From an uncultured bacterium (lineage in GTDB: Bacteria > Desulfobacterota_D > UBA1144 > Nemesobacterales > UBA2774): a DNA stretch of 64,000 nt. The translations under genes and the position numbers were made by a program. Positions 1 through 64,000 of the stretch are shown here, in pieces. Under the pieces are notes generated by a model, which did not search any database, was not told the origin of the DNA, and saw nothing but the letters and a program-made list of their open reading frames with translations. Numbering within the stretch: position 1 is the first letter of the stretch; each line of letters opens with the position of its first letter. Where the stretch lies: the NCBI GenBank assembly GCA_963825135.1, contig CAWGRW010000010.1, positions 1 through 64,000 on the forward strand. Reading direction: 5' to 3'.

Positions 1-1470
1 CCTTGTCGCTGAACAAGGAAAGCGTCTGCCACGACTCCCTCTCCGTAAGGTCTATGAGTACCGAGTAGACCTTGAATCCGAGCCTCGCGCGCTCGCGCTT
101 GAACCCTTCCAGCCAGGCGTCCCCTATGCCCGCCTCGCCGTCCGTAATGAATACGATGTCCCCGCGCCTCCACTTCGAGCCCTTGAGTATATCGAGCGCC
201 CTCTGGAGCGGCTCCTCGAAATTCGTCCCCCCGCCGGGGAAGTACCCGGCAAGCTCGAATACGTCTTTCTCCTTCATGGCCCATCCGCTCCTGTCCCCGC
301 CGGGCCCCGTGTCAAACACCCTCAGCGGCGAGCCGCCTGAGGAGAACACGACGACGCTCGATTTCCTCCTCTCCCTTTTCGCGATCTCTAGGAGCGTGAG
401 GCAGACCCCTTTGACCAGAGCTCCTTATTCCCCTCCATGGACGAGCTGCCGTCGAGGCAAATGACCATGGGCCCCCTGCCCTTCTCGTCCTTTAACGAAT
501 ACTGGAGCAGGCTCCCTTCTATGAGCCTCTTCTTGAAATCCGCGCGGAGGCTCAGGTTGGCGAGCGACGCGAGCTCGGAGGCGATGAGCCTCCCTATGTC
601 GTTTCCCGAGGCGACGTCGAATACCTCGCTGCCCCTCTTCGACCAGGACTTTCTCCTGCCCCTGAGCATCTCCTCTTTCAGGCTCCCCACTATCCGCGCG
701 AGGCGCCTGAGCTTCTCGTTCGAGTAGAGCCTGGCCGCGAGGTCGAGCTTCTCCCCCGGAGACCTTTCGCCGCCCGTCCCCATGGACGCCCCCCACGACA
801 TAAGCTCCTCCTCGACATTCTCGACCTTTTGAGAGGTCTCCTTCATCGAGGCCCTGACGAGGCCCTTGAGCCTGACCTCCATCTTTTCGTGCCCCTGCCT
901 GAGCTCGCTTTCTATCTTCTTGAGCGCCTTCGCCTCTTCGTCGAGCTCGGACTTCTTCTCTCGCCTAACCTTTTCGAACGCCTCGCTCCTCTCACCCTCC
1001 CCCTCTTCGATCTCATTCATCGTCTCGTCCTCGCCCTCAAGCTCCTCCATGTCGCGCTCGGCCCTGTCGGTCTCCCATTCCCTCATGAGCGCCTTCGCGC
1101 CGGGCCCGTCTTCCGATTTGAGCCAGTCGAGCACCATGCCGCCCATCTCCGCCGCGGCGAGAGTGGAGCGGAACGAGTCGAGCACGGTGTCCTCGCGAAG
1201 AGCGGCGTAAGCGGGGTCCTTAAGCACCCCCTGAAGTATCCTCCTCGGAAAAAGAGAGCTTCTCCTCGTTCCCGATTCCGGGAGGAACACCACGTTATGC
1301 TTGTAAAACGCGGCGAAGAGGTCGAGGACGAGCGCACCGAACCCGGGCAGGAGCGCAGAGCCCCTTTCGATGAGCTCTCTCAATCGGGCGGATTCCGATT
1401 CGAGGTCCCCGAACAGAGCCCTGTCGTAGGAGTCGGTCTCGATGCTGTTTACCGCGGGCGCGCGCTTCAT
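1..1470 (-). CDS. VWA-domain protein (ViaA-like); frameshifted near 410 and running off the window start
   Basis: ORF 388..1470 ends with MIDAS motif ICLDGSSSM; adding one G to the GGGG run at ~407 continues it as ELWSKGVCLTLLEIAKRE..GGGTNFEEPL..DIVFITDGE, typical VWA motifs. Confidence 0.75.
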
Positions 1471-1566
1471 ACAGGGGTAAGGCTAACACGCGGCCCCGGG
1501 GGTATCAATTTCTCCGTGCCGTGTTAAAATAAAAATCCTCCCGTGGCAAACACTGTGATTTATTAG

Positions 1567-2733
1567 ATGAATATAAACTCGGACGAATACAAAGCCGTAA
1601 TTGCGGTCGCCCTGATAATGGCCACGAGGCTCCTGGGCATATTCCTCATACTGCCCGTCTTCAGCGTTTACGCGGAGAAGTACCCGGGCTCGGACCTCGC
1701 CATGGCCGGGCTCGCGTTCGGCATATACGCTCTTGCCCAGAGCATACTCCAGCTCCCGTTCGGGTGGGCGAGCGACAGGATGGGCAGGAAGCCCGTCCTT
1801 ATAGCCGGCATCGCGCTGTTTACCGCGGGGAGTGTTTACTGCGGCATGGCCCACAGCATCAACGAGCTTATCATCGCGCGCATAATACAGGGGACAGGGG
1901 CCGTGAGCTCCGTCGCCCTAGCGTCGTTAGGCGACGTCACCCGCCCGGGCGTGCGGGCGCAGTCGTTCACGATAGTCGGGGTATCCATAGGCGTGTCGTT
2001 CCTCCTGGCCATTGTGATAGGCCCGTACCTCGCGGCGAGGATCGGGTTCTCGAGCCTCTTCTACATACTCGCCGGGCTGGGCGCTCTCTCGCTCCTGATC
2101 ACGCTGTTCTTCTTCCCGGCAATACAAAAAGAGACCCCGTCCGTTGAAAAAACGGGCCTTATGCGAATAGCCCTCATGCCCCGCTTGAGAACGCTGTTCG
2201 TATCGTCCCTGGTCGTATCGCTCCTCGTAAACCTGTTCGTCTTCGTGTTCCCGCTCTCGTGGAAGGCCCTCGGGGTGAGCGATGCGGGGCTCTGGCGCGT
2301 ATATCTCATAACCCTCATACCGACGGCCCTGTTCGTTTTCCCGTACATCAGGCGGGCGGAAAAGAGGGCCGGACTCACGACCGCCGCGAAAGTCGCGTGG
2401 GCGTGCATAGCGCTCGCCTTCCTCGTATATCCCGCGGGCGCGGGATACTCGCTCGTGCTCTACGGGGTCGGAATGGCGTACTTTGCGGGGCATACGATAA
2501 TGCAGTCGCTCCTGCCCGCATTCCTCACGCAGGCAGTCGGACAGGAGAAAAGGGGCTCCGCCGCCGGGATATACAACCTGCTCTCGTTCCTGGGCTCGTC
2601 CGTCGGGGGGATGATGTCGGGATTCCTCTACCAGACGAACCCCGCTCTCCCGCTAATAGCCGGCTTCGCGGTCATAATACTCTGGGGGCTCCTCGGACTG
2701 CCCACGCCTCCCGAGGACGGAACCGGCCTGTAG
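1567..2733 (+). CDS. MFS transporter (YajR-like)
   Basis: 388 aa, about 12 hydrophobic segments, motif A GWASDRMGRKP. Confidence 0.9.
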   Translation: MNINSDEYKAVIAVALIMATRLLGIFLILPVFSVYAEKYPGSDLAMAGLAFGIYALAQSILQLPFGWASDRMGRKPVLIAGIALFTAGSVYCGMAHSINELIIARIIQGTGAVSSVALASLGDVTRPGVRAQSFTIVGVSIGVSFLLAIVIGPYLAARIGFSSLFYILAGLGALSLLITLFFFPAIQKETPSVEKTGLMRIALMPRLRTLFVSSLVVSLLVNLFVFVFPLSWKALGVSDAGLWRVYLITLIPTALFVFPYIRRAEKRAGLTTAAKVAWACIALAFLVYPAGAGYSLVLYGVGMAYFAGHTIMQSLLPAFLTQAVGQEKRGSAAGIYNLLSFLGSSVGGMMSGFLYQTNPALPLIAGFAVIILWGLLGLPTPPEDGTGL

Positions 2734-2855
2734 GGAATTCGATGATCCACGGGGCCGGGTGATGTCTGACTCCCAATCATATATTCATATGCAACTGTTT
2801 TTACACAAAAGTAAAATGAGTAAGATACCATCCATCACTTTCTGAGGAGGATGGG

Positions 2856-3728
2856 ATGTTCAACTATTTCAAACAGGCGCTTTTAGCGCTTTTAATTATC
2901 GTTGTATCCGCGCTTTGCTCGAAGGCGGAAATCGTTCTCGTGAACAACGAGGGCAGCTCAAACGGGCAGCTTTTCACGTTCACGCAGTCGGCTATAGAAA
3001 CGCCCCCGGGCAGCCGGTCCGATTTCGAGATTATCGCGTGCACGACGTCATCGACGGGGTCAAATTTCTTCCTCGACCCCACCCCGGCCCGGTTCTCGCT
3101 CCTTAACTCCGAGAGCTGCGGGAACCCCCGTCAGACGCCTATAGGCACGTGCGCGCTCGGCATCTGGGACAGGCAAGTCCAATCCCAGGCCGCGGACCAG
3201 AACTTCTGTAACTGGAACGACCCTACCGAGGTGTTCGCCGGGGCGTCTTTCAGATGGTCGGGCGTGGATCCCGATAACCCCATTGTCGACCTCGAGTGCG
3301 AGACGGGGGCCGGAGCAGTGGCAACGGCGCCTTCGGCCGATGCGGAGGAGGGGTCTGAGGTGCTGAGGGTTTTCAATTTCGGCGTCAATTTCGATCAGGA
3401 AATGTTCGACTCCACCCAGGTGGAGAACGGGGTGGTGAAGGTACTTGAAATAGTCCAGCAGGGGGCCCTGTTTCAGGCCGTGCTTCTTAAGGCCCTTAGC
3501 TTCCCGAACGCAGCAGCCGGGCCAACGGCCACTCTCGACCTGAACCTCCCCGTGGAAGTGAACGACCCTACGGCGATTGCGCCATGGAGGGCGTGCACCA
3601 TCACGCTCAGGCCCGAGCCGCATAATATCCCCACGCTCTCCGAATGGGGGCTAGGAGTTTTCGCGGCGCTAACCGGCATAGGGGCGGTGTGGGCGTTAAG
3701 AAGGCGGGCCGTCAACGTGCGAATCTAG
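2856..3728 (+). CDS. IPTL-CTERM sorting-domain secreted protein (tandem copy 1)
   Basis: Signal peptide; C-terminal IPTLSEWG + TM helix + RRR; GAGGAGG RBS. Confidence 0.85.
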   Translation: MFNYFKQALLALLIIVVSALCSKAEIVLVNNEGSSNGQLFTFTQSAIETPPGSRSDFEIIACTTSSTGSNFFLDPTPARFSLLNSESCGNPRQTPIGTCALGIWDRQVQSQAADQNFCNWNDPTEVFAGASFRWSGVDPDNPIVDLECETGAGAVATAPSADAEEGSEVLRVFNFGVNFDQEMFDSTQVENGVVKVLEIVQQGALFQAVLLKALSFPNAAAGPTATLDLNLPVEVNDPTAIAPWRACTITLRPEPHNIPTLSEWGLGVFAALTGIGAVWALRRRAVNVRI

Positions 3729-3789
3729 CCTGAATTGTTGCATTTCCCAATATTTTATGATATTTATAAAACATAACGGTTAATGGAGG

Positions 3790-4629
3790 ATGGAGATGTT
3801 GAACAGCTTAAAGCTAATTCCCTTAACGATATGCATATTACTTCTTTCGGTCCCGGCGTCCCGGGCGGTTATTCAGGTTGTGGACGTCGAATCCAGCGGA
3901 TTAAGAATCGACATCGATGATAATATTACCAGCGGTCTCGTAGCAACGGGCTCGGGCGCTCCGGGGGACTTCGAGCTCCTGCTCTGCACCGCGTTCTCCG
4001 ACGGCAGTAATTCCTTTCTCGACCCCACTCCCGGCAACTGGTCGACGATCGACTCCGGGGAGTGCGGCGGAAACGGCGGCCCCTGCATATTCGGCGTTTT
4101 CGGAGCATTCGGCGATTCCGCAAGCTCCATTGACATTTCATGCAACTGGACCGACCCCGTAAGCGCTTTCGCCGCGGGGTTATTCAGGCTGAGGGGCGTG
4201 GACAAAGACAACCCCGTTATAGCCGCCGCATGCAATACAGGCGGGTCCGGTACTACAATAACCGCTCCATCGGTTGACGCGGAGCCGAACTCCTTCGTGA
4301 TCGTGGGTATCGGCACAAGCGAGTCAATACATTCCATTAACTCGAGTAAGGTCGTTCTTATCGGATTTGAGGCCTTGGGGGCCTCCCAAAAGGCCGGGGA
4401 GGCAGTCCTTTCAGCCGGCTTCGGCGACACTTTTCCGCAAGGCGGCCCTACGGGCGATGTCCAGTTCGGCCCGACCATGTCCGACTGGAGGGCGTGCACC
4501 ATAGCGCTCAGGATGGCTCCGACCGATATCCCGACCATGTCCGAATGGGGATTGGGCGTATTCGCGGCGCTCTTTGGAATCGCAGCGGTTTGGGCTCTCA
4601 GAAGGCGGGCCGCCGAAGGGCGAATCTAG
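3790..4629 (+). CDS. IPTL-CTERM protein (tandem copy 2)
   Basis: Signal peptide; IPTMSEWGLGVFAALFGIAAVWALRRR tail; paralogous Cys motifs. Confidence 0.85.
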   Translation: MEMLNSLKLIPLTICILLLSVPASRAVIQVVDVESSGLRIDIDDNITSGLVATGSGAPGDFELLLCTAFSDGSNSFLDPTPGNWSTIDSGECGGNGGPCIFGVFGAFGDSASSIDISCNWTDPVSAFAAGLFRLRGVDKDNPVIAAACNTGGSGTTITAPSVDAEPNSFVIVGIGTSESIHSINSSKVVLIGFEALGASQKAGEAVLSAGFGDTFPQGGPTGDVQFGPTMSDWRACTIALRMAPTDIPTMSEWGLGVFAALFGIAAVWALRRRAAEGRI

Positions 4630-4697
4630 CCTGTATATCCCGTTCTTCCGCTATTTTACGATTTTGTAAAAAATGCCGATCTACTGAGGATGAAGGA

Positions 4698-5534
4698 ATG
4701 AAAGGTCTTAAATTAATTCTGCCTGTTATCTGCTTATTTCTTCTATTCGTAACCGCTTCTCAGGCGGCCATCAGCCTTGTAGACCTCGAATCATCGGGCT
4801 TCAGAACCGACATAGACATCGATGTCACTCAGGCTCAGGTCTCCTCGGGCTCAGGGATACCGGGAGATTTCGAGCTCTTAATGTGCACGACGGTTTCGGA
4901 CGGCGGCAATTCATTTCTTGATCCGACCCCAGGGGGCTGGACGGCGATAAACGAGGGTGAATGCGGGGGGGACGGCGTCTGCATACTCGGCATATTCCAG
5001 AGATTTGACCGGTCCCCGGAGTCCTCGGTCATAACGTGCAACTGGACCGACCCGACAAGCGCGGTAGCGGCGTTGTCTCTCAGATACAGAGGCGTTGACA
5101 GCGACAATCCGGTAATTGACCTTGAGTGCGCCGAGGGGGGCGCGGACGATCCGTTGACCATACCCTCAGTTAATACAGAGCCCGGCTCGGCGGTTGTATT
5201 GACGTACTCGTTCGGCTTTGCTCCGAATATCATTAAGGGTCTACAGGCCGAACCGATATTCCAGGGATTCACCTCGGCAGTCGGGCAGTACACAGCCATG
5301 CAGCCGTATCAACAAGTCATCGCCGCGGCCGAAAGCCTGATATTTCGGACAGGCGGTCCTACGGGCGATTTCCAGTTCGGGCCCAGCGGATCAGACTGGA
5401 GGGGATGCGCAATAGCCCTCAGGGCCGCGCCGACCGATATCCCGACCATATCCGAATGGGGATTGGGCGTATTCGCGGCGCTATTCGGCATAGCGGCGGT
5501 ATGGGCTCTCAGGAGAAGGGCGGCGAGGGCTTAA
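4698..5534 (+). CDS. IPTL-CTERM protein (tandem copy 3)
   Basis: Start re-assigned to MKGLKL (signal peptide, upstream GAAGGA); IPTISEWG tail. Confidence 0.85.
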   Translation: MKGLKLILPVICLFLLFVTASQAAISLVDLESSGFRTDIDIDVTQAQVSSGSGIPGDFELLMCTTVSDGGNSFLDPTPGGWTAINEGECGGDGVCILGIFQRFDRSPESSVITCNWTDPTSAVAALSLRYRGVDSDNPVIDLECAEGGADDPLTIPSVNTEPGSAVVLTYSFGFAPNIIKGLQAEPIFQGFTSAVGQYTAMQPYQQVIAAAESLIFRTGGPTGDFQFGPSGSDWRGCAIALRAAPTDIPTISEWGLGVFAALFGIAAVWALRRRAARA

Positions 5535-5620
5535 TAATATCAGCGAATAACAGCTGCAAGCCGCTCCTGGTGAATGCATAACATATGAGATGTCATAATG
5601 GATACTAAAAGTAATGGAGG

Positions 5621-6451
5621 ATGGTGAACATGAATAAGATAATATTGTTTTCGATCTCGGTTTTTATTCTGCTCCTGGCTTCGACCGCCTCACACGCGGT
5701 AATACAACTAAGGGAAAACGGAGTTCAGGTCTCCGTATTTAATATACCGAATCAAACTCAGCGTGCTATTTTGACCAGTGCCGGCGAAGCGGGGGACTTC
5801 GAGGTATTAATATGTGTGACGCGCTCGGACGGCAATAATATTTTCCTCGATGCCACCCCTGGCTGGACCAGGCTCGACTCGGGCAGTTGCGGCGGGAGCG
5901 GTGGATGCATTATGGGAATATTTACGAGGACAGATGACTCTCCGGCAGAGACTGTCAATAACTGCTTATGGGTCGATCCGACGAACATGGGCGGCGAAGG
6001 CTCCTTCAGGTACAGCGCAGCGGACCCCGACGACTTCTTTATCGAGGCCAGGTGTAATACAGGCAGCGGTGGAACCCCGACTGCCCCGTCGATACTGACC
6101 GGCGCGGGTTCATCCGTGGTAAGGGCTCTCGCAATCGGTGGACTCACCGATCAAACGTTCGTTGATTCGGAGCAAGTAGAAGAAGGCAATTACGGCTTTA
6201 GTGCGTCCGGTGACGGTGAATTCATCGGAGGCCAGGGATCATCTTTCTTCTTTGAGGATACGGCGCAGGCCGGATTTTTTGCATTCGGTCCCACTACCGG
6301 TGACTGGAGGGCCTGCACAATCGCGTTCGGACCGGAACCCAATATTATCAGCAACATTCCTACCCTCTCCGAATGGGGATTGGGCGTATTCGCGGCGCTA
6401 TTCGGCATAGCGGCGGTATGGGCGTTGAGAAGAAAGGCGGTCAGGGCTTAA
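5621..6451 (+). CDS. IPTL-CTERM protein (tandem copy 4)
   Basis: Signal peptide; IPTLSEWG + TM + RRK tail. Confidence 0.85.
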   Translation: MVNMNKIILFSISVFILLLASTASHAVIQLRENGVQVSVFNIPNQTQRAILTSAGEAGDFEVLICVTRSDGNNIFLDATPGWTRLDSGSCGGSGGCIMGIFTRTDDSPAETVNNCLWVDPTNMGGEGSFRYSAADPDDFFIEARCNTGSGGTPTAPSILTGAGSSVVRALAIGGLTDQTFVDSEQVEEGNYGFSASGDGEFIGGQGSSFFFEDTAQAGFFAFGPTTGDWRACTIAFGPEPNIISNIPTLSEWGLGVFAALFGIAAVWALRRKAVRA

Positions 6452-6578
6452 CATACGCATAAATTGAGAAATAACCTGGCTTTGCTCAGGCGGCGACGGC
6501 CCGGGCATAGCCTGTCTTTTCTAAAGAAAGAACTATAACTTCCTCTTTTTATTTTTTTCCGATGGAATCGCGGTCGAT

Positions 6579-7553
6579 TTAAACCCCGCCCCTGGTCCTG
6601 ATAGACTCGAGCACGGTGCGGATGTCGTAGAGGTCGCCCGCGACGACGGCCTCGATTTCGGTGAGCACCTGGGCGTAGCTGTGCCTCGCCCTCCCGCCGA
6701 CTATTATCGGCAGGCCCTGAAGATAACGCCTGAGCTTCCGGAGCTCGCGCGCGACGAGCGGGTCGCTTTCAGGATAAATCAGGCTCAGCACCAGGGCCCT
6801 GGAACCGTTATACGTCACGGCGCCCGCTATCTCCTCCGAGGGCAGGCTCGGGCCGAGGTAGGTCACGTTCCAGCCCTCGCTCGCGGCCGTCACGGCTGCC
6901 GATAGGGCCCCTATCTCGTGCGCCTGGTCGGAAGGGGTGGTTACGACGGCGTGGGGCGCGCCCGGAAACGTCTTCTGCACGGCGAGCAGGCCCCCGAGAA
7001 ACGTCCTCACGGACTGCGTGGCCAGGTGCTCGTGGGAAATCCTCATCTCCCCCTTGCGCCAGAGGTCCCCTATCCTCTCCATGACCGGTACGATCACGCG
7101 CTCGAGAAGCGCGTTCCTGCCGAGGTCGGTCTCGGCCTCGATCAGCGTCTCCTCGAGGGCCTTCCTGTCCATATGCTCGACCCCGGTTATGAAATTGTCC
7201 ATGTATGCGTTGTAGTCCCTGACGAGAGTGAGGTCGGCCGTCTTTATAATCTCGGTCGTCTTCCTCTGGGGGAGGTCTATGACGTTAATCCTGCCCACGA
7301 TGTCCTCGAGCTCCTCTCTCGAGTAGGAGGCTATCTGGCTGATGGGATGGCCGGCGCCGGTCGCCTTGTGAAGGAGAGAGAGCCTCTGGACGTCGCTCTC
7401 CCTGTAGAATCTCCTGTTGTTCGAATCCCTGCCCGGGCTGACCACCCCGTAACGCCTCTCCCAAGCCCTTATGGCGTGGGGGGTGAGTCCCGTGATCTTG
7501 GAGGCGGCTTTCATAGAGAATTTCTTGTGTATTTCTTCACGGCTCTCGTCCAT
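6579..7553 (-). CDS. MerR-family regulator with cobalamin-binding domain (CarH/LitR-like photoreceptor)
   Basis: MerR HTH with RAWERRYG; W-x9-EH (WRKGEMRISHEH); B12-binding His motif (QAHEIGAL); YLGPSLP. Confidence 0.9.
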   Translation of the reverse strand: MDESREEIHKKFSMKAASKITGLTPHAIRAWERRYGVVSPGRDSNNRRFYRESDVQRLSLLHKATGAGHPISQIASYSREELEDIVGRINVIDLPQRKTTEIIKTADLTLVRDYNAYMDNFITGVEHMDRKALEETLIEAETDLGRNALLERVIVPVMERIGDLWRKGEMRISHEHLATQSVRTFLGGLLAVQKTFPGAPHAVVTTPSDQAHEIGALSAAVTAASEGWNVTYLGPSLPSEEIAGAVTYNGSRALVLSLIYPESDPLVARELRKLRRYLQGLPIIVGGRARHSYAQVLTEIEAVVAGDLYDIRTVLESIRTRGGV

Positions 7554-7560
7554 GGGCTAT

Positions 7561-7589
7561 ATGTTATACCCTTGTCTAATATGTGTCAA
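7561..7589 (-). promoter_or_regulatory. Putative sigma70 promoter of the CarH/LitR gene with overlapping 11-bp-spaced repeats
   Basis: Minus strand TTGACA (7589-7584), 17 bp, TAACAT (7566-7561); TAGACA lies 11 bp after TTGACA; ATG is 7 nt past the -10. Confidence 0.6.
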
Positions 7590-7747
7590 GCATATATCGA
7601 ACATTTAAGAGTGAACATTCAGTTTATTTGACGGATTATTTAGATGTGATTCACAACATGCTTTCAATTCATAGCAATCTATAATTTAATAGCCCTGTAA
7701 AGTTGCTTTTCACCCATCCTGCGGGCTGCCTGCACCTAAAATAATGC

Positions 7748-7795
7748 TTGACATGTGCTAGACACGGTGATAATATAATAGACGCATGTTAGACA
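7748..7795 (+). promoter_or_regulatory. Putative promoter and CarH/LitR-type operator upstream of the sigma factor
   Basis: TTGACA 7748, 17 bp, TGn-TAATAT 7771; T(T/A)GAC(A/G) at 7748, 7759, 7779, 7790 (two 11-bp-spaced pairs). Confidence 0.6.
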
Positions 7796-7918
7796 ACCGG
7801 GGGGTTAATCTATCGGCGAATAATTTCGTTTAATTTCGAGGCCGGATGAATCCCGGCCCTTGTAAATCCTGTCTAAAGCAATATATAGAGAATATAGAGA
7901 AGCGGAGGGCGGATCAAA

Positions 7919-9040
7919 ATGATGGATAACGAATACGACACAAAATATTTTTCCTCGGGCGATTATGCCGAAGATGATTTCTTCGCCCCGGGCGGGAGGC
8001 GGGAAAACGCCTTCGATTCGTTTTCGTCCCCGGAAGACAGGCAGGCTCCGCCTGCAGTAAAGAAGCGGGGGGAAAAGGAAAGGAAATGGTCCAAGTACGA
8101 GGAGGAAAGGGTCCTGCAGGTCTATTTCAGGGACCTGCTCACGGAGCCTCTGCTCACCCCCGGCGGCGAGAAAGAGCTCGGCGCCAAGATCAAGGAATGC
8201 GAGAGGAACGCGAGGAAGATACAGAAAGAGCTGGAGCGCTTGTCGACGTCGAAGCTGAAAAACCCCCCGGCAAGGGACAGGAACAGGCTCGACGCCACGA
8301 GGAAGGTATATTCGGAAAAGGCGCTCGAGCTTAAGTCGAAATTTATCAGGTCTAACCTCAGGCTCGTCGTGAGCATAGCGAAAAAACACCTCGGGAGAGG
8401 GCTTCCGCTTACGGACCTCGTACAGGAGGGGAACCTCGGGCTGATAAGGGCGGTCGAGAAATTCGACCATAGAAAGGGCTTCAGGTTCTCGACTTACGCC
8501 GCGTGGTGGATACAGCAGGCCCTCACCAGGGCGATCGCCGAGAAGACCAGGACCATAAAGGTGCCCGTTTACGTGCTCGAGCAGTCGGGCAAGGTGTTCA
8601 GGGCGAAGTACGCCGTCGAAGAGGCGCTCGGCAGGAAGCCTCTTCCCGAAGAGATCGCGGAGAAGGCGGGCCTTTCGAGAGAGATAGTCCAGGCGGTGCT
8701 CGACGGCACGGACAGCGTGCTTTCGCTCGACAACCCCGTGGGAGACGACAACGAAAAGACCTACGTGGACCTGATGCCGGACGAGCGGGAGGGGCAGGAG
8801 TCGGCCGTTTCGGACAGCAGGGTAAAGGACCTGCTCGACGCATCCCTGTCGGCCCTTACCTCCAAGGAAGAGGAGATCGTGAGGATGAGGTTCGGCCTCG
8901 GCGAGGGCAGGATATACACTCTCGACGAGATAGGAGTCAAGTTCGGGGTTACGCGCGAGCGGATAAGGCAGATTGAGAAAGGGGCGCTCGAAAAAATCTC
9001 GAAATCAGGTCTCGGCGAGACCCTGAAGGGATATTTGTAA
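7919..9040 (+). CDS. Sigma-70 family RNA polymerase sigma factor (RpoD/RpoS-like, no region 1.1)
   Basis: [41 protein letters not shown], region 4 [10 protein letters not shown]. Confidence 0.93.
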
Positions 9041-9358
9041 GGGGCTCCCGGACATGAATGCCCGAAATATTTAATGTACACCCCCACCCGAATCCTCCCC
9101 ATTCGGAAGGGTGAGGAATAAAATTTTATGTACGGGCCTGCTTAACAGACCCATAAAATCCCGCAGACTTAATTTGTAGTAGAATCCCCCGAGGTTACCG
9201 AGTAGAATTGAATCGACAGGTTCCAGCAAAAGGCGCCCGGTCCTGTCATACCGGCACACACAGCACCACCGGGTCGAGTGTACGAATGAGAGCCCGGCTC
9301 CCGCACAGGGCGTGCGTCATTTAACCGATAGCTTTCGAGGAGGCATGGGAAACGGCGG

Positions 9359-10732
9359 ATGATACACGGCAGAACTATTTTCTGGTTCAAGCGGGACCTC
9401 AGGACGGACGACAACACGGGGCTGATAAACGCGGTCAGGGACAGCGGCGAGGTCATCCCCCTCTACGTGCTCGAGGATTCCATCCTCTCTAAATACGCGG
9501 GCGAGAGCAAGCGGCTCGGGTTTTTCTCGGACGCCCTTTCGAATCTCGAAACGGAGCTCAGGAAACTGGGCTCCTACCTGCTCGTCCTGAGAGGGAAGGC
9601 CGAGGAGATAATCCCGGCCCTCATACAATCCCAGAAGGCGGACGCCGTTTACACGAACAGGGCCTACGGCTTCTCGGGCGTAAAGCGCGACCTCGGCGTA
9701 GAGCACCAGTGCAGGCTCCTGGGCGCAGCGTTCAGGAAATACGACGACACGCTCCTGGTCCCCCCCAACGAGGTAGACCAGAGAAAGATATTCGCCCCCT
9801 TTTACAACATATGGCAGGGGAAACCGAAGAGCCCGTCCCGGGACGCCCCCGCCGCGATCAAGTCCCCTCCGCTCGAGACCGGCGCGGCCGGGCAGATGAC
9901 GCGGGATTTGGGCCGCGCGGAGAATAAATACTGGCCCCTCGATTTCCCGGGGACGAGGCTCAGGGAGTTCAATTTCAGGGACTACGGCACATCGAGGGAC
10001 TTTCCGTGCCTGGACGGCACTTCGAGGCTCTCCCCCTATCTGAGGTTCGGCGTCGTATCCGTAAGACGCGTCTACGAGGCCGCCTCCGGGGCGCGCCCGG
10101 AGCCGAACCCCTACATATCGGAGCTCGCGTGGAGGGAGTTCTGGTACCACATCATGCACAACTTCCCGGAGTCGAGGGGACTCGAATTTCAGGAAAAGAG
10201 GCGGAATATAAAATGGATAAACAGCGACAAGTGGTACGACGCCTGGCGCGAGGGCCGCACCGGATACCCGATCGTGGACGCGGGGATGAGGCAGTTAAAA
10301 GAAGAGGGCTGGATGCACAACCGGGTGAGGATGATCGTGGCTTCATTCCTCACGAAGGACCTCATCACGGACTGGAGATGGGGGGACTGGCACTTCTTCG
10401 ACCACCTCGTTGACTACGACGAGACGGTCGACATAGGGAACTGGCAGTGGGCGGCGTCCTGCGGAGCCGACCCCAAGCCCTTCCGCATATTCAACCCTAC
10501 GCTGCAGTCGCAGAACCACGACCCGGAATGCCTGTACATAAAAAAATATATACCCGAGCTTTCAGCGCTCGAGCCCGAGAAGATACACAACCCGCTCACC
10601 TACAAGCTCCCCTACCACAGGCCCATAGTGAACCACTACGAGATGCGGAACCTCGCCCACGAGGCGTATTCGGGCGGGCGCATCGACGACGTGTACATCT
10701 CACAGATAAAAAAGGACCCCGGACTCCCCTGA
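9359..10732 (+). CDS. phr: Deoxyribodipyrimidine (CPD) photolyase
   Basis: WFKRDLRTDDN, TSRLSPYLRFG, ELAWREF, TGYPIVDAGMRQL, WMHNRVRM, WQWAAS, FRIFNP. Confidence 0.93.
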   Translation: MIHGRTIFWFKRDLRTDDNTGLINAVRDSGEVIPLYVLEDSILSKYAGESKRLGFFSDALSNLETELRKLGSYLLVLRGKAEEIIPALIQSQKADAVYTNRAYGFSGVKRDLGVEHQCRLLGAAFRKYDDTLLVPPNEVDQRKIFAPFYNIWQGKPKSPSRDAPAAIKSPPLETGAAGQMTRDLGRAENKYWPLDFPGTRLREFNFRDYGTSRDFPCLDGTSRLSPYLRFGVVSVRRVYEAASGARPEPNPYISELAWREFWYHIMHNFPESRGLEFQEKRRNIKWINSDKWYDAWREGRTGYPIVDAGMRQLKEEGWMHNRVRMIVASFLTKDLITDWRWGDWHFFDHLVDYDETVDIGNWQWAASCGADPKPFRIFNPTLQSQNHDPECLYIKKYIPELSALEPEKIHNPLTYKLPYHRPIVNHYEMRNLAHEAYSGGRIDDVYISQIKKDPGLP

Positions 10733-10783
10733 CGCCCCCTATGGATTTTCCTAACTATTTGCTACACTAAGACAGGACGAAGC

Positions 10784-11569
10784 ATGGCACTCTCGGTACT
10801 CATGACATACGAGCCTCTGGAGAAGACAGGGGATAAATACGAATACTGGCGAGGCTACATATCCTTCTACGAGCAGTTCAAGGACGGCCCGGCCACGCCG
10901 AATACCGCCTGGTACGGGAGCGAGTACGACGCCTTCAGGGAGTCCCTTTCGAAAGCGCTCGGCATAGAAAAGCACCTGATAGAGGAATGCTTTTTCATGA
11001 AGGACGAGGAAGGGAAGTACTATGTCACGCCCATAGGCTCGAGCGCGAACCCGAACATATTCAGCGCTGAGAATTTCATCCCCCTCGAATGGTTCCTCAT
11101 GTACGACGGGGCGGAAAAGAGCTATTTCTTCACCCACACCGGGTTCGGCGCCATACGCCAGGATTCCATCTATTATAAGACCAGGGTAGAAAAGGCGCTC
11201 GGGAGGCTGGACGCGGCCATGAACGATATTGATACGTTCCTGGATTCTCCCGCCGCGCGGACGAGTGCGGCCCTCGCGGAAAGACTGGGCGACCTCAAAT
11301 CAGGGGCGGGGAACCTCCGGCACTGGCTCTCGGGCTTCGACCCGGGGAGCTTCGTCGTGCTCAATTACGGGGAGATGAGCGCTCGAATATCAGCCGGTTC
11401 TATGAAGAACGAGGACTCGGTATCGGAGCTCCGGAGCGTCCTCGCTCTCGCCCGCGAAGGCAGCGCCGGGGACGCGGAAAAGGTGCTCGCAGCGCTGCTC
11501 GCCAGGTGGGACTCGATAAACCGCTCGTTTACGCCCGACGAAGAGAAGCGCACGTCAACGCTGCAGTAG
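10784..11569 (+). CDS. Hypothetical protein
   Basis: 261-aa ORF with coding-like codon use and AGGA RBS, directly downstream of phr. Confidence 0.65.
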   Translation: MALSVLMTYEPLEKTGDKYEYWRGYISFYEQFKDGPATPNTAWYGSEYDAFRESLSKALGIEKHLIEECFFMKDEEGKYYVTPIGSSANPNIFSAENFIPLEWFLMYDGAEKSYFFTHTGFGAIRQDSIYYKTRVEKALGRLDAAMNDIDTFLDSPAARTSAALAERLGDLKSGAGNLRHWLSGFDPGSFVVLNYGEMSARISAGSMKNEDSVSELRSVLALAREGSAGDAEKVLAALLARWDSINRSFTPDEEKRTSTLQ

Positions 11570-11614
11570 GGAACCCTATGGACCTGCTCCTACATGGAGT
11601 CGGTCCTCCACCTT

Positions 11615-11637
11615 GCAGGAGCGGCTTCCAGCCGCGA
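11615..11637. repeat. GTAG-like REP palindrome (also 20081-20104 inverted, ~23538-23556, ~45702-45723)
   Basis: Recurring intergenic (g)caggagcggcttccagccgcga. Confidence 0.65.
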
Positions 11638-11848
11638 ACAAAAATCACTATTCTCCAAAGGATTTCCGACAATCCGACAAACGCCCGGGGCATATACCTC
11701 TGCGGACCTGTCGGAGAGTCGGAAGCGCCGCGATTCCGGCAGGGGGCGGGACTTCCGGGAGCCATCCCCGTCTCGAACCGACCGTTATTATATGAAGTAT
11801 TCCCCGGCAGGCATCGCGCAAGACCAAGGAGCCGTATCTACGCAGTAT

Positions 11849-12940
11849 CTATGGATTGATAGTATCTATTTGAGAATGCAGGGCGCCCAAAACGTCGCTG
11901 ATACGATTTGCGAATGTAACGGTTTGCGACCCGGCAAAAAGGAGCCCGACCGGTCTCCTGCGGCCTAAAGAATCCATGCCGCCCAGTATGGGAGACCCGG
12001 AGTCCCCCGGCGCCGAGAAGCTGCCCGGAACAATAGCTATCTGACCTACGAACTTGGCTGTCCCGCATGCGCCGTAAGATACATTTCCGGTGACGTTAAT
12101 CGTTTGTATCGTACCCTGCGTAAATCCTGTAGTCCTGCCGCTTTTCCGGACCGACAGGTTAACTGCCGGAGCCTGTACCGTTGGGCTCGGATCGCCAATG
12201 TCCAGTATGGTTTTATTTACCAGGCTGCGATTGCTTGACACAAAAACCGCATCCACTGTATTTTGATAAGACCCCCCCATGATAAGAGGGACCGCCTGGA
12301 CCAGGCCTCCGATGGAGGACACGCAGCCGCCGCCATCGGGGAGGGAGGGCTGACACTGACCCAGGCCAAACGGAGGCAAATTTGTGGGGTTAATCTTAAC
12401 CGGGCAATGATTCGGACCCGAGCTTCCGGCGATGTGGTTGTTTGTGATGTAGCCCACTATGTTTGGCTGTCCCAGCCGAAATACTCTATATCCCAGAGTC
12501 CCGATCTCAACAAATCCCCCGGCTACGATGACATTGCTGGTGGATACGCCCATAGGAACGGGGAGGGCAAATACCTGCTGATGATTACTTCCCGGCGGAC
12601 CGTCGAATGCCTTAATCTCGTCTGTTTCGAATACCCTCACAGGTACGCCGTCTATCCGGCTCGAAATGGCGGAAGCCGAAGCTCTTGGGGCGTCCGCATT
12701 TAAGTAGACGTGTATGGCCGGCCCGCTCCCATCCTCGGCTAAACCCACTCCTACCGCAACCACGCCCGGGATACCAAGGAGCTTGTTTTCATTTTTACTT
12801 TGAACCTTCATAGCCGGCCGTAGTTCTTCTTCGCTCACTACCTGGCTCAATACTTGAGCGAAAACCAGATCTGCAAAGTACAGAGAAAACCCTAATATAA
12901 GAACTACGAGAAAAAACATGCTAAATACAAAACGTTTCAT
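11849..12940 (-). CDS. Secreted trypsin-like serine protease (Nal1-like)
   Basis: Signal peptide MKRFVF..; TNNHI (His), VDA (Asp), GDSGS (Ser); KSGRTTGFT motif. Confidence 0.75.
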   Translation of the reverse strand: MKRFVFSMFFLVVLILGFSLYFADLVFAQVLSQVVSEEELRPAMKVQSKNENKLLGIPGVVAVGVGLAEDGSGPAIHVYLNADAPRASASAISSRIDGVPVRVFETDEIKAFDGPPGSNHQQVFALPVPMGVSTSNVIVAGGFVEIGTLGYRVFRLGQPNIVGYITNNHIAGSSGPNHCPVKINPTNLPPFGLGQCQPSLPDGGGCVSSIGGLVQAVPLIMGGSYQNTVDAVFVSSNRSLVNKTILDIGDPSPTVQAPAVNLSVRKSGRTTGFTQGTIQTINVTGNVSYGACGTAKFVGQIAIVPGSFSAPGDSGSPILGGMDSLGRRRPVGLLFAGSQTVTFANRISDVLGALHSQIDTINP

Positions 12941-13356
12941 CTTACTGCCCCCCCTTTTCTCCCGACCTAAGCGGGGTCGGAAAATTTGTTTTATTAAACC
13001 CATTTCATGCACAAGCCGTACCGGGCAAATTAGAGATTTCCGACGTTATGGAACGCGTTTTCACATACTCCTCCGGCGTCGTGTTATTCAGCGCCGAACG
13101 GGGTCTTAACTCATTGTCAGTCCCTCCCCCAAGTCTCTATCTTTTCTCCCGCGTCGTCAAGGGACGGGACGTCTGAGCGGAATTTCCATCCCAAGCCGTA
13201 CTCAATATTCTATAATCCGGATCGCTTCATGCAGACCGCGCGGATATATTTCCCTGATTAAATAATGTATTTACACATTTACCGCTATTTGCTATCATGG
13301 GGATGGAGGCGGTGGGTTTTACCAAACATATAAAACTTACGGGGGGGGATTACATC

Positions 13357-14424
13357 ATGAGACACTTATTTAGAACGGTATTTTTCGCCGCTTTATTCGC
13401 GGCGTCGAGCGCGTTTCTAGCGCAATCGGCATTCGCCGTGTTCTTCTGCAACGGCTTCCCGGCAACGATCGTCGGCTCGCCTTTCGGCGATTTGATAGTG
13501 GGCACGCCCTTCAGAGACGTGATAGTCGGGCTCGGAGGTGACGACGACATACGCAGCGTGGGCGGCAACGACGTAGTGTGCGGAGGCCTCGGGAACGATA
13601 CCATCAGATTGGGAGCCGGCAATGACCAGGGGTTCGGAGGATCGGGGAACGATACGATTTTCGGCCAGCCCGGAAACGATCTCGTCGTGGGCGGCGTCGG
13701 GAACGATACGTTAAGAGGCAACAACGGCAACGATAATGTGAACGGCGCCGGCGGCACGGACGACTGCCAGGGCAACGCGGGCATCAATAATATACTCAAC
13801 TGCGAGAACGGGCCTGCGATATGCCAGAGCCCGCCCTTGAATACGAATTTCAGCAACCTGGGGGTCTACTTCGTGGACACGGTTAATTCCGTTCTGCTCG
13901 GACTCTCCTCCGATGGGTTCAACGTAGTCATGCTACTGACCGATATTCCGTTCAACGGAGCCGCTATCGGAATATTCGCCTTTGAGACCTCTCAAACTCA
14001 CTGTATCGTGGATGCGGGGGTCGCGGACCTCGACATGGACGGCAGCTTCGATAACGATCCAATTTTCGAAGCTACCGGCGCATGCGATCTGCTCATGAGC
14101 AGGACGTATCTCCTGCTGGACAACCTCGTTATAGGGGGCGTTCCGCTCGGAGCCGATGTTACGGGCCAATGCTCTGAAATCCATCCCTTTGATGTTTCGG
14201 CATCGAGAGCGGAGCAGGGTTCGACCGAGGCCATGACAGAGGGCCTCGAAGAAGGCATATCCCGCATACAGGGAGAGATGGCCGAGGACATTGAGGAACG
14301 AAAACGGGGACGTGAGCGGGGACGAGGGGTTGCTGAAGGACTTCGAGCGCAATCTGCAAGAGTAATATCAGATACCGACAATAAAGAATTCGGACGACAG
14401 AGGCATGAAACGGGGCGCGGCTGA
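13357..14424 (+). CDS. Secreted calcium-binding protein with RTX/hemolysin-type repeats; C-terminus possibly frameshifted
   Basis: Signal peptide then repeated GGxGxD nonapeptides (GGLGNDTIR, GGSGNDTIF, GGVGNDTLR). Confidence 0.75.
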   Translation: MRHLFRTVFFAALFAASSAFLAQSAFAVFFCNGFPATIVGSPFGDLIVGTPFRDVIVGLGGDDDIRSVGGNDVVCGGLGNDTIRLGAGNDQGFGGSGNDTIFGQPGNDLVVGGVGNDTLRGNNGNDNVNGAGGTDDCQGNAGINNILNCENGPAICQSPPLNTNFSNLGVYFVDTVNSVLLGLSSDGFNVVMLLTDIPFNGAAIGIFAFETSQTHCIVDAGVADLDMDGSFDNDPIFEATGACDLLMSRTYLLLDNLVIGGVPLGADVTGQCSEIHPFDVSASRAEQGSTEAMTEGLEEGISRIQGEMAEDIEERKRGRERGRGVAEGLRAQSARVISDTDNKEFGRQRHETGRG

Positions 14425-14702
14425 GTCCGGGCCCCGTCGTTCCTCTATCCGGACACTTCTCGGCCCGGACCCGCCTTGCCGATTATCGGACACCGGGCAA
14501 TCCCACGCCAAAGAATTTACTCCCAGCCGTCTTTCGACCGTAGCTGGCACGCTCGGTGCGCGCCTTGCGAACGACACCGTCGAGGTCTCAACCGCCGGCC
14601 CCGGCAGGGCAGGCGGAACGAGCCCGCGCCGGCGCGGAGCCCGCGTAAAATATTACGGCAAAATACGGAATAATATGTTACATTTTAACCATACAGGGGA
14701 GA

Positions 14703-15320
14703 ATGATGAGAAAGTTAATCCTTATACTACCGTTTCTTATAATCGCGGGCTGCACCAACAAGAGCGTATACGTCCCGGCATCCTACAGGGTGAAGAAAGA
14801 CACGCTGCCCGCCGATAAAGTCGATAGAGAAGACGCCGTCGTGACCGCGGGGAAAAAAGAAGAGGACATACATTTTAACTCCCCCTACGACAAGGTGTTC
14901 AGCGCGGCGGTGGCGAGCGTGGAATTCCTCAAGTGGCCGGTCGCCTTCGCCGAGCAGGAGGATGGTTCGATACGGCTCAAGGAAGCGTACGTTTACAACA
15001 AGAACGGGAAGCTTTTCCGGTCCTACGTGTACCCGTCGAAATCCGACACCAGCGGCTCGAATATAAATTATTATCTGGAGAAGGTGGCCAAATATAGTTC
15101 GGGGACCGCCGACACAATTTATACACAGGAGAATCTCAAGATCACGATTAAAAAGGTCACGGACGTCAAGACCGACGTAAAGATAGATTATTCGATCAGG
15201 CCCTACACACTCAACGGCGTTATAGGGTACGAGGTAATATCGAACGGCTACATAGAAACGCTGATCGTAGACCACATGAAGGACATCCTCGGCGGAAAGC
15301 CCGTAGCGATGAACAAGTGA
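14703..15320 (+). CDS. Hypothetical lipoprotein
   Basis: Lipobox IAGC after a hydrophobic signal; GGGGAG RBS. Confidence 0.7.
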   Translation: MMRKLILILPFLIIAGCTNKSVYVPASYRVKKDTLPADKVDREDAVVTAGKKEEDIHFNSPYDKVFSAAVASVEFLKWPVAFAEQEDGSIRLKEAYVYNKNGKLFRSYVYPSKSDTSGSNINYYLEKVAKYSSGTADTIYTQENLKITIKKVTDVKTDVKIDYSIRPYTLNGVIGYEVISNGYIETLIVDHMKDILGGKPVAMNK

Positions 15321-15499
15321 TGACAACCCTCCTCGTCGCACTCGGCATACTCGCGGCGTTTGGCGCCCTCTTCTGGCTCGACCGGTATTACAGGGACACG
15401 GGGGCGGGAAACGAAGGGGAGAGTCCCGAGGCGCCCGGGACGGGCGGGGACGATTCCGAACCTCAATCTAAGACTCCATGAAGCCTCGGGCAGGGATAT

Positions 15500-16505
15500 T
15501 TACGGTTTATACAGGCCCATCTTCGTAATAATCTCGTCCATGTTCCCGTGGGCGGCCCGATTGGCTTTCTTAGTGCCCTCCCTGAGCACCTCCCTCACGT
15601 AGTCGGGCCTATTCTCGAACTCGCGCCTCTTCTCCCGTATGGGTTCGAGGAGCTGGTTGATCGCGCGGGAGAGCTTCTTCTTCACCTCGACGTCCCCGAC
15701 GCTGCCCGTCCTGTACCTCTGCTTCAAGTCCTCCACCTCTTCCTTATCCGTATTGAACGCGTCGTGGTAAACGAACACCGGGTTTCCCTCGACTGTGCCG
15801 GGTATGTCCGCGCGTATGCGCTTGGGGTCGGTGTACATCGATCCTTACGCGGGCCTCCACTTCCTTCGGATCGTCGGAGAGGTATATGCAGTTATCCAGG
15901 CTCTTAGACATCTTCCTGTTGCCGTCCGTGCCGACGAGGCGCGAGGTCTCGCTGATGACGGGCTCGGGCTCCTTGAAGAACTCGCCGTAGAGGAAATTGA
16001 AGCGCCTCGCGAGCTCGCGCGTGAGCTCGACGTGGCTCAGCTGGTCTTCCCCCACGGGGACCTTCTCCGCCTTGAACATCAGTATGTCCGCCGCCATGAG
16101 CACCGGGTATCCGAGCAGGCCGACCGAGTAATTCTCCCCCACTCCCATGTCCTGCACCTTTTCCTTGAGCGTGGGTATCCTCTCCGCCCGCGGCACGCCG
16201 CAGAACATGGCGAGTATCGCGTAGAGCTCCATGATGTAGGGTATCTGGGACTGGACGTAGAACGTGGACTTGTCCGGGTCCATGCCGACCGAGAGCCAGT
16301 CCGTAACCATCTCGAGCGTGTTGCGCTCGACCTCGCCTACCCTGTCGTAATGCGTGGTGAGCATGTGGAGGTCGGCCACGAGGAAGTGACAGTCGTAGTC
16401 GTCCTGGAACTTGACGCGGTTAAGGAGCGAGCCTACGAGGTGCCCCAGGTGGAGCCTCCCGGTGGGCCTGTCCCCCGTGACCAGAATCGGTTTACCCTTA
16501 GACAT
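15500..16505 (-). CDS. trpS: Tryptophan--tRNA ligase split by a +1 frameshift near 15840 (likely sequence error)
   Basis: [36 protein letters not shown]-terminal [15 protein letters not shown] in the adjacent frame. Confidence 0.93.
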
Positions 16506-16655
16506 TAATTCGATACTCCTTCTCTCTTATCCGGCTGATTTTGGGGATTAATATACACGGACGGGAGGGAAAAGTGGAGAAAGGGGAAAGGGTTTGAAAA
16601 GATTAAATGCACGGGATTGACGAAAAATGAGCCTGAAATGGTATAATTAGAAACT

Positions 16656-16946
16656 ATGACCAGACGGGAAATAATCGAGAATCTAAGAAACCTGAAGGAA
16701 GAGGCATCCAGGAATTACAAGGCCGAGATTCTGGGAATATTCGGCTCATATGCAAGAGAGGAGTTTCGTGAGGGGAGCGACCTTGATGTACTCGTGAGGT
16801 TCGGCAGCGGGGCTTCATTGTTCGACCTATCCGGCTTAACCGAATACCTGGAGGAGAAACTGAGGATTAAGGTAGATGTTCTTTCCGAAAGAGCCCTCCG
16901 AAGTGAAATCAAGGACAAGATACTTTCAGATACCGTGTATTTATGA
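16656..16946 (+). CDS. mntA: Minimal nucleotidyltransferase (MNT) antitoxin
   Basis: GS-x10-DxD motif ([16 protein letters not shown]); overlaps downstream HEPN gene (ATGA). Confidence 0.85.
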
Positions 16947-17290
16947 GCAGGGACTCGACGCTATTTCTCCACGATATCCTGAATTCCTGCAATCATATCC
17001 TTGAATTTACAAGAAACCATAATTTCGAAACCTTCATCAAAGATGAGAAAACATCGAGCGCTGTAATCAGGAAGCTCGAGATCATCGGCGAAGCGGCAAA
17101 ACGGATACCGGATGAAATAAAATTCAGATATAAAGATATTCCCTGGAAAAAAATGGCTGGTATGAGGGATAATTTAACTCATGCTTATTTTGGCGTTGAT
17201 TATGATCTAGTATGGCAAACCATAACTAACGATATTCCAGAGATCATCAATGACGTTATAAAAATTCTCGACGATCGTAATACCAATTAA
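16943..17290 (+). CDS. hepT: HEPN/DUF86 toxin
   Basis: [26 protein letters not shown] (R-x4-H-x-Y). Confidence 0.85.
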
Positions 17291-17302
17291 TATTCAAGAA
17301 CA

Positions 17303-17749
17303 TTGAACCCCTCCGGAAGAAAACAAATCTTCTCGATCGGGCATTCGAACAGGACGCTCGTTGAGTTCATCGACATACTCAAGGGCTTCGGCATAGAGGC
17401 GCTCGCCGACATAAGGAGCCGCCCAAGCTCGAAGCGGAACCCGCACTTCGACAGGGAGTCGCTCGAAAGGGAGCTTCCGGCAAGCGGCATAGAGTACCTG
17501 TGGATAAAGTCTCTCGGCGGGATGCGCGAAGGGAGTTACGAGGAACACATGAATACGCCTTCCTTCGCCGACGGGTTAGACGCTCTCGTCTCCGCCGCGG
17601 AGGAGAAAAAGACCGCGTTCATGTGCGCTGAGCTTGACTGGAGGAGCTGCCACAGGGGCTTCGTCTCGCACGCGCTCCATAAGCTCGGGTGGGAGGTAGT
17701 GCACGTCTACGACGGGAATGAATCCGAGACCCACTCCGGGTTATTTTGA
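17303..17749 (+). CDS. DUF488-family protein
   Basis: IFSIGHSNR, LADIRSRPSS, MCAE..CHR motifs. Confidence 0.8.
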   Translation: MNPSGRKQIFSIGHSNRTLVEFIDILKGFGIEALADIRSRPSSKRNPHFDRESLERELPASGIEYLWIKSLGGMREGSYEEHMNTPSFADGLDALVSAAEEKKTAFMCAELDWRSCHRGFVSHALHKLGWEVVHVYDGNESETHSGLF

Positions 17750-18419
17750 TTTATCCGCGTCCGGGGCGGGCGCAGGCTGAGGCTTCCTGGCCTCGGACGG
17801 TTTGAACCCGCAGACAAAATCCGCGATGTCGCCGCTCACCGAATTTGCCGGAATCTTGCTCTTGTTGGTAGCGATGTTTTCCATGTAGACCATCCTGCCG
17901 AGGGAGTCGTAGAACTTCGAGGACTTGTACGAATAGGTCTTGGCGGCGCAGTCGATCGACGACGAAATCATGACCTCCCTGTAAACGAGCCCGTCCGAGT
18001 CCTTCTGGTCTTCCTTGAATACGAGCTTGCTCCAGGAATAAACCTCGCCTTCTATCGTGATTGATGGTGGATGTATCGACGTAGACCGTGAACTTCCTCT
18101 CGGCGTCGATGTCCGTGACGAGAAACCACGTATCCTCGTCGCGGGAGGCGGACGCCACGTATATGCCCGACGGCAAGGGGGCCTCCCCTTCCGCACCCGG
18201 GGCTTCCGGGCCGCTTTCCCGGGCGGCGGCCGACGTCCCCGGCGTTACGGCGTCCGTATTGATAACGGGCCCGTCCATGTCTTTTGCCGCGCAGGATACG
18301 AGGCAGGCCGCAAGGCAGAGCGCCAGCGCCGGCGGCGCCTGCTTAAGCCCGTTGTATCCGGAGCCCTCAGACCTGATTATTAAACGAAGCGCGTTCAGAA
18401 ACCCGCTGATTTTTTTCAT
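17741..18419 (-). CDS. Putative lipoprotein (surface-adhesin-E-like C-terminal domain), frameshifted near 18060
   Basis: Lipobox LVSC; YVDTSTI joins YSWSKL..IDCAAKTY..DFVC in the other frame. Confidence 0.5.
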
Positions 18420-18510
18420 GGAATAAACCCCCGCTGCGCGGCCCCGGTTACGGACGCATCACCGCGGCATTATCACCGCGTATCGCTCATTCCCGCCGTG
18501 AGCGGGCCGG

Positions 18511-19101
18511 CTAATTCTTACTTTCCTGGGCCCCGGGCGTAAGCGTCCTCGCCGGCGCGTTTTTCATCGCGCCCTCGGGCCGATTATCGGGTTGTTTATT
18601 AGTCCTCATCTGAACGAGGTCGCTTCTGGATCTTGAAACCGATTTGCTTACGGCAGCATAATGTTCCCCGCCAATCGCGTCCCTGAGCGAGGCAATCGCG
18701 TCAACGTAGTTTCCGGAAACCTTCTTGTCCAGAGCCTCCGCCTTTCCCATCTCTTTCTTCACCGCGGCGAGATCGAAAGACGGGTCCTGGAGCATCTTCC
18801 TGATATCCAGATTAGTTCTTCTCAGATCTCTCTCGTCTTTGGACATCGAATCGACGTATTTGTCGCGGAGCTCCGTGACTTTAGCCTTCTGTCCGCCGGT
18901 GATATCACTACTCAGCGCCGCGGCGCACATTTCGTTCAGTCTCTTCGAATACATGCCGTAGAAATTCGCGCTCGGATGAATGTTATGACTGAATTTTTGC
19001 AGATCCGGCTGCTGTTTCGCGTTCCCCGTATCGGCCGCGTACGTGAGGCCCGCCGTCATCAGGGTAATAATCAAAGTCCATACTGCAATTCTCATTAACA
19101 C
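18511..19101 (-). CDS. Periplasmic Spy/CpxP-like helical protein
   Basis: Signal peptide; ITGGQKAKVTELR resembles LTxxQ; GGGAGG RBS. Confidence 0.55.
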   Translation of the reverse strand: MLMRIAVWTLIITLMTAGLTYAADTGNAKQQPDLQKFSHNIHPSANFYGMYSKRLNEMCAAALSSDITGGQKAKVTELRDKYVDSMSKDERDLRRTNLDIRKMLQDPSFDLAAVKKEMGKAEALDKKVSGNYVDAIASLRDAIGGEHYAAVSKSVSRSRSDLVQMRTNKQPDNRPEGAMKNAPARTLTPGAQESKN

Positions 19102-19290
19102 TACCTCCCGGGAGTCGTATGAAGCTATAGTCTAACCAATAACGGGCCGGTTTTCTCCGGAAATCTTTTACGGCGCTCCTATACGGCCGCCCGCACACCG
19201 GAATATCCGCGCCGGGCGTTCCTATCAGGACCCCGGATGCCGGAGAGAGCGCCCCGGTCCGGAACGGGCCGCCCGGAAATCCGGTATTCC

Positions 19291-19851
19291 CTACAGATAG
19301 GTCGCCTCAAGCTTCGTTATGCGCTCCAACCCGGACTCCCCGATAACGAACCTCGACAGATAGTACTCGGTCGGAGAGACCGCGCCCTGCCCCCTCTTCT
19401 GAAAAGCCGCCGTACAGTAGAGCACACTGCCGTCCGCGCTTGAGCCGTGGAGCGTGCTTATCCACATCCTTTCGAGCGAGGCGTCAACGGCCGCTCCGTC
19501 CGCCTGCGTGATGACGTCCGCCCGGCCCGTCCTCAGATCGATACGCTGGAGCGAGTGCCATTCGTACCCGTCGAATCGCTCTTTTGCCTTGCCCACCCGC
19601 ATCACGTTCGCGAATATATGCGGGGACGACGGGCACAGCACCGGGTCCTCGTAGCTGAGGGAGTCTTCCGAACGGGTGAGCCTCGCATACCTGCCGTCCG
19701 AAACGGGCTTGGCCCAGAGGCTCTTTAACCCGTAGCCGTTCCCTATCGATCTGAAGAAGTGGGCGACCATCGTTTCCGAAAGCGGGTCGTAAAAAAGCTG
19801 GAGGAAGCTGCTTTCCCCGGATATACCGATATTGTCCCAGTTAATAAGCAT
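19291..19851 (-). CDS. Hypothetical protein, paralog of 37868..38557
   Basis: Start re-assigned to MLINW; shares many blocks with the 37868 protein. Confidence 0.65.
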   Translation of the reverse strand: MLINWDNIGISGESSFLQLFYDPLSETMVAHFFRSIGNGYGLKSLWAKPVSDGRYARLTRSEDSLSYEDPVLCPSSPHIFANVMRVGKAKERFDGYEWHSLQRIDLRTGRADVITQADGAAVDASLERMWISTLHGSSADGSVLYCTAAFQKRGQGAVSPTEYYLSRFVIGESGLERITKLEATYL

Positions 19852-20187
19852 TGTTAACCTCGCAGTGAGTAAAGGATTTGGCGATATTCCGTTCCTGCCA
19901 CGGGCGCACGACAATTAAACAGTTGCATATGCGCTAAAAAGGATAGAACATTATTAACATTCTTATCGGTTTTGTAAAGTATTAATTAATCCGTAACCGC
20001 GAAATTCAGCGATTTTATGGAGAGGGGGGTGCGATGTATATGTACGCGGTTTTTGCGACAGAGGACGGACGGATTGTGTATCGCGGCTGGAAGCCGCTCC
20101 TACAATAATTTTGCAGGGGCGGGTTTGGTCCCGGTGGTTGGTCTAGCAGAGGATATCCGGAAAGATCACAGTACGTATGTGTGCGTA

Positions 20188-21234
20188 TCAGGGAGTGAGG
20201 ATGACCTTGATCGCGTTCTCCACCTTAGAGTCCATGAGCTCGTAACCCCTGGGGGTGTCCGTCAGAGGGAGGTCGTGCGTGATGATGAGCGTCGGGTCGA
20301 GCTTGCCGGATTCGATGAGGGGCATGAGCTTCCGTATATAATTCTTCGCAGGGCATACGCCGCCCCTGAACGTGAGGTCTTTGAGATAGAAATTCAGCAT
20401 CGGGATCGGGAGCTCCTGGAACATGAAACCGATGAAGGAGATTGTGCCTCCGGGCCTCGCTATTTTGATCGCGTCGAGCACGGCGCTCGTCGAGCCTATG
20501 CATTCGAGGGAGACGTCCGCCCCCTGGCCGTGGGTGATCTCCATTACCTTCGCCACCGCGTCTTCCTTCTTCGCGTTGATCGCGATATCGCACCCCATCT
20601 TCTTCGCGAGCTCAAGCCTGAAATCGTGGTGCCCGACCGTGATGATGCGGGAAGGCCCGAACAGCCTTGCCGAAGCGGTCGCGAGGAGTCCGAGCGGGCC
20701 GTCGCCGAAAACGACTACCGTATCGCCGGGTTTTATCCTCCCCCATTCGGCGCAGAAATAGGCGGTCGAGAGTATGTCGCCCAGGAACAGCGCCCTGTCG
20801 TCGGCGATGCCTTCAGGGATCAGCTCGAGCGTTGTGTCGGCGAGCGGGACCCTCACGTACTCCGCCTGGCCTCCCGAGAACCCTCCGAGCGCCTCGCCGA
20901 ATCCGAAGCATCCGCCCCCTCCCGTGCAGGAGGTCGGGTAGCCGTTTAAGCAGTTCCCGCAGTGCCCGCAGCTGACCCAGAACGGGGCAACGACCTTATC
21001 GCCTTTCTTGAAGTACCTGACTCCCTTGCCTACCTCCTCCACGATACCCATGAATTCGTGTCCCACTACGAAGCCCTGGTCGAGAGGAATGCTGCCCCGG
21101 TAGAAGTGCAGGTCAGAGCCGCATATTGCGCTCTTCGTTATCCTGAGTATTACGTCGTTCTGGTCCTTTATCTTGGGATCGGGCACTGTCTCGACCCTTA
21201 CGTCTCTGGCTCCGTGATAGACTGTGGCTTTCAT
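20188..21234 (-). CDS. Zinc-dependent alcohol dehydrogenase (MDR family)
   Basis: ICGSDLH, GHEFMG, CGHCGNC..C, GDGPLG. Confidence 0.92.
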   Translation of the reverse strand: MKATVYHGARDVRVETVPDPKIKDQNDVILRITKSAICGSDLHFYRGSIPLDQGFVVGHEFMGIVEEVGKGVRYFKKGDKVVAPFWVSCGHCGNCLNGYPTSCTGGGGCFGFGEALGGFSGGQAEYVRVPLADTTLELIPEGIADDRALFLGDILSTAYFCAEWGRIKPGDTVVVFGDGPLGLLATASARLFGPSRIITVGHHDFRLELAKKMGCDIAINAKKEDAVAKVMEITHGQGADVSLECIGSTSAVLDAIKIARPGGTISFIGFMFQELPIPMLNFYLKDLTFRGGVCPAKNYIRKLMPLIESGKLDPTLIITHDLPLTDTPRGYELMDSKVENAIKVILTP

Positions 21235-21335
21235 AGTGCGGTCTCCTTTTTTGTCCTATATGATAATGAATCCGTTTGCATATACAAAATCGTATTATCG
21301 ACCGATACGGGGGCGCGTCGCGCTCTTCATGACAT

Positions 21336-21692
21336 TTACAGATAATTCTCCATCCAGCGCCTGAGGAGGGAGAGCACGTATTCCTTTTCCTCGCCGGTAA
21401 GCGGGTGGCCTGAAGACGGTATGCCGTGCCATTTCATGAGGCACTTCCTGCAGCATGAGGCGGTCGCGTGCTGTGCGATGAACGCGGGGTGGTTCCGCAC
21501 GGGGGTCTGCTTGCCGTCGTTGGGAATGTCGGCCGGGGCGAGCCTTTCTTCGACGAATGCGCGTGCGTGCTCCATCACTTTCTCGATGCCCTTTTCCCTG
21601 AGATAGAGAAGCTCCCTGCCCCGGAGAGTGAACCGGGAGCGGAACGGGGATTTCTTTAATTTTTCGAACAGTAGATCGAGATCTTTCTGCAT
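21336..21692 (-). CDS. DUF4186-family protein
   Basis: SPFRSRF, NDGKQTP, HPAFIAQHATASCCRKCL.KWH. Confidence 0.85.
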   Translation of the reverse strand: MQKDLDLLFEKLKKSPFRSRFTLRGRELLYLREKGIEKVMEHARAFVEERLAPADIPNDGKQTPVRNHPAFIAQHATASCCRKCLMKWHGIPSSGHPLTGEEKEYVLSLLRRWMENYL

Positions 21693-21808
21693 ACTCGATT
21701 CAACGAAGCGGAAAAATACAATATCACTATATTAACATGCGCCGGGTCAAGCAGCCTGACAGCAAGCAGGAGTAATATTAGTGATTTATTGCGGTTAAGA
21801 AAAATTAT

Positions 21809-22423
21809 TCAATGTATCTCGATAATACCCGAATGGTGCGCAGTCGCGATGACGAACCTCCCGGTAGCATGCGAGAGCAGCAGCTTCGCGCTGCCCGAGA
21901 AATTAACGGCGCCCGACGCGTCAACGAACCTTCCTGTGCCCCCCGTGACCATCCATTGCCCCTCGAAGTCGATAACGGCATCGTCCCCGGAGTCAGCCGG
22001 AACGCACTGGTTATTCGAAATAAATTCGCCCGTTATAATATCCCCCGACTCCTCCACCTGAAGCGCAATGTGCCCCTGCACGAGCTCGTATATATTTCCC
22101 GGAACGCCTTCCGCCGTAATACAGGGGACCGCCGGATCCTTGATCGATGTTTCGATGACTTCGGAGAAGTTGATACTTCCCACATCGGCGGCTGCTCCGT
22201 TAGCTCGCAGGATAAGGGCGTTTTTCCCGTCTCCGTCCGTGTCTATCGACGAGTCAGTCCCTGAACCGGAAAAGATCGTATCGAGCGAAATTTGATTTTC
22301 CTCTGCCTCTCCCCCCCTGCCGCACCCGGTCGAGGCCGCGAGAATGAACACGAATGCGAGACCTATAAAGCACCCTGAATTTCGTTTTGCCCGAGTCATA
22401 ACCGCCCCGAATGAAAGCTCCAT
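21809..22423 (-). CDS. Hypothetical lipoprotein
   Basis: Hydrophobic stretch + STGC; VTGGTGRF beta-barrel-type motif; start uncertain. Confidence 0.55.
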   Translation of the reverse strand: MELSFGAVMTRAKRNSGCFIGLAFVFILAASTGCGRGGEAEENQISLDTIFSGSGTDSSIDTDGDGKNALILRANGAAADVGSINFSEVIETSIKDPAVPCITAEGVPGNIYELVQGHIALQVEESGDIITGEFISNNQCVPADSGDDAVIDFEGQWMVTGGTGRFVDASGAVNFSGSAKLLLSHATGRFVIATAHHSGIIEIH

Positions 22424-22684
22424 GAATCGCCCTCCGCACACACGCTGTATAAGCATATAACCGTTTCATGGTTTCTGTTATAAAAGATAAAACGTCCCCG
22501 TTACCGGGGGCCGACTATGAAGGAAGATAAACATATGTTCCGCAACCCGCATCGATCATAATGAATGAACGCCCGCCCGATCAGAGAGAGATTCTTTAAT
22601 ACAGCGGGGGATAATCTCGGGAGCGGCTGTCCCGAAAGCCTGCGGTGCTTTATAATATTCATCCGGAGGCGATCGGTCTGACTC

Positions 22685-23485
22685 ATGGGCGACAGCGGAA
22701 TATTCACTAACCGGACGTTTCTTCTCTACCTCATACCGGTGCTCATAGGCGCGCTCGTCGGGGTTCTGTTCCTCATCCCCGTGAACGCGCTCGTATTTTA
22801 CTTCGAGCACAGGCCCGGCGGGGGCTCGGCCCTCGAATACGCGGCGGCCGAGCTGATGTGGGCGCTCACGGGCGGTATGCCGCTCAAGACCTTATTTTAC
22901 GCGTGCGTGGGCGCGTTCCTCGGGCTCGTATCCGCGTTCTTCTACAGCGCTCTCTACAGGAGCGCGCTCAGCATAAGGAAGCTCAGCGAGGAGCTGGAAA
23001 AAGGGCTCCTGCCGCTCATCGCGCACGGGGAAGGCCCGCATCTCGAATTCAAGTCCACGTTCAGGTGGGACGTTAAGGAAGGGAATGCGAACCGGGGCGT
23101 GGAGGAGGCGGTGATCAAGACGCTCGCCGGGTTCATGAACGGCGACGGCGGGACGCTCATCATAGGGGTGTCGGACGATGGGCGGGTAACGGGGCTGGAA
23201 GACGATTACAGGACGCTCAAGAAAAAGGACAGGGACGGCTTCGGCCAGGCGCTGATGACGGCCGTGTCGACGAAGCTGGGGACGGACGCGTGCCGTTACG
23301 TCGAGCCGGTCTTCCACAGCGTCTCGGGTAAAGACGTATGCAGGGTCATCGTGAAGCCCGCCCGGAGGCCCGTGTATCTGAAAGAGGGGAACGACATGAA
23401 GTTCTACCTGCGCACGGGCGTGAGCACGAGGCGGCTCAACATACAGGAGGCGGTCGAGTTCATATCGACCAGGTGGGGGAAGTGA
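22685..23485 (+). CDS. Membrane-anchored Schlafen AlbA_2-domain protein
   Basis: Two N-terminal TM segments; GEGPHLEFKST, AGFMNGDGGTLIIGVSDDG, FYLRTG. Confidence 0.8.
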   Translation: MGDSGIFTNRTFLLYLIPVLIGALVGVLFLIPVNALVFYFEHRPGGGSALEYAAAELMWALTGGMPLKTLFYACVGAFLGLVSAFFYSALYRSALSIRKLSEELEKGLLPLIAHGEGPHLEFKSTFRWDVKEGNANRGVEEAVIKTLAGFMNGDGGTLIIGVSDDGRVTGLEDDYRTLKKKDRDGFGQALMTAVSTKLGTDACRYVEPVFHSVSGKDVCRVIVKPARRPVYLKEGNDMKFYLRTGVSTRRLNIQEAVEFISTRWGK

Positions 23486-23607
23486 GGGTTTATCCGTACA
23501 ATCCCCATGAAAAATCTACCCTCCTTTCGGAGGGGAAAAGCGGCTTCCAGCCGCGACGACGGTAAATAATCGCGCCAGGACGGCGCTCCTGCAATCTGGC
23601 AAGGAAA

Positions 23608-24027
23608 TTACGTCGTGCTCAGCATGTCGCAGTACCTGTCGAACGCCGAGATAGTGTTTTCGATATTTTTTCTGTGGTAGCTCTTGAGCGTCCTCGCGAA
23701 CTTCTCTGCCTTCCTTTTCTTCATCTCGATGATATCCCTGCTGAAATCGCCGATGTTCTCGAAATGGGCGGCCAGGGGGTTGAGGTGATGCTCGAAGGGC
23801 TTTACCGCAGGCTCAATCTCGAGCACGTTCTTCATGAAGTCGAGACACCCAAGCTGCATCGCGAGCCACATCTCTAGCTGCATGTCCATAGCCTTGAGCG
23901 ATTCCTCGAGAAAGTTGCGATTGAGCTCCATCCACCCCAGATACTGCTCCTTTACCACTTCCGTCTGTTCCTTCACTTTACCCTGAACATCCACTACCTT
24001 GAGTCCGCTTACCGTCTTCTTTTTCAT
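23608..24027 (-). CDS. Hypothetical helical protein (possibly phasin-like)
   Basis: GGGAGG RBS; amphipathic helical composition. Confidence 0.55.
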   Translation of the reverse strand: MKKKTVSGLKVVDVQGKVKEQTEVVKEQYLGWMELNRNFLEESLKAMDMQLEMWLAMQLGCLDFMKNVLEIEPAVKPFEHHLNPLAAHFENIGDFSRDIIEMKKRKAEKFARTLKSYHRKNIENTISAFDRYCDMLSTT

Positions 24028-24172
24028 ATTGCCCCTCCCGAAGGCTTTGTTAATTTAGTATATATGCACGGAGCGTGCCGTAAACAGGGCGTTAATTAAT
24101 ACAGTCTTTATGAAGCGTTGCGGATACCTTTTCGGAGCAGTGACCGCCGCATGTGTAGTATGTCAGATTATC

Positions 24173-24565
24173 TTACGGGGCCGGGGACGACGCCTGCGCG
24201 TTGGGTTCCGTGAGTCCGAGCACGTCGAGGAGCCTTTTCCTTAGCTCGTACGCCTCGCGGGCACGGCTCTGGGGGAATTTGTCGGGCGGGTATTTCTCTA
24301 TCGCTTCCGTAAGCGACGCGAGGCTGTGCTCGGACGCGGTCGTGACCACGAGCGCGAAGGAGTGGTGGATGTCCGCTTCGAGATCGAGGAAATCGAGGTG
24401 GTAATGCACGGGCGTGTCGCACATGACCGTAATGGGGCTGCAGAGGACGCCCTTGCCTCTTATGTCGGTGAAGTTCGCGAACGGGGTCGGCTGGTGGATG
24501 TACCACTCGACCTTGTCCTTGTGCTTCACGAACTCTTCCATGAACTCGTCGACGGTGTTTATCAT
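24173..24565 (-). CDS. Hypothetical protein
   Basis: Coding-like from MINTVDEF; upstream part of the listed ORF is REP DNA. Confidence 0.55.
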   Translation of the reverse strand: MINTVDEFMEEFVKHKDKVEWYIHQPTPFANFTDIRGKGVLCSPITVMCDTPVHYHLDFLDLEADIHHSFALVVTTASEHSLASLTEAIEKYPPDKFPQSRAREAYELRKRLLDVLGLTEPNAQASSPAP

Positions 24566-24663
24566 GCGCCTTGCCTGCAGGATACCCCGGAACTTATTAT
24601 GCGCGGCGGGGGTGTAAAAGCAAATGTGGGGGGGTCGCTGCGGGGATGCGAGAGTAATTATCT

Positions 24664-24880
24664 TAATGTACACCCCCACCCTGGCCCTCCCCCTTGGAAA
24701 TGGGGAGGGAATTAAAGACTGGATCCCCGGTCGGGGTCGGGAATGACGGGAAAGGAAAAAGACGAGATTGCCGCGGTCGCAGGAATAGTCTGGCTGGCGC
24801 ATAGATAACTTTCTTACTTGCAATCAGCCGACAGCGACCGGTTCTTACGCTCGCTCAGAACCGTTCCTCGCAGTGACAAG
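24664..24880. repeat. Cluster of REP-like palindromes
   Basis: ttaatgtacacccccaccc (also 9071); ggatccccgg..gggaatgac (cf. 45742); gagattgccgcggtcgc (also 25853, 45784). Confidence 0.65.
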
Positions 24881-24953
24881 AAAAAAGGGGCGACAAGCAT
24901 AATGCTCGCTGCCCCTTCATATATTTCAGATATTAGGAAACCGGAACTTCGGC

Positions 24954-25682
24954 CTACGCCGCGAGCGACCGTTTGCGGGATGCGAAAATGAGGCCCGCGA
25001 GCCCCAGAACCCCGGCCATAGAGATCATCCCCCATTCGCCGAGCGTGGGTATGCTCTCGGTTACGGGACCGCCGCACCTAACGTCGTCGATCGCAAAATT
25101 AAACGTACCCAGGTTATCCGCCTCGGCCGCCCTGAACCTGACCGTCGAACCCGCGAATGCGGACAAGTCGAAATTTAGCGTCGTATAGCCTAATGACAGG
25201 GGATCGCCCGGATTCGTCTGGAAGAGATTCGACAAAACCCCCGCACCCACATCGAAGGGGTCGGCAGCCGGGTCCAGAATGTCTATTCTCGCTTGCTCGT
25301 TAGGATCCCCTGAATAAGATAAATCGGGCCCGGTCACGAGCTCTAAAGCCCCGACTACATAGTAATAAACAAGGGAACAGGTTTCTACATCTTCCGGAAC
25401 ATCTATATCCTGATAAAGGACTTGAGAGCTCGGACCACCCTGATTTGTCCCGGCCGCGAAATGTCCGACGGGAGGTGAGGGCAATGGAGATAAATTATGG
25501 CCGCTGTAAACGAACCAGTCGCCGCTGCTCCCGGGCTGCTGAACGACGGTCCACCCCGTAAAGTCGCCCGTCTCGAAGCTGCCGTTTACAAAGGGATCGA
25601 CTTGAGCCTGCGCGTCGGTATAAAAGAAGGAAAAAACGAATGCAGTAAATAAAGCTAGAGATAAAACGTGAAATGTACGCAT
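24954..25682 (-). CDS. IPTL-CTERM protein
   Basis: Signal peptide; NGSFETGDFTGW; IPTLGEWG + TM + RKR. Confidence 0.85.
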   Translation of the reverse strand: MRTFHVLSLALFTAFVFSFFYTDAQAQVDPFVNGSFETGDFTGWTVVQQPGSSGDWFVYSGHNLSPLPSPPVGHFAAGTNQGGPSSQVLYQDIDVPEDVETCSLVYYYVVGALELVTGPDLSYSGDPNEQARIDILDPAADPFDVGAGVLSNLFQTNPGDPLSLGYTTLNFDLSAFAGSTVRFRAAEADNLGTFNFAIDDVRCGGPVTESIPTLGEWGMISMAGVLGLAGLIFASRKRSLAA

Positions 25683-26066
25683 GGAATCATCCTCCTGTGG
25701 GTGATAATCACATTTTACAATGTTTACGGGAAAATGGAAGGGGGGGATTATCAGTTACGACGAGATTTTAAACGAGCCTGCCCCGGACCGTGTCCCGTAC
25801 CCGATACGGGATCTATTCAGGGTTCAGAACGGCGTACTCAAAGGATAAAGACGAGATTGCCGCGGTCGCGGCGATCTTTCTTTCTTTTCACGAGATCAAT
25901 ACGGCAGGAAGACGGAAACTGATATTTGCCAGTCCTGATAGAGAGTTATGAAGATATAGCGCGATTCCGCGGAAATTAAAGCACTTGATTACAATACTTA
26001 AAATAAAGTATTAACATTTGTATGAAAGCGTGTTACTATTTGAGAGAATTTAAAGGAGGAAGTGCC

Positions 26067-26624
26067 ATGACACGCCTTATCCTTTCGGTTGCTGCTGTTC
26101 TTCTGATTTCGGCGGGATACGCGAACGGGGCGACTGCCCCGATGCCGGAGGGATACGGCGTCGTTGTGGATGTTGACTGGCCGTCCCAGCCGGGGCACCG
26201 GAGGTACAACGTGGGGAACGGGGACATAGTCACGGGGAGATACGGGTGGTACAGCCCGCCCGGGGCCGTGGGCCCTGAAGGCTACAACGTGCTCATAATC
26301 ACGAAGCCCATAAGCAAGGCCCGCACGTACATCGTGTTCGAGGCGTCGAACATAGACCCCGAGGTGCTGAAGAAGAAGCTCGGCAGGCTCGAGGGCGAGA
26401 TACGCGACGTCGGGACGGACGAGGGCGCGCTCAAGCCGGGCGATAACGTGCACATAACTACGGAGGACTTCATGGGCCTCACGAGGATCACGCTTGACTT
26501 CACGCGCGGGGAGAAGATGAAACCCGTCGCGAAGTTCTCTTTCATCAACCACCTGACGCACCCGAACGCAGACCCGAATGACCCCGCCTACCCTTATATA
26601 CCCTATATTTCCGAGATACAGTGA
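26067..26624 (+). CDS. Secreted hypothetical protein
   Basis: AGGAGG RBS; signal peptide. Confidence 0.65.
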   Translation: MTRLILSVAAVLLISAGYANGATAPMPEGYGVVVDVDWPSQPGHRRYNVGNGDIVTGRYGWYSPPGAVGPEGYNVLIITKPISKARTYIVFEASNIDPEVLKKKLGRLEGEIRDVGTDEGALKPGDNVHITTEDFMGLTRITLDFTRGEKMKPVAKFSFINHLTHPNADPNDPAYPYIPYISEIQ

Positions 26625-26750
26625 GGGGTCGTATCAGCCCCGGCGGCGGTCCCGTACAATATCGCGCAGCCGATTGAATGCCATAATTATAAAAGTTAAA
26701 ATACAGACAGTCACACTGACTCGTACCAAATGCTCCGACGGAGGATCAGG

Positions 26751-27521
26751 ATGAAAAGATTTGCCGCTGTGATTTCGCTTATCGCAATGCTTTCTCTGTA
26801 CGCGGGACGGGTTTCGGCCTATGAAATCACTATAACGCCCGCAGAGCCCGACGTAGAGAATTGCTACCCGTTCGGCGAGGGGCAGGATTCCCCTCTCGAC
26901 GAGCCGATCTGGCCGCCTTACGCGGGGTTCATATATCAGAACGTCCCGCCGTTTAATCTCAAGGCCGGGGACACGCTCGCGTTTGACCTGGGAGCAGTCG
27001 CCAGCCAGGACGTGCAGTTAGACATAGAGCTCGCGGCGACTACGTCCAACGGGGGGATCGACCCCGTGCTGCCCTTCACGAAGGTCGTCTCGAACACGCA
27101 GACCCCGCTCAACCCGAGGGGGGACGATATAATCGGCGACTTCGAGATGCAGTTCACGGCCGAGCGGGATTTTAATTTTCCGGGCGGCGGATTAATCATC
27201 CGGTTCTCGAACCCTTCGCCGGCTTATGCAGCCACTCATGACTGCGACCAGGTCCTGGTAAAGGCCTTCTCGACCGATCCGAGCGGATTTTTCATTCAGA
27301 GATTTTTCAACGACCTCGACGGCCTGCCCCCGTATATCGACAACTTAGAGCCGGGCAATACCTCGGGGTTCTTTGACGACATCGGCGGGTTCAGGGTAAC
27401 GAGCGATTCGACTCGGATACCGACGCTCTCCGAGTGGGGGATGATCGCCGCGGCCGCCGTGCTCGGACTCGCGGGCATCTTCTACGCGGCGAGGCGGAAG
27501 AGAGTGATAGTTAATTCTTAA
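26751..27521 (+). CDS. IPTL-CTERM protein
   Basis: Signal peptide; IPTLSEWG + TM + RRKR. Confidence 0.85.
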   Translation: MKRFAAVISLIAMLSLYAGRVSAYEITITPAEPDVENCYPFGEGQDSPLDEPIWPPYAGFIYQNVPPFNLKAGDTLAFDLGAVASQDVQLDIELAATTSNGGIDPVLPFTKVVSNTQTPLNPRGDDIIGDFEMQFTAERDFNFPGGGLIIRFSNPSPAYAATHDCDQVLVKAFSTDPSGFFIQRFFNDLDGLPPYIDNLEPGNTSGFFDDIGGFRVTSDSTRIPTLSEWGMIAAAAVLGLAGIFYAARRKRVIVNS

Positions 27522-27586
27522 AACCAAATGCGAAATCCCCCTTAATCCCCCTTTTTCCAAGGGGGATATTGAAAAGAAGAATAATA

Positions 27587-27622
27587 AAAGCCCGTATCTT
27601 CCAGGAGGAAGATACGGGCTTT
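27587..27622. terminator. Bidirectional rho-independent terminator
   Basis: Perfect 16-bp stem aaagcccgtatcttcc/ggaagatacgggcttt between convergent genes. Confidence 0.7.
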
Positions 27623-27775
27623 GTGCGTGAAGCGTTCCCTGTTCCGCTTCCGGTTTGCCTTTTCATCTGAAACGCGAATTTGAAATGCGCCGCGGGCCCC
27701 TGGCCCCTCGCTCAGGGTTATGGAACCCGCCGGCGCGCTTCATCCGTTCCGGGAGACGAACCGTCAGGTTCTCTC

Positions 27776-28297
27776 TCAGAACGCCTTTTGCTTTTCTAAT
27801 ATGTTATCGTCGGGAAGGTCCTCCGCGGAATAAACTATCTTCTCCACGTCGGGCGGCACTCCCTGCTCTACGAAGCTCACGAGCCTCCCGTTACTGATCT
27901 CGGCGGATATATTGAACCCCGTCGTAAGCGCCTTTTCCTGAGCGTCGTTTATCTTGACCTCGTATTCGATGCGCGTGCCCGCCTCGGACATCCGCATCAC
28001 GTTATCGCCCACGAGCGTCACCGTGCCGATGACGCTGCCGGTCGAGCCCTGCATGAACCTCGGAATGTAGCTTCGGCGTGCGATCTCGTCCGGGTCGCTC
28101 GCGGCGCGCTCCCTTTCCATCTCGTTCTCGAATTCCCTTGCCTCCGCGTCCGTACCCCGGCCGTCGTATTGCGCCTGAGGCGCTGAGTATTCGTAATCCT
28201 CAGCAGCGGGCGCGGCTTCACCCGCTCCGGATACGGCCCCGAAACCCGTGCCGCCTAAAAGCAGTCCCGATACCGCGTAAACAAAGATCCTTTTCAT
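27776..28297 (-). CDS. Secreted hypothetical protein
   Basis: GGGAGG RBS; signal peptide. Confidence 0.65.
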   Translation of the reverse strand: MKRIFVYAVSGLLLGGTGFGAVSGAGEAAPAAEDYEYSAPQAQYDGRGTDAEAREFENEMERERAASDPDEIARRSYIPRFMQGSTGSVIGTVTLVGDNVMRMSEAGTRIEYEVKINDAQEKALTTGFNISAEISNGRLVSFVEQGVPPDVEKIVYSAEDLPDDNILEKQKAF

Positions 28298-28587
28298 CGT
28301 TCTACACCTCCCAGTGTGGTTTTGAAACGGTCTTTATATCCTCGTATGTGCATAGGACGTGCCAGCGGCGCAGTGATCAATAATTTCGTGTTATACGCGG
28401 CGAGTTGCGGGAGGGATGAATTTTCACACGCCCGGAGGGGGGAAAATTGTACGGATACGTACGGTACGGGGTGTTTAGAGGTATACAGCGCAGAAGGGTG
28501 GAGAACGGCCGGAAACACATGAGCCCCGCGGGGTATTCAGGTACGAACAATTTTCCGCTCGATAATTAAACCAAGCCTCCCCATTCC

Positions 28588-28637
28588 TTGACAAAGAGTA
28601 AAGTCCGGTTAATATTTTGATAACGAGTATCAATATC
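28588..28637 (+). promoter_or_regulatory. Promoter with Fur-box-like site
   Basis: TTGACA 28588; TAATAT 28610; GATAACGAGTATCAATATC (28619-28637) matches GATAATGATAATCATTATC at 15/19. Confidence 0.65.
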
Positions 28638-28666
28638 ACATTCATTCTCAGGGAGGAGGGAATAAA

Positions 28667-29791
28667 TTGAAGGGGATAATCACTTATTTGAAGCCTCGGA
28701 TAAGGCTGCTCATATTCATCCCGGTGCTGCTCTCGTGGGTCGTTCAGTCCTGCGGCAGCGGGGGCGGAGAGACGAGGGTAAAGACGAACGACGTGCTGAG
28801 AGACCTCGCCTACTTCGTAATACTCGACACCTACCAACAGCTCGAGCAGAGGGGGCAGACCCTCCAGAGCGCAATCGAGGCGCTCGCTGAAAATATTACT
28901 CCCGAGAACGTCACCGCCGCGCGTCAGGCATGGAGGGCCGCCAGGCAGCCCTGGGAATCGAGCGAGGGGTTCCTCATCGGTCCCGTAGAGACGGACGGCA
29001 TAGACCCGTCGATAGACAGCTGGCCCGTGGACACGACGGGCATACAGGCCGTACTCGCGAGCAATAACGACCTTACCCCCGAATTCGTATCCTTCCTCGA
29101 CGGCACGCTCAAAGGCTACCACACGATTGAATATATCCTCTTCACGAACGGAGGGGATACGGCGTCCGCGGAGGCAGTCGCCGGGTATCTCAATTCGAAC
29201 CCGAAAGCAGTACAGTTCCTCCACTCGCTCATCGTCGATTTCAACGAACAGGTGAGCAGCCTCGTCGTCTCATGGACCCCGGGAGAGGGCGGCTACGCCG
29301 ACGAGCTCGCTAACGCCGGGCAGGGGAGCGCCGTTTATCCAACGCTCAAAGCGGGACTCACGGAGGTCGTGAACGGCATTCTGGGAATAGCGGAAGAGGT
29401 GGGGAACGAGAAGCTCAATGTTCCCTTCTCCGAACAGAACCCCGTGTTCGTGGAGTCGAGGTTCAGCTCCAATTCGATTACCGATTTTATTAACAACATA
29501 ACCAGCATACAGAAGATTTATTTCGGCCTCAACGGGGGGCTCGCGCTCGACGACATAGTCGAGGGCATAAACGCGCCCGTGAACGACGACGTACAGAACG
29601 CTATCAACGAAGCGATCGACGCTATACACGAGATACCCGAGCCGTACAACGAGTCGCTCCTGGACCCCGCTCTGGCCCCGGTGATACAGAACGCTGTAGA
29701 CAAGGTCGGCGCCCTGCTTATCGTATTGCAGGAAGAGGTGTTCCCGATCATGTTCCCGGGCGGAGACAGACCGCCTGTGGATGAGACGTAA
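28667..29791 (+). CDS. Imelysin-family (IrpA-like) lipoprotein
   Basis: Lipobox VQSC; ARQAWRAARQPWE; IDSWPVD; KGYHTIEYILF (GxHxxE); ESRFS. Confidence 0.88.
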   Translation: MKGIITYLKPRIRLLIFIPVLLSWVVQSCGSGGGETRVKTNDVLRDLAYFVILDTYQQLEQRGQTLQSAIEALAENITPENVTAARQAWRAARQPWESSEGFLIGPVETDGIDPSIDSWPVDTTGIQAVLASNNDLTPEFVSFLDGTLKGYHTIEYILFTNGGDTASAEAVAGYLNSNPKAVQFLHSLIVDFNEQVSSLVVSWTPGEGGYADELANAGQGSAVYPTLKAGLTEVVNGILGIAEEVGNEKLNVPFSEQNPVFVESRFSSNSITDFINNITSIQKIYFGLNGGLALDDIVEGINAPVNDDVQNAINEAIDAIHEIPEPYNESLLDPALAPVIQNAVDKVGALLIVLQEEVFPIMFPGGDRPPVDET

Positions 29792-29889
29792 TTTTCGCGG
29801 CAGGGCCTTCACGCTTTCCCCGGAACCGGGCTCAGATGTGAAGGAGTAAGAGACAGAAGGAGTAAGAGACAATAGAAAGGCGGCGCGTC

Positions 29890-30085
29890 CGAGGCAAGAT
29901 TTGTTACCTCGCCCTCCCCGTCAATCCGGGTTTGGGACCCGTATTCAACAACAACTCCTGCCAGGGCTGTCACGCGAATAACGGCCGCGGAAAGCCGGAC
30001 GAAGCCCTGTCATCCCTCTTGTTCAGGGTAAGCGTCCCGGGCGAATCCGCGGTCGGCGGTCCCGACCCGGCGACGGGGTTCGGGC
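29890..30085 (+). pseudogene. Fragment of a di-heme oxidoreductase paralog
   Basis: GLGPVFNNNSCQGCHANNGRGKPDEALSSLLFRVSVPG is homologous to ~30390-30590; no full ORF. Confidence 0.7.
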
Positions 30086-30151
30086 GGCGGATATGGTACT
30101 GCCGCTCAATATCAAATTTACAGTGCGGAGCGGTACGAAGGGAGATAGAGA

Positions 30152-31546
30152 ATGGCGGGGCGCAAGATATTTGTGGAGATGCTGCTTTCAGTGATTGCCG
30201 TGGTGTCGTTCACGGGCGTTAACACAGCCTTGGGACAAGAGGACGGCAGTGAAAGGGCAAAGAAGGTAAACGAGCTTATGCTGGGGGGAGACGGTACGGT
30301 CTTCGACTCATCGAGCCAGGCGTTTACGTTCCCTGCCGCCGGTCTGTCCGCTAACGGATTAGTAAAGCATAACAGAGGGGACGGCGATTTCGACGCGATC
30401 TTCGTCAGCTCGCCCTCCCCCGTCAATCCCGGCCTGGGGCCTGTCTTTAACAACAACGCCTGCGGCAGCTGCCACGTGAACGACGGGCGGGGAAAACCGG
30501 ATGACGCGCTGACTTCACTGCTCTTCAGACTGAGCGTGCCCGGCACGTCGAATGTCGGGGGTCCCAGAAGGGTAAAGGACTACGGCCTTCAGCTTCAGAC
30601 GAGATCCACGATCGGAGCGCATCCCGAAGCGAGAGTGACCATAAAATACCAGGAAATAAGCGGAAAATACGGCGACGGCACGTCCTATTCGCTGAGAAAG
30701 CCCACGTACACGATCGTAGACCCGTCGGCGACCCTGCCCAAAAACCTGCTGCTGTCGCCGCGCATAGCGCCGTTTGTCTTCGGCGCGGGGCTTCTGGAGG
30801 CCATACCCGAGGACGAGATACTGGCTAACGCCGACCCGGACGACGAGGACGGGGACGGTATTTCGGGAAGACCCAATTACGTATGGGACGCCCGGAAAAA
30901 AAAGATACAACTCGGAAGGTTCGGATGGAAGGCTGATACCCCGACGGTATTCCAGCAGGTCTCGGCGGCTTATAACGAGGATATGGGGGTCACGAACCCG
31001 CTCTTCCCCGTGGAGAGCTCTTTCAAGCAGTCCCAGGACGACGGCAAAGCCGACGACCCGGAGCTGGGTTTAGGGACCGTGGACGATACGGCGTTTTACG
31101 TTCAGACTCTGGGTGTTCCGGCGAGGAGGGAATTTAACTCCCAGTCGAGGAAAGGGCAGAAGCTTTTCGATCAGGCCGGATGCTCGTCCTGTCATCTGCC
31201 GGTCCACGTCACGGGGGTCCATCCGACGAGAAATGAGAAGGTGCTCAACAACCAGGTCATATTCCCTTACACGGACCTGCTCCTTCACGACATGGGCCCG
31301 GGGCTGGCCGACAGGAGGCCGGTATTCGTCGCAAACGGCAGGGAATGGAAGACCCCTCCCCTATGGGGCACGGGGCTTATTATCGTGACTAACGGTCACA
31401 CGAACCTTCTCCATGACGGCAGAGCGAGGAACCTCGAGGAAGCGATTCTATGGCACGACGGCGAGGGCAAAGAGTCGAGGGAATTCTTCCGCAACCTGAA
31501 GAAAGCCGACAGGGACGCGCTCATCGCGTTCTTGAAGAATCTATAG
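30152..31546 (+). CDS. Di-heme oxidoreductase family protein (DUF1111-like)
   Basis: Two CxxCH (CGSCH, CSSCH); DPDDEDGDGISGR; GRFGWKA; YTDLLLHDMG; LLHDGRAR. Confidence 0.9.
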   Translation: MAGRKIFVEMLLSVIAVVSFTGVNTALGQEDGSERAKKVNELMLGGDGTVFDSSSQAFTFPAAGLSANGLVKHNRGDGDFDAIFVSSPSPVNPGLGPVFNNNACGSCHVNDGRGKPDDALTSLLFRLSVPGTSNVGGPRRVKDYGLQLQTRSTIGAHPEARVTIKYQEISGKYGDGTSYSLRKPTYTIVDPSATLPKNLLLSPRIAPFVFGAGLLEAIPEDEILANADPDDEDGDGISGRPNYVWDARKKKIQLGRFGWKADTPTVFQQVSAAYNEDMGVTNPLFPVESSFKQSQDDGKADDPELGLGTVDDTAFYVQTLGVPARREFNSQSRKGQKLFDQAGCSSCHLPVHVTGVHPTRNEKVLNNQVIFPYTDLLLHDMGPGLADRRPVFVANGREWKTPPLWGTGLIIVTNGHTNLLHDGRARNLEEAILWHDGEGKESREFFRNLKKADRDALIAFLKNL

Positions 31547-31974
31547 AGATTGCCAAGGGCCCGCGGCAAAGAGGGCCCGTTCTCAGATTTTGGACGCAGC
31601 GAGCCGCCGCGGACCACAATGAGAAGGGGAAACCGTCCCCGGCAAACCCGGCGTAATAATAAAAATATGCGCGGCCGATCAGGCGGGAGCGGAGAAATTA
31701 ATAATCCCGCGTTATGCGTTAATAATTTAGAAGCTGATCAATTTATAAAAAAGGCAATCGGAAATAAAATTTTGATTGCCTTGAGATCCTCCTTGCAAGA
31801 GAATAACAAGGCAAAAAGTTCGTGTCTTATTCTTATATGGGTTCATAATTGCAAAGTAATATTAATGAACTATGATATTCCTGTTCCTCGAAACATATGC
31901 TCGAGCAGGCTTGCAGAACCTAAGCAATATGTAAGGTAACAATGGGAGTCCGCGCTCATAGGGAGAAAACTACA

Positions 31975-32673
31975 ATGCAAATTAGAATCCTGGCGTTGCT
32001 GGCGTTGTCGCTATTCGTCGGATGCGGCTCATCTTTAGAAGCGACGGGCCCTCCGCCCGTTCCCCGGCTCCCGCGTAATTTTCAGTGGGAAGGCCGATAT
32101 ATTGTCAGCGATCTTGACATAGATGTTCCTTTTACCTGGCAAGGAAGTGACGGGAATATTCAGATGATCGCCGGGGGTGAGGAGCAGGAAATTTATTTTA
32201 CCAATCTAATATTTGACGGCCGCCTCTATACCCTTACTTATAAGTGGCCGGGTGTAGAACCGCCCCCTGACGACCCTGACAAGCCCCCTCATTGCTCTTG
32301 TCTCGGGCAATTCACCCTGGACGTTTTGAACGAATGTCTGGCAAAGTCGCGTTATGCAGGTGCGGAGATTTTAGAGGGAGCGGAACCCCGGTCCGTGCAT
32401 CATTTCAGGGTTGGCGTCGTTTTGGAGCTGGAGCCTCCGCCGAATCCGTTACGGACCCCGATAATGATGGGCGATTTTTATGTCGATCAGGAAGATTCAA
32501 CCAAGTTCTGGGAAGTGCTGCATTTCGGTTATCAGAACCTCTACGACCCGGCGCTGGATGAGTGGATCGTGATGGATAAGTTCGAAGATACTCAGGGAGT
32601 GGTCACGCTTCCCGAAGAGTGTAAGACCGTCGAGTGCCCACCCGTTCCGCTTACCGCGGATAACTGCAGATGA
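31975..32673 (+). CDS. Hypothetical lipoprotein
   Basis: Lipobox FVGC after signal; GGGAG RBS. Confidence 0.65.
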   Translation: MQIRILALLALSLFVGCGSSLEATGPPPVPRLPRNFQWEGRYIVSDLDIDVPFTWQGSDGNIQMIAGGEEQEIYFTNLIFDGRLYTLTYKWPGVEPPPDDPDKPPHCSCLGQFTLDVLNECLAKSRYAGAEILEGAEPRSVHHFRVGVVLELEPPPNPLRTPIMMGDFYVDQEDSTKFWEVLHFGYQNLYDPALDEWIVMDKFEDTQGVVTLPEECKTVECPPVPLTADNCR

Positions 32674-32703
32674 GATTCCGGCGTATCTCAGGGCCTCGAT
32701 CTC

Positions 32704-33873
32704 TCATGCCCCTGATGCGAGACGCCTTCGCACAATAAATAGAAGCGGTATAGAGGCGAGCTGCGCGAGGACGGAGAATACGACCATTGCCGCGACGCTC
32801 CTTCCGTAGAGAACCCCCATCAGCGAGCTTCCGATGAACCACGCGAACCCGAACCCGGCGTTGAAAACACCGTAAGCGGTCGCGCGCCTGTCGGGAGAGG
32901 TCATGTCCGATACGACGGCGCGGACGACAGATTCGAGCGCGCCCATCCCTATGCCCCAGAGCGCCATGCCCGCGATCAGCAGGCCCACCCCCGAGAGGTA
33001 AACGAGCGGGGCCGAGAGGGCCGTGACGCATACGGCGAGTAGGAGCACGCTCATTCCTTTTCTGTCGTAGAGGCGCCCGAGTGCGAGCGCGCTCAGGGCG
33101 TCCACCCCCATCGCGCCCGCGTAGAGGAGCGGTATCCACTTATCGGCCAGTATCCCGGCCGTCTTTATGTGAAACGCCGCGAGCGGAAAGTCGGCGAACC
33201 CCAGGGCTATGAAAGCGGCCGATGCGAGGTAGAGCCAGAACACGGGGCGGAGCTTCCCCGCCTCGCCGGGCTTAAAAGCGGGCTCGAGGGCGCGGGGATC
33301 GGGATACGTGACCCTCGCCGCGGCGAGCACGGCGAGGGCGAGGACTGCGGGGATTATCAGGACCGCGAAGCCGTAATGATAGCTCCCCTTCCAGGCGAGC
33401 ACCGCGGCCACTATCATGGGGCCTATTATCGCCCCCACCTGGTCCATCGCCTCGTGCACGCCGAAAGCCCATCCCCGGCCCATGTCGTGCGCGGCGTGGG
33501 AGAGCATGGCGTCGCGGGCGGGGTTTCTGACCGCCTTTCCCAAACGCTCTGTCATCATGAGCACCGCGGCCGCGGGCCAGTTGCCGGTAAGGGCGAGGGC
33601 GGGGACGGCGACGAGGCTGATCACGTATCCGGCGATCGTAATCGTCCAGTACCTGTGGGTGCGGTCGCTCACGAGGCCCGAGACTATCCTGAGCCCGTAG
33701 CCTATGAACTCGCCCAGCCCCGAGACCACCCCGACCACGGCTGCGCTCGCGCCCAGGAGGGCAAGATAGGGCCCCGCAATGCTCCGGGCCGCCTCGTACG
33801 TCATGTCTCCGAACAGGCTGACCGCGCCCAAAAGCAGAACGAACCTGAGAGCCGTGTTTTTTTTACGTGTCAT
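32704..33873 (-). CDS. MFS transporter
   Basis: About 12 TM segments; ERLGKAVRNPARD, GRLYDRKG. Confidence 0.9.
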   Translation of the reverse strand: MTRKKNTALRFVLLLGAVSLFGDMTYEAARSIAGPYLALLGASAAVVGVVSGLGEFIGYGLRIVSGLVSDRTHRYWTITIAGYVISLVAVPALALTGNWPAAAVLMMTERLGKAVRNPARDAMLSHAAHDMGRGWAFGVHEAMDQVGAIIGPMIVAAVLAWKGSYHYGFAVLIIPAVLALAVLAAARVTYPDPRALEPAFKPGEAGKLRPVFWLYLASAAFIALGFADFPLAAFHIKTAGILADKWIPLLYAGAMGVDALSALALGRLYDRKGMSVLLLAVCVTALSAPLVYLSGVGLLIAGMALWGIGMGALESVVRAVVSDMTSPDRRATAYGVFNAGFGFAWFIGSSLMGVLYGRSVAAMVVFSVLAQLASIPLLFIVRRRLASGA

Positions 33874-34027
33874 GGGAAAGTACGCCCGGGATAACGGATG
33901 ATGGAAAGTATATATGGAACCGGACGCGAATTACGAGCGGGAGCGGGAGGACGGCGACGGGGTAGTATCGCCGCTCAGGTATAACCGGGGCACGCCGCGC
34001 ACGGGCGCGCGGGATATTGTGAAGCGT

Positions 34028-34327
34028 TCAGCCCTTGCTCTTTTTGGAGGGTTTTTCTTTTTCGGGAGCTTCCGTTTCCTTTTTCCCGTCATCGACGCTA
34101 TCGACGATCATGCCGCTCTGGAGCACGTAAACGAGGCGGTTTATTATCTGGTGGACGTTCCTGTACCTGTCCTCGAGCTGACACTGGGCGAGCTCGAGCC
34201 AGTCGACGAGGATGCGGGTCATGGGGATGTTCTGCTGTTTGGACCTCGTCCTCAATAGGTGCTCGAGGTCGTCGATGCCCATGCCCAAGAGCTCGAATTC
34301 CTTTTCCCTGTCGGTGAGTTCAGCCAT
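34028..34327 (-). CDS. Hypothetical protein
   Basis: AAGGAG RBS; 99 aa coding-like. Confidence 0.6.
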   Translation of the reverse strand: MAELTDREKEFELLGMGIDDLEHLLRTRSKQQNIPMTRILVDWLELAQCQLEDRYRNVHQIINRLVYVLQSGMIVDSVDDGKKETEAPEKEKPSKKSKG

Positions 34328-34457
34328 ATTAAGTCTCCTTTCTCAGTTTGTGTGTGTATGCCCGGGGGCCCGGTAACCCCCGCGCCCGGTTTATATTACA
34401 TAACTAACGGCCTATTAACAATTGCCCGGTTGTGCGTCTCCGAATATACTATAGTCT

Positions 34458-34871
34458 ATGAAAAGAGCCGTTATCTCAGCCGCGTTAATGCTCATGACCC
34501 TCTCCGCCGGGCTCGCGCGCGGGGAGGAATACCTTCCCGACTCCATGAAGACCCACCCGGAATGGTACATACATATAAGCGACTGGTCCGTTTACGCAAC
34601 CTGGGGAGGGGTCGCCATAATCCAGGGCCTGACGATAGAGAACACGTCCGACCTCACGTACAGGGACGTGAAGGTGAGGGTTACGTACTCTTCGAGCGCG
34701 GCCGGGGGGGCCGGGGGCGTCGTCAATCAGGAAGCGGGCGTGCTCCCGATCACGCTCCCGCCGCATAGCACGGACACGTACCTGAGAGCGGGCTACCCGT
34801 TCGGCGCGGGCTCGCAGTTCATGAACCCTCTCGACATACAGGTACTGGGCGCGACCCCGGCGTCCGAGTGA
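34458..34871 (+). CDS. Secreted hypothetical protein (Ig-like)
   Basis: Signal peptide; TIENTSDLTYRDVKVRV beta pattern. Confidence 0.6.
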   Translation: MKRAVISAALMLMTLSAGLARGEEYLPDSMKTHPEWYIHISDWSVYATWGGVAIIQGLTIENTSDLTYRDVKVRVTYSSSAAGGAGGVVNQEAGVLPITLPPHSTDTYLRAGYPFGAGSQFMNPLDIQVLGATPASE

Positions 34872-35190
34872 ATGCCCGGAAAGGTTCACACCCTGAGGGG
34901 GAAGAAATACATCCGGGACAAAAAATTTTCTTCCCGTCACAAAATTGAAGTCCGGCTTTAATCCTCTTCGATATCCGAACGCCGCTCCCGCCGCACGTAC
35001 CTCATAAATCTTCACAACCGTCTGTATTCAATGACGATATCGTACCGCTTGATGCGCCGTAGAGCATAGGCTGCATCGACGCGGCCGGGCTCCCCGGGGC
35101 ATCAGCGGATGCCTGATCAAGTCTCTGTGAATAAAATGTGGATAAAAAAGATGCAAAATAATTCAAACTTTGCTATAATGATAGATAACC

Positions 35191-35265
35191 GGTTGTTACA
35201 ACCTGAGCCCCGTCAACTGAAGACTAGGGTCCTCTTGGCAGGGGTCCGAAATCTTCCGGGGCTCA
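35191..35265 (+). ncRNA. Candidate structured ncRNA of unknown family
   Basis: Extended -10 TGcTATAAT at 35171-35179, then nested stems tgagccccg/cggggctca, gaaga/tcttc and an inner hairpin; no downstream ORF seen. Confidence 0.4.
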
Positions 35266-35484
35266 TGGAATAATACCAATTTTACTCATACGAAAGTTTT
35301 TGTTTTTTGATTTAAATTCGAAGGCAAAGGTGTAGAGGTATTTCGGATCAGTGGATACCGGCGGAGTTTTATTTTTATGCGGGTCCGCGGATTGTTACGT
35401 CTGCACTACCGGAAGGCGGTCTGACAATCCGCAGGAACGCGAACCTCAAAACACGCCGCGCGCAGGTCTTTAAAACCCGGTTGA

Positions 35485-36225
35485 CTACCTGGACATCCCG
35501 CCGAGCTCTTTTTCCGCTTCGTTCGCGGCGACCCCGGAAGATTTCGTGATGCCGAGTATCGCGCCCGATATAGTTCCCGATTGAAAATAGTTGTTCACGT
35601 CTATCATGGCCGCGCCCAGGGTATAGGGGTTATCGCCCTGCGTGCCGTATTTCATCCTCTGGCGGATCAGCACGAGCCTCTCGAGCCTGAGCGAATCCAT
35701 CTTGGATATCAGGGCCGGGAGCGCGTCCTGGTAGAAATCGTCCTTGTCGACGGTCGTTTCGGGACCGGTGAGACCGCCGGATATGGCGAGCAGTATGTCC
35801 TTCGCCCTCTTGGCCGGGTTTATTGCGTCGGCCGCGTCGAGACCGAGGACCGCAATGTCGGTCACGATGTTCGTGTTGGTCTTTGCGCCCCGCATCTCGT
35901 TCCTGAACTGGTTGTAGTAGTAATCGATCACGTATATGCGCCCGTTTATGACCTCGTCCCTGTACACCCTCTGGCGGTCGGGCTCCGCGCTGAGTGAGTT
36001 GTAGGTGTCTATCACGCCCGCGACGTAGTACTTCTTCTCCATCTCCAGCACCTCGCCGTTTATGACCTCGGGCCGGCTCTCGCTGTCAACGCCGGTCGCG
36101 GCGACGTTGGTGCGGACGGTCCCCGTCCCCGCCCCCGCGCACGCGGAGAGCACGAGCGCGCATGCGACGAGCGCCCGCAAAGGGATGCGATTGTAAGACT
36201 TTACAGATGTTAATAGCCCTGACAT
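35485..36225 (-). CDS. Hypothetical lipoprotein
   Basis: Lipobox LSAC; AAGGAG RBS. Confidence 0.65.
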   Translation of the reverse strand: MSGLLTSVKSYNRIPLRALVACALVLSACAGAGTGTVRTNVAATGVDSESRPEVINGEVLEMEKKYYVAGVIDTYNSLSAEPDRQRVYRDEVINGRIYVIDYYYNQFRNEMRGAKTNTNIVTDIAVLGLDAADAINPAKRAKDILLAISGGLTGPETTVDKDDFYQDALPALISKMDSLRLERLVLIRQRMKYGTQGDNPYTLGAAMIDVNNYFQSGTISGAILGITKSSGVAANEAEKELGGMSR

Positions 36226-36536
36226 GGGTATGATTCTCCTTTCTGAGGCAATATTATACCGCTTTCCGATGAGCGCTTCAGCAGGAATTTTTCAGCCGTA
36301 CGGAGGCGGGCTGCGCCCGCTCCGGGCCCACACACAGCCGGGGCGGCGGGGGCGAACATTGACATTATTGACACCGGAGTCAAATGGCTATAGGTATTAA
36401 TCAAAATAAACAGCTTCCCGGATTCGGCGGACATCGGGGCATAACCATTTCGGACTTGTCTTGTCAGCGATCATCTTAATGGTTGTGGTCCCGTTACCGG
36501 CCGCTGCGTACGGGAGGCCTCGAGCGGGACGGAGTG

Positions 36537-37691
36537 ATGATACCGAATCGAAATATGACAATACGCCTCATCCCGGGATGTTTTATACTCGTAATCCTGG
36601 TCCTTGCGTCGCTCCGGGCGCTGCCTGCGCACTCCGCTGAGCCAGCCCCGCCCGTCGGGCAAATTCCGGCGGTCATTCACGTCGGGGTGATTCCCCTCGA
36701 GCCCTTCGTCATTGAAAATAACGGCAAACTGAAGGGTATCTCCATAGAGCTTTGGGAGGAGATCGCCAAGACCCGGGGATGGAAGTATGAATATACCCTC
36801 CTGCCCGCAACGGGTTATCTGGATTTCGTGCCCGAGCTCGAGGGAAATAAGTTCGACGTCGTGATCGGGCCGGTCGTGGTCACGTACCAGCGTTTGAGCG
36901 ATGTTTCATTTACTATTCCGTACTATATATCCACCTCGAACGTGATCACGAGGAACGAACCGACTTCATTCCCCTTATTATTCATTCATTTAATCGAAAG
37001 CTCCTTCAAACGTCCGCTCATTATTTTATTTTTGACGATTTTCATCTGCAGTTTCCTGATCTGGCATAAAGAACGGCACAATTTCCCGGAGGCCTTTCCT
37101 CAGACTTTACACAAGGGGATACGGTATTCGATCTGGTACGGCTTTCATACCATGTTCTCTAACGATATATTCTTCGAGATCCAGGACACATACGCGCGCA
37201 TCCTCACGATCATCATGCTGGTATGCAGCCTCGCCACCGGTTCGATCCTGGCGGCGACGCTCACGAGCGCCCTTACACTGTCCCACACGGGACGGAAATC
37301 CGATATAGACGAGCTCGAGGATTTGAAAGGCCAGACAGTCGCGATAATAGGCGGTTCGGACGTGGAGGACTATCTTCAGAACCTCGATTTCAGCGTCGTC
37401 GATAAGAAATCGCTCGAAGAAGCGCTCGAAGCCCTGAATAATGAGGATGTCGTCGCCGTCATCGCCGATAGATTGACGGTAAAGAGTTATTTGCGGCATA
37501 ACAATATGAGCGACGTACACGTTTCCGACATGGTAATCAGGAGTAATATTCTCTCCTACGCACTGCAGAAAGGCTCCCCGCTGCGCGACCTTATGAACAA
37601 ATCAATCGTCGATCTGGAAAATTCGAACTGGATATACAGGATGTGCCTCAACTATCTCGACAGGCGCGACGCCGCATTCTGCACGTTATAG
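36537..37691 (+). CDS. Amino-acid-binding domain interrupted by TM segments (GluR0-like prokaryotic ligand-gated channel architecture)
   Basis: SBP_bac_3 motifs (PFVI, GISIELWEEIA, FTIPYY), TM1, pore-helix-like IWYGFHT, TM2, then second lobe (DLKGQTVA, SPLRDLMN); start uncertain. Confidence 0.75.
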   Translation: MIPNRNMTIRLIPGCFILVILVLASLRALPAHSAEPAPPVGQIPAVIHVGVIPLEPFVIENNGKLKGISIELWEEIAKTRGWKYEYTLLPATGYLDFVPELEGNKFDVVIGPVVVTYQRLSDVSFTIPYYISTSNVITRNEPTSFPLLFIHLIESSFKRPLIILFLTIFICSFLIWHKERHNFPEAFPQTLHKGIRYSIWYGFHTMFSNDIFFEIQDTYARILTIIMLVCSLATGSILAATLTSALTLSHTGRKSDIDELEDLKGQTVAIIGGSDVEDYLQNLDFSVVDKKSLEEALEALNNEDVVAVIADRLTVKSYLRHNNMSDVHVSDMVIRSNILSYALQKGSPLRDLMNKSIVDLENSNWIYRMCLNYLDRRDAAFCTL

Positions 37692-37867
37692 GACAATTCC
37701 CTCTCCGGAGAATTATTTCCCGCCCCCTCTTCCCTTTTATGAAGGTTTTGTATTATAATAGGATTGGGTCATCAGCATTTTTGTTCGCATCACGTTTGCG
37801 GGCCGTCTCCGGCTGATATGGGTCTTGCCGGGCGGTATGAAAAAATCCTCAGCTGGTCGGAAGAAAA

Positions 37868-38557
37868 ATGGTAAATCAGTGGGGCACAATCGGAATACCT
37901 TCCGAAAACCGTTTCCTGGGGCTCTACTACGAGCCCGAGAGCGAGCAGTTCCTTGCGCATTTCCAGAAGCACCTCGGCGACGGATACGAAATAAAGAGCA
38001 TATACGCCAGGCACATGAAGGACGATACCTACAGGAGGCTTACTCCGGAGACGGAGGAGTTTTCCTACGAGGACGTCATACTGTGTCCGCGCGTATCCAA
38101 GATATTCGTTAACGTATTCCGGGTGCTCAGAAAGGGCGGCAAGTGCCTGGGCTCCGAATGGCATTCGGTCCAGGAGATAGACACGGACACCGGGGAAATT
38201 ACAACGGTGCTCACCCCGCACGACCTCCCGGTCGAGCCTCAATACTCTAAGGCATGGATAAGCAGGCTCCGGAACGTGAAGAGCGAGGGCCGTAAGCACG
38301 GCGGAGAGTTTCAGACAGACGAGGAAGAGTTCGCAGGCGAGCCCCGCGCCCACGCGGTTTACGGGACGGGCGGAAAGGAAATCCTCTGCACCGTGTCGTT
38401 CAGGAAGAAGAAGAGCGGCCGCGACGAGCCGGTCGAGGACTACCTCTGCAAGGTATCCCCGGATACGGGCGGGTACAGGAAGATAACGAGGATAATCAAC
38501 GCCGCGAAGGATATGCCCGCGCACGTAAAAACGGCGGGCGGGAACCTGGCCGTCTGA
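37868..38557 (+). CDS. Hypothetical protein, paralog of 19291..19851
   Basis: Shared SYED.(V/I)LCP and EWHS blocks. Confidence 0.65.
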   Translation: MVNQWGTIGIPSENRFLGLYYEPESEQFLAHFQKHLGDGYEIKSIYARHMKDDTYRRLTPETEEFSYEDVILCPRVSKIFVNVFRVLRKGGKCLGSEWHSVQEIDTDTGEITTVLTPHDLPVEPQYSKAWISRLRNVKSEGRKHGGEFQTDEEEFAGEPRAHAVYGTGGKEILCTVSFRKKKSGRDEPVEDYLCKVSPDTGGYRKITRIINAAKDMPAHVKTAGGNLAV

Positions 38558-38632
38558 GCGCGGAGAACCGACCCGGCTTCACTCAACCCCGATAGTTACC
38601 GGATTACGGATAAATACACCACTCGCAGGCTT

Positions 38633-39352
38633 TCAATTCCGGGAAAGGAGCGACGAGAACTCCTCCCGCGTGCCGCTATAGACGTTCAGGTCTACGAAGC
38701 CGCCTACCCCCCAGAGCCTCCCCCTGTTCGTGTACTGCCAGAAGCTCCAGGCCCTGCCGTCAGGAAGCCGGGGAGCCCCGTATATATCCCTTATCCAAAT
38801 CTGATAGCCGGGCAGCTCGCCCGAGAGAAAGTCGATGTAGGACTGCTTCGTAGTGTAGATGAGCGGGCGGCTCCCGTACCTGCGCTCGACGATTTCCGAG
38901 AACATCTTTATCTCACGCAGGAGCTCCTCCTTCCGGGGACGCGCGCTGCAGTTGCCCCCGTATTCGAGGTCGATCACCGCCGGCAGCTGCCCCTCGCCGG
39001 CGGGCACTGTCTCTATGTAGTTCTCCGCCTGCTCCTTCCCGGACTTGCAGAACGTGAAGAAGTGGTATGCGCCCCTCGCGAGACCGAGCTCCCCTGCCCT
39101 CTTCCAGTACTCGTCGAATTTGGTGTCCTTGTGGTCGCCCCCTTCGGTCGCCTTTATGAATATGAAATCGAGGTCCGCGCGCTCGAGTATGCCCCAGTCT
39201 ATATCCGTCTGGTGGTGGGAAATGTCTATCCCCCGGACGGGGTATTTCTCGTCGCTCGGGTAATTGAACCTGATGTAGCCCTCGTCGAAAAATACGAGCA
39301 GGACTGCGGCTGAGAGTAATACGAAACCCGATACGGCTATGGCGCGGTTCAT
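38633..39352 (-). CDS. GH25 lysozyme/muramidase
   Basis: GIDISHHQ, FIKATEG, GAYHFF, IDLE, FWQYT, VDLN; N-terminal anchor. Confidence 0.9.
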   Translation of the reverse strand: MNRAIAVSGFVLLSAAVLLVFFDEGYIRFNYPSDEKYPVRGIDISHHQTDIDWGILERADLDFIFIKATEGGDHKDTKFDEYWKRAGELGLARGAYHFFTFCKSGKEQAENYIETVPAGEGQLPAVIDLEYGGNCSARPRKEELLREIKMFSEIVERRYGSRPLIYTTKQSYIDFLSGELPGYQIWIRDIYGAPRLPDGRAWSFWQYTNRGRLWGVGGFVDLNVYSGTREEFSSLLSRN

Positions 39353-39450
39353 AATGCGGGCGCTTGCCCGGATAATATTATACCGCCCCGGGCCGGATAA
39401 TCCCATTTTAATTAAAGCGTTACGGCGTATTCCGCGCGGGGGGAATGTTC

Positions 39451-39499
39451 GGTATCTTGAGGCGGGTATGTCGAAGTACGTTCTTATCCGGCCAGCGCT
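39451..39499. repeat. ~50-bp direct repeat, copy 1 of 3 (others 41330-41378 and 43808-43856)
   Basis: Core gtatctt...atg..gaa.tacgttcttatccgg.c.gcgct. Confidence 0.75.
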
Positions 39500-39754
39500 G
39501 TTCACGGCCGGGTTCATGGACGAATGTCGGATACGAGATCCAGCGCGGGGGGAACGAGATGATGAGGGTGTGGGTTCAATTAATATTTAAAGAAATAAGA
39601 ATACTAATTTGGGAGGCATTTCAGACTGTGTTAGTATCTATAAATCATGAGACAGCAACATTTATCGGAAGTGAGAGATTCCGCATTTATACACTTCATG
39701 TAGTGTGGCTTAAACCGTGTAAATATATTAACACACAGATCGAGTTTGTAGAAT

Positions 39755-40678
39755 ATGAGTAATAATAACGATACCAATATTGAAGAAGACTTAGATAACA
39801 ATGAACTAATCACCAATCTATTGGAAAAACTTCCTCCCTATTCCACGATTGAGGTCGCTAATCCATTTTGGAGATATAGTTTAGCTGTTCTTGTATTACC
39901 CAATACCCCAGCTAAACAAATGATATTTCCAGAATCTATCACAATATATTGTCATTCTGAAGAGTGCAATAGGCCTTGCCCATTTGACTCCCAGAGCTCA
40001 AATCCATATATCAGTCCAACAAAATCAACTCAAGAATTTTTAGAATATATATGTCGGACATGCCGTAAAACATCCAAAATATTCAGTCTAAGATTCGAAT
40101 CAACATTTGACGTTGATGAGAAAATTATCCCATCTACGAAAGTAACTAAGTATATGAAAATAACAAAATTTGGAGAGTATCCGCCTTTTGACCCGCACAC
40201 TCCTACGAGATTAATAACAATGTTTGGCAAACACAGAGACTTATATCTTCGGGGCAGAAGAAGTGAAAGCCAGAGTTTAGGAATTGGAGCATTCGTTTAC
40301 TATAGGAGAGTTATAAAAGATCTAAAAAATGAGATAATTGATCTGATTATTAAAGCGGCAAATACATATCATGCTGACCCCATGCTGATAGCAGAATTAG
40401 AAAAAGCAAAGAAGGAAAGTGAATTCGCCAAATCAATGGAAATAATCAAACACGAATTTCCAGATGCATTAAAGATAGCGGGCGAGAACCCACTCACAGC
40501 ACTCAACACTGCTTTAAGTACCGGCATTCATAATAAATCAGACAAAGAATGTTTGGAGTTAGCACAAAGCGTAAGAACCATACTATGCAGCTTCGTTGAA
40601 AGATTTACCGAACTTTCAAAGAATAATGATAATTTAAAGAAAGCCTTGAAAAACATTGATAAGTTTAAGAATAAATGA
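39755..40678 (+). CDS. AT-rich hypothetical protein with Cys-pair motifs and a DUF4145/HEPN-like helical C-terminus
   Basis: CHSEEC..CRTC; GIGAFVYYRRVI; LSTGIH; strongly AT-rich relative to flanks. Confidence 0.6.
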   Translation: MSNNNDTNIEEDLDNNELITNLLEKLPPYSTIEVANPFWRYSLAVLVLPNTPAKQMIFPESITIYCHSEECNRPCPFDSQSSNPYISPTKSTQEFLEYICRTCRKTSKIFSLRFESTFDVDEKIIPSTKVTKYMKITKFGEYPPFDPHTPTRLITMFGKHRDLYLRGRRSESQSLGIGAFVYYRRVIKDLKNEIIDLIIKAANTYHADPMLIAELEKAKKESEFAKSMEIIKHEFPDALKIAGENPLTALNTALSTGIHNKSDKECLELAQSVRTILCSFVERFTELSKNNDNLKKALKNIDKFKNK

Positions 40679-41150
40679 GAACGCATTGGACACCATAATT
40701 ATAGCAAAATATGCATCTATAGTAATAGTCAGCTTGTTGGCTCTATTCCTAGGATCGATGGCAACTGCCTGGAGACGAGCATGTGTTTATATCACAAAGG
40801 AGGTCTACCCATTCGACAAACTTAATGGAGAGAATATTGAAAAATTTACCCCTAGATATATATCACAAAGGAATTTATTTTCGGTTGCGTTATTAATTCT
40901 CTCTGGTCTAATGGCACTGATCTTTATAAATTGGATGATAGCTCTTGTGCTAATAGCTACAAACTACATACTCATGATATTATTTGCCTACCTCTTTCCA
41001 AACAAGCAATCTGAATACTACTTATCACGAGTAGAAGATGACTTCATCACTCGTAGGAACCTATATAAAAAATTTAACGACACTGAGAACGAGCAAGAAA
41101 TGCAGAAACGATTGGATTTACTCTATAAAGCATTCAGGCCAAACCAGTAA
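40656..41150 (+). CDS. AT-rich hypothetical membrane protein
   Basis: About three hydrophobic segments; start uncertain. Confidence 0.5.
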   Translation: MISLRINENALDTIIIAKYASIVIVSLLALFLGSMATAWRRACVYITKEVYPFDKLNGENIEKFTPRYISQRNLFSVALLILSGLMALIFINWMIALVLIATNYILMILFAYLFPNKQSEYYLSRVEDDFITRRNLYKKFNDTENEQEMQKRLDLLYKAFRPNQ

Positions 41151-41362
41151 AATGAAACCGTAGCTCACTTTTTTTTGTCTTTCCACACCAGTCAGCTTGC
41201 GCACGCACCATACATCGTACCTCTTATGAAAGACACCGAATCCTTCGAGGCAGGTGACAAATAGATCGCGGGAATTCTCGCCTGATCTCAGGCGTATGCG
41301 GCTCTCCCGGCGTGTGCGCCGAAACTCCTGTATCTTACGGGGGGGTATGCCGAAATACGTTC

Positions 41363-41938
41363 TTATCCGGCCAGCGCTTTCTCGATACGGCGGTCAGGGA
41401 TGAGCCACATAGCGGCAACCAGGACGTACAGGGCACAGGCAATCCACGAATTCACAAAGGAAAGCGGTATTGCCAGAGCGTAGAGCACAAGAGATGCTTT
41501 TCCCTTGAAGTCCCGGCCGACCGCCGTCGCTAGAGTGGAATCCGTGCCCTGGTAGAATATGAGAGTGCGGGTGAGGATAACATAAGCGAACCCGGCTAAT
41601 AACAGGGCCATTCCATAAAGTGCAACCGGCCAGGTAGCGAAGTGGTTTTCACCCATCCATCCCGTAGCGAAAGGGATTAGCGACAACCAGAATAACAGGT
41701 TCATGTTAGCCCACAGAATACGGCCGTTAACCTGCCGGACCGCCTGTAACAGATGATGGTGATTGTTCCAGTATATCCCGATGTAAATAAAACTAAGCAC
41801 ATAACTCAGTAATTTCGGTATCAGCGGGCGGAGCGCACCCAAACCGGCCTCATGCGGTATCGTCAATTCCAACACCATGATGGTGATAATTATGGCAATG
41901 ACGCCATCGCTGAATGCTTCTAATCTTCCTTTAGTCAT
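41363..41938 (-). CDS. TMEM175 (DUF1211) potassium channel family protein
   Basis: RLEAFSDGVIAIIITIMVLEL; YWNNHHH; WLSLIPF. Confidence 0.9.
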   Translation of the reverse strand: MTKGRLEAFSDGVIAIIITIMVLELTIPHEAGLGALRPLIPKLLSYVLSFIYIGIYWNNHHHLLQAVRQVNGRILWANMNLLFWLSLIPFATGWMGENHFATWPVALYGMALLLAGFAYVILTRTLIFYQGTDSTLATAVGRDFKGKASLVLYALAIPLSFVNSWIACALYVLVAAMWLIPDRRIEKALAG

Positions 41939-42197
41939 TTGCGATCTCTACATTTCCGATTCTGACGGGGGTACTTTTTCGCTTCACAATTGAGAGTCAA
42001 TAATTATAAATTTTTCACACAAGGTGAGCCTCGATTCGGGGATATTACTCATCAGCGTTATCCAGAGAGAGTATTCGGGGTCTCGCCGGAGAATGTGATT
42101 TGCGTGGGGTGACTCTTCGTGCAGACACCCCAGGCGCCTTCGCCGAGGGTGTCCGGCTAATTATCACGGACTGCCCAACCAGGTGATGCGAGAAGCG

Positions 42198-42704
42198 TTA
42201 GCGACTCTTGCGCGGGGCGCGTCTTTTGGGGTCTCCGTTAACGTCCGGAACTTCTTCGCCGAGGGCTGTGGCCAAATCGATTTGATGGTCCTGCTCCTGT
42301 ATCAGGATCTGGCGAATTTGTTCCGCCATCGCGTATTCTCCCAGCGTTTCACACTGCCGGATGCGGTCGCGGTAATTGCGAATGGTTTCGTTTTCATTCT
42401 CGAGATCGTAACGGAGCATGTCTTTCGGATTCTTCGATGTGCGTACAGGCTTGGGGGTGACCACAGGCATTTTGCCGAGATAATCGATCTGCCGCGAAAG
42501 GATCAGGGCATGATCGAGCTCCTGTTTGGCGTGGATTTCGAGCTGGGCGGCGATGTTCATGTATTGGGCGCCGCTTAGCACCTGGGAATAGACCACGTAG
42601 GCTATGATGGCTTGATATTCGCGGGAAAGGTCTTCATTCAACAGCTCCGCGAGGCGGTCGCGGGAAATTTCGTTTTTGTTCGCGGCGGATTTGTGTTTAG
42701 CCAT
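42198..42704 (-). CDS. Ferritin-like (bacterioferritin-type) protein
   Basis: LNEDLSREYQAIIAY, QELDHA, ENENETI, QEQDH; GGGAGG RBS. Confidence 0.85.
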   Translation of the reverse strand: MAKHKSAANKNEISRDRLAELLNEDLSREYQAIIAYVVYSQVLSGAQYMNIAAQLEIHAKQELDHALILSRQIDYLGKMPVVTPKPVRTSKNPKDMLRYDLENENETIRNYRDRIRQCETLGEYAMAEQIRQILIQEQDHQIDLATALGEEVPDVNGDPKRRAPRKSR

Positions 42705-42850
42705 TTGATTCCTCCCATAAATAAAATGACGGTTTAACAATCTCTAGCTGCACTACGGCTCCCATGTCAGACATGGCGCGATGGAGACCATCTTCTCCTA
42801 ATTATAGACGAATTTTATGTTGCTATTCTCGCACAAAAATGAGGTTTGTG

Positions 42851-43600
42851 TCAAGGCGTCGTGCGGCTGAGCCAGTCCTCGAAATGCGTCGGGCCGATGC
42901 GCGGGTTGTCGCCCGGGGTGAGGGATTGATCGTTCACCTTTAAGCCGTAGTAGCGCGCGTTGACGTCCGTGATCACCTGACGCGCGTCCTTGTTTGCGCT
43001 CAAGTACCGCCTGACGAGCTCGTCGAGACGGAGCTTTTCGGGACCGGCCACCTCGACCGTGCCGTTCTCAGGCTCCCCGAGTGCTATGTCGGCGAGCGCG
43101 GCGGCAACGTCGTCCGATACGACGGGCTGCATAAGGACAGACGGCAACCTGACCGTTTTCCCGTCGGTTGCCTCCTGGGCGATGCCGCCCGCGAATTCGA
43201 AGAACTGCGTTGCGCGGAGGATAGTATAAGGAATCTTGGAAGCCTTGATCAGGTTTTCCTGGGCCATTTTCGCGCGGAAATAACCGCTCTCCAGAAGGCG
43301 ATCCGTGCCGACGACAGACAACGCAACGTGATGTCCCACGCCTGTGGCCGCCTCTGCGGCAAGGAGGTTGCGGCTCGACGTCTCGAAGAACTCCAAGACT
43401 GCCTTATCCTCCCACGATGGAGAGTTCGTCACGTCGACGACGACCTTGGCGCCTGCAAGCGCTGGAGCCAGCCCCTCGCCTGTGACGGAGTTGACGCCCG
43501 AGGAGGGTGAGGCCGCCACGACCTCATGGCCGAGCTGACGGAGCCTGTTCACGAGCTTTGATCCGATGAGCCCTGTACCACCGATAACCACAATTTTCAT
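42851..43600 (-). CDS. NmrA/atypical SDR NAD(P)-binding oxidoreductase
   Basis: VVIGGTGLIG; GYFRAK; LRATQFFEF. Confidence 0.88.
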   Translation of the reverse strand: MKIVVIGGTGLIGSKLVNRLRQLGHEVVAASPSSGVNSVTGEGLAPALAGAKVVVDVTNSPSWEDKAVLEFFETSSRNLLAAEAATGVGHHVALSVVGTDRLLESGYFRAKMAQENLIKASKIPYTILRATQFFEFAGGIAQEATDGKTVRLPSVLMQPVVSDDVAAALADIALGEPENGTVEVAGPEKLRLDELVRRYLSANKDARQVITDVNARYYGLKVNDQSLTPGDNPRIGPTHFEDWLSRTTP

Positions 43601-43887
43601 GATTCGTCTCCTTGAACTATAATCCCAAACTCAGGCTGTTTTAGAGCTACTCCGGACTGTCCCCGGAAACTCCGGCAGAGCGGCGTTGACCTGATCCGGT
43701 GCGCGGCGTCAGGCCGTGCGGAGCACTCGAATTATATTATACAGACCCCGGCCGGATAATCACAAATAGAGGCGTTACAGCGTATTCCGCGCTCTCACCA
43801 ATAGTCCGGTATCTTATCGGAAGCATGCTGAAATACGTTCTTATCCGGACCGCGCTCTTCCCGGAGAGCGGGGAATAAGGTGAAGCC

Positions 43888-44574
43888 ATGGCTTTGAAGC
43901 TCGACGACGTAGTCCCTTTCGGGAGGTCTTTTGACGAGTACAGGCGCATATTCGCGCTTACGGAAGAAGACCTCGGCAGGAAAATAATCGGCGCGGCCGA
44001 CGGGCCCGCGGGATTTAACGCCGAGATGAGAAGGCGCGGCAAGAGAGTCGTCTCGGTCGATCCCATTTATGAATTCAGCGGGGAGGAAATCGAGATGAGG
44101 TTTTACGAGGCGGTCGACGGCGTCATAGAACAGGTGAGGACGACCCCGGGCGACTGGACGTGGACGTACCACGAGTCCCCCGAAGGGCTCAGGGCCAACC
44201 GGGTGCGGGCTCTCGAAACGTTCCTCCCGGATTACGAGGCGGGCAAGAAAGAGGGAAGATACGTGACCGGGGAGCTCCCGCGTCTCGGTTTTAAGGACGG
44301 GGCATTCGACATAGCCCTCTGCTCTCATTTCCTGTTTCTCTACTCGGACAAGTTCGGCTATGAATTCCACAGGGATTCGATATTGGAGATGATGCGCGTG
44401 GCCGGGGAAGCGAGGATATTCCCCATGCTCGCCCTTTCGCTCGCGCGCTCCCCCTACATCGAGCCGCTCAGGGAAGAGCTCGAATCACGCGGCTTCACGG
44501 TCGGGATAACGAAGGTCGATTACGAGATCCAGCGCGGGGGGAACGAGATGATGCGGGTGGGGAGGGGTCGGTGA
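43888..44574 (+). CDS. SAM-dependent methyltransferase-like protein
   Basis: PFGRSFDEY, ADGPAGFNAE, FDIALCSHFLFLYSD, YEIQRGGNEM. Confidence 0.8.
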   Translation: MALKLDDVVPFGRSFDEYRRIFALTEEDLGRKIIGAADGPAGFNAEMRRRGKRVVSVDPIYEFSGEEIEMRFYEAVDGVIEQVRTTPGDWTWTYHESPEGLRANRVRALETFLPDYEAGKKEGRYVTGELPRLGFKDGAFDIALCSHFLFLYSDKFGYEFHRDSILEMMRVAGEARIFPMLALSLARSPYIEPLREELESRGFTVGITKVDYEIQRGGNEMMRVGRGR

Positions 44575-44735
44575 CGGCGAGGCCGACGCGCTCGTTGCTG
44601 TCGATAAAGGGGAGTGGACCCGTTAGGCTCCCGGCAGTGAATCTTTACGGACAATTGACAAATTTCATGAATTATTATAGCATCTTATCGAATTAGCTCG
44701 TTTTTTATGCATTAGAATCTTTAATGGAGGATGAA

Positions 44736-45630
44736 ATGCAGAAAAAAATAGTATTTTTCCTGGTTAAAATAAACTTAGCTATTGTCCTGACGCTTTTCCT
44801 GGCGGTCGGTCCGGTGAACGGACAGGATTTTCCCGACGGGTTGATCGGTATATCGAGCACAGGACCCGCCATATTGTATTCTATAGACGAAGCCACGGGT
44901 CATGCTACTCCGATTGTGACCCTCAACGGCTACGCGAGCATAACGGGTCTGGCGTTCCTGCAGAGAACCCTTTACGGAACGGACCTCGGCGGTTTTCCCG
45001 GAGGTGTATCATCTGAAAACATCGGGTCGATATCAGCGGGCGGAACTATAGATTTTCTCGGGATTCAGAACGGATCGTTTAACTGGTTTGGTCTGGCGGC
45101 GGACGAGACCAGGGGCATTTTATACACGATCGATAATGACAAATCCAATCTACTCACGGCACAGTTCCCGAACGGTCTGGTAGAGACAATAGGCTCCGGA
45201 GCGGGCATCAATGGATGCGGTATGGAATACGACGATACGCACGGCATATTGTACGCTCTATCCTCAGACGCGTCATTGTACACGGTCTCGACCGAAACCG
45301 GCACCGCGAGCCTTATAGGCCCTACCGGAATCGAAAGCGCCAGCAGCTCTGTCGGTCTGGCTTACGATGAATGCAGCCAGATTTTGTACGCCAACTATGG
45401 GAACCTCAAGCAGTTGTATACACTGGACGTAACCACGGGCACAGCAACACTTGTCGGCCCGAACGGCGTCGACGAGGTAATCGACGGCCTTGCCTGGAAG
45501 GGCCCATGCGGGCCGGGCGCGATTACGAGCCAGATACCTACCACTCTCCGAATGGGGCTTAATTGCTATGGCGGGTATTTTGGGAATAGCCGGATTTATC
45601 GTTATACACAGAAAGAAAGCTATTGCCTGA
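44736..45630 (+). CDS. IPTL-CTERM protein with propeller-like repeats; +1 frameshift near 45543 inside the sorting signal
   Basis: LYTV..TGTA repeats; removing one A restores IPTLSEWGLIAMAGILGIAGFIVIHRKKAIA*. Confidence 0.8.
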
Positions 45631-45655
45631 CATAATCTGAATAACATGGATATAT

Positions 45656-45686
45656 AAAAAGGGTGACTACGGTCGCCCTTTTTTGT
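45656..45686. terminator. Rho-independent terminator
   Basis: aaaaagggtgac-tacg-gtcgccctttttt. Confidence 0.65.
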
Positions 45687-45846
45687 TTAATCGGCGCAAG
45701 GCGCGGCTCGAAGCCGCTCCTCCTGATATATTTTAAAGATTGGATCCCCGATCGGTGCCGGGAAGGACAGAAAGGATAAAAATGAGATTGCCGCGATCGC
45801 GAAATACGCTCCCTCGCAATGACAAAAAGGGGAGATCGACGTTAAC

Positions 45847-46116
45847 ATGCTCAGGATAGAAATCTGGTCGAATGACAATATGGAATGGTCGCTCGAAGGG
45901 GACGGGGACGAGCCCCAGTACCGGCAGGCGGCGATAAAGCTGCGCTCCCTCTTCCCGGACTCGGAGGAGGTCGAGCTCGTCCTCGGCGGGGATAACGTCA
46001 GGACGGTCCCGCTCATTGAAGCTATAGATGAGATAAAATCGCTCGGCGGAAAACAAAACCTGATGCTTTGCGATAAAAAATATGAGAAAATTATGATGTT
46101 CGTATACGGGAGCTGA
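45847..46116 (+). CDS. Hypothetical protein
   Basis: 89-aa coding-like ORF just upstream of the next gene. Confidence 0.5.
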   Translation: MLRIEIWSNDNMEWSLEGDGDEPQYRQAAIKLRSLFPDSEEVELVLGGDNVRTVPLIEAIDEIKSLGGKQNLMLCDKKYEKIMMFVYGS

Positions 46117-46126
46117 AAGAGGGCAT

Positions 46127-46720
46127 ATGAGGAATGTAAGAACTGCCGCTCTGTGCGGGGCATTGATCCTGATGATCGCGGGCGCTGCGCTCGCCGCCGG
46201 GGGAAAGGAGAGCGCGAAGGACCGGGACCCGGAAAAGACCTACAAGAGCAGGCACGGTTTCTCGATCGAGTACCCGGAGGATTGGGTGCTCGTGACGTAC
46301 ATGGAGGAATACAAGACGCTCAAGGAAGCGGAGAAGGACGCGGGGAATTATTTTTCCATTCAGAGTTACCAGGACGACGACCCCCGTATAAGGAGCTACC
46401 ACTACTTCCCCGCCGACACGCTCAAGATAGAGGCGTGGGTGTACCCCGATTACGGCGGCACGCTTGCCGAGATGATAACGCAGACGAAGGACATCACCCG
46501 TATAGACGACTTCACGATAGGCGGCAAGAAGGCCAAGAAGGTATGGCAGAAGGTAGGCGAAGGGGTGGACGAGGGGGACGAGATCTATTCGATTTACTTC
46601 GTGGACGCGGGCAAGAGGGCGATATTCACCTGCTATCCGGTCTATTCGAGCCTGACCAACAAGTTCGAGGAGATAGTCGGGAGCTTCAGGTTCGAGGGGA
46701 GCCCGGCGAAGAAGCAATAA
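46127..46720 (+). CDS. Secreted PsbP-like protein
   Basis: Signal peptide; GFSIEYPEDW; TIGGKKA; FEEIVGSFRF. Confidence 0.65.
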   Translation: MRNVRTAALCGALILMIAGAALAAGGKESAKDRDPEKTYKSRHGFSIEYPEDWVLVTYMEEYKTLKEAEKDAGNYFSIQSYQDDDPRIRSYHYFPADTLKIEAWVYPDYGGTLAEMITQTKDITRIDDFTIGGKKAKKVWQKVGEGVDEGDEIYSIYFVDAGKRAIFTCYPVYSSLTNKFEEIVGSFRFEGSPAKKQ

Positions 46721-46779
46721 ATCCGGCAGACTCCGCGCTTTCGGGCGGGTAACGGTCATGAACCGGGCGAGCGGAGCTT

Positions 46780-48644
46780 CTACTCGAACAATTCGGGGAG
46801 AGGGTTTCCGGTCGCGCCGTTGGGGTATGGTATTTTGAGGAGCGCCGAGACCGTAGGCGCTATGTCGGTGATGTTCACGGGACGCATGGATTCCCCCTTC
46901 TTGATGTTATGCCCGTAGAATATGAGCGGGACGTGCGTGTCGTAGTCGTAAGGCGCCCCGTGCGTCGTCCCTTTCTTGGCGTACGCAGCATTGAACTCAA
47001 TCCACGAGGGCTCCATTATCACGATGACATCGCCCGATCTCTTCCTGTTGTAGCCGTTCTCGACAAGCTGTCTCGCCCCGGTCGTGAAATCCGCCGCGTT
47101 GAGCTCGGACGCCGTTACCACGTCGGCGACACCGTCGAGCGTCATGAGAAACGAAGCTGCTTCCTTCTCCACGTTTTCGAGGGACAACCCTATGTCCCTT
47201 ATCAGGTCGCGGTCGAGGTACACCTGCTGATTATTGTATGCAAGGACGAACTCTGAGACCACCCGGTCCGAATACCTTACCGAGGTGCTTGTTGAGCCTG
47301 TTCTCGTGTTAATCGTCGTCGAGGAAATACCCGGAGGGCACTCCTATGTCCTGCAGATAGAGGGGGCCGTCCCCGACGCCGTGGTCGGCTGTGAGGAAGA
47401 CGAGGTAGTTGTCTTCTCCGATCTCCGCGTCGAGCGCGTTCAGGAGGTCGGCGATGTCGAGATCGACCCTGAGATACGCGTCTTCGACCTCGACGGACCT
47501 CGGGCCCGTAGTAATGCCCGATTATGTCGGTCGATGAAAAGCTGACGGCGAGGAAGTCCGTAACGTCGTCCTTCCCGAGCCCCTCCCCCCTGACCGCGGC
47601 AAGGGCGAAGTCCTTGGTCATCGAGTTCCCGAAGGGCGTAGCCTTTATGAGTTTCCCGTACTGCCCCTTCGTCTCCGCCTTGTTCCCGGCGAGGACGTCT
47701 TTCAGGACGTAGGGGAAGACGGGTTTTCCGTACTCCCCTGTCTCTTCGTCCCTGCCCCTGATAGATTTCTCATAGACGTTGTCGTCGGGCAGGCTCTCGC
47801 TGTAGGTAGATATGTCCCGGAGCGTATTCCACACGCCGTCTATGCCGGGCTTGTTCACGTATTTTTCGGCGGAATATTTCGCGTTGAAGTCCTCCACCCA
47901 GGCGGGGAGCGCGGGCTTCGCCCCTTCGGGCAATTTCACGCCGCGGTAATAATACGTGCTCGTGACCCACCGGCCGCTCTCGTCGTCGAGCCAGTACGCG
48001 GCGTTCCCCAGGTGCCCCGCCGGCATTATCGCGGCCCTGTCCTTGAGCGCAATGCCTATCACTTTGGATTTCATGTTCGTGGCCAGCCTCAATTCGTCCG
48101 TCACCGTCGTGGTGAGTAAATTGCGCGGCGAGAGCTGCCCGGCCTCCGCGGCCTCGCCCGCGATTCCCCCTACGAGACCGGCCGTCGTGTCGCGGGCGCA
48201 GTAGGTCTCGCCCCTCTCGGGGGCCCTGACGAACCAGTCGTTGCCGATTATGCCGTGGACGGAGGGAGCGGCGCCCGTGTATATGGACGCGTGACCGGGA
48301 CAGGTCGTAGTCGGCACGTAGCTGTATCTCGCGTCCCTGAAGCTAAACCCGTCGTCCGTGAGCCTGTTGAAGCCGTCATCGCCGTACCTGTCCCTGAACC
48401 TGTCCAGGAAATCGTACGCCATCTGGTCGACGACTATCCCCACGACGAGCCTCGGCGGCGCGTCCTCTTTGGTTTCCTCGCCGGGCGCGGGGCTCCGGGC
48501 CGGCCCCAATGTCGGATGCGGGACGTTCTGCCGGCTAGATACATGCGCCCTCTCCCGCTCCGGCTGCCTGCACGAGAGCAGTAACGAGAGCGCGAGAAAA
48601 ATTGCGATGGCGCATATAATCCGGGGTTTTATAGGGTGTTTCAT
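46780..48644 (-). CDS. PafA-type alkaline phosphatase family lipoprotein, frameshifted (~47505 and ~47270)
   Basis: LVVGIVVDQM, PTTTCPGHASIYTG, ALKDRAAI, SFSSTDIIGH; C-terminal THGAPYDYDTHVPL. Confidence 0.85.
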
Positions 48645-48822
48645 ATCCGCGTCCCAGTCGGTCGTATATTGATAAGTTTACTCTATCAATGTTAAATCAG
48701 CATGAAGCGAATGACGAGCGCATACATATTGTAGTTCGATCCCCGAAACCTCGCAAAAAGTCTTTCTCAAAAAACACATTAGGAGTTATAATACCGGTAA
48801 ACATCGAAATAAGGAGGAGTAA

Positions 48823-49389
48823 ATGAATAAGGCAAAACTAATATTCGTCTTCGCCCTCGTATTCGCGGCGGGGTGCGTGCCCCAGGGGCAGTACAACCAG
48901 GAAGTCCAGGAGAACACGCAGCTCACGTATTTAAACGCGACGTATCAGCAGCTTAACCAGGCGCTCGAAGCGGAGGTCGCCGCCAACCAGGTCCAGATAC
49001 AGCAGCTCCAGGGCGAGCTCCAGGTCACGATGGTGAACGACATCCTCTTCGCGGAAGGCGGATGGGAGCTCCACAGCCAGGGGCGTCAGGTGATAAACAA
49101 GATAATTCCCGCGCTCCAGCAGGTGCCGGGCAAGTACATTGTGATACAGGGATTCACGGACAACCTCCCGATACTGGAGCCTCTCGCCGGAAGGTTCCCG
49201 ACGAACTGGGACCTCGCAGCAGGGCGCGCCGTATCGGTGGTACGCTACCTCGCCGACCAGGGGATAGACCCGGACTATCTGGCGGCCGTATCGTTCGGGC
49301 AGTACCACCCGGTAGCCGACAACAGCACGTCCGCGGGACGCGCGCAGAACAGGCGCATCAACATAACGATACAGGACGAGATGCCGTAG
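48823..49389 (+). CDS. OmpA/MotB-family lipoprotein
   Basis: Lipobox AAGC; GFTDN, NWDLAAGRA, GRAQNRRI. Confidence 0.88.
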   Translation: MNKAKLIFVFALVFAAGCVPQGQYNQEVQENTQLTYLNATYQQLNQALEAEVAANQVQIQQLQGELQVTMVNDILFAEGGWELHSQGRQVINKIIPALQQVPGKYIVIQGFTDNLPILEPLAGRFPTNWDLAAGRAVSVVRYLADQGIDPDYLAAVSFGQYHPVADNSTSAGRAQNRRINITIQDEMP

Positions 49390-49427
49390 GACAAAAGTCC
49401 GGATTGAAGAAATAGTTCATTTACTTT

Positions 49428-49516
49428 AATCTCCCTCCTTTGAAAAAGGAGGGCTGGGGAGGATTTAACAATTTTATTCATTAAATCCCCCTGAATCCCC
49501 CTTTTTCTAAGGGGGA
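49428..49516. repeat. C-rich/G-rich palindromic REP-like element (related copy 27533-27566)
   Basis: aaatccccc.t.aatccccc-ttttt-c.aaggggg recurring. Confidence 0.6.
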
Positions 49517-49661
49517 AAATAAAACTACTACTCCGCTCGTTTTAATTTCAATATTTTCCCATCCCCCCCACTGGCAAAATTAAACTAATCGTTTATATTG
49601 TATTTCTTGATTGGGAGGGGTTGCCCGGCTCACCCTGCCGGGACAATACACGCACATACTG

Positions 49662-50048
49662 ATGCTGAACCGCACATTGCCGGGAAGGAAGCCGCTCGCG
49701 CTCGCTATTTCGTTCGGGGTAATCATTCTGGGGCTCTACGCCTTCCGCTTCGTGAGCGGTACGCACACCGAGTACTGCCCCCTTTCCCACAAGCTGAGCG
49801 ACACGGCCGACTGCATAGTGCTCCACGTCTCCGGGGGAAGGGTGCTCATACGCCACAGGGACAGCTTTACGAAAGACGCCTACTTCGAGATAATCGGGGG
49901 CGGCCGCTCGACCAAATTCGAGATCCCCGATTACAGCCTTGCCCCGGGCGCAGAGAAAAAGTTCCGCGTGAGGCTCATAGACGGGGAACCGGGCGCGGTC
50001 ACGATAAACGGCGAGAGATTCGACCTTACCCCCATTAAGAATCAGTAG
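49662..50048 (+). CDS. Hypothetical membrane-anchored protein
   Basis: N-terminal TM; start uncertain. Confidence 0.5.
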   Translation: MLNRTLPGRKPLALAISFGVIILGLYAFRFVSGTHTEYCPLSHKLSDTADCIVLHVSGGRVLIRHRDSFTKDAYFEIIGGGRSTKFEIPDYSLAPGAEKKFRVRLIDGEPGAVTINGERFDLTPIKNQ

Positions 50049-50063
50049 AAGCGGGCGGGGATT

Positions 50064-50594
50064 TCAAAAATACGGAATGGACTCGATGCACCGGGGCGGG
50101 GTGGAGCTGGCGCAGAAATTGCAAACGACGTCTTCCGACCTTACGCCCGGTATGTCGATCGTAAGCGAAAGCTTGTCTATCTGAAACGGGTCGATGTCCT
50201 TAAGCGTGCCCGCGAGGTCCCCCTTCACGAACCTGCCGAAGTTGTTCTGGAACGTCTCGTAGAGCGTGAGCGTCCCGCAGTCGGTGAACTCTGCTATCCA
50301 CTTGTCAGGGGTGTTCAGGAACGCGAATATCGTGCCCGGGTCCTGCGTGCCTTCTATCAGGCCCACGCTCCAGGCGATCGAGAACTGATCCCCCGTCTCC
50401 TGACCCGTGCACCTGTAGCACCCGAGCCCGTCCTGCTGGCCTATAGCGAGTATGTTTTCCGCAGCGCACGGCGGGGACTCGAGGTTCACCCCGAAGCAGC
50501 CGCCGATTTCCGAGTCGCAGGATATAAAGTATATCCCGCATATTATAATCAGGACGACCGCCGGGAATAACGCCGCGCTGCTACCGGACCTCAT
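50064..50594 (-). CDS. Cys-rich hypothetical lipoprotein
   Basis: Start at MRSGSS; FISC lipobox; upstream part of the listed ORF is antisense to the SDR gene. Confidence 0.6.
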   Translation of the reverse strand: MRSGSSAALFPAVVLIIICGIYFISCDSEIGGCFGVNLESPPCAAENILAIGQQDGLGCYRCTGQETGDQFSIAWSVGLIEGTQDPGTIFAFLNTPDKWIAEFTDCGTLTLYETFQNNFGRFVKGDLAGTLKDIDPFQIDKLSLTIDIPGVRSEDVVCNFCASSTPPRCIESIPYF

Positions 50595-50699
50595 GCGATA
50601 ATTATAGCCAGAAATCAAACCACTTTTTCCAGTTTTCGGCGGGCAGCCCCGTTTATGGCGAAGTCCCGCTTTTCCTGTAGAATGTAATATCGCGGAAGA

Positions 50700-51470
50700 A
50701 TGATGAAAATGAGGTTTGAAGGCAAGAGCGTGATAGTCACGGGGGGCGGCACGGGGATAGGAAAGGAAACGGCGCTTCAGTTCGCGAAAGAAGGGGCGCT
50801 GGTCCTCATCACGGGCAGGAGGGAGGATAAGCTCGTAGAGGTGACGACCGAGGCCGCGGGGCTGGGACTCGAAATCGCGTGCAGGGCGTCCGACATATCG
50901 AGAGAGGCGGATTGCGCTTCTGCGGTCGAATACGCGCTCGAGAGGTTCGGGAAGGTGGACGTGCTGTTTAATAACGCCGGGGTGCTCTATCCGGGGACTA
51001 CGCACGAGACCCCAGTATCCGTGTGGGAGAAGACTTTCGACATAAACGTGAGGGGCGCCTGGCTCATGAGCAAGTTCGTGATACCGCACATGCTCGGGCG
51101 GGGCGGGGGGCGGATAGTGAACAACGCCTCGATCGTGGGGATGAAGGGGTTCCCGGCCCTGGCCGCCTACACGGCGTCCAAGGGCGCCCTGGTGCAGCTC
51201 ACGAGGAGCATGGCTCTTGAGTACGCGGACAAGGGGATTACGGTGAACGCCGTATGCCCCGGCACCACGATGACGCCCCTCGTCACGGAGGGTTATCTGA
51301 AGAGGGTCGGCGAGGAGGAGGGCATGAGGTTCATGAACTCGCTCCACCCCATGGGGCGGATAGCGAAAGCGAGCGAGGTGGCCCGCGCGGTGCTATTCCT
51401 CGCGGGAGAGGACGCGGGGTTTATAACGGGGCAGATGCTCGCGGTCGACGGCGGCTGGGGGGCTAAATAA
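50700..51470 (+). CDS. Short-chain dehydrogenase/reductase
   Basis: TGGGTGIG, NNAG, YTASK, VDGG. Confidence 0.93.
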   Translation: MMKMRFEGKSVIVTGGGTGIGKETALQFAKEGALVLITGRREDKLVEVTTEAAGLGLEIACRASDISREADCASAVEYALERFGKVDVLFNNAGVLYPGTTHETPVSVWEKTFDINVRGAWLMSKFVIPHMLGRGGGRIVNNASIVGMKGFPALAAYTASKGALVQLTRSMALEYADKGITVNAVCPGTTMTPLVTEGYLKRVGEEEGMRFMNSLHPMGRIAKASEVARAVLFLAGEDAGFITGQMLAVDGGWGAK

Positions 51471-51510
51471 ACGAGACTATGAGAGAAATAAAGATAGAAG
51501 GAGCGTAGAT

Positions 51511-51906
51511 ATGAAAATCGACGAGTTCGTTTACAAGCTTTGCACGGAGGGGAAGAACTTCGCGTCCCTGGCGACGCTGATGCCGGACGGCTCACCTCAG
51601 GTGAGCGTCACATGGGTGGATTCGGACGGGGAGTACATATTGATCAACACCGTCGAGGGGCGCGTGAAGACGGGGAATATGAGGAGGGACCCCCGGGTCG
51701 CGGTCTCCGTATCGGACGCGGGTAACCCCTACAGGCAGGCCATGATAACCGGGAGAGTGGCGGGAGACACTTACGACGGCGCCGATGAACATATAGACAG
51801 GATGGCCAAAAAGTATCTGAAGCTCGACACATACCCCCGCACGCGGAAGGACGAGAAGCGCGTCATATTCAGGATAAAGCCCGAGAAGGTGTTCAAGCTC
51901 ACGTAA
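51511..51906 (+). CDS. PPOX-class (F420-dependent-like) oxidoreductase
   Basis: LATLMPDGSPQVS.TW; K..NMRRDPRVAVSV; MAKKY. Confidence 0.85.
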   Translation: MKIDEFVYKLCTEGKNFASLATLMPDGSPQVSVTWVDSDGEYILINTVEGRVKTGNMRRDPRVAVSVSDAGNPYRQAMITGRVAGDTYDGADEHIDRMAKKYLKLDTYPRTRKDEKRVIFRIKPEKVFKLT

Positions 51907-52071
51907 GCGGCCGCACGCGGTATAGCCCGCGCAGCGCCTTTGCCGGCATCTACTGCCTGTCCCGCCGGCCGCACTGCGGTCTATCCGATAATCGGAATAT
52001 TCCCGCATCTAATTCCCGCGCACAGCATCTAACCGGTCATGGCAAAAAAAATAATCAGGGAGAATAACGTC

Positions 52072-52836
52072 ATGAAGCTTGCGAATAAGACAGCGCTTAT
52101 CACCGGAGGCGGAACGGGTATAGGTAAGCATACCGCCCTGCTCTTCGCGCGCGAGGGGGCGAAAGTAGTCGTCACGGGGAGGAGGGAGGCGAAGCTAAAA
52201 GAGGTCGCGGAGGAGGCCGGGAGGGAAGGACTCGCCTTAGACTACGTCGTCTCGGACGTATCGAAGGAGAAGGACTGCAAGGGGGCGGTTGATTACACGA
52301 TCGGGAAATACGGAAGGATCGACATACTATTTAACAACGCGGGCGTTCTTTTCTCGGGACTCACTCACGAGACTGACGCCGTGACCTGGGAAAAGATCTT
52401 CGATACGAACGTCAAGGGGACGTTCTTCATGTCCAAATACGTCATACCGAACATGCTCGAACACGGGGGTGGCTCGATAGTGAACAATTCCTCCGTGGGA
52501 GGGCTGAACGGGTTTCCGGGCCTCGCCGCATACACGGCGTCCAAGGGCGCCGTGACCCTGCTGACGAAGACCATGGCGCTCGAGTACGCGGATAAGGGAA
52601 TAAAGGTGAACGCCATATGCCCGGGGACGATCGAAACTCCGATGGTCGTGGACGAATTCCTGGGGAAGGTGGACGACAGGGCGGCGGCCGAGAAATTCCT
52701 CCTGTCACTTCACCCCATAGGGAGGTTCGGCAAACCTGAGGAGGTAGCGCATACGGTGCTCTTCCTCTGCGACGACAACGTGGGTTTCATGACGGGGAAC
52801 ATGATCTCGATAGACGGCGGATGGAACGCGAGATAG
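52072..52836 (+). CDS. Short-chain dehydrogenase/reductase (paralog of 50700)
   Basis: TGGGTGIG, NNAG, YTASK, IDGG. Confidence 0.93.
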   Translation: MKLANKTALITGGGTGIGKHTALLFAREGAKVVVTGRREAKLKEVAEEAGREGLALDYVVSDVSKEKDCKGAVDYTIGKYGRIDILFNNAGVLFSGLTHETDAVTWEKIFDTNVKGTFFMSKYVIPNMLEHGGGSIVNNSSVGGLNGFPGLAAYTASKGAVTLLTKTMALEYADKGIKVNAICPGTIETPMVVDEFLGKVDDRAAAEKFLLSLHPIGRFGKPEEVAHTVLFLCDDNVGFMTGNMISIDGGWNAR

Positions 52837-52887
52837 CGTGAGGCCCGCGGATGGAAGGCGCGTCAGGCGTCTCGGGCAAAAGCTTCA

Positions 52888-54138
52888 TCAAGACGAGCGC
52901 CTCCCGAGAATCCTCTCTCCGGCCGAACGGGTGAGCTTCCCCGTGCGTCTCACGAGCTCGAACACGGAATACATGACCAGATGCCATGCGCTCCCCATGC
53001 CGAAGACGTGCTGGAGGAATCCGGGGAACCCGGAAACCCTGGCAAGCAGATTCTTCCCGCCGTTTTCGCCCGAATAGGAATTCCAGAGAAACCTGAGCTC
53101 TACGAGCCCGACCAGGACACCCGGGGGCCTCGTCCTCACGCCGTATTCGAAACGCGCGGCCTTCGTCACGGGGACCGAATCCAGTTTTCGGAGGACCGCA
53201 TCGGGCACGCGAGATTCCGGATACCGGTTCAGATACCTGAGCGCTTCCCCGACGGCAAGCGCCTTTCCGTGCCTCTCCGCCCCTGAGGCGACCCTCTCCC
53301 AGTCAAGCCCCTCCCCTTCCTTACGCACTATGGCGGCCGCGTCGGCCACCCACCTTATGGGCGGGACTCTATTCCACGCGACCCCGTGCGCGCATACCTG
53401 GAGGAGCTGATCGGCGGGGTCGAGCGCGAGCGCCTTTACCCCCTCTACGCTTATGCTCCGCGCCCCTTCCCAGAAAGAGTCGTCCGCGTCGGGCCGGTTG
53501 TAGCCGTGGAGGAGGTGCCAGTGGAGGTCTATGGTGAACTGCGCGGGGTTGGTGAAGTCCTGCCCGTGCCTGACTGTGAAATATTCATCGGTATAGTCCT
53601 GAACGCCCCTCTCCCCCGGCGTCCATCCGAGCCTCGAGAGGAGCTTCATATCCGTAAAGCCCTTGAGCGGGGTGACGGAAGAGCGCCATCCGAGCCCCGT
53701 GATTATATCTATCGCCTCGCGCACGCGCGAGGTCGGGACGAGCAGGTCGGCGTCCATCATCGGGCGCGTGCCCGGGTCGCTGTAATAGAGTAGCGCGAGC
53801 GCCGAGCCCTTGAGGAGTATCGCCGGCATGCCGCGGCCGTTTAACTCCTGGAGGAGTGCCGAGAGCCTGCCGTAGAGCGTCCTGTTGTTGGAGAGTGTCT
53901 TCGCGTAGACCCAGCCGAAAATGTTCATGAGCGGGTCGCCGATGCCCATGGATTTGAGATTGACGTAGAGGAGGGGGAAGAGCCTGTAGGAGCCGGGGTC
54001 GACCGCGCCCATGTCGGCCGACGACTTCCATTCAAGAAAGGCGTCCACGGCTTCATCCCCGGTCAGTATGCAGGCCTTTAGCAGCAGCTCCTGCGGGCGG
54101 GTGGGCCAGCATCCGCCGTCGTTTATCAGTCCGCTCAT
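52888..54138 (-). CDS. Nucleotidyltransferase family protein (NTP_transf_5-like)
   Basis: LLKGSAL, RPMMDADLLV (DxD), IDLHW, CAHG, RWVAD. Confidence 0.85.
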   Translation of the reverse strand: MSGLINDGGCWPTRPQELLLKACILTGDEAVDAFLEWKSSADMGAVDPGSYRLFPLLYVNLKSMGIGDPLMNIFGWVYAKTLSNNRTLYGRLSALLQELNGRGMPAILLKGSALALLYYSDPGTRPMMDADLLVPTSRVREAIDIITGLGWRSSVTPLKGFTDMKLLSRLGWTPGERGVQDYTDEYFTVRHGQDFTNPAQFTIDLHWHLLHGYNRPDADDSFWEGARSISVEGVKALALDPADQLLQVCAHGVAWNRVPPIRWVADAAAIVRKEGEGLDWERVASGAERHGKALAVGEALRYLNRYPESRVPDAVLRKLDSVPVTKAARFEYGVRTRPPGVLVGLVELRFLWNSYSGENGGKNLLARVSGFPGFLQHVFGMGSAWHLVMYSVFELVRRTGKLTRSAGERILGRRSS

Positions 54139-54166
54139 ATTATCATTTCCCCGACCGGACTATTAT

Positions 54167-54406
54167 CTATAATAGAAACGAATGTAACAAGCGAGGGATA
54201 AGGAGGAATTGTTCGTGCGGGATAGGGCTCAAATCGGATGCGCAGGCCTCTGTACAGGTTACCGCGTCCGCTGTAGCAAGGTTGAGCCCCCGGTTAAGCA
54301 TCATCACGGAAATAACGGTCGGGATGATGAACGCGCCCCAGGTCGCATTCTCCCGGAACTCGCGCCTTTCCGGGTTTATGCTTTAAAGAAATTTCTTTTC
54401 GCCCAT
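54167..54406 (-). pseudogene. Degenerate copy of the repeated precursor-like peptide
   Basis: MGEKKFL*SINPERREFRENATWGAFIIPTVISVMMLNRGLNLATADA..; in-frame TAA at 54385-54383; GGAG RBS. Confidence 0.8.
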
Positions 54407-54497
54407 TCGATTATCTCCGGCTTACCGGATATGAATCAATATAAACCGCAATACATGCGAAGAATAGCTAATACTATAATCTTCCAGGCGGCGCGGT

Positions 54498-54695
54498 TTA
54501 TGGAACAGGCATAGGAACCGCCCCATCGTTACTCTGGGCGTTCGCGGTCGTGAGGTTGAGCTTCTGGTTAAGCATCATCACGGAAATAACGGTCGGGATG
54601 ATGAATGCGCCCTTGGTCACTCTCTCCAGAAACTCGCGCCGTTCGGGATTCACGTCTTTAAGGAACCCTTTGGCGGCCTTCTCGTCGTCACTCAT
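54498..54695 (-). CDS. Precursor-like peptide copy (65 aa)
   Basis: MSDDEKAAKGFLKDVNPERREFLERVTKGAFIIPTVISVMMLNQKLNLTTANAQSNDGAVPMPVP; GGAGG RBS. Confidence 0.85.
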   Translation of the reverse strand: MSDDEKAAKGFLKDVNPERREFLERVTKGAFIIPTVISVMMLNQKLNLTTANAQSNDGAVPMPVP

Positions 54696-54815
54696 CAGTC
54701 ATCCTCCGGAAGCAGAATTTATTATAGTTTATAATATATAAACCTGCGTAAAATGCAACCAGGGACAGAAAATTTTTGTTAGTGCGAGAAAGGTACGGAC
54801 AGGGCGTCCGGCAGC

Positions 54816-55923
54816 TCAGGATTTTTTAAGGAGAGCGGATATGAATTTGTGCTTCGTTCGGTATTCGGGGTTCTCAGGGTCCCGCGCGAGGGCGAGGGCG
54901 TAGCATCGCCCGCTCTCTTCGAGCCTGCCCAGCTTGAAATAGCACGTTCCCATGGGCTCGTACGAGAACTCGCGGAATATCCTGCTGTCGTACGAGATCC
55001 TGCCGGGGTCTATACCGTCGGGATCGACCGACGCGAGACTCCCGAAGAGCGCGGCCGCCTCCCCGTATGCGCCTCCGTGCATTAGCACCATGGCCCTGAC
55101 CCAGATCATCAGGTAATTGTCCGGGAACAGTGTCTCCGCTTCTTTCAGAACCCCGGAGTAGTCCTCGTCCTTTTCGAGCAGGAGCCTGATCAGATCGTAA
55201 TACGGCTGGCAGTCCCTGGGCACGATATCCTTTCTGCCCCGGATAGTATCTATCGCCCGCCGCCACTCCCGCTCCGCCCCCTCCGTATCGCCCAGGGCCT
55301 TGAGCACGGTGCCGAGCTTGTATCTGAGAAAGGAAATATCCGGATGGTCCTCGACGTGCTTACTGCAGAAGCGGCAGGTTCCTCCTGTGCTTGCGGCCCA
55401 TCTCCCCGTCATACCCGAGGTGGTCGATCTCGAGAATGGAATTCCCTATGGCAAGCCCCTCTTCCTCCCCCACCCTCGTGACGGAAGGGAGCACGGTCTC
55501 GTGTATTATCCCCTCGAACCTTATCCTCGGGTCGTTCCGGAATATCCTGAATTCCCTGAAAGGGGTAAACCCGGTGATCGGCCGGTAATTGACCGTAAAC
55601 GCGGCGTATCCGGGCCGCGAGAGGTCGGCTTTGACGAGGGATTTATCGACCGATCTCAGCCTCTCGTCGGCGTCTATGTAGAGTATCCATTCCCCCAGGC
55701 AGCGGTCGACGGACACGTTGCGGGCGGCGGAGAAGTCGTCCCGCCACGGGAAATCGAAGAGCCTCGCGCCGTACCGGGCCGCGATCTCCTTCGTCCGGTC
55801 GGTCGATCCCGTATCGACGATGACTATCTCGTCCGCTACGTCTTTAAGCGATTCGAGACAGCCTTCGAGGAAACGCTCCTCGTTACGCACGATCATGGCG
55901 GCTGAAAGGAATATATCGTTCAA
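54816..55923 (-). CDS. GT2 glycosyltransferase with TPR C-terminus, +1 frameshift near 55362
   Basis: MIVRNEE, VDTGSTD, DFSAARN, IDADE, IHE, HLGY; TPR helices continue in the adjacent frame. Confidence 0.85.
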
Positions 55924-56092
55924 TGCCGGTTAACCCTGAAACAATGATAACAGGAAGGAATCAATAAGAAACACGATATCATCTATAGATACGGAGCAGC
56001 ACGACGGCCGCTTTCATCCGGCACATGACCGGGGCCGGATATTCCAGGCCGTACCGGCCTGCCGCCCCCGCGCCTCCGTCCGTTTCCGGCTA

Positions 56093-56254
56093 TCAGTTGT
56101 CGTTACTCTGGGCGTTGGCGGTTGTGAGGTTCAATTTCTGGTTCAGCATCATCACGGATATTACGGTCGGGATGATGAACGCACCCTTGGTAACCTTCTC
56201 CAGGAACTCGCGCCTTTCGGGGTTTACGTCTTCGAGGAATTTCTTTTGGCTCAT
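56093..56254 (-). CDS. Precursor-like peptide copy (53 aa, absent from ORF track)
   Basis: Hand translation MSQKKFLEDVNPERREFLEKVTKGAFIIPTVISVMMLNQKLNLTTANAQSNDN*; GGAG RBS. Confidence 0.85.
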   Translation of the reverse strand: MSQKKFLEDVNPERREFLEKVTKGAFIIPTVISVMMLNQKLNLTTANAQSNDN

Positions 56255-56358
56255 TCGAGTATCTCCAGTTTATTGGATTGTGCGTCAATATGCCGCGGAT
56301 CCCGTTTCATTGCGCGTCTCAGCCGCTATGACACTGCACGGAATCGCAACCGGCTCTG

Positions 56359-56520
56359 TTACCCGTCGTTGCTCTGGGCGTTGGCGGTGGTGAGGTTCAA
56401 TTTCTGGTTCAGCATCATCACGGATATTACGGTAGGGATGATGAACGCGCCCTTGGTAACCTTCTCCAGGAACTCGCGCCTTTCGGGGTTTACGTCTTCG
56501 AAGAACTTCTTCATAGCCAC
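56359..56520 (-). CDS. Precursor-like peptide copy (53 aa, GTG start, absent from ORF track)
   Basis: Hand translation MAMKKFFEDVNPERREFLEKVTKGAFIIPTVISVMMLNQKLNLTTANAQSNDG*; GGAGG 6 nt before GTG. Confidence 0.85.
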   Translation of the reverse strand: MAMKKFFEDVNPERREFLEKVTKGAFIIPTVISVMMLNQKLNLTTANAQSNDG

Positions 56521-56644
56521 GGACAGCCTCCAAACATTCGATTTATCAGAAATATATCATATCGCGGATCGACATACAAGCAATATTTGCAGAATTCCGG
56601 ATAAGTTACACACGACAACATTTCCCGGCGGCGCAGGGACTTTA

Positions 56645-58392
56645 TCAGAGGGAGCGCATGTATTCGAGGAGCTGCTGCTGGGAGCCCTCGTTGGTCCATC
56701 TGTTCTCGATCCACCGGGCCCCCTGCATGGCGCGTATGAGGTGGCTGCCGTAATTCCGGTACACGTCCCATACCGCGTCCTCTATGTCGCCCAGGCTGAC
56801 CCTGTCCCACTGCCCGTAGGCATTCCCTTCGTAGTTCGCATCTTCCTTCCCGCAGACCGGTATGACCTTACAGAAACCGGATTCGATTATCTCCCGGTGG
56901 ACCGGAATATCGGTCAGAAGCGTCGGTATGCCCAGATACATGCTTTCGCGAGGGGTGAAAGACCACCCCTCCCCGCTCGACGGGAAGACGTAACATGAAA
57001 GATTACGGTACCATTCGCCCGTCCGCTCGTCGGTCCACTCCCCCCAGGTCCATTCGACGAACGGGGAGCGTTCCATCAGGGCGACCTCGGGCGTGTACAT
57101 ACCCCGCATAAACATGGAGGAATGAACGACGAGCCTGAGCCCGGGGATTTTCCCCAGGAGATTCACGCACGCCTGATAGAGTTTGAATAAATTTTTTCTC
57201 TTGTAAGGCACGCCCAGGAACCCGATCCTGAAAACGTCGCCCCGGGGCTTGATAGAGGACCTCCTGTCGTACCTCGTGAACCCCTGCTGTATAGCGGCGA
57301 CCGGGATTCTGACGCCCGAGGATTCGAACACCCCCTTCATGTATTCATGAGGGACGATACAGCGGGCGTAATGCTCGTTAATCGGCTTTATCCAGTGACG
57401 GGGAATCTCCGACGTCTCGAACGTAGTATAAGCTACGTTGATATTTCCCTTCGAAAGCCTGTCGGTAAAAAACGGCGCCATACCGGCAACCAGGACCTTT
57501 TTGCTCGAGAGATGCTTCGTATCTTTCACGACCGTGCCGATAACGCTCGAACGGTCGTACACCGTGGTCAGGCCGTCGAAGGGCTTTTCCTTGTATATCC
57601 GGAGCACGTATATATCGTCGGGAATATTTATTCCGGCGATTTTCGAATCTATCCCGCGGCGGATACCGGCGGCAGCCGCCGCGCTCACCTTCTTCCTTGA
57701 GCCGCCCGCGTATTCGGGCGATCCCTTCTTGTGCTCCCACCTCCAGGAAGCCTCGTGGTGGTGCCTGCCGTAGTTCCCGAAATGGCAAGCTACCGCCCCC
57801 GTTACGGGACATATGCGGTCGGGGTTCGGGAGGAGCACCACGTCCCTGAGCTTTTGCCTGCAGTCGTGATACACCGTGGTTACGAGGCCGGGGCCGGTGG
57901 ATTCGAGGACGTCGTTCTCGGTCAGTATTTCGCGGCGCGACTCCCGTGCCATCTTTCTCAGTATATGGAGCAGGAACGGGTGGCCGGGCTCGCTCCCGAA
58001 CATGTAGTTCGCCACGCGGAGTCGGTCCCTGTGTCCGAGCCTCAGGGCCGTCTCCACGGTCAGCGTCGATTCCTCGCCGAACACGCAGCGGAATTCGCAA
58101 AGCCCGTCGAGCGGGTTAAGGCACTCGACGTCCATGTCCATATAAAACCCGCCCTCCCCGTAAACGACTACGATGCGGAATATATCGGTCCTCTGAATGA
58201 CCGACGCGCGGTCGTAAACCGGGAGGAACTCGGGGAAGAACCTTGTTCAACGGCGTCCCTGCACGCCTCATCGTCGTAGAATTTGTATTCCCAGGCGGGA
58301 TGGAGGGCGATGAGGTTCTCCCTGTAACGGCGGTACTTCGCCGGAACGTCCTCGTTCTTATACGTCTGGTGGATTATCCTGGGGATGGCCAT
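56645..58392 (-). CDS. Bifunctional glycosyltransferase: GT32-like DxD domain fused to GT4-like domain; frameshift near 58240
   Basis: IPRIIHQTYK, DIFRIVVVYGEGGFYMDMD, PGHPFL, TGPG; C-terminal RKN, VFPSSGEGWSFTPRE. Confidence 0.8.
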
Positions 58393-58418
58393 GTTCGTCA
58401 CGAATCTCCGCCGCAGCT

Positions 58419-59153
58419 CTATCCTTCTATTCCGTCCAGCAGGCGCGACGCCTCTTCCCCGGTGTACCTGCCGTCGAGTATGCCTTTAATTATCGAGGTC
58501 GATTCCGCCGAAAGCTCGCTCGACGCGCTGAATATCTTCTCCCAGTGCTCTCTCGTGCACAGGTTGTTACCGTGATAAACGTATATATAGAGCTTCGGCA
58601 TCATCACGGGGAAAATGAGGCTCCGCTTGAAGAGCTCCCTTATGAGGTACGTATCCTCGTGCCGGAAGACTTCCTCGTACCTGAGATCGCCGCCGAGTAA
58701 CGATTTCCTGCACAGGAGCGACCCCTCCCACGGCCTCCTGTTGGATAGATAGGCCTTACCCGTACGCTCGTCATACATGAGCCAGTGAAATAGAAGGCAC
58801 GCGGGCAGCCCGCTCGCCTTGATCACGTCCATCTGGAACGAGAGCCTGTCGCGGTGAGACCAGTCGTCGTCGTCCCATTGGCAGAAATACTCCCCGCGGC
58901 ACTCCGCCAGGGAACGGTTTCTCAGTCTGCCGAGATTAAATCCTTCGGAAGAAGGCAGCTCGACTAAAATGAGATTATGATCTTCCAGGGCTCTCACGTA
59001 TTCGGCCGTCTCTCCGTCATCGCTCTCGTAGAGTATTACGAGCTCCTTCCGAGGATACGTCTGGTCCCTGAAGGACTGAACGGCCCTTTGGAGGAGCTTC
59101 TTCCTGCCGTGCGTAACGCAGAGGCACGATATGAGCGGCATGTCGTCATTCAT
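58419..59153 (-). CDS. GT2 glycosyltransferase
   Basis: ISCLCVT, QTYPRKELVI, LGRLRN, QWDDDD, HED, YVYHG. Confidence 0.85.
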   Translation of the reverse strand: MNDDMPLISCLCVTHGRKKLLQRAVQSFRDQTYPRKELVILYESDDGETAEYVRALEDHNLILVELPSSEGFNLGRLRNRSLAECRGEYFCQWDDDDWSHRDRLSFQMDVIKASGLPACLLFHWLMYDERTGKAYLSNRRPWEGSLLCRKSLLGGDLRYEEVFRHEDTYLIRELFKRSLIFPVMMPKLYIYVYHGNNLCTREHWEKIFSASSELSAESTSIIKGILDGRYTGEEASRLLDGIEG

Positions 59154-60267
59154 GTCGGGTCCCGGTTTTTTTCAGCAGCGCGCCCAAGAATTTGCGTTTG
59201 GTTTCATACTCATGGTTGCCGGGGCGGAGCTCGGCCGCGAGCGAATAGTATTTGAGGCTCTCCCCGTATCTTCCGAGCTTGAAAAGACAGGCCGCGAGAG
59301 GCTCATAGGAAAGCTCGCCGAATATGGCGGTGTTGTACGAGAGGGGGCCTTCGACCAGGGTCTCGGGGTCAACGGAAACGAGCGATTCGAGGAGCGGGAC
59401 GGCTTCTTCGAAACGGCGGCTCCGCGCGAGCGTCACCGCCCTGGTCCATATCAGGAGATAGTTGTCGGGGAAGAGGCGGAGGGCCTCGTCGAGGAGCGCG
59501 GAGGAGTCCCCGCCCTTGTCGTTGAGAAGACAGATCATTTCATAAAACGCGTGACTGTCCTCGTGCGTCACGGTCTCTTTCCGGCGCGATATTTCCATGG
59601 CTTCCGTCCACGTCTTTTCGGCCGCGTCCGGGTCTCCGAGGCCCTTCAGGGCCACGCCCAGCTGCCACCTGAGATACATCCTCTGCGGCTCGTTCTCTAT
59701 CTGTTTTATGAGCAGGGGGAGGTTCCTCCCGTGCTTTTGCAGGAGGTCCCCGTCGTAGCCGGTGTGGTCTATGGCGAGGGGGCAGTCGCCGATGCCCATC
59801 CCGTTCTCTTCCATGAAGACCTCGATCGAGGGGAATATGGTCTCGTGAATGGTGTTGCAGAACCGTATGCGGGGGTCGTTCCTGAAAATCCGGTATTCCT
59901 TGTACGCGGTATAGCCACCTATGGGGTGGAACCTGACGGTATAGACGGCAATCTTCGTGTCGGAAAGTATCCGCGTTACCTCTTCCCTGCTCACGGGTCT
60001 GAGCCTCTCGTCAGCGTCTATGTAGAGTATCCATTCGCCGCGGCAGTGATCGAGGGACTCGTTGCGTGCGGCTGAGAAATCGTCCCGCCAGGGGAAATCG
60101 AAGACCCTCGCGCCGTACCGGGAAGCGATCTCCTTCGTCCGGTCGGTCGATCCCGTATCGACGATGACTATCTCGTCGACCACGTCCCTGATGGATTCGA
60201 GACAGCCTTCGAGGAATCGCTCTTCGTTGCGCACGATCATGGAGGCCGAAAAGATTATATCGCTCAA
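59146..60267 (-). CDS. GT2 glycosyltransferase with TPR C-terminus
   Basis: TTG start with GAGG RBS (matches paralog start); MIVRNEE, IDADE, IHE, HTGY; TPR helices. Confidence 0.88.
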   Translation of the reverse strand: MSDIIFSASMIVRNEERFLEGCLESIRDVVDEIVIVDTGSTDRTKEIASRYGARVFDFPWRDDFSAARNESLDHCRGEWILYIDADERLRPVSREEVTRILSDTKIAVYTVRFHPIGGYTAYKEYRIFRNDPRIRFCNTIHETIFPSIEVFMEENGMGIGDCPLAIDHTGYDGDLLQKHGRNLPLLIKQIENEPQRMYLRWQLGVALKGLGDPDAAEKTWTEAMEISRRKETVTHEDSHAFYEMICLLNDKGGDSSALLDEALRLFPDNYLLIWTRAVTLARSRRFEEAVPLLESLVSVDPETLVEGPLSYNTAIFGELSYEPLAACLFKLGRYGESLKYYSLAAELRPGNHEYETKRKFLGALLKKTGTRHE

Positions 60268-60403
60268 TTCCTCATCACCAGGATTAAATAATAACCGGAG
60301 AGGACGCGTACCAAAACGGCGGGGAACAGGAAATATAAAACTCGGGGGACGGGACGCGTGCCCGTGAAAAGCGGATTGCCGGGTCACAAAAGGCGTCCGG
60401 GCT

Positions 60404-61021
60404 TTAACCGCAGTAAGGCTGATCTTCCGGCAAAAGGAGCTTACGAATGAAGAACTTCGAATCCGGGGCAAGCGTGCTGCCCAGAGGAATTCCGTTTGCG
60501 AAGTAAAATCCGGTCTCGCCGGAAGGCAGGAGGTCGTACGTATGACCGGCCTCGTACCGGACCTTCTCTATCGATAACAGCACCGCTCCGTCCAATGTGT
60601 CGCCCGGCAAGAGATCGCCTGCTTCCCCGGCGTCCGTGGTAGGATGCCCCGGAGACACGAACAATTCTCTGCCGTCATTCAAAACCAGACGACAAAGGGT
60701 ATGGTCTCCCGGAACCGACGCCTTCGACACGAGCTCTATCGGTCTTACGACCTTGTTTCCGTTCGAGTCGAGGGTGAATACCGGCATCCCCGGCCTTAAA
60801 TCGACGATGGAAACGTCCCCGTCCGGGGTCGAGATCAGGGTCGCCGCAGACAGGCACGGCGCTGTCCCGTTGCTCTGGGCGTTTGCCGTCGTGAGATGGA
60901 GCTTCTGATTGAGCATCATCACGGAAATGACCGTCGGTATAACGAACGCGCCCTTCGTAAGCTTCTCGAGGAACTCGCGCCTCTCGGGATTAACGCCGTC
61001 CAGAAACCTTTTGTCACTCAT
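60404..61021 (-). CDS. Precursor-like peptide fused to a Hint autoprocessing domain
   Basis: Residues 1-55 are the repeated peptide; Cys56 starts CLSAATLISTPDG (block A), VSPGHP (block B-like), TYDL..FYFANG (blocks F/G) with no His-Asn. Confidence 0.85.
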   Translation of the reverse strand: MSDKRFLDGVNPERREFLEKLTKGAFVIPTVISVMMLNQKLHLTTANAQSNGTAPCLSAATLISTPDGDVSIVDLRPGMPVFTLDSNGNKVVRPIELVSKASVPGDHTLCRLVLNDGRELFVSPGHPTTDAGEAGDLLPGDTLDGAVLLSIEKVRYEAGHTYDLLPSGETGFYFANGIPLGSTLAPDSKFFIRKLLLPEDQPYCG

Positions 61022-61059
61022 GATACGCCCCCTTTATATTACAATACAGACTGCGACGA

Positions 61060-61896
61060 TTATATCACAGACATTTTTTCCTGTAAACCCGAGACGGCCC
61101 CATCGAGATCGCCTATATAAAGCAGATAGCAATGAGCGCTGTCTATCAGCCCGCATAGCCCGCCGATTTTCAAATGGTCGTTTGTCTCCGAAAGGAAGCT
61201 CATGGGCATAATTTTCTCGACCATGCGGTATTTGGGGCACTCCTCTATACGCGTCTCTCCGCCGTGATTCCGTACGAGATAGAAGACGGCGCTGACTTCC
61301 CCCTCGTCGATCTTCCAGGGGCGTCCCGCGTCGAGGGGCGTAAACGAGTACATCTTCTGTTTATTGTAGGTGATGTTGTACGGGAGCGATTCGAAGGGCG
61401 GCTTCATTTTCGGCAAAAGACCCGTGCTCTCCTGTTTGATGTTGAACCGCCTCGGGAACGGTATGGCCTTGCAGTCCCGGACAAGCGCGAGCTCGTCCCC
61501 GACGACCCGAAATCCCGCCAGCACCAGACTGACCATGAGCGTGGTCTTCCCGGCTCCCTTGTCCCCGACGACAAGGAACCTCTTCCCGTTCCATTCCGCG
61601 CACCCGGCGTGAATGCGTATCCTGTCCGTGATCCCGGAAAGCACCTCCTTGTGCATGAGCCACTGGAGGTTGAAGATCGTGGCGCTGAGGTCGCCCGAGG
61701 AGTGGCGGACCTCGCCGCTTCTCAGGACTTCATAAACGCCGTCCCTGACCCTCAATTCATAGAGGGCCTCGTTCGTGACGGGATAGTCCTGCTCCGCGTC
61801 GTGCACTATGAAATCGAGAAGGCGCGCCGATTCTTCGTCTTCGGTGCGTATGGTGAATGCGGTGTCGAGCAGTGTATGCCTGCGTTCGTGAATTAT
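61060..61896 (-). CDS. HPr-kinase-related P-loop kinase
   Basis: IHAG, GDKGAGKTT, VGDE, PFPR; frame is open 30 codons upstream of GTG 61806 up to the PqqD stop; start uncertain. Confidence 0.8.
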   Translation of the reverse strand: MIHERRHTLLDTAFTIRTEDEESARLLDFIVHDAEQDYPVTNEALYELRVRDGVYEVLRSGEVRHSSGDLSATIFNLQWLMHKEVLSGITDRIRIHAGCAEWNGKRFLVVGDKGAGKTTLMVSLVLAGFRVVGDELALVRDCKAIPFPRRFNIKQESTGLLPKMKPPFESLPYNITYNKQKMYSFTPLDAGRPWKIDEGEVSAVFYLVRNHGGETRIEECPKYRMVEKIMPMSFLSETNDHLKIGGLCGLIDSAHCYLLYIGDLDGAVSGLQEKMSVI

Positions 61897-62150
61897 TTGA
61901 CCAGTCCTTCCTGAATGAGCGTATTGAGGCAGTCGGCGACTTCTTTCTCCGGGTCCTCCGGGAGCTGATACGCCTCCCTCACGACCGCCGTGATATCGGC
62001 CAGAGAGTTTGTGCCCGTGCAGGCCTCGAGCACGAGCACCGCGGTCTTGTTGAGGTAGTGGACCTTATCCTTCTCGCTCTGGTAGATGACGTAGCCGTCC
62101 TCGACCTCGTTTATGTCTATGCCATCGGCTATTTTGGGGTATTCGCTCAT
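61893..62150 (-). CDS. Stand-alone PqqD-family RiPP recognition element
   Basis: 85 aa; VEDGYVIY..KVHYLNKTAVLVLEAC.G..DCLNTLIQEGLV pattern; AGGA RBS. Confidence 0.88.
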   Translation of the reverse strand: MSEYPKIADGIDINEVEDGYVIYQSEKDKVHYLNKTAVLVLEACTGTNSLADITAVVREAYQLPEDPEKEVADCLNTLIQEGLVK

Positions 62151-62287
62151 CGAAGTACGTCCTGCCTCGTTTCGGTATTTGTAAAAACAGAGTATTTATT
62201 ATCCCGAATTGCGGCGGGACTTTCAAGACCGCGGAGGAATCACATGCGAACCTGCATCGGGAATTTTCCGAAATCGGTCATCAGAAA

Positions 62288-62330
62288 CAAAAAAAACCCC
62301 GGAACGCCTCTATGGGCGCTCCGGGGCTTT
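62288..62330 (-). terminator. Rho-independent terminator after the small lipopeptide gene
   Basis: ccccggaacgcc/gggcgctccgggg stem with an A-run (U-tail on minus strand). Confidence 0.65.
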
Positions 62331-62366
62331 CTTTACATTTAATAATATCTTCCGGTCTATTAAAGC

Positions 62367-62525
62367 CTATGACTGGGTCGAGTCGCCCGAGCCCGAACCT
62401 GTGGGCTGGTTTGACGTCGTGTCCTTATCCTTTCCGCCGCAGGCGAGTACGTTAGACGTAGTCAATACTATTCCGCCGAGCGCTATCCCCAATGTAATTG
62501 CCAGTGCAAATAATACCTTTTTCAT
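62367..62525 (-). CDS. Small secreted or lipidated Ser/Thr/Gly-rich peptide (52 aa, absent from ORF track)
   Basis: MKKVLFALAITLGIALGGIVLTTSNVLACGGKDKDTTSNQPTGSGSGDSTQS*; GGGAGG RBS; VLAC lipobox; own terminator. Confidence 0.7.
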   Translation of the reverse strand: MKKVLFALAITLGIALGGIVLTTSNVLACGGKDKDTTSNQPTGSGSGDSTQS

Positions 62526-62642
62526 GTCGTCTTACCTCCCGCTGTTTTGTATCTAAAGTCTAGCCCAGGATCGGGGAAATTGCCAGTTTTTTTATACCGG
62601 CGTCCGAATGCCCGCGCCGGCCGCGTCATTTTCTCAAATGAT

Positions 62643-63479
62643 TCAAGGCTTCCTCGTCCACGCGCTTATCCAGGTGTTCGACATGCCCACTCTGTCGGCC
62701 GCCCCGACGTCCGCGGCTTCGGCGGCGAGTCTCTCCTTGAGCGTGTCGATGCCGACTTCGTCCGCCGTAGCGATGCCGAGCTTCTCCATCATCGGCAAGA
62801 GGCTCTTTATAGTGCTGACGAACCAGTCAATACCCGGGGAGTTCGCCCCGCCCACGAACGCGTCCATGTGCATCGCGGGCTCGGGAAGTCCGGCCTTCAT
62901 ATAGACCGGGAGGAGCTTGAACCCCATCTGCATCTCCGTCCCCGACTTTTCCATAGCGGCGTACAGCCAGTCCCAGAGCTTCATGAACAGCGGAAAAGGC
63001 GGTATCGCCACGGGGCGTATCGTAAAGTCCACCTCCTGGAAAACGACCACTCCGCCCGGCTTCACGTGCCGGACAAGCGTCGTCAGGACCTTGACCGGCT
63101 CGGGCACGTACATCAGCACCGCCCGCCCGGCAAGCGCGTCGAACACCCCCTCGGGCTCGGCCGCGCCGATATCGCCGACGACGAACCTGATATTGGCGAA
63201 GCCCCTTTCCAGGGCCCGCTTTTTCGCCGTCTCCTGAATCTCCGGGTTCCTCTCTATGCTGACGACCTCACCCTTGGGCCCCACCATCTCGGCCAGCAGC
63301 AGCGCCACGTCCCCGGCCCCCGTGCCTAGCTCCAGCACCCTCATGCCCTTCCCGATGCCCGCGAGCTCGAATATCCTCTCCGTCGTCCGGATAATTATCC
63401 GCGACTGTTCCTCGAGCCGCTTCTTCTCGTTCTCCGTGTCGCTGAGCGCGTATTCTTTCTTAATGTCGCTATCCGCCAT
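62643..63479 (-). CDS. Class I SAM-dependent methyltransferase
   Basis: VLELGTGAGDV, FVVGD, FDALAGR, VKPGG. Confidence 0.9.
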   Translation of the reverse strand: MADSDIKKEYALSDTENEKKRLEEQSRIIIRTTERIFELAGIGKGMRVLELGTGAGDVALLLAEMVGPKGEVVSIERNPEIQETAKKRALERGFANIRFVVGDIGAAEPEGVFDALAGRAVLMYVPEPVKVLTTLVRHVKPGGVVVFQEVDFTIRPVAIPPFPLFMKLWDWLYAAMEKSGTEMQMGFKLLPVYMKAGLPEPAMHMDAFVGGANSPGIDWFVSTIKSLLPMMEKLGIATADEVGIDTLKERLAAEAADVGAADRVGMSNTWISAWTRKP

Positions 63480-63626
63480 GTGTCTGTCTCCTGCAAATAG
63501 TATAGCCGTAAGTGCCGCCCCGGTAACGTAAAATATTGCTCCCGGCTAAATTAATGTTTCAAACTTTGCGTCTTTTCCGCATTCCCCCCGTCTGTACAGA
63601 TAGAAAATAAAAAAAGGAGGCCCGAA

Positions 63627-63743
63627 ATGGCTGAGCAGGAAAAGAAAGAAGTGAATTCCGGTGACGAGGAATGCAGGTGCGGGGAAAATACGTGCTGTAA
63701 GGTCGTATGCGAATGCACATGCACGTGCTGCGAGTGCCGCTGA
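63627..63743 (+). CDS. Metallothionein-like Cys-rich small protein (38 aa, absent from ORF track)
   Basis: MAEQEKKEVNSGDEECRCGENTCCKVVCECTCTCCECR*; AAGGAGG RBS; 10 Cys in the last 23 residues. Confidence 0.7.
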   Translation: MAEQEKKEVNSGDEECRCGENTCCKVVCECTCTCCECR

Positions 63744-63893
63744 AGCGGGGCATGACAAGACGGCGGGCGCGCGTTTGATAGTTTTACCTTATAATATAGC
63801 CGTGCGCCCGCGGGGTTTCCGGACGGATAATCCCCCCCCGCGTGGGGGACGGACGGATGGTTTCCAGGGGGATGGGGATGACAGAGGAATAAT

Positions 63894-64000
63894 ATGGAAA
63901 CGATGCCTGAGACGCAGGCCTGGATCTGGGAGGAGTTTTCGGGGAGGGTAAGGTCTCATCTCCTGAGAAAGATACGCGACAAGGCAGACGTGGACGACCT
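63894..64000 (+). CDS. N-terminus of a probable ECF sigma factor (SigZ-like), truncated by window end
   Basis: METMPETQAWIWEEFSGRVRSHLLRKIRDKADVDD.. resembles ECF region 2 (W.EF...L..F......DAED); GAGG RBS. Confidence 0.5.
   Translation, partial: METMPETQAWIWEEFSGRVRSHLLRKIRDKADVDD

Follow-up and report, generated by a model that had tools for sequence, protein, structure and literature searches.

A putative leader-guided peptide decoration cluster of uncultured bacteria, related to linear polyphosphorylated peptide loci and carrying its own glycosyltransferase set

The minus-strand gene cluster at 52888-62150 of the window (the whole stretch of 64,000 nucleotides that was analysed, from an uncultured bacterium) probably encodes a leader-guided peptide decoration pathway, which is related to the linear polyphosphorylated peptides (LPP) of Bacillota and has a glycosyltransferase set of its own. 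It joins near-invariant short peptides, some of them fused to a Hint domain, with putative phosphate- and sugar-attaching enzymes. Its enzymes most likely phosphorylate the peptide under guidance by the RRE, then phosphoglycosylate it and extend the glycan. The cluster had been delineated in the original prediction, and gene calls together with Pfam/NCBIfam scans place its genes where they had been read, in the order PqqD-type RRE, HprK-like kinase, peptide-Hint fusion, GT2-TPR, GT2, GT32-GT4, two peptides, GT2-TPR, peptide, decayed peptide and NTP_transf_5 (Table 1). Over the cluster and the sequence on either side of it, the same scans find no cyclase, B2 peptidase, radical SAM enzyme, YcaO or C39 exporter, in agreement with the absences listed earlier. 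A terminator-like hairpin with a promoter-like site behind it is the probable upstream limit of the transcription unit, as judged from a consensus scan whose signal is weak (7 promoter-like sites across the region versus 5.1 ± 2.4 expected).

Table 1. Features of the cluster, with positions in the window
Feature	Position	Strand	Evidence
PqqD-type RRE, discrete, 85 aa	61893..62150	-	PF05402, 39.3 bits
HprK-like P-loop kinase, 248 aa	61060..61806	-	TIGR04352, E 2.6e-16, 59.6 bits, below cut-off of 200
Precursor peptide-Hint fusion, 205 aa	60404..61021	-	Hint_2, 25.8 bits, below cut-off; leader alignment, fold
GT2-TPR glycosyltransferase a	59146..60471 (ORF as listed)	-	PF00535, 83.7 bits, and TPR repeats
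GT2 glycosyltransferase, 244 aa	58419..59153	-	PF00535, 47 bits
GT32-GT4 two-domain glycosyltransferase, frameshifted in assembly	56645..58401	-	Glycos_transf_1, 40.1 bits
Short precursor peptide, 53 aa	56359..56520	-	Leader alignment; purifying selection
Short precursor peptide, 53 aa	56093..56254	-	Leader alignment; purifying selection
GT2-TPR glycosyltransferase b, frameshifted in assembly	54816..55923	-	GT2 half, 73 bits, and TPR half
Short precursor peptide, 65 aa	54498..54695	-	Leader alignment; orthologous copies elsewhere
Decayed peptide copy	about 54167..54406	-	One in-frame TAA, diverged C-terminus
NTP_transf_5 nucleotidyltransferase-fold enzyme, 416 aa	52888..54138	-	PF14907, 135.9 bits
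Terminator-like hairpin (62334-62289), then promoter-like site (62226-62198)	62198..62334	-	Consensus scan only

The precursor peptides are real genes, since their leader is nearly invariant and dN/dS over its codons is 0.045 (378 pairs from 28 copies), indicative of purifying selection. Synonymous sites between copies are near saturation, and the leader hardly varies whereas kinase identity drops to 51%. A locus can hold up to 7 copies. Invariant in the leader are R14, R15, F17 and L18, the RRE-type docking motif F26-x-x-P29-x-V31 and the A46-N47-A48 segment; a hydrophobic stretch of about 14 residues extends from K23 to N38. F26 is replaced by Y in three distant members and in the precursor of a glycosyltransferase-free triad (L035). 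Ser50 is the sole invariant hydroxyl residue past A-x-A and is followed by a nearly invariant N51, while the C-terminal tails are short, variable and Pro/Gly-rich, far less conserved than the 51-residue N-terminal part. The 65-residue peptide represents a subtype always located behind GT2-TPR b, and its orthologues in four loci (L008, L011, L023 and L027) are longer at the N-terminus and carry a Thr/Pro tail. The decayed copy retains 69% identity across residues 1-49.

The cluster is conserved in uncultured soil and sediment bacteria. Among 24 related genome loci with a leader-bearing gene, at least one cluster enzyme is found in 19 and the full syntenic set in 11, these from Ca. Dadabacteria/Thermodesulfobacteriota MAGs; kinase and NTP_transf_5 are both present in 11/11 complete loci, as are the PqqD-type RRE (detected by tblastn) and the single-domain GT2. 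The finding of peptide homologs without these enzymes had been named in advance as the case that would speak against a pathway; such orphan loci do exist (5/24), and all come from MAGs that hold a cluster locus too. The co-occurrence check proposed at the same time gives a strict association: in 120 genomes of the phylum, 20 of which encode close kinase homologs, kinase and peptide occur together in 19 and are both missing in 99, and the two discordant genomes are explained by contigs cut inside the cluster. In metagenomes, distant members (37-63% identical to the query P0133) are adjoined by the enzymes at 8 of 10 loci.

The glycosyltransferase genes were correctly called and positioned in the original prediction, which overlooked two frameshifts. 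In GT32-GT4, an insertion of 2 nt lies near 58245-58248, with the frame switch mapped against homologs; in intact homologs one open frame of 586-622 codons spans the gene, and only there is the GT32 domain recognisable (PF04488, 35.5 and 40.9 bits in two that were scanned, with 576 and 581 aa counted from the first Met). In GT2-TPR b, one extra nucleotide near 55364 puts the GT2 and TPR halves into different frames; the gene is contiguous in L008, and in a comparison with four homologs the additional T occurs in the window only. Environmental contigs from other samples, 90-99% alike, are free of both insertions (+1 missing in 2/2 and +2 in 3/3 covering runs). GT2-TPR a probably starts near 60270, as alignments with homologs open at residues 46-70. 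Catalytic motifs can be read in the translations: DxD in GT2-TPR, GT2 and GT32, ExxxxxxxE in GT4, and G...DxD in NTP_transf_5.

The frameshifts in two glycosyltransferase genes of the assembly count against a decoration pathway. Together with the decayed peptide and the peptide-Hint genes found away from the cluster, they would fit a reading in which duplication of the 5′ end of the Hint-protein gene left the short peptides behind as non-functional remnants, and the enzymes belong to ordinary cell-envelope glycan synthesis. This reading is very improbable and largely refuted by the near-identical contigs without frameshifts, by the low dN/dS at near-saturated synonymous sites and by minimal clusters (L024, L030 and L031) that have one short peptide each and lack a Hint gene. 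Strict peptide-kinase co-occurrence argues against it as well, and ordinary glycan synthesis has no role for an RRE.

A profile of 14 RRE homologs matches PqqD (5sxy, 1.9e-4), TfuB1 (6.8e-4) and LppB (9x8z_B, 1.4e-3), and the kinase displays a Walker-A-like GDKGAGKT; both proteins stay under the cut-offs curated for the HPr-rel-A models, which counts against the preferred explanation. In NTP_transf_5, G111, D129 and D131 are shared without exception by 11 homologs, one of them only 22% identical, and its AF2 model (pLDDT 70) is matched by Foldseek to the nucleotidyltransferases MenT1 (2.9e-4), LnuA and ANT(2'')-Ia. Modelling of the RRE-peptide complex, another check suggested beforehand, gave an ipSAE of 0.36 versus 0.02 for the best control (runs at 0.36, 0.39 and 0.23, partner pLDDT at least 49, at least 56% of contacts agreeing between runs). 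The mark thereby passed is reached by 116/157 solved complexes and 2/215 mismatches, with scores of 0.60 or less in only 18/157 solved complexes. This favours docking weakly, and the pass may reflect memory, since similar complexes have already been solved.

The closest known system is LPP (Popov et al. 2026). The view of the original prediction that no recognised class fits the cluster is not supported, since LPP, published in May 2026, have the same enzyme core and precursor logic (PMC13381572). LPP loci (LppA/K/B/S/D/N) combine an RRE, an HprK-like kinase and an NTP transferase within glycosyltransferase-rich surroundings, are located in capsule loci and are stated to be restricted to Bacillota. 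The leader, with the motif YxxPxVL...ETxxS, is removed, and the kinase adds several phosphates to S3 of the LppA core AQSNWK; LppN was inactive in the heterologous system, and the end product is given as unknown. The two systems have their enzyme core in common, with a discrete PqqD-type RRE, an HprK-like kinase and an NTP transferase that is uncharacterised. In both, the precursors, one to several in number, are conserved at the N-terminus and variable at the C-terminus, and contain an aromatic-x-x-P-x-V docking motif and a Ser within A-x-S-N a few residues past the leader; glycosyltransferase or polysaccharide genes are associated with both. The present leader is longer (about 48 residues versus 27), has an RRxFL...AxA layout with F in place of Y, and spaces Pro and Ser by 21 residues instead of 15 in LppA; the hosts are Ca. 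Dadabacteria/Thermodesulfobacteriota, not Bacillota. Four glycosyltransferase genes in the conserved core, Hint-fused precursors and the high number of precursor copies also set the cluster apart. Two LPP-defining features, a SpI-like (SipW-type) leader peptidase and an MsbA-like exporter, are missing: the best TIGR02228 match in the genome (16.7 bits) is located away from the cluster, and no MsbA-like or other ABC exporter is found at the cluster. Thus, the cluster is an LPP variant, not a member.

In the proposed pathway, the small PqqD protein would bind the invariant F-x-x-P-x-V of the leader and offer the peptide to the enzymes, and the HprK-like kinase would phosphorylate Ser50, in A48-x-S50-N51, directly past the leader. 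NTP_transf_5 may be needed for linking a sugar to this phosphate, either by nucleotidylating it or by making the donor. Given the inactivity of LppN, this role is drawn only from pseudomycoidin, where the phosphate receives one or two hexoses in a step that needs PsmN (PMC6993621). GT2-TPR, GT2 and GT32-GT4, which together provide up to five glycosyltransferase domains, would then build or extend a short glycan, with the TPR domains helping to grip the peptide. Of the modification pathway predicted originally, the link between gene set and peptides is supported by strict co-occurrence and synteny, while the chemical steps, the modified residue, export and product are what we infer. Leader binding by the RRE is suggested by the docking motif, Ser phosphorylation by analogy with the experimentally phosphorylated Ser of LppA (PMC13381572), and peptide glycosylation by the resemblance of GT2-TPR to protein- and peptide-directed enzymes. 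Paeninodin and pseudomycoidin (PMC8498205 and PMC6993621) likewise combine an RRE with an HprK-like kinase acting on a precursor Ser and a PF14907-type NTP transferase (PsmN) for hexoses, but there the Ser is C-terminal and dedicated glycosyltransferases are a feature of the present cluster. Having neither a macrolactam synthetase nor a B2 peptidase, the cluster would not make a lasso.

The PDB sequence matches of GT2-TPR are GmaR (2.9e-30), 7msk (6e-16) and SunS (about 1e-15), and GT2-TPR a scores 67 bits with TIGR04195 (cut-off 350). GmaR is a glycosyltransferase bearing a TPR region (PMC3150276). In GT2-TPR, as in GmaR-type enzymes and the SunS/ThuS-type enzymes of glycocins, TPR-like repeats come after a GT-A (GT2) catalytic domain, yet the peptides lack the Cys acceptor, double-glycine leader and C39 exporter of glycocins. 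Glycocin clusters are not known to contain an RRE, a kinase or an NTase, whereas all three are in the present one. Since GmaR and SunS glycosylate side chains of proteins or peptides directly, the glycosyltransferases here could likewise attach O- or N-linked sugar to Ser, Thr or Asn of the peptide without involvement of the kinase and NTP_transf_5, which would set a separate phosphate or nucleotide mark. We consider this unlikely. N-x-T occurs in many tails but is missing from many copies, Ser50 is the only invariant hydroxyl residue after A-x-A, and kinase and NTP_transf_5 accompany every complete locus. The L040/L042 lineage retains RRE, peptide and glycosyltransferases, and within 8 kb neither kinase nor NTP_transf_5 is present, so glycosylation may not depend on phosphorylation; however, its Stealth-family gene (PF11380, 121.5 bits), from a family of sugar-1-phosphate transferases, again points to a phosphate-linked sugar.

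For the phosphoglycosylated peptide of the preferred reading, export by the Tat (or Sec) machinery with cleavage by a housekeeping signal peptidase would be the most economical route, as the cluster has neither peptidase nor exporter and the leader combines RRxFL, a hydrophobic stretch and A-x-A; a phosphoglycopeptide of 3-20 residues would result. The likeness to Tat signal peptides, overlooked at first reading, comprises RRxFL (RRxFLKK in distant members), the moderately hydrophobic stretch, a c-region Lys and A-x-A, and the genome encodes TatC. Distant members approach the Tat models (TIGR01409, 14.4-14.8 versus a cut-off of 16.7, in 2/9; TIGR02811, E 0.0056-0.08, in 5/9), but no cut-off is reached, and the window's own peptides give no match at E<=10. 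Also unlike Tat signal peptides, the leader is extremely conserved and the mature part would have only 3-20 residues. Conservation at this level is uncommon among signal peptides. Since the hydrophobic stretch doubles as the RRE motif, the signal-peptide look may be a by-product.

The peptide might instead stay uncleaved as a small N-terminally anchored envelope component, held by the RR pair and hydrophobic stretch as a signal anchor, with the phosphate-linked glycan of its tail displayed at the surface or priming a capsule- or EPS-related polysaccharide. The absence of exporter and peptidase and the strong conservation of the N-terminal part relative to a spacer-like tail would fit, and the triad recurs near polysaccharide loci: LPP in capsule loci (PMC13381572) and the second triad of L035 beside ORFs read by eye as Wza/Wzc-like. 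Still, this is a doubtful alternative: the hydrophobic stretch has few residues for a membrane helix, the A-x-A is invariant and followed by a variable +1 residue, as in a signal-peptidase site, the conserved core has no lipid-carrier, flippase or polymerase genes, and the LPP leader is removed (PMC13381572).

The peptide-Hint protein can be aligned with the short peptides over residues 1-51, and its Hint domain opens with Cys56. In spite of the sub-cut-off Hint_2 score, the fold is confirmed by a profile match to the intein 6dsl_B (1.2e-8) and by Foldseek with the AF2 model (mean pLDDT 57), where every PDB match listed at E<=1e-3 (34 counted) is to an intein, BIL or Hedgehog domain. Across 45 sequences, C56 and H126-P127 do not vary. 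Neither the alignment nor the profile comparison reveals a terminal His-Asn in the Hint domain, which leaves the N-terminal junction as the sole expected cleavage point; there the domain would cut itself off at Cys56 via a thioester. Among the matches listed in a literature search, no paper was found on a Hint domain joined to a RiPP precursor. The HINT fold, invariant first Cys and block-B His are shared with Hedgehog C-terminal and bacterial intein-like (BIL) domains, from which the present case differs in that the N-terminal part released would be a RiPP-type precursor of 50-60 residues. Two further peptide-Hint copies, also overlooked at first, are located elsewhere in the assembly, away from the cluster.

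The gene cluster at 52888-62150 is real and conserved, and it is probably functional. All twelve elements that the original prediction had listed were found there on the minus strand, and their family assignments are collected in the table. HPr kinase models also match the kinase in family scans, with weak E-values.

Genes and peptides of the cluster, with the matches on which their assignment rests
Feature	Coordinates	Strand	Matches and remarks
PqqD	within 52888-62150	minus	PF05402, 39.3 bits
HprK-related kinase	within 52888-62150	minus	TIGR04352, E 2.6e-16, 59.6 bits, under the curated 200; P-loop in translation
Glycosyltransferase (GT) domains	within 52888-62150	minus	two GT2 with TPR repeats, one plain GT2, one GT4 (family scans)
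NTP_transf_5	within 52888-62150	minus	PF14907, 135.9 bits
Peptide-Hint, 205 aa	60404-61021	minus	peptide at N-terminus, Hint domain from Cys56
Short peptides, 53, 53 and 65 aa	within 52888-62150	minus	plus one decayed copy bearing an in-frame TAA

A pattern search with one genome per species returned 24 related loci. Their record titles name MAGs of Ca. Dadabacteria, Thermodesulfobacteriota or "delta proteobacterium", together with two Spirochaetia and two entries called "uncultured bacterium". At least one cluster enzyme adjoins the peptide in 19 of the 24 loci, and the full set is present in 11, where the order is PqqD, kinase, none to two peptide-Hint genes, GT2-TPR, GT2, GT32-GT4, and one to four short peptides, followed optionally by a second GT2-TPR together with its peptide, and finally by NTP_transf_5. 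Three minimal loci (L024, L030, and L031), in which the reading frames look intact, contain a single peptide and lack a Hint gene. All five orphan loci lie in MAGs that also bear a cluster locus, and no conserved neighbours of the orphan peptide-Hint genes were found, only the gene itself being matched (L012, L014, L016, L017, and L020). Of 120 genomes, each representing a species of the phylum, 20 have a close homolog of the kinase and 20 have the peptide; both are found together in 19 genomes and neither in 99, and the two discordant genomes have contigs ending within the cluster. Cluster enzymes also lie alongside the peptide in eight of ten metagenome loci with distant peptides. Family scans of the cluster and its flanks, together with a comparison of the 11 loci, show no conserved companion gene for a transporter, protease, cyclase, radical SAM enzyme or YcaO, which bears out the earlier remark that a cyclase, radical SAM and YcaO are absent.

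The peptides share a common plan. Each copy begins with a short N-terminus containing Lys-Lys, followed by N-P-E-R-R-E-F-L-E-K, a hydrophobic stretch with an invariant F-x-x-P-x-V (F26, P29, and V31), and the segment N-Q-K-L-N-L-T-T-A-N-A, after which come one variable residue, an invariant Ser (S50) and a near-invariant Asn. The tail comprises 1-20 residues, many of them Pro and Gly, and is copy-specific; where a Hint domain is fused, 1-5 residues precede the Hint Cys. For 38 leader codons in 28 copies from seven sources, mean dN is 0.052 and mean dS 1.17, a ratio of 0.045, with synonymous sites saturated in 71 of 378 copy pairs. The peptide genes are therefore old, translated and strongly constrained. 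A reading of the short peptides as gene debris was rejected on the grounds of this ratio, of the near-identical contigs without frameshifts and of the minimal Hint-free loci.

A search of 1.84 billion representatives with a profile built from 29 of the short peptides retrieved only 18 clusters at E<=1e-3. Distant members retain P-x-R-R-x-F-L-K-K, A-[F/Y]-x-x-P-x-V-x-S-V-S-M and A-x-A, with Y in place of F at the docking motif in three of them. Two of the 18, P0132 (667 aa) and P0134 (404 aa), are long and internally repetitive proteins and are probably not relatives. Leader matches to TIGR04117, a model of Cys-Xaa-Xaa-Xaa repeat radical-SAM targets, were seen for the peptide at 56359-56520 and for the distant protein P0133 and were judged insignificant (E 0.08-0.15); these sub-threshold matches may reflect a leader type common to other peptide systems of related bacteria.

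The peptide located 3′ of the second GT2-TPR forms a distinct orthologous subtype (window 54498-54695, L008:13534-13722, L011:16760-16948, L023:7613-7801, and L027:1792-1980). Its N-terminus is longer and rich in acidic residues and Lys, and its tail is Asp/Thr-rich in the four homologous loci and Pro-rich in the window copy. The arrangement suggests that each GT2-TPR is paired with its own peptide. Searched against the PDB, the GT2-TPR proteins match GmaR (2.9e-30) and SunS/7msk (about 1e-15), enzymes that modify side chains of proteins or peptides. The TPR parts probably hold the leader; consistent with this role, the second GT2-TPR is invariably accompanied by a peptide subtype whose N-terminus differs.

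The closest known system is that of the linear polyphosphorylated peptides (LPP) of Bacillota (Popov et al. 2026, PMC13381572). As presented there, the N-terminus of LPP precursors is conserved (YxxPxVLxHQxIxFETxxS) and the C-terminus varies; the RRE recognises YxxP and offers the cleavage site to a peptidase, and the kinase adds up to four phosphates to S3 of the core AQSNWK. The paper also reports that the NTP transferase was inactive in a heterologous host, outside its native glycosyltransferase-rich surroundings, that LPP clusters often sit in glycosyltransferase-rich capsule loci, and that the family, whose final product was left unidentified by the authors, is Bacillota-restricted.

The two systems have in common a discrete RRE beside the precursor (the PF05402 protein of the window, whose profile matches LppB, 9x8z_B, at E 1.4e-3), an HprK-like kinase (a likeness seen via TIGR04352 and HPr kinase models), and an NTP transferase of the PF14907 type. 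The LPP motif [Y/W]xxPx[V/L] may have its counterpart in F-x-x-P-x-V here, with F replacing Y/W, and the invariant Ser lies in the context A-x-S-N, comparable to AQSNWK; the spacing between Pro and Ser is 21 here and 15 in LPP. In contrast to LPP, neither the cluster of the window genome nor its flanks contain an SpI-like (archaeal-type signal peptidase I) leader peptidase; the best TIGR02228 match in the whole genome reaches 16.7 bits (cut-off 51.85) and lies on another contig. An MsbA-like ABC exporter is likewise missing from the cluster genes and scanned flanks, and none is conserved across the 11 loci. The built-in glycosyltransferase set, the signal-peptide-like leader, the many precursor copies and the Hint-fused precursors further set the system apart from LPP.

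The kinase and the PqqD protein fall below the equivalog cut-offs of the HPr-rel-A system (NCBIfam TIGR04352/TIGR04353), with 59.6 against 200 bits for the kinase and 29.0 against 35 for PqqD. Unlike the lasso peptide clusters of the paeninodin/pseudomycoidin type, the cluster and flanks have no macrolactam synthetase or B2 cysteine peptidase by Pfam and NCBIfam. As to glycocins, TIGR04195 (SunS family) gives only 67 and 62 bits against a cut-off of 350, and both the C39 exporter that goes with a double-glycine leader, sought in the cluster and flanks, and the Cys acceptor are missing, the translated short peptides of the window being free of Cys. Open-access papers and bioRxiv yielded no account of this cluster type in Dadabacteria, of a Hint-fused RiPP precursor or of a Tat-type RiPP leader. 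A second, distant triad of kinase, PqqD and NTP_transf_5 exists in the phylum (L035:1827-4505, G009:C1), with 21-25% identity and no glycosyltransferases. Just upstream of it lies an 80-aa ORF with R-R-R-L-L, Y-S-I-P-A-V-L, S-Q-A and a basic Gly/Arg/Ser tail, and the ORFs that follow the triad look by eye like Wza-/Wzc-type polysaccharide export proteins.

The interpretation towards which we lean, with some reserve, is an LPP-like, RRE-guided pathway making a phosphate-linked glycan on the peptide, every chemical step of which is inferred. The PqqD protein would dock on F-x-x-P-x-V, the kinase would phosphorylate Ser50, and NTP_transf_5 together with the glycosyltransferases would convert the Ser50 phosphate to a phosphate-linked glycan. 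A model of the PqqD-peptide complex gives weak support to the docking step, with a score of 0.36 against 0.02 for the best control, a partner pLDDT no lower than 49 and 56% or more of the contacts common to the runs. Of 157 solved complexes, 116 come up to the mark used for such scores, as do 2 of 215 mismatches, and only 18 of the 157 score 0.60 or less; since RRE-leader complexes have already been solved, memory may contribute to the score. The predicted structure of NTP_transf_5 (pLDDT 70) has a Pol-beta-type NTase fold with MenT1, LnuA and ANT(2'')-Ia as neighbours, and G111, D129 and D131 are invariant. A sequence search of the PDB gave no match for the kinase (best E 0.2) or for NTP_transf_5. 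For such an NTP transferase, functional data come only from pseudomycoidin, where PsmN is required for the one or two hexoses on phosphoserine (PMC6993621; review PMC8498205). In this lineage the whole presumed pathway fits into seven conserved genes, for an RRE, a kinase, an NTP transferase, one peptide and three glycosyltransferases that together hold four catalytic domains; from this defined set the use of the phosphate could be learned.

In a less likely reading, the glycosyltransferases would work without depending on the kinase. This would fit a locus found as the same sequence in two assemblies (L040 and L042), where an RRE, a peptide and glycosyltransferases occur with no kinase or NTP_transf_5 within 8 kb. 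The genes there (L040:7686-13834, equal to L042) are PqqD, peptide, GT2-TPR, GT2, GT32-GT4 and an extra GT32. However, the opposite strand at L040/L042 carries a Stealth-family gene (PF11380, 121.5 bits). Stealth proteins are sugar-1-phosphate transferases; if the gene has this activity, it would fit a phosphate-linked sugar and be a one-step substitute for the kinase and the NTase in this single case. Stealth genes are present in 4 of the 120 phylum genomes, in none of them beside PqqD or a peptide gene, so the L040/L042 case stands alone. A Stealth replacement across the phylum is not backed, the four other Stealth loci being unrelated to the system.

Nothing in the system is as unusual as the Hint fusion, which, as far as the searches show, would be the first self-cleaving domain on such a precursor. 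The Hint_2 model gives only 25.8 bits, and the family profile matches an intein at 1.2e-8. The AF2 model of the peptide-Hint protein, whose mean pLDDT is 57 with the leader under 50, has 34 PDB matches at E<=1e-3, and those among the matches listed are all inteins, BIL or Hedgehog autoprocessing domains. Cys56, the block-B residue His126 and Pro127 are unchanged throughout 45 homologs. Splicing inteins end in His-Asn followed by a Cys/Ser/Thr nucleophile, whereas the aligned position here reads G-S-T-L; because the terminal His-Asn is replaced, only cleavage at the N-terminal junction is expected.

In the leader, a twin-arginine motif precedes some 14 hydrophobic residues; the segment after these contains a Lys, and an invariant A-x-A is followed by a variable residue. 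TatC is present in the genome. Distant members read S-R-R-E-F-L-K-K; two of nine reach 14.4-14.8 against the TIGR01409 cut-off of 16.7, and five of nine match TIGR02811 at E 0.0056-0.08. The window peptides have no match to the Tat models at E<=10. Export by Tat or Sec with housekeeping cleavage is, on the basis of these sequence features, a reasonable but hypothetical step, and if the leader works as a Tat signal, it would illustrate how a RiPP pathway dispenses with a dedicated protease and exporter. In a less likely reading, the peptide would stay in the membrane and anchor a phosphoglycan. A more elaborate version of the export scheme, which we regard as unlikely, would make the leader a real Tat signal whose hydrophobic core doubles as the RRE docking site, with PqqD acting as a Tat proofreading chaperone until the kinase, the NTase and the glycosyltransferases have completed the phosphate-linked Ser50 glycan, and with general Tat and the housekeeping signal peptidase replacing the LPP peptidase and exporter; in the Hint-fused precursors, the exported domain would form a thioester on the C-terminus of the phosphoglycopeptide, which would be passed to an envelope or external nucleophile, as a bacterial parallel to Hedgehog lipidation or BIL conjugation.

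Two genes of the window are split by frameshifts: a 2-nt insertion near 58245-58248 interrupts GT32-GT4, and a 1-nt insertion near 55364 interrupts the second GT2-TPR. Both are peculiar to the window when compared with three to four homologous loci. Metagenome contigs with 90-99% likeness to the window, assembled from runs on sediment, soil and groundwater, are without either insertion, the 1-nt insertion being missing in both covering runs (X1 and X5) and the 2-nt insertion in all three (X2, X3, and X5). The Peptidase_M64 gene just upstream of the cluster is broken into two overlapping ORFs (L038:3069-4377, G000:C10:65168-66476), and contig C17 of the window's own assembly (3.2 kb; L005, G000:C17:1-2792) is a near-duplicate of a C9 stretch with an orphan peptide-Hint gene (L004, G000:C9:2159725-2162877) and has a short garbled segment within the Hint domain. 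Taken together, the split gene and the garbled near-duplicate suggest that the assembly carries indel errors; less probably, the frameshifts are a strain-private defect. C17 is probably an uncollapsed, error-bearing assembly variant; C9 and C17 account for the two extra peptide-Hint copies in the assembly beyond the cluster. The contigs of runs X1 and X2 also differ from the window by a +1/-1 pair of indels, spaced 5 nt, where the second GT2-TPR begins (55861-55866) and by a 1-nt deletion at 56065, in the spacer ahead of this gene.

The stretch 62289-62525 holds a 52-aa ORF with a lipoprotein-like signal, a hydrophobic stretch ending in L-A-C, and after it a strong hairpin of terminator type (20-bp stem and a T run). 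The hairpin sets the cluster apart from a methyltransferase gene (62643-63479), which was excluded as a cluster member on this ground and because no more than 4 of the 11 complete loci give a match to it. About 10 kb upstream of the cluster lies an integrase-core (rve) gene (L038:10273-10965, G000:C10:72372-73064).

Follow-up and report, generated by a model that had tools for sequence, protein, structure and literature searches.

The window, which is the whole stretch of 64,000 nucleotides that was analysed, contains a gene on the minus strand in which a short conserved peptide module is joined to a Hint domain. The ORF has an ATG start codon and is preceded by AAAGGGGG, a good ribosome-binding site. 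The host is an uncultured sediment bacterium. The gene and its parts are located as follows.

60404..61021, minus strand: peptide-Hint fusion gene, an ORF of 205 aa with 893 homologues
60869..61021, minus strand: conserved peptide module, residues 1-51, the same module also being present as free genes
60857..60868, minus strand: hypervariable linker, residues 52-55 (GTAP), with Pro55 at position -1, from the family comparison (n=119)
60467..60856, minus strand: Hint domain, residues 56-185, from profile, AlphaFold and Foldseek comparisons and conserved residues
60856-60854, minus strand: Cys56 codon (tgc), opening the Hint part right after the GTAP linker
60655-60653, minus strand: Ser123 codon in the Hint domain, first residue of the TxxH equivalent Ser123-x-x-His126
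60646-60644, minus strand: His126 codon in the Hint domain, last residue of the same TxxH equivalent
60535-60533, minus strand: Asp163 codon in the Hint domain, a conserved residue of the catalytic set
60478-60473, minus strand: Ser182-Thr183 codons at the end of the Hint domain
60404..60466, minus strand: short C-terminal tail, residues 186-205 and the stop codon, from the alignment

Residues 1-51 of the fusion (MSDKRFLDGVNPERREFLEKLTKGAFVIPTVISVMMLNQKLHLTTANAQSN) consist, in order, of an RREFL motif, the hydrophobic stretch GAFVIPTVISVMML, ANA, and Q-S50-N51. The consensus of the module reads ...VNPERREFLEKVTKGAFIIPTVISVMMLNQKLNLTTANAxSN.

The second part of the fusion is, from its modelled structure, a Hint fold, a member of an all-beta superfamily. 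The Pfam family Hint_2 (PF13403) matches the window protein with an E value of 1.6e-5 over residues 55-96 only, and the score of 25.8 bits is below the cut-off of 28.4. It is the only Pfam family that matches the Hint part, its score in a scan of the whole genome is 25.2 bits, and the PF13403 label is precomputed on 40 of 120 homologues among those listed. The score for TIGR01445 (intein N-terminus) is 21.8 bits, also below its cut-off (24.5). A profile built from 64 family sequences matches the engineered consensus intein 6dsl in the PDB with an E value of 3.3e-9 across residues 81-179, which cover blocks B-G. An AlphaFold model made on the family alignment has block-mean pLDDT values of 88-97 for residues 61-180, and of 74 and 71 for the blocks that hold the two edges of the Hint domain. 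Foldseek searches of the PDB with this model return intein gp41-1 (7.7e-9), the bacterial intein-like domain 2lwy (1.2e-7, TM 0.78) and the Hedgehog Hint domain 1at0 (5.1e-7), with a probability of 1.00 for each of the intein, BIL and Hedgehog matches and TM scores of 0.7-0.78. The original prediction had described a full peptide copy followed by a Cys56 that opens a Hint fold, and the codons, the module match and the fold comparisons agree with it.

The residues associated with the first step of Hint chemistry are retained. Hedgehog and inteins have in common an N-S acyl shift that is initiated by Cys and assisted by the TxxH motif, and the Cys, TxxH and Asp of Hedgehog are described as having catalytic roles (PMC9163320). 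In the 64 family members there is no variation at Cys56, His126 and Asp163 and almost none at Ser123 (at least 90% conserved). Conservation of these four residues is 99-100% in 147 outside relatives, and the wider set of Cys56, Ser123, His126, Thr161, Asp163, Ser182 and Thr183 is 97-100% conserved in the same proteins. The C-terminal His-Asn of inteins is absent, as had been claimed: the Hint part ends in ANGIPLGSTL (G181-S182-T183-L184), Gly-Ser takes the position of His-Asn, and GSTL closes 115 of the 119 family members. The fate of the thioester differs between the known systems, being attack by cholesterol in Hedgehog and, in inteins, splicing that is completed by the terminal Asn (PMC9163320). 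Type B bacterial intein-like domains (BILs) do not have block G and are reported to carry out junction cleavage only, with no splicing (PMC4031507). The expectation that the window protein keeps the set that a non-splicing Hint domain needs for the N-S acyl shift (Cys56, Ser123-x-x-His126 and Asp163) is thus supported at the sequence level.

A word-index protein search gave 893 homologues at E<=1e-3 on many independent contigs. The best 120 of these are 52-100% identical, are 150-227 aa long (mostly 195-227 aa), and align over 74-100% of the query (mostly at least 93%); where the sources of these 120 are named, they are Dadabacteria or Thermodesulfobacteriota MAGs. The genome itself has a second peptide-Hint fusion on another contig (C9) and a near-duplicate on a small contig (C17). 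Compared with orthologues, the peptide part has dN/dS ratios of 0.035-0.105 and the Hint domain has ratios of 0.12-0.15 in the three of four comparisons in which dS is unsaturated. Judging from these rates, both the peptide part and the Hint domain are under purifying selection, and the 64-member alignment and the dN/dS ratios both show the module to be more conserved than the Hint domain. The linker has a dN of 0.38-0.48; therefore, its four codons change freely. An assembly chimera, named beforehand as a possible refutation, is contradicted by the homologues, by the purifying selection and by the conserved place of the gene in its cluster. The sequencing runs listed for positions 59900-62300 of the window are 18 DNA runs and no RNA run, and this listing is silent on expression.

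Among 119 fusion members the linker before the Cys is 1-10 aa long and unconstrained in sequence. The residue at -1 is not conserved and is most often P (35), I (24), V (20) or N (13). Pro is thus the commonest residue at this position (35/119) and the window gene is among its carriers. In engineered inteins, Pro at -1 hampers N-terminal cleavage. The tail that follows the Hint domain is 10-22 aa long across the peptide-Hint family. It has a conserved S-P-x-S-x-F-x-I-R-K pattern in the alignment and is otherwise variable, and in the AlphaFold model of the window protein pLDDT is below 50 from residue 190.

The peptide module is also encoded without a Hint domain in the same part of the window.

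56359..56520, minus strand: free peptide gene, 51-53 aa, ending in ...ANAQSNDG
56093..56254, minus strand: free peptide gene, 53 aa, ending in ...ANAQSNDN
54498..54695, minus strand: free peptide gene, 65 aa, ending in ...ANAQSNDGAVPMPVP
54260..54406, minus strand: degenerate peptide copy with one in-frame TAA, 71% identity

The three free ORFs are 85-86% identical to residues 1-51 of the fusion. Over the 42 codons shared by the four peptide copies of the window, five of the six pairs have 15-20 synonymous and 2-4 non-synonymous differences, and the two 53-aa free copies have 4 synonymous differences and no non-synonymous ones. Since synonymous differences are far above non-synonymous differences among the copies, the free copies are genes too. 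Ser50 is invariant in all 31 free copies that were compared, and positions 50-51 are SN in 108 of 119 fusions. The free peptides have a near-invariant N-terminus up to A48-x-S50-N51, followed by a hypervariable tail of 2-16 residues. The linkers of the fusions (GTAP, MTVP, DG, LPP and others) resemble free-peptide tails (MTLP, DG, LPPPP and others); therefore, a cut between the -1 residue and the Cys would result in a peptide like the free copies. In that sense the free genes would be pre-cut versions of the fusion. The idea that the module is a general-purpose signal on many passengers was rejected, because each of the 126 longer proteins with the module is a Hint fusion, whole or damaged (4 frameshifted and 3 cut short); this passenger search scored only the 133 candidates that shared words with the module.

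The fusion is located in a cluster that resembles the operon of a peptide made by ribosomes and modified after translation (RiPP). Its other genes are the following.

62367..62525, minus strand: lipoprotein-like ORF of 52 aa that heads the cluster, conserved in related loci L008, L009, L011, L018, L022, L023 and L024
61893..62150, minus strand: PqqD-family RiPP recognition element (RRE), 85 aa, PF05402 with E 8.3e-10
61060..61806, minus strand: HprK-like P-loop kinase, 248 aa, TIGR04352 (HprK-related kinase A) with E 2.6e-16
59146..60471, minus strand: GT2 glycosyltransferase with TPR, SunS-like, PF00535 with 1.9e-23, TPR families, TIGR04195 with 1.4e-18
58419..59153, minus strand: GT2 glycosyltransferase, from a domain search
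56645..58141, minus strand: GT1 (GT-B) glycosyltransferase, from a domain search
54816..55923, minus strand: second GT2-TPR gene, here two overlapping ORFs (55360-55923 and 54816-55412)
52888..54138, minus strand: PF14907 nucleotidyltransferase, PF14907 with E 2.3e-39

The match of the PqqD protein to PF05402 supports the claim that this is an RRE-type cluster. The same protein scores 29 bits against TIGR04353, below the cut-off of 35, and its best sequence match in the PDB is the lasso RRE TfuB1, which is weak (E 0.017). The kinase scores 59.6 bits against TIGR04352, below the cut-off of 200, and its PDB match to HPr kinase is also weak (E 0.24). The start codon of 59146..60471 is uncertain, and homology to its relatives begins near residue 46-69. 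The second GT2-TPR gene is a single match in L008 and L011. The PF14907 protein is annotated as an 'uncharacterised nucleotidyltransferase', wording that is common to PsmN and LppN. A predicted complex of the PqqD protein with a free peptide gave scores of 0.04, 0.34 and 0.01 against a mark of 0.32, which counts neither way.

Gene order is conserved in 24 related loci. It starts with a methyltransferase in some cases, the 52-aa lipoprotein-like ORF, PqqD and the HprK-like kinase, continues with 0-2 peptide-Hint genes, GT2-TPR, GT2 and GT1, and ends with 1-5 free peptides, optionally a second GT2-TPR gene and another peptide, and the PF14907 nucleotidyltransferase. The junction between HprK and GT2-TPR holds a fusion in 10 of the 15 loci that span it, with two fusions in L008, L010, L011 and L013, and no fusion in the other five (L023, L024, L026, L030 and L031). 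In L017 the fusion is placed after the free peptides, and L012, L014 and L016 have fusions with no cluster genes within the available flanks. Among 120 genomes of the class, the Hint domain is found in 15, the kinase in 20 and the peptide in 20, nearly all in one family. All 15 genomes with the Hint domain also have the peptide, and 6 of the 21 genomes that bear the cluster or the peptide have the kinase, the peptide or both with no Hint domain. The counts are descriptive and not a test, because the genomes are related to one another and not all of them are complete. Fusions are missing from 5 of the 15 loci and from 6 of the 21 genomes with the pathway, and the Hint domain is therefore dispensable for the function of the free peptides. 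The possibility that Cys56 is the target of a SunS-like S-glycosyltransferase was rejected, since GT2-TPR is kept where there is no fusion and the peptides have no Cys.

The closest described pathways are those of linear polyphosphorylated peptides (LPP) of Bacillota (Popov et al. 2026, PMC13381572) and of phosphorylated or glycosylated lasso peptides. Kinases of the HprK type phosphorylate a Ser of lasso precursors, and the PF14907-like protein PsmN is needed for the placement of hexoses on the phosphate of the phospho-Ser (PMC6993621). LPP clusters are described as having a signal-peptidase-I homologue, a discrete RRE, an HprK kinase, an NTP-transferase and an exporter, among glycosyltransferases, and LPP precursors as being 35-200 aa long with a conserved N-terminus and a variable C-terminus (PMC13381572). 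The LPP kinase polyphosphorylates core Ser3, which lies in the fragment AQSNWK, and leader cleavage takes place two residues upstream of this Ser (PMC13381572). The trio of RRE, kinase and nucleotidyltransferase that defines LPP is present in the window and conserved in the related loci. By this analogy we infer that Ser50 is the likely target of the kinase and the anchor of a phosphate-linked glycan. The proteins of the window cluster have no domains of an LPP-type SipW signal peptidase I (LppS) or of an MsbA-like exporter. In the genome as a whole no match to TIGR02228 exceeds the cut-off, and the best (16.7 bits) is on another contig. The LPP leader motif YxxPxVLxHQxIxFETxxS is absent from the consensus of the window family, in which only A-Q-S-N resembles AQSNWK.

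Literature searches, with the supplementary precursor lists of PMC13381572 outside their scope, gave no paper that joins a Hint domain to a RiPP precursor; the statement that no RRE-type cluster with Hint chemistry has been described was not contradicted by them. Searches on Hint_2/PF13403 gave only the unrelated human HINT2.

The Hint part has a much wider distribution than the peptide. Against 1.84 billion representative sequences it has matches in 1,381 proteins at E<=1e-3, and 1,121 of them reach 1e-10. The best 149 matches other than itself are mostly 47-57% identical and come from proteins of 126-993 aa. In these outside relatives the Hint domain is at the very C-terminus, and most end 1-3 residues past GSTL, with a few longer tails. 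The first Hint residue is Cys in 147 of 148 outside relatives; their usual junction is C-P-I|C-L, and Ile is at -1 in 114 of the 148. Among the relatives listed, the N-termini mostly resemble signal peptides, lipoprotein signals or pilin-like anchors. PKD, peptidoglycan-binding, dockerin, Kazal, cupredoxin-like, FGE-sulfatase and pentapeptide domains are among the cargo of the 25 that were scanned. A FastTree of 193 Hint segments, rooted at the midpoint only, places all peptide-bearing sequences in one group of 46 with an SH-like support of 91; these are 40 sampled family members and 6 further peptide-bearing sequences, one of them degenerate. With the same midpoint rooting the sister of this group is a set of four proteins (support 95) whose conserved cargo end is a different one. 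The Hint domain was therefore not made for the peptide and is not RiPP-specific, since it is one branch of more than 1,000 C-terminal Hint tails of exported proteins. Going by this tree, the domain is a general tail for the self-processing of exported proteins and became joined to the peptide apparently once.

The N-terminal module itself may be related to export. It follows the plan of a twin-arginine signal, with ERREFLEK, the hydrophobic stretch GAFIIPTVISVMML, an invariant Lys40 and A46-N47-A48. The plausible Tat substrates of the genome begin with RREFLR, RRRFLQ or RRDFLK, and TatC is present. In the family and in the free copies the twin-arginine motif hardly varies. The nearest named ESM-Atlas clusters are the Tat-signal N-termini of Rieske proteins, the hydrogenase small subunit and methylamine dehydrogenase (0.85-0.87), which are leads only. 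The Tat-signal HMM has no match at E<=0.1 on the window proteins, and the Kyte-Doolittle hydrophobicity of the stretch is 2.38 compared to 1.7-1.9 for the canonical Tat signals of the genome. Residues 1-48 look like a Tat-type signal ending in ANA. A product of 55 aa is therefore not assured, and the end product may be far shorter or may be a membrane-anchored peptide. The module may also combine two roles, that of a recognition leader and that of an export signal or anchor.

The preferred explanation, whose chances we put at about even, is that the fusion is a precursor of the pathway with a self-cleaving Hint pro-domain of the non-splicing, type B BIL-like kind, which sets free a peptide like the free copies by way of a thioester at residue 55. 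The pathway around the precursor would consist of the PqqD recognition protein, the HprK-like kinase, the PF14907 nucleotidyltransferase and three to four glycosyltransferases. In the cytoplasm the N-terminal module would be recognised, and Ser50 would be phosphorylated and then glycosylated, by analogy with LPP, paeninodin and pseudomycoidin. The RREFL motif, the hydrophobic stretch and ANA may drive export or membrane insertion. Cys56 would then attack the carbonyl of residue 55 in an N-S acyl shift assisted by Ser123, His126 and Asp163, as the catalytic residues and the anatomy of the family suggest. The thioester would be resolved, by default through hydrolysis, and with the loss of the Hint domain a peptide with a short variable tail, the format of the free copies, would remain. 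A thioester at residue 55 followed by release of the Hint domain is the most economical reading because the full N-terminal catalytic set is present and the Asn is absent. Counted against it are the Pfam and TIGRFAM Hint scores below cut-off, Pro as the commonest residue at -1, the loci and genomes that have the pathway with no fusion, and the lack of an LPP signal peptidase or exporter in the cluster. The same holds for a removal of the leader at ANA, after which the released piece would be 4-13 aa and not about 55. The original prediction of a product of about 55 aa, similar in size to the free copies, is therefore upheld by the likeness of linkers and free tails and weakened by the Tat-type signal, which may shorten the product. 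Nothing points to the cyclisation that had also been proposed.

The thioester may instead be transferred, as in Hedgehog. After export the residue-55 thioester would be attacked by a specific nucleophile, be it a lipid, a protein amine or a component of the cell wall, so that the phospho-glycosylated peptide becomes anchored by its C-terminus and the free copies are the unanchored form. This is somewhat unlikely, although the layout of cargo followed by Hint is that of Hedgehog, where cholesterol is the attacking group (PMC9163320), and the clade decorates exported or surface proteins. The peptide-Hint proteins, unlike most relatives, have a conserved post-Hint tail of 10-22 aa at the position of the Hedgehog sterol-recognition region, and the presence of free and fused copies in one operon suggests two different products. 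However, no acceptor, transferase or binding region was identified, the tail is short and is modelled as disordered, the -1 residue is not conserved, and type B BILs are reported in PMC4031507 only to cleave. The complete sequence of phospho-glycosylation at Ser50, Tat-type export and Hint-driven ligation of the peptide C-terminus to an envelope acceptor is an unlikely course of events.

It is also conceivable that the Hint domain is the cargo, and that a 48-residue Tat-type signal or LPP-like leader is removed from it at ANA. The mature product would be an exported Hint protein with a phospho-glycosylated Ser at a distance of two residues from the new N-terminus, in which cleavage by the Hint domain is slow or does not occur and the domain has another role, such as binding or the regulated release of a glycopeptide of 4-13 aa. 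The RRxFL motif, hydrophobic stretch, invariant Lys40 and A-x-A of the module, its likeness to the RREFLR and RRDFLK starts of the canonical Tat-type signals in a genome with TatC, and the ESM-Atlas leads are consistent with this. LPP precursors reach 200 aa and are cut by a signal-peptidase-I homologue two residues before the phospho-Ser (PMC13381572), and the window cluster does not have an exporter or peptidase of its own. Against these points, no Tat-signal model matches at the E<=0.1 threshold and the stretch is more hydrophobic than the canonical Tat signals of the genome. The module is more conserved than the Hint domain, which would be unusual for a disposable signal, and it is on no other passenger, the 126 longer carriers all being Hint fusions or fragments. 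The catalytic residues are also fully conserved. This explanation is quite improbable. There is a negligible chance that a splicing intein of the canonical type, a pseudogene or an assembly chimera accounts for the gene. The intein-like fold, and nothing else, speaks for it, and it is refuted by the 893 full-length homologues on many independent contigs, the missing His-Asn and the purifying selection. There is no interrupted host protein; a 55-aa peptide stands in the place of the N-extein, and a variable tail of about 20 aa in that of the C-extein.

Inteins, Hedgehog and a small number of secreted bacterial proteins are known to have Hint domains, and RiPP pathways are known for the removal of leaders by proteases. 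A natural precursor with its own thioester-forming Hint domain would add a maturation device to RiPP biology, and the poorly understood non-splicing bacterial Hint domains would gain a tiny, tractable substrate of 55 aa. The operon encodes cut and uncut versions of the peptide side by side. The peptide family with kinase, RRE and nucleotidyltransferase (LPP) is extended to another phylum, with signal-peptide-like leaders. Ligation by the Hint domain to an envelope acceptor, if it occurs, would be the bacterial equivalent of Hedgehog cholesterolysis.

The window family has likenesses to several known systems. With type B BILs and Hint_2 it has in common the Hint fold, the N-terminal Cys, T/SxxH and the loss of block G, and cleavage with no splicing is reported for these domains (PMC4031507); however, its cargo is a 55-aa peptide of a RiPP-like operon and not a large secreted protein. 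The Hedgehog HhC domain has the same layout of cargo followed by Hint, with the conserved TxxH and Asp and no Asn cyclisation, and is matched by Foldseek (1at0, 5.1e-7), but the window family does not have the sterol-recognition region, has a tail of only about 20 aa and is bacterial. It differs from class 1 inteins in that there is no His-Asn and there are no two host halves to be ligated, and most of its outside relatives have almost no C-extein. The Hint tails of exported proteins are about 50% identical and have the same terminal GSTL, but they follow folded extracellular cargo at a CPI|CL junction, whereas the window Hint follows a RiPP-like peptide at a hypervariable junction. Tat signals, including the uncleaved anchors of the Rieske type, share with the module RRxFL, a hydrophobic stretch and a basic residue before A-x-A, although the module is unusually hydrophobic, unusually conserved and has no passenger except Hint. 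As in the LPP and paeninodin/pseudomycoidin pathways, a PqqD-type RRE, an HprK-like kinase and a nucleotidyltransferase are found among glycosyltransferases, and the peptides have the conserved N-terminus and variable C-terminus of LPP precursors, with A48-Q49-S50-N51 resembling AQSNWK. The window family differs from LPP in its phylum, in its signal-peptide-like leader and in having a Hint domain on some of its precursors. It combines a Hint tail of the non-splicing kind with a peptide pathway like that of LPP, both of them known before, and its chemistry is not new in kind.

The peptide has an almost invariant N-x-T sequon, N42-L-T44, and after Asn51 many of the tails or linkers start with x-T (MT, GT, VT, IT or QT), which results in a second sequon; peptide residues 42-44 and 51-53 lie within 60863-60898 of the window. 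No N-glycosyltransferase was recognised among the cluster genes. Many of the peptide tails also start with N-D-G or N-G, which are succinimide-prone sequences. Additional features in and beside the cluster are as follows:

54260-54406, minus strand: degenerate peptide gene, the fifth copy (71% identity, in-frame TAA)
54816-55923, minus strand: second GT2-TPR gene, present as two overlapping ORFs (55360-55923 and 54816-55412)
62367-62525, minus strand: 52-aa ORF at the head of the cluster, with a signal peptide and a lipobox-like V-L-A-C
62643-63479, minus strand: methyltransferase with similarity to PCMT, FxLD-system and ATP-grasp-maturase methyltransferases

Both the window and the related loci L008, L018, L022 and L024 have the methyltransferase gene adjoining the cluster; it was not found in L011, L013, L030 and L031. 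Since many tails open with succinimide-prone residues, aspartimide or isoaspartate chemistry can be conceived of here. The 52-aa ORF is conserved at 75-96% across L008, L009, L011, L018, L022, L023 and L024. Its mature part of 23 aa is rich in Ser, Thr and Gly, and the lipoprotein-like product could be a further substrate or acceptor.

In its longest form, the ORF of the GT2-TPR gene that follows the Hint gene begins at a TTG at 60471 and shares 68 nt (60404-60471) with the 3' end of the Hint gene. Similarity to relatives begins only at about residue 46-69; therefore, the real start is probably downstream of this TTG. The second GT2-TPR gene gives one unbroken match in relatives such as L008 and L011 and is in two pieces in the window, a split due either to a frameshift or to an error in sequencing.

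The genome also has a near-duplicate of its C9 locus (L003), which carries an orphan fusion, on the 3.2 kb contig C17 (L004, G000:C17, 1134-1754). The Hint on C17 contains a locally divergent stretch resembling a compensated double frameshift. A strain variant or an assembly artefact is the probable explanation for this copy.

Sister to the peptide-fused Hints is a group (P0134, P0136, P0141 and P0181) whose small cargo, either secreted or a lipoprotein, has a conserved end, GTYVYRRxDGxLFRGTANRCR, ahead of the Hint Cys. Judged by these sequences, the group is a further uncharacterised Hint-tail family.
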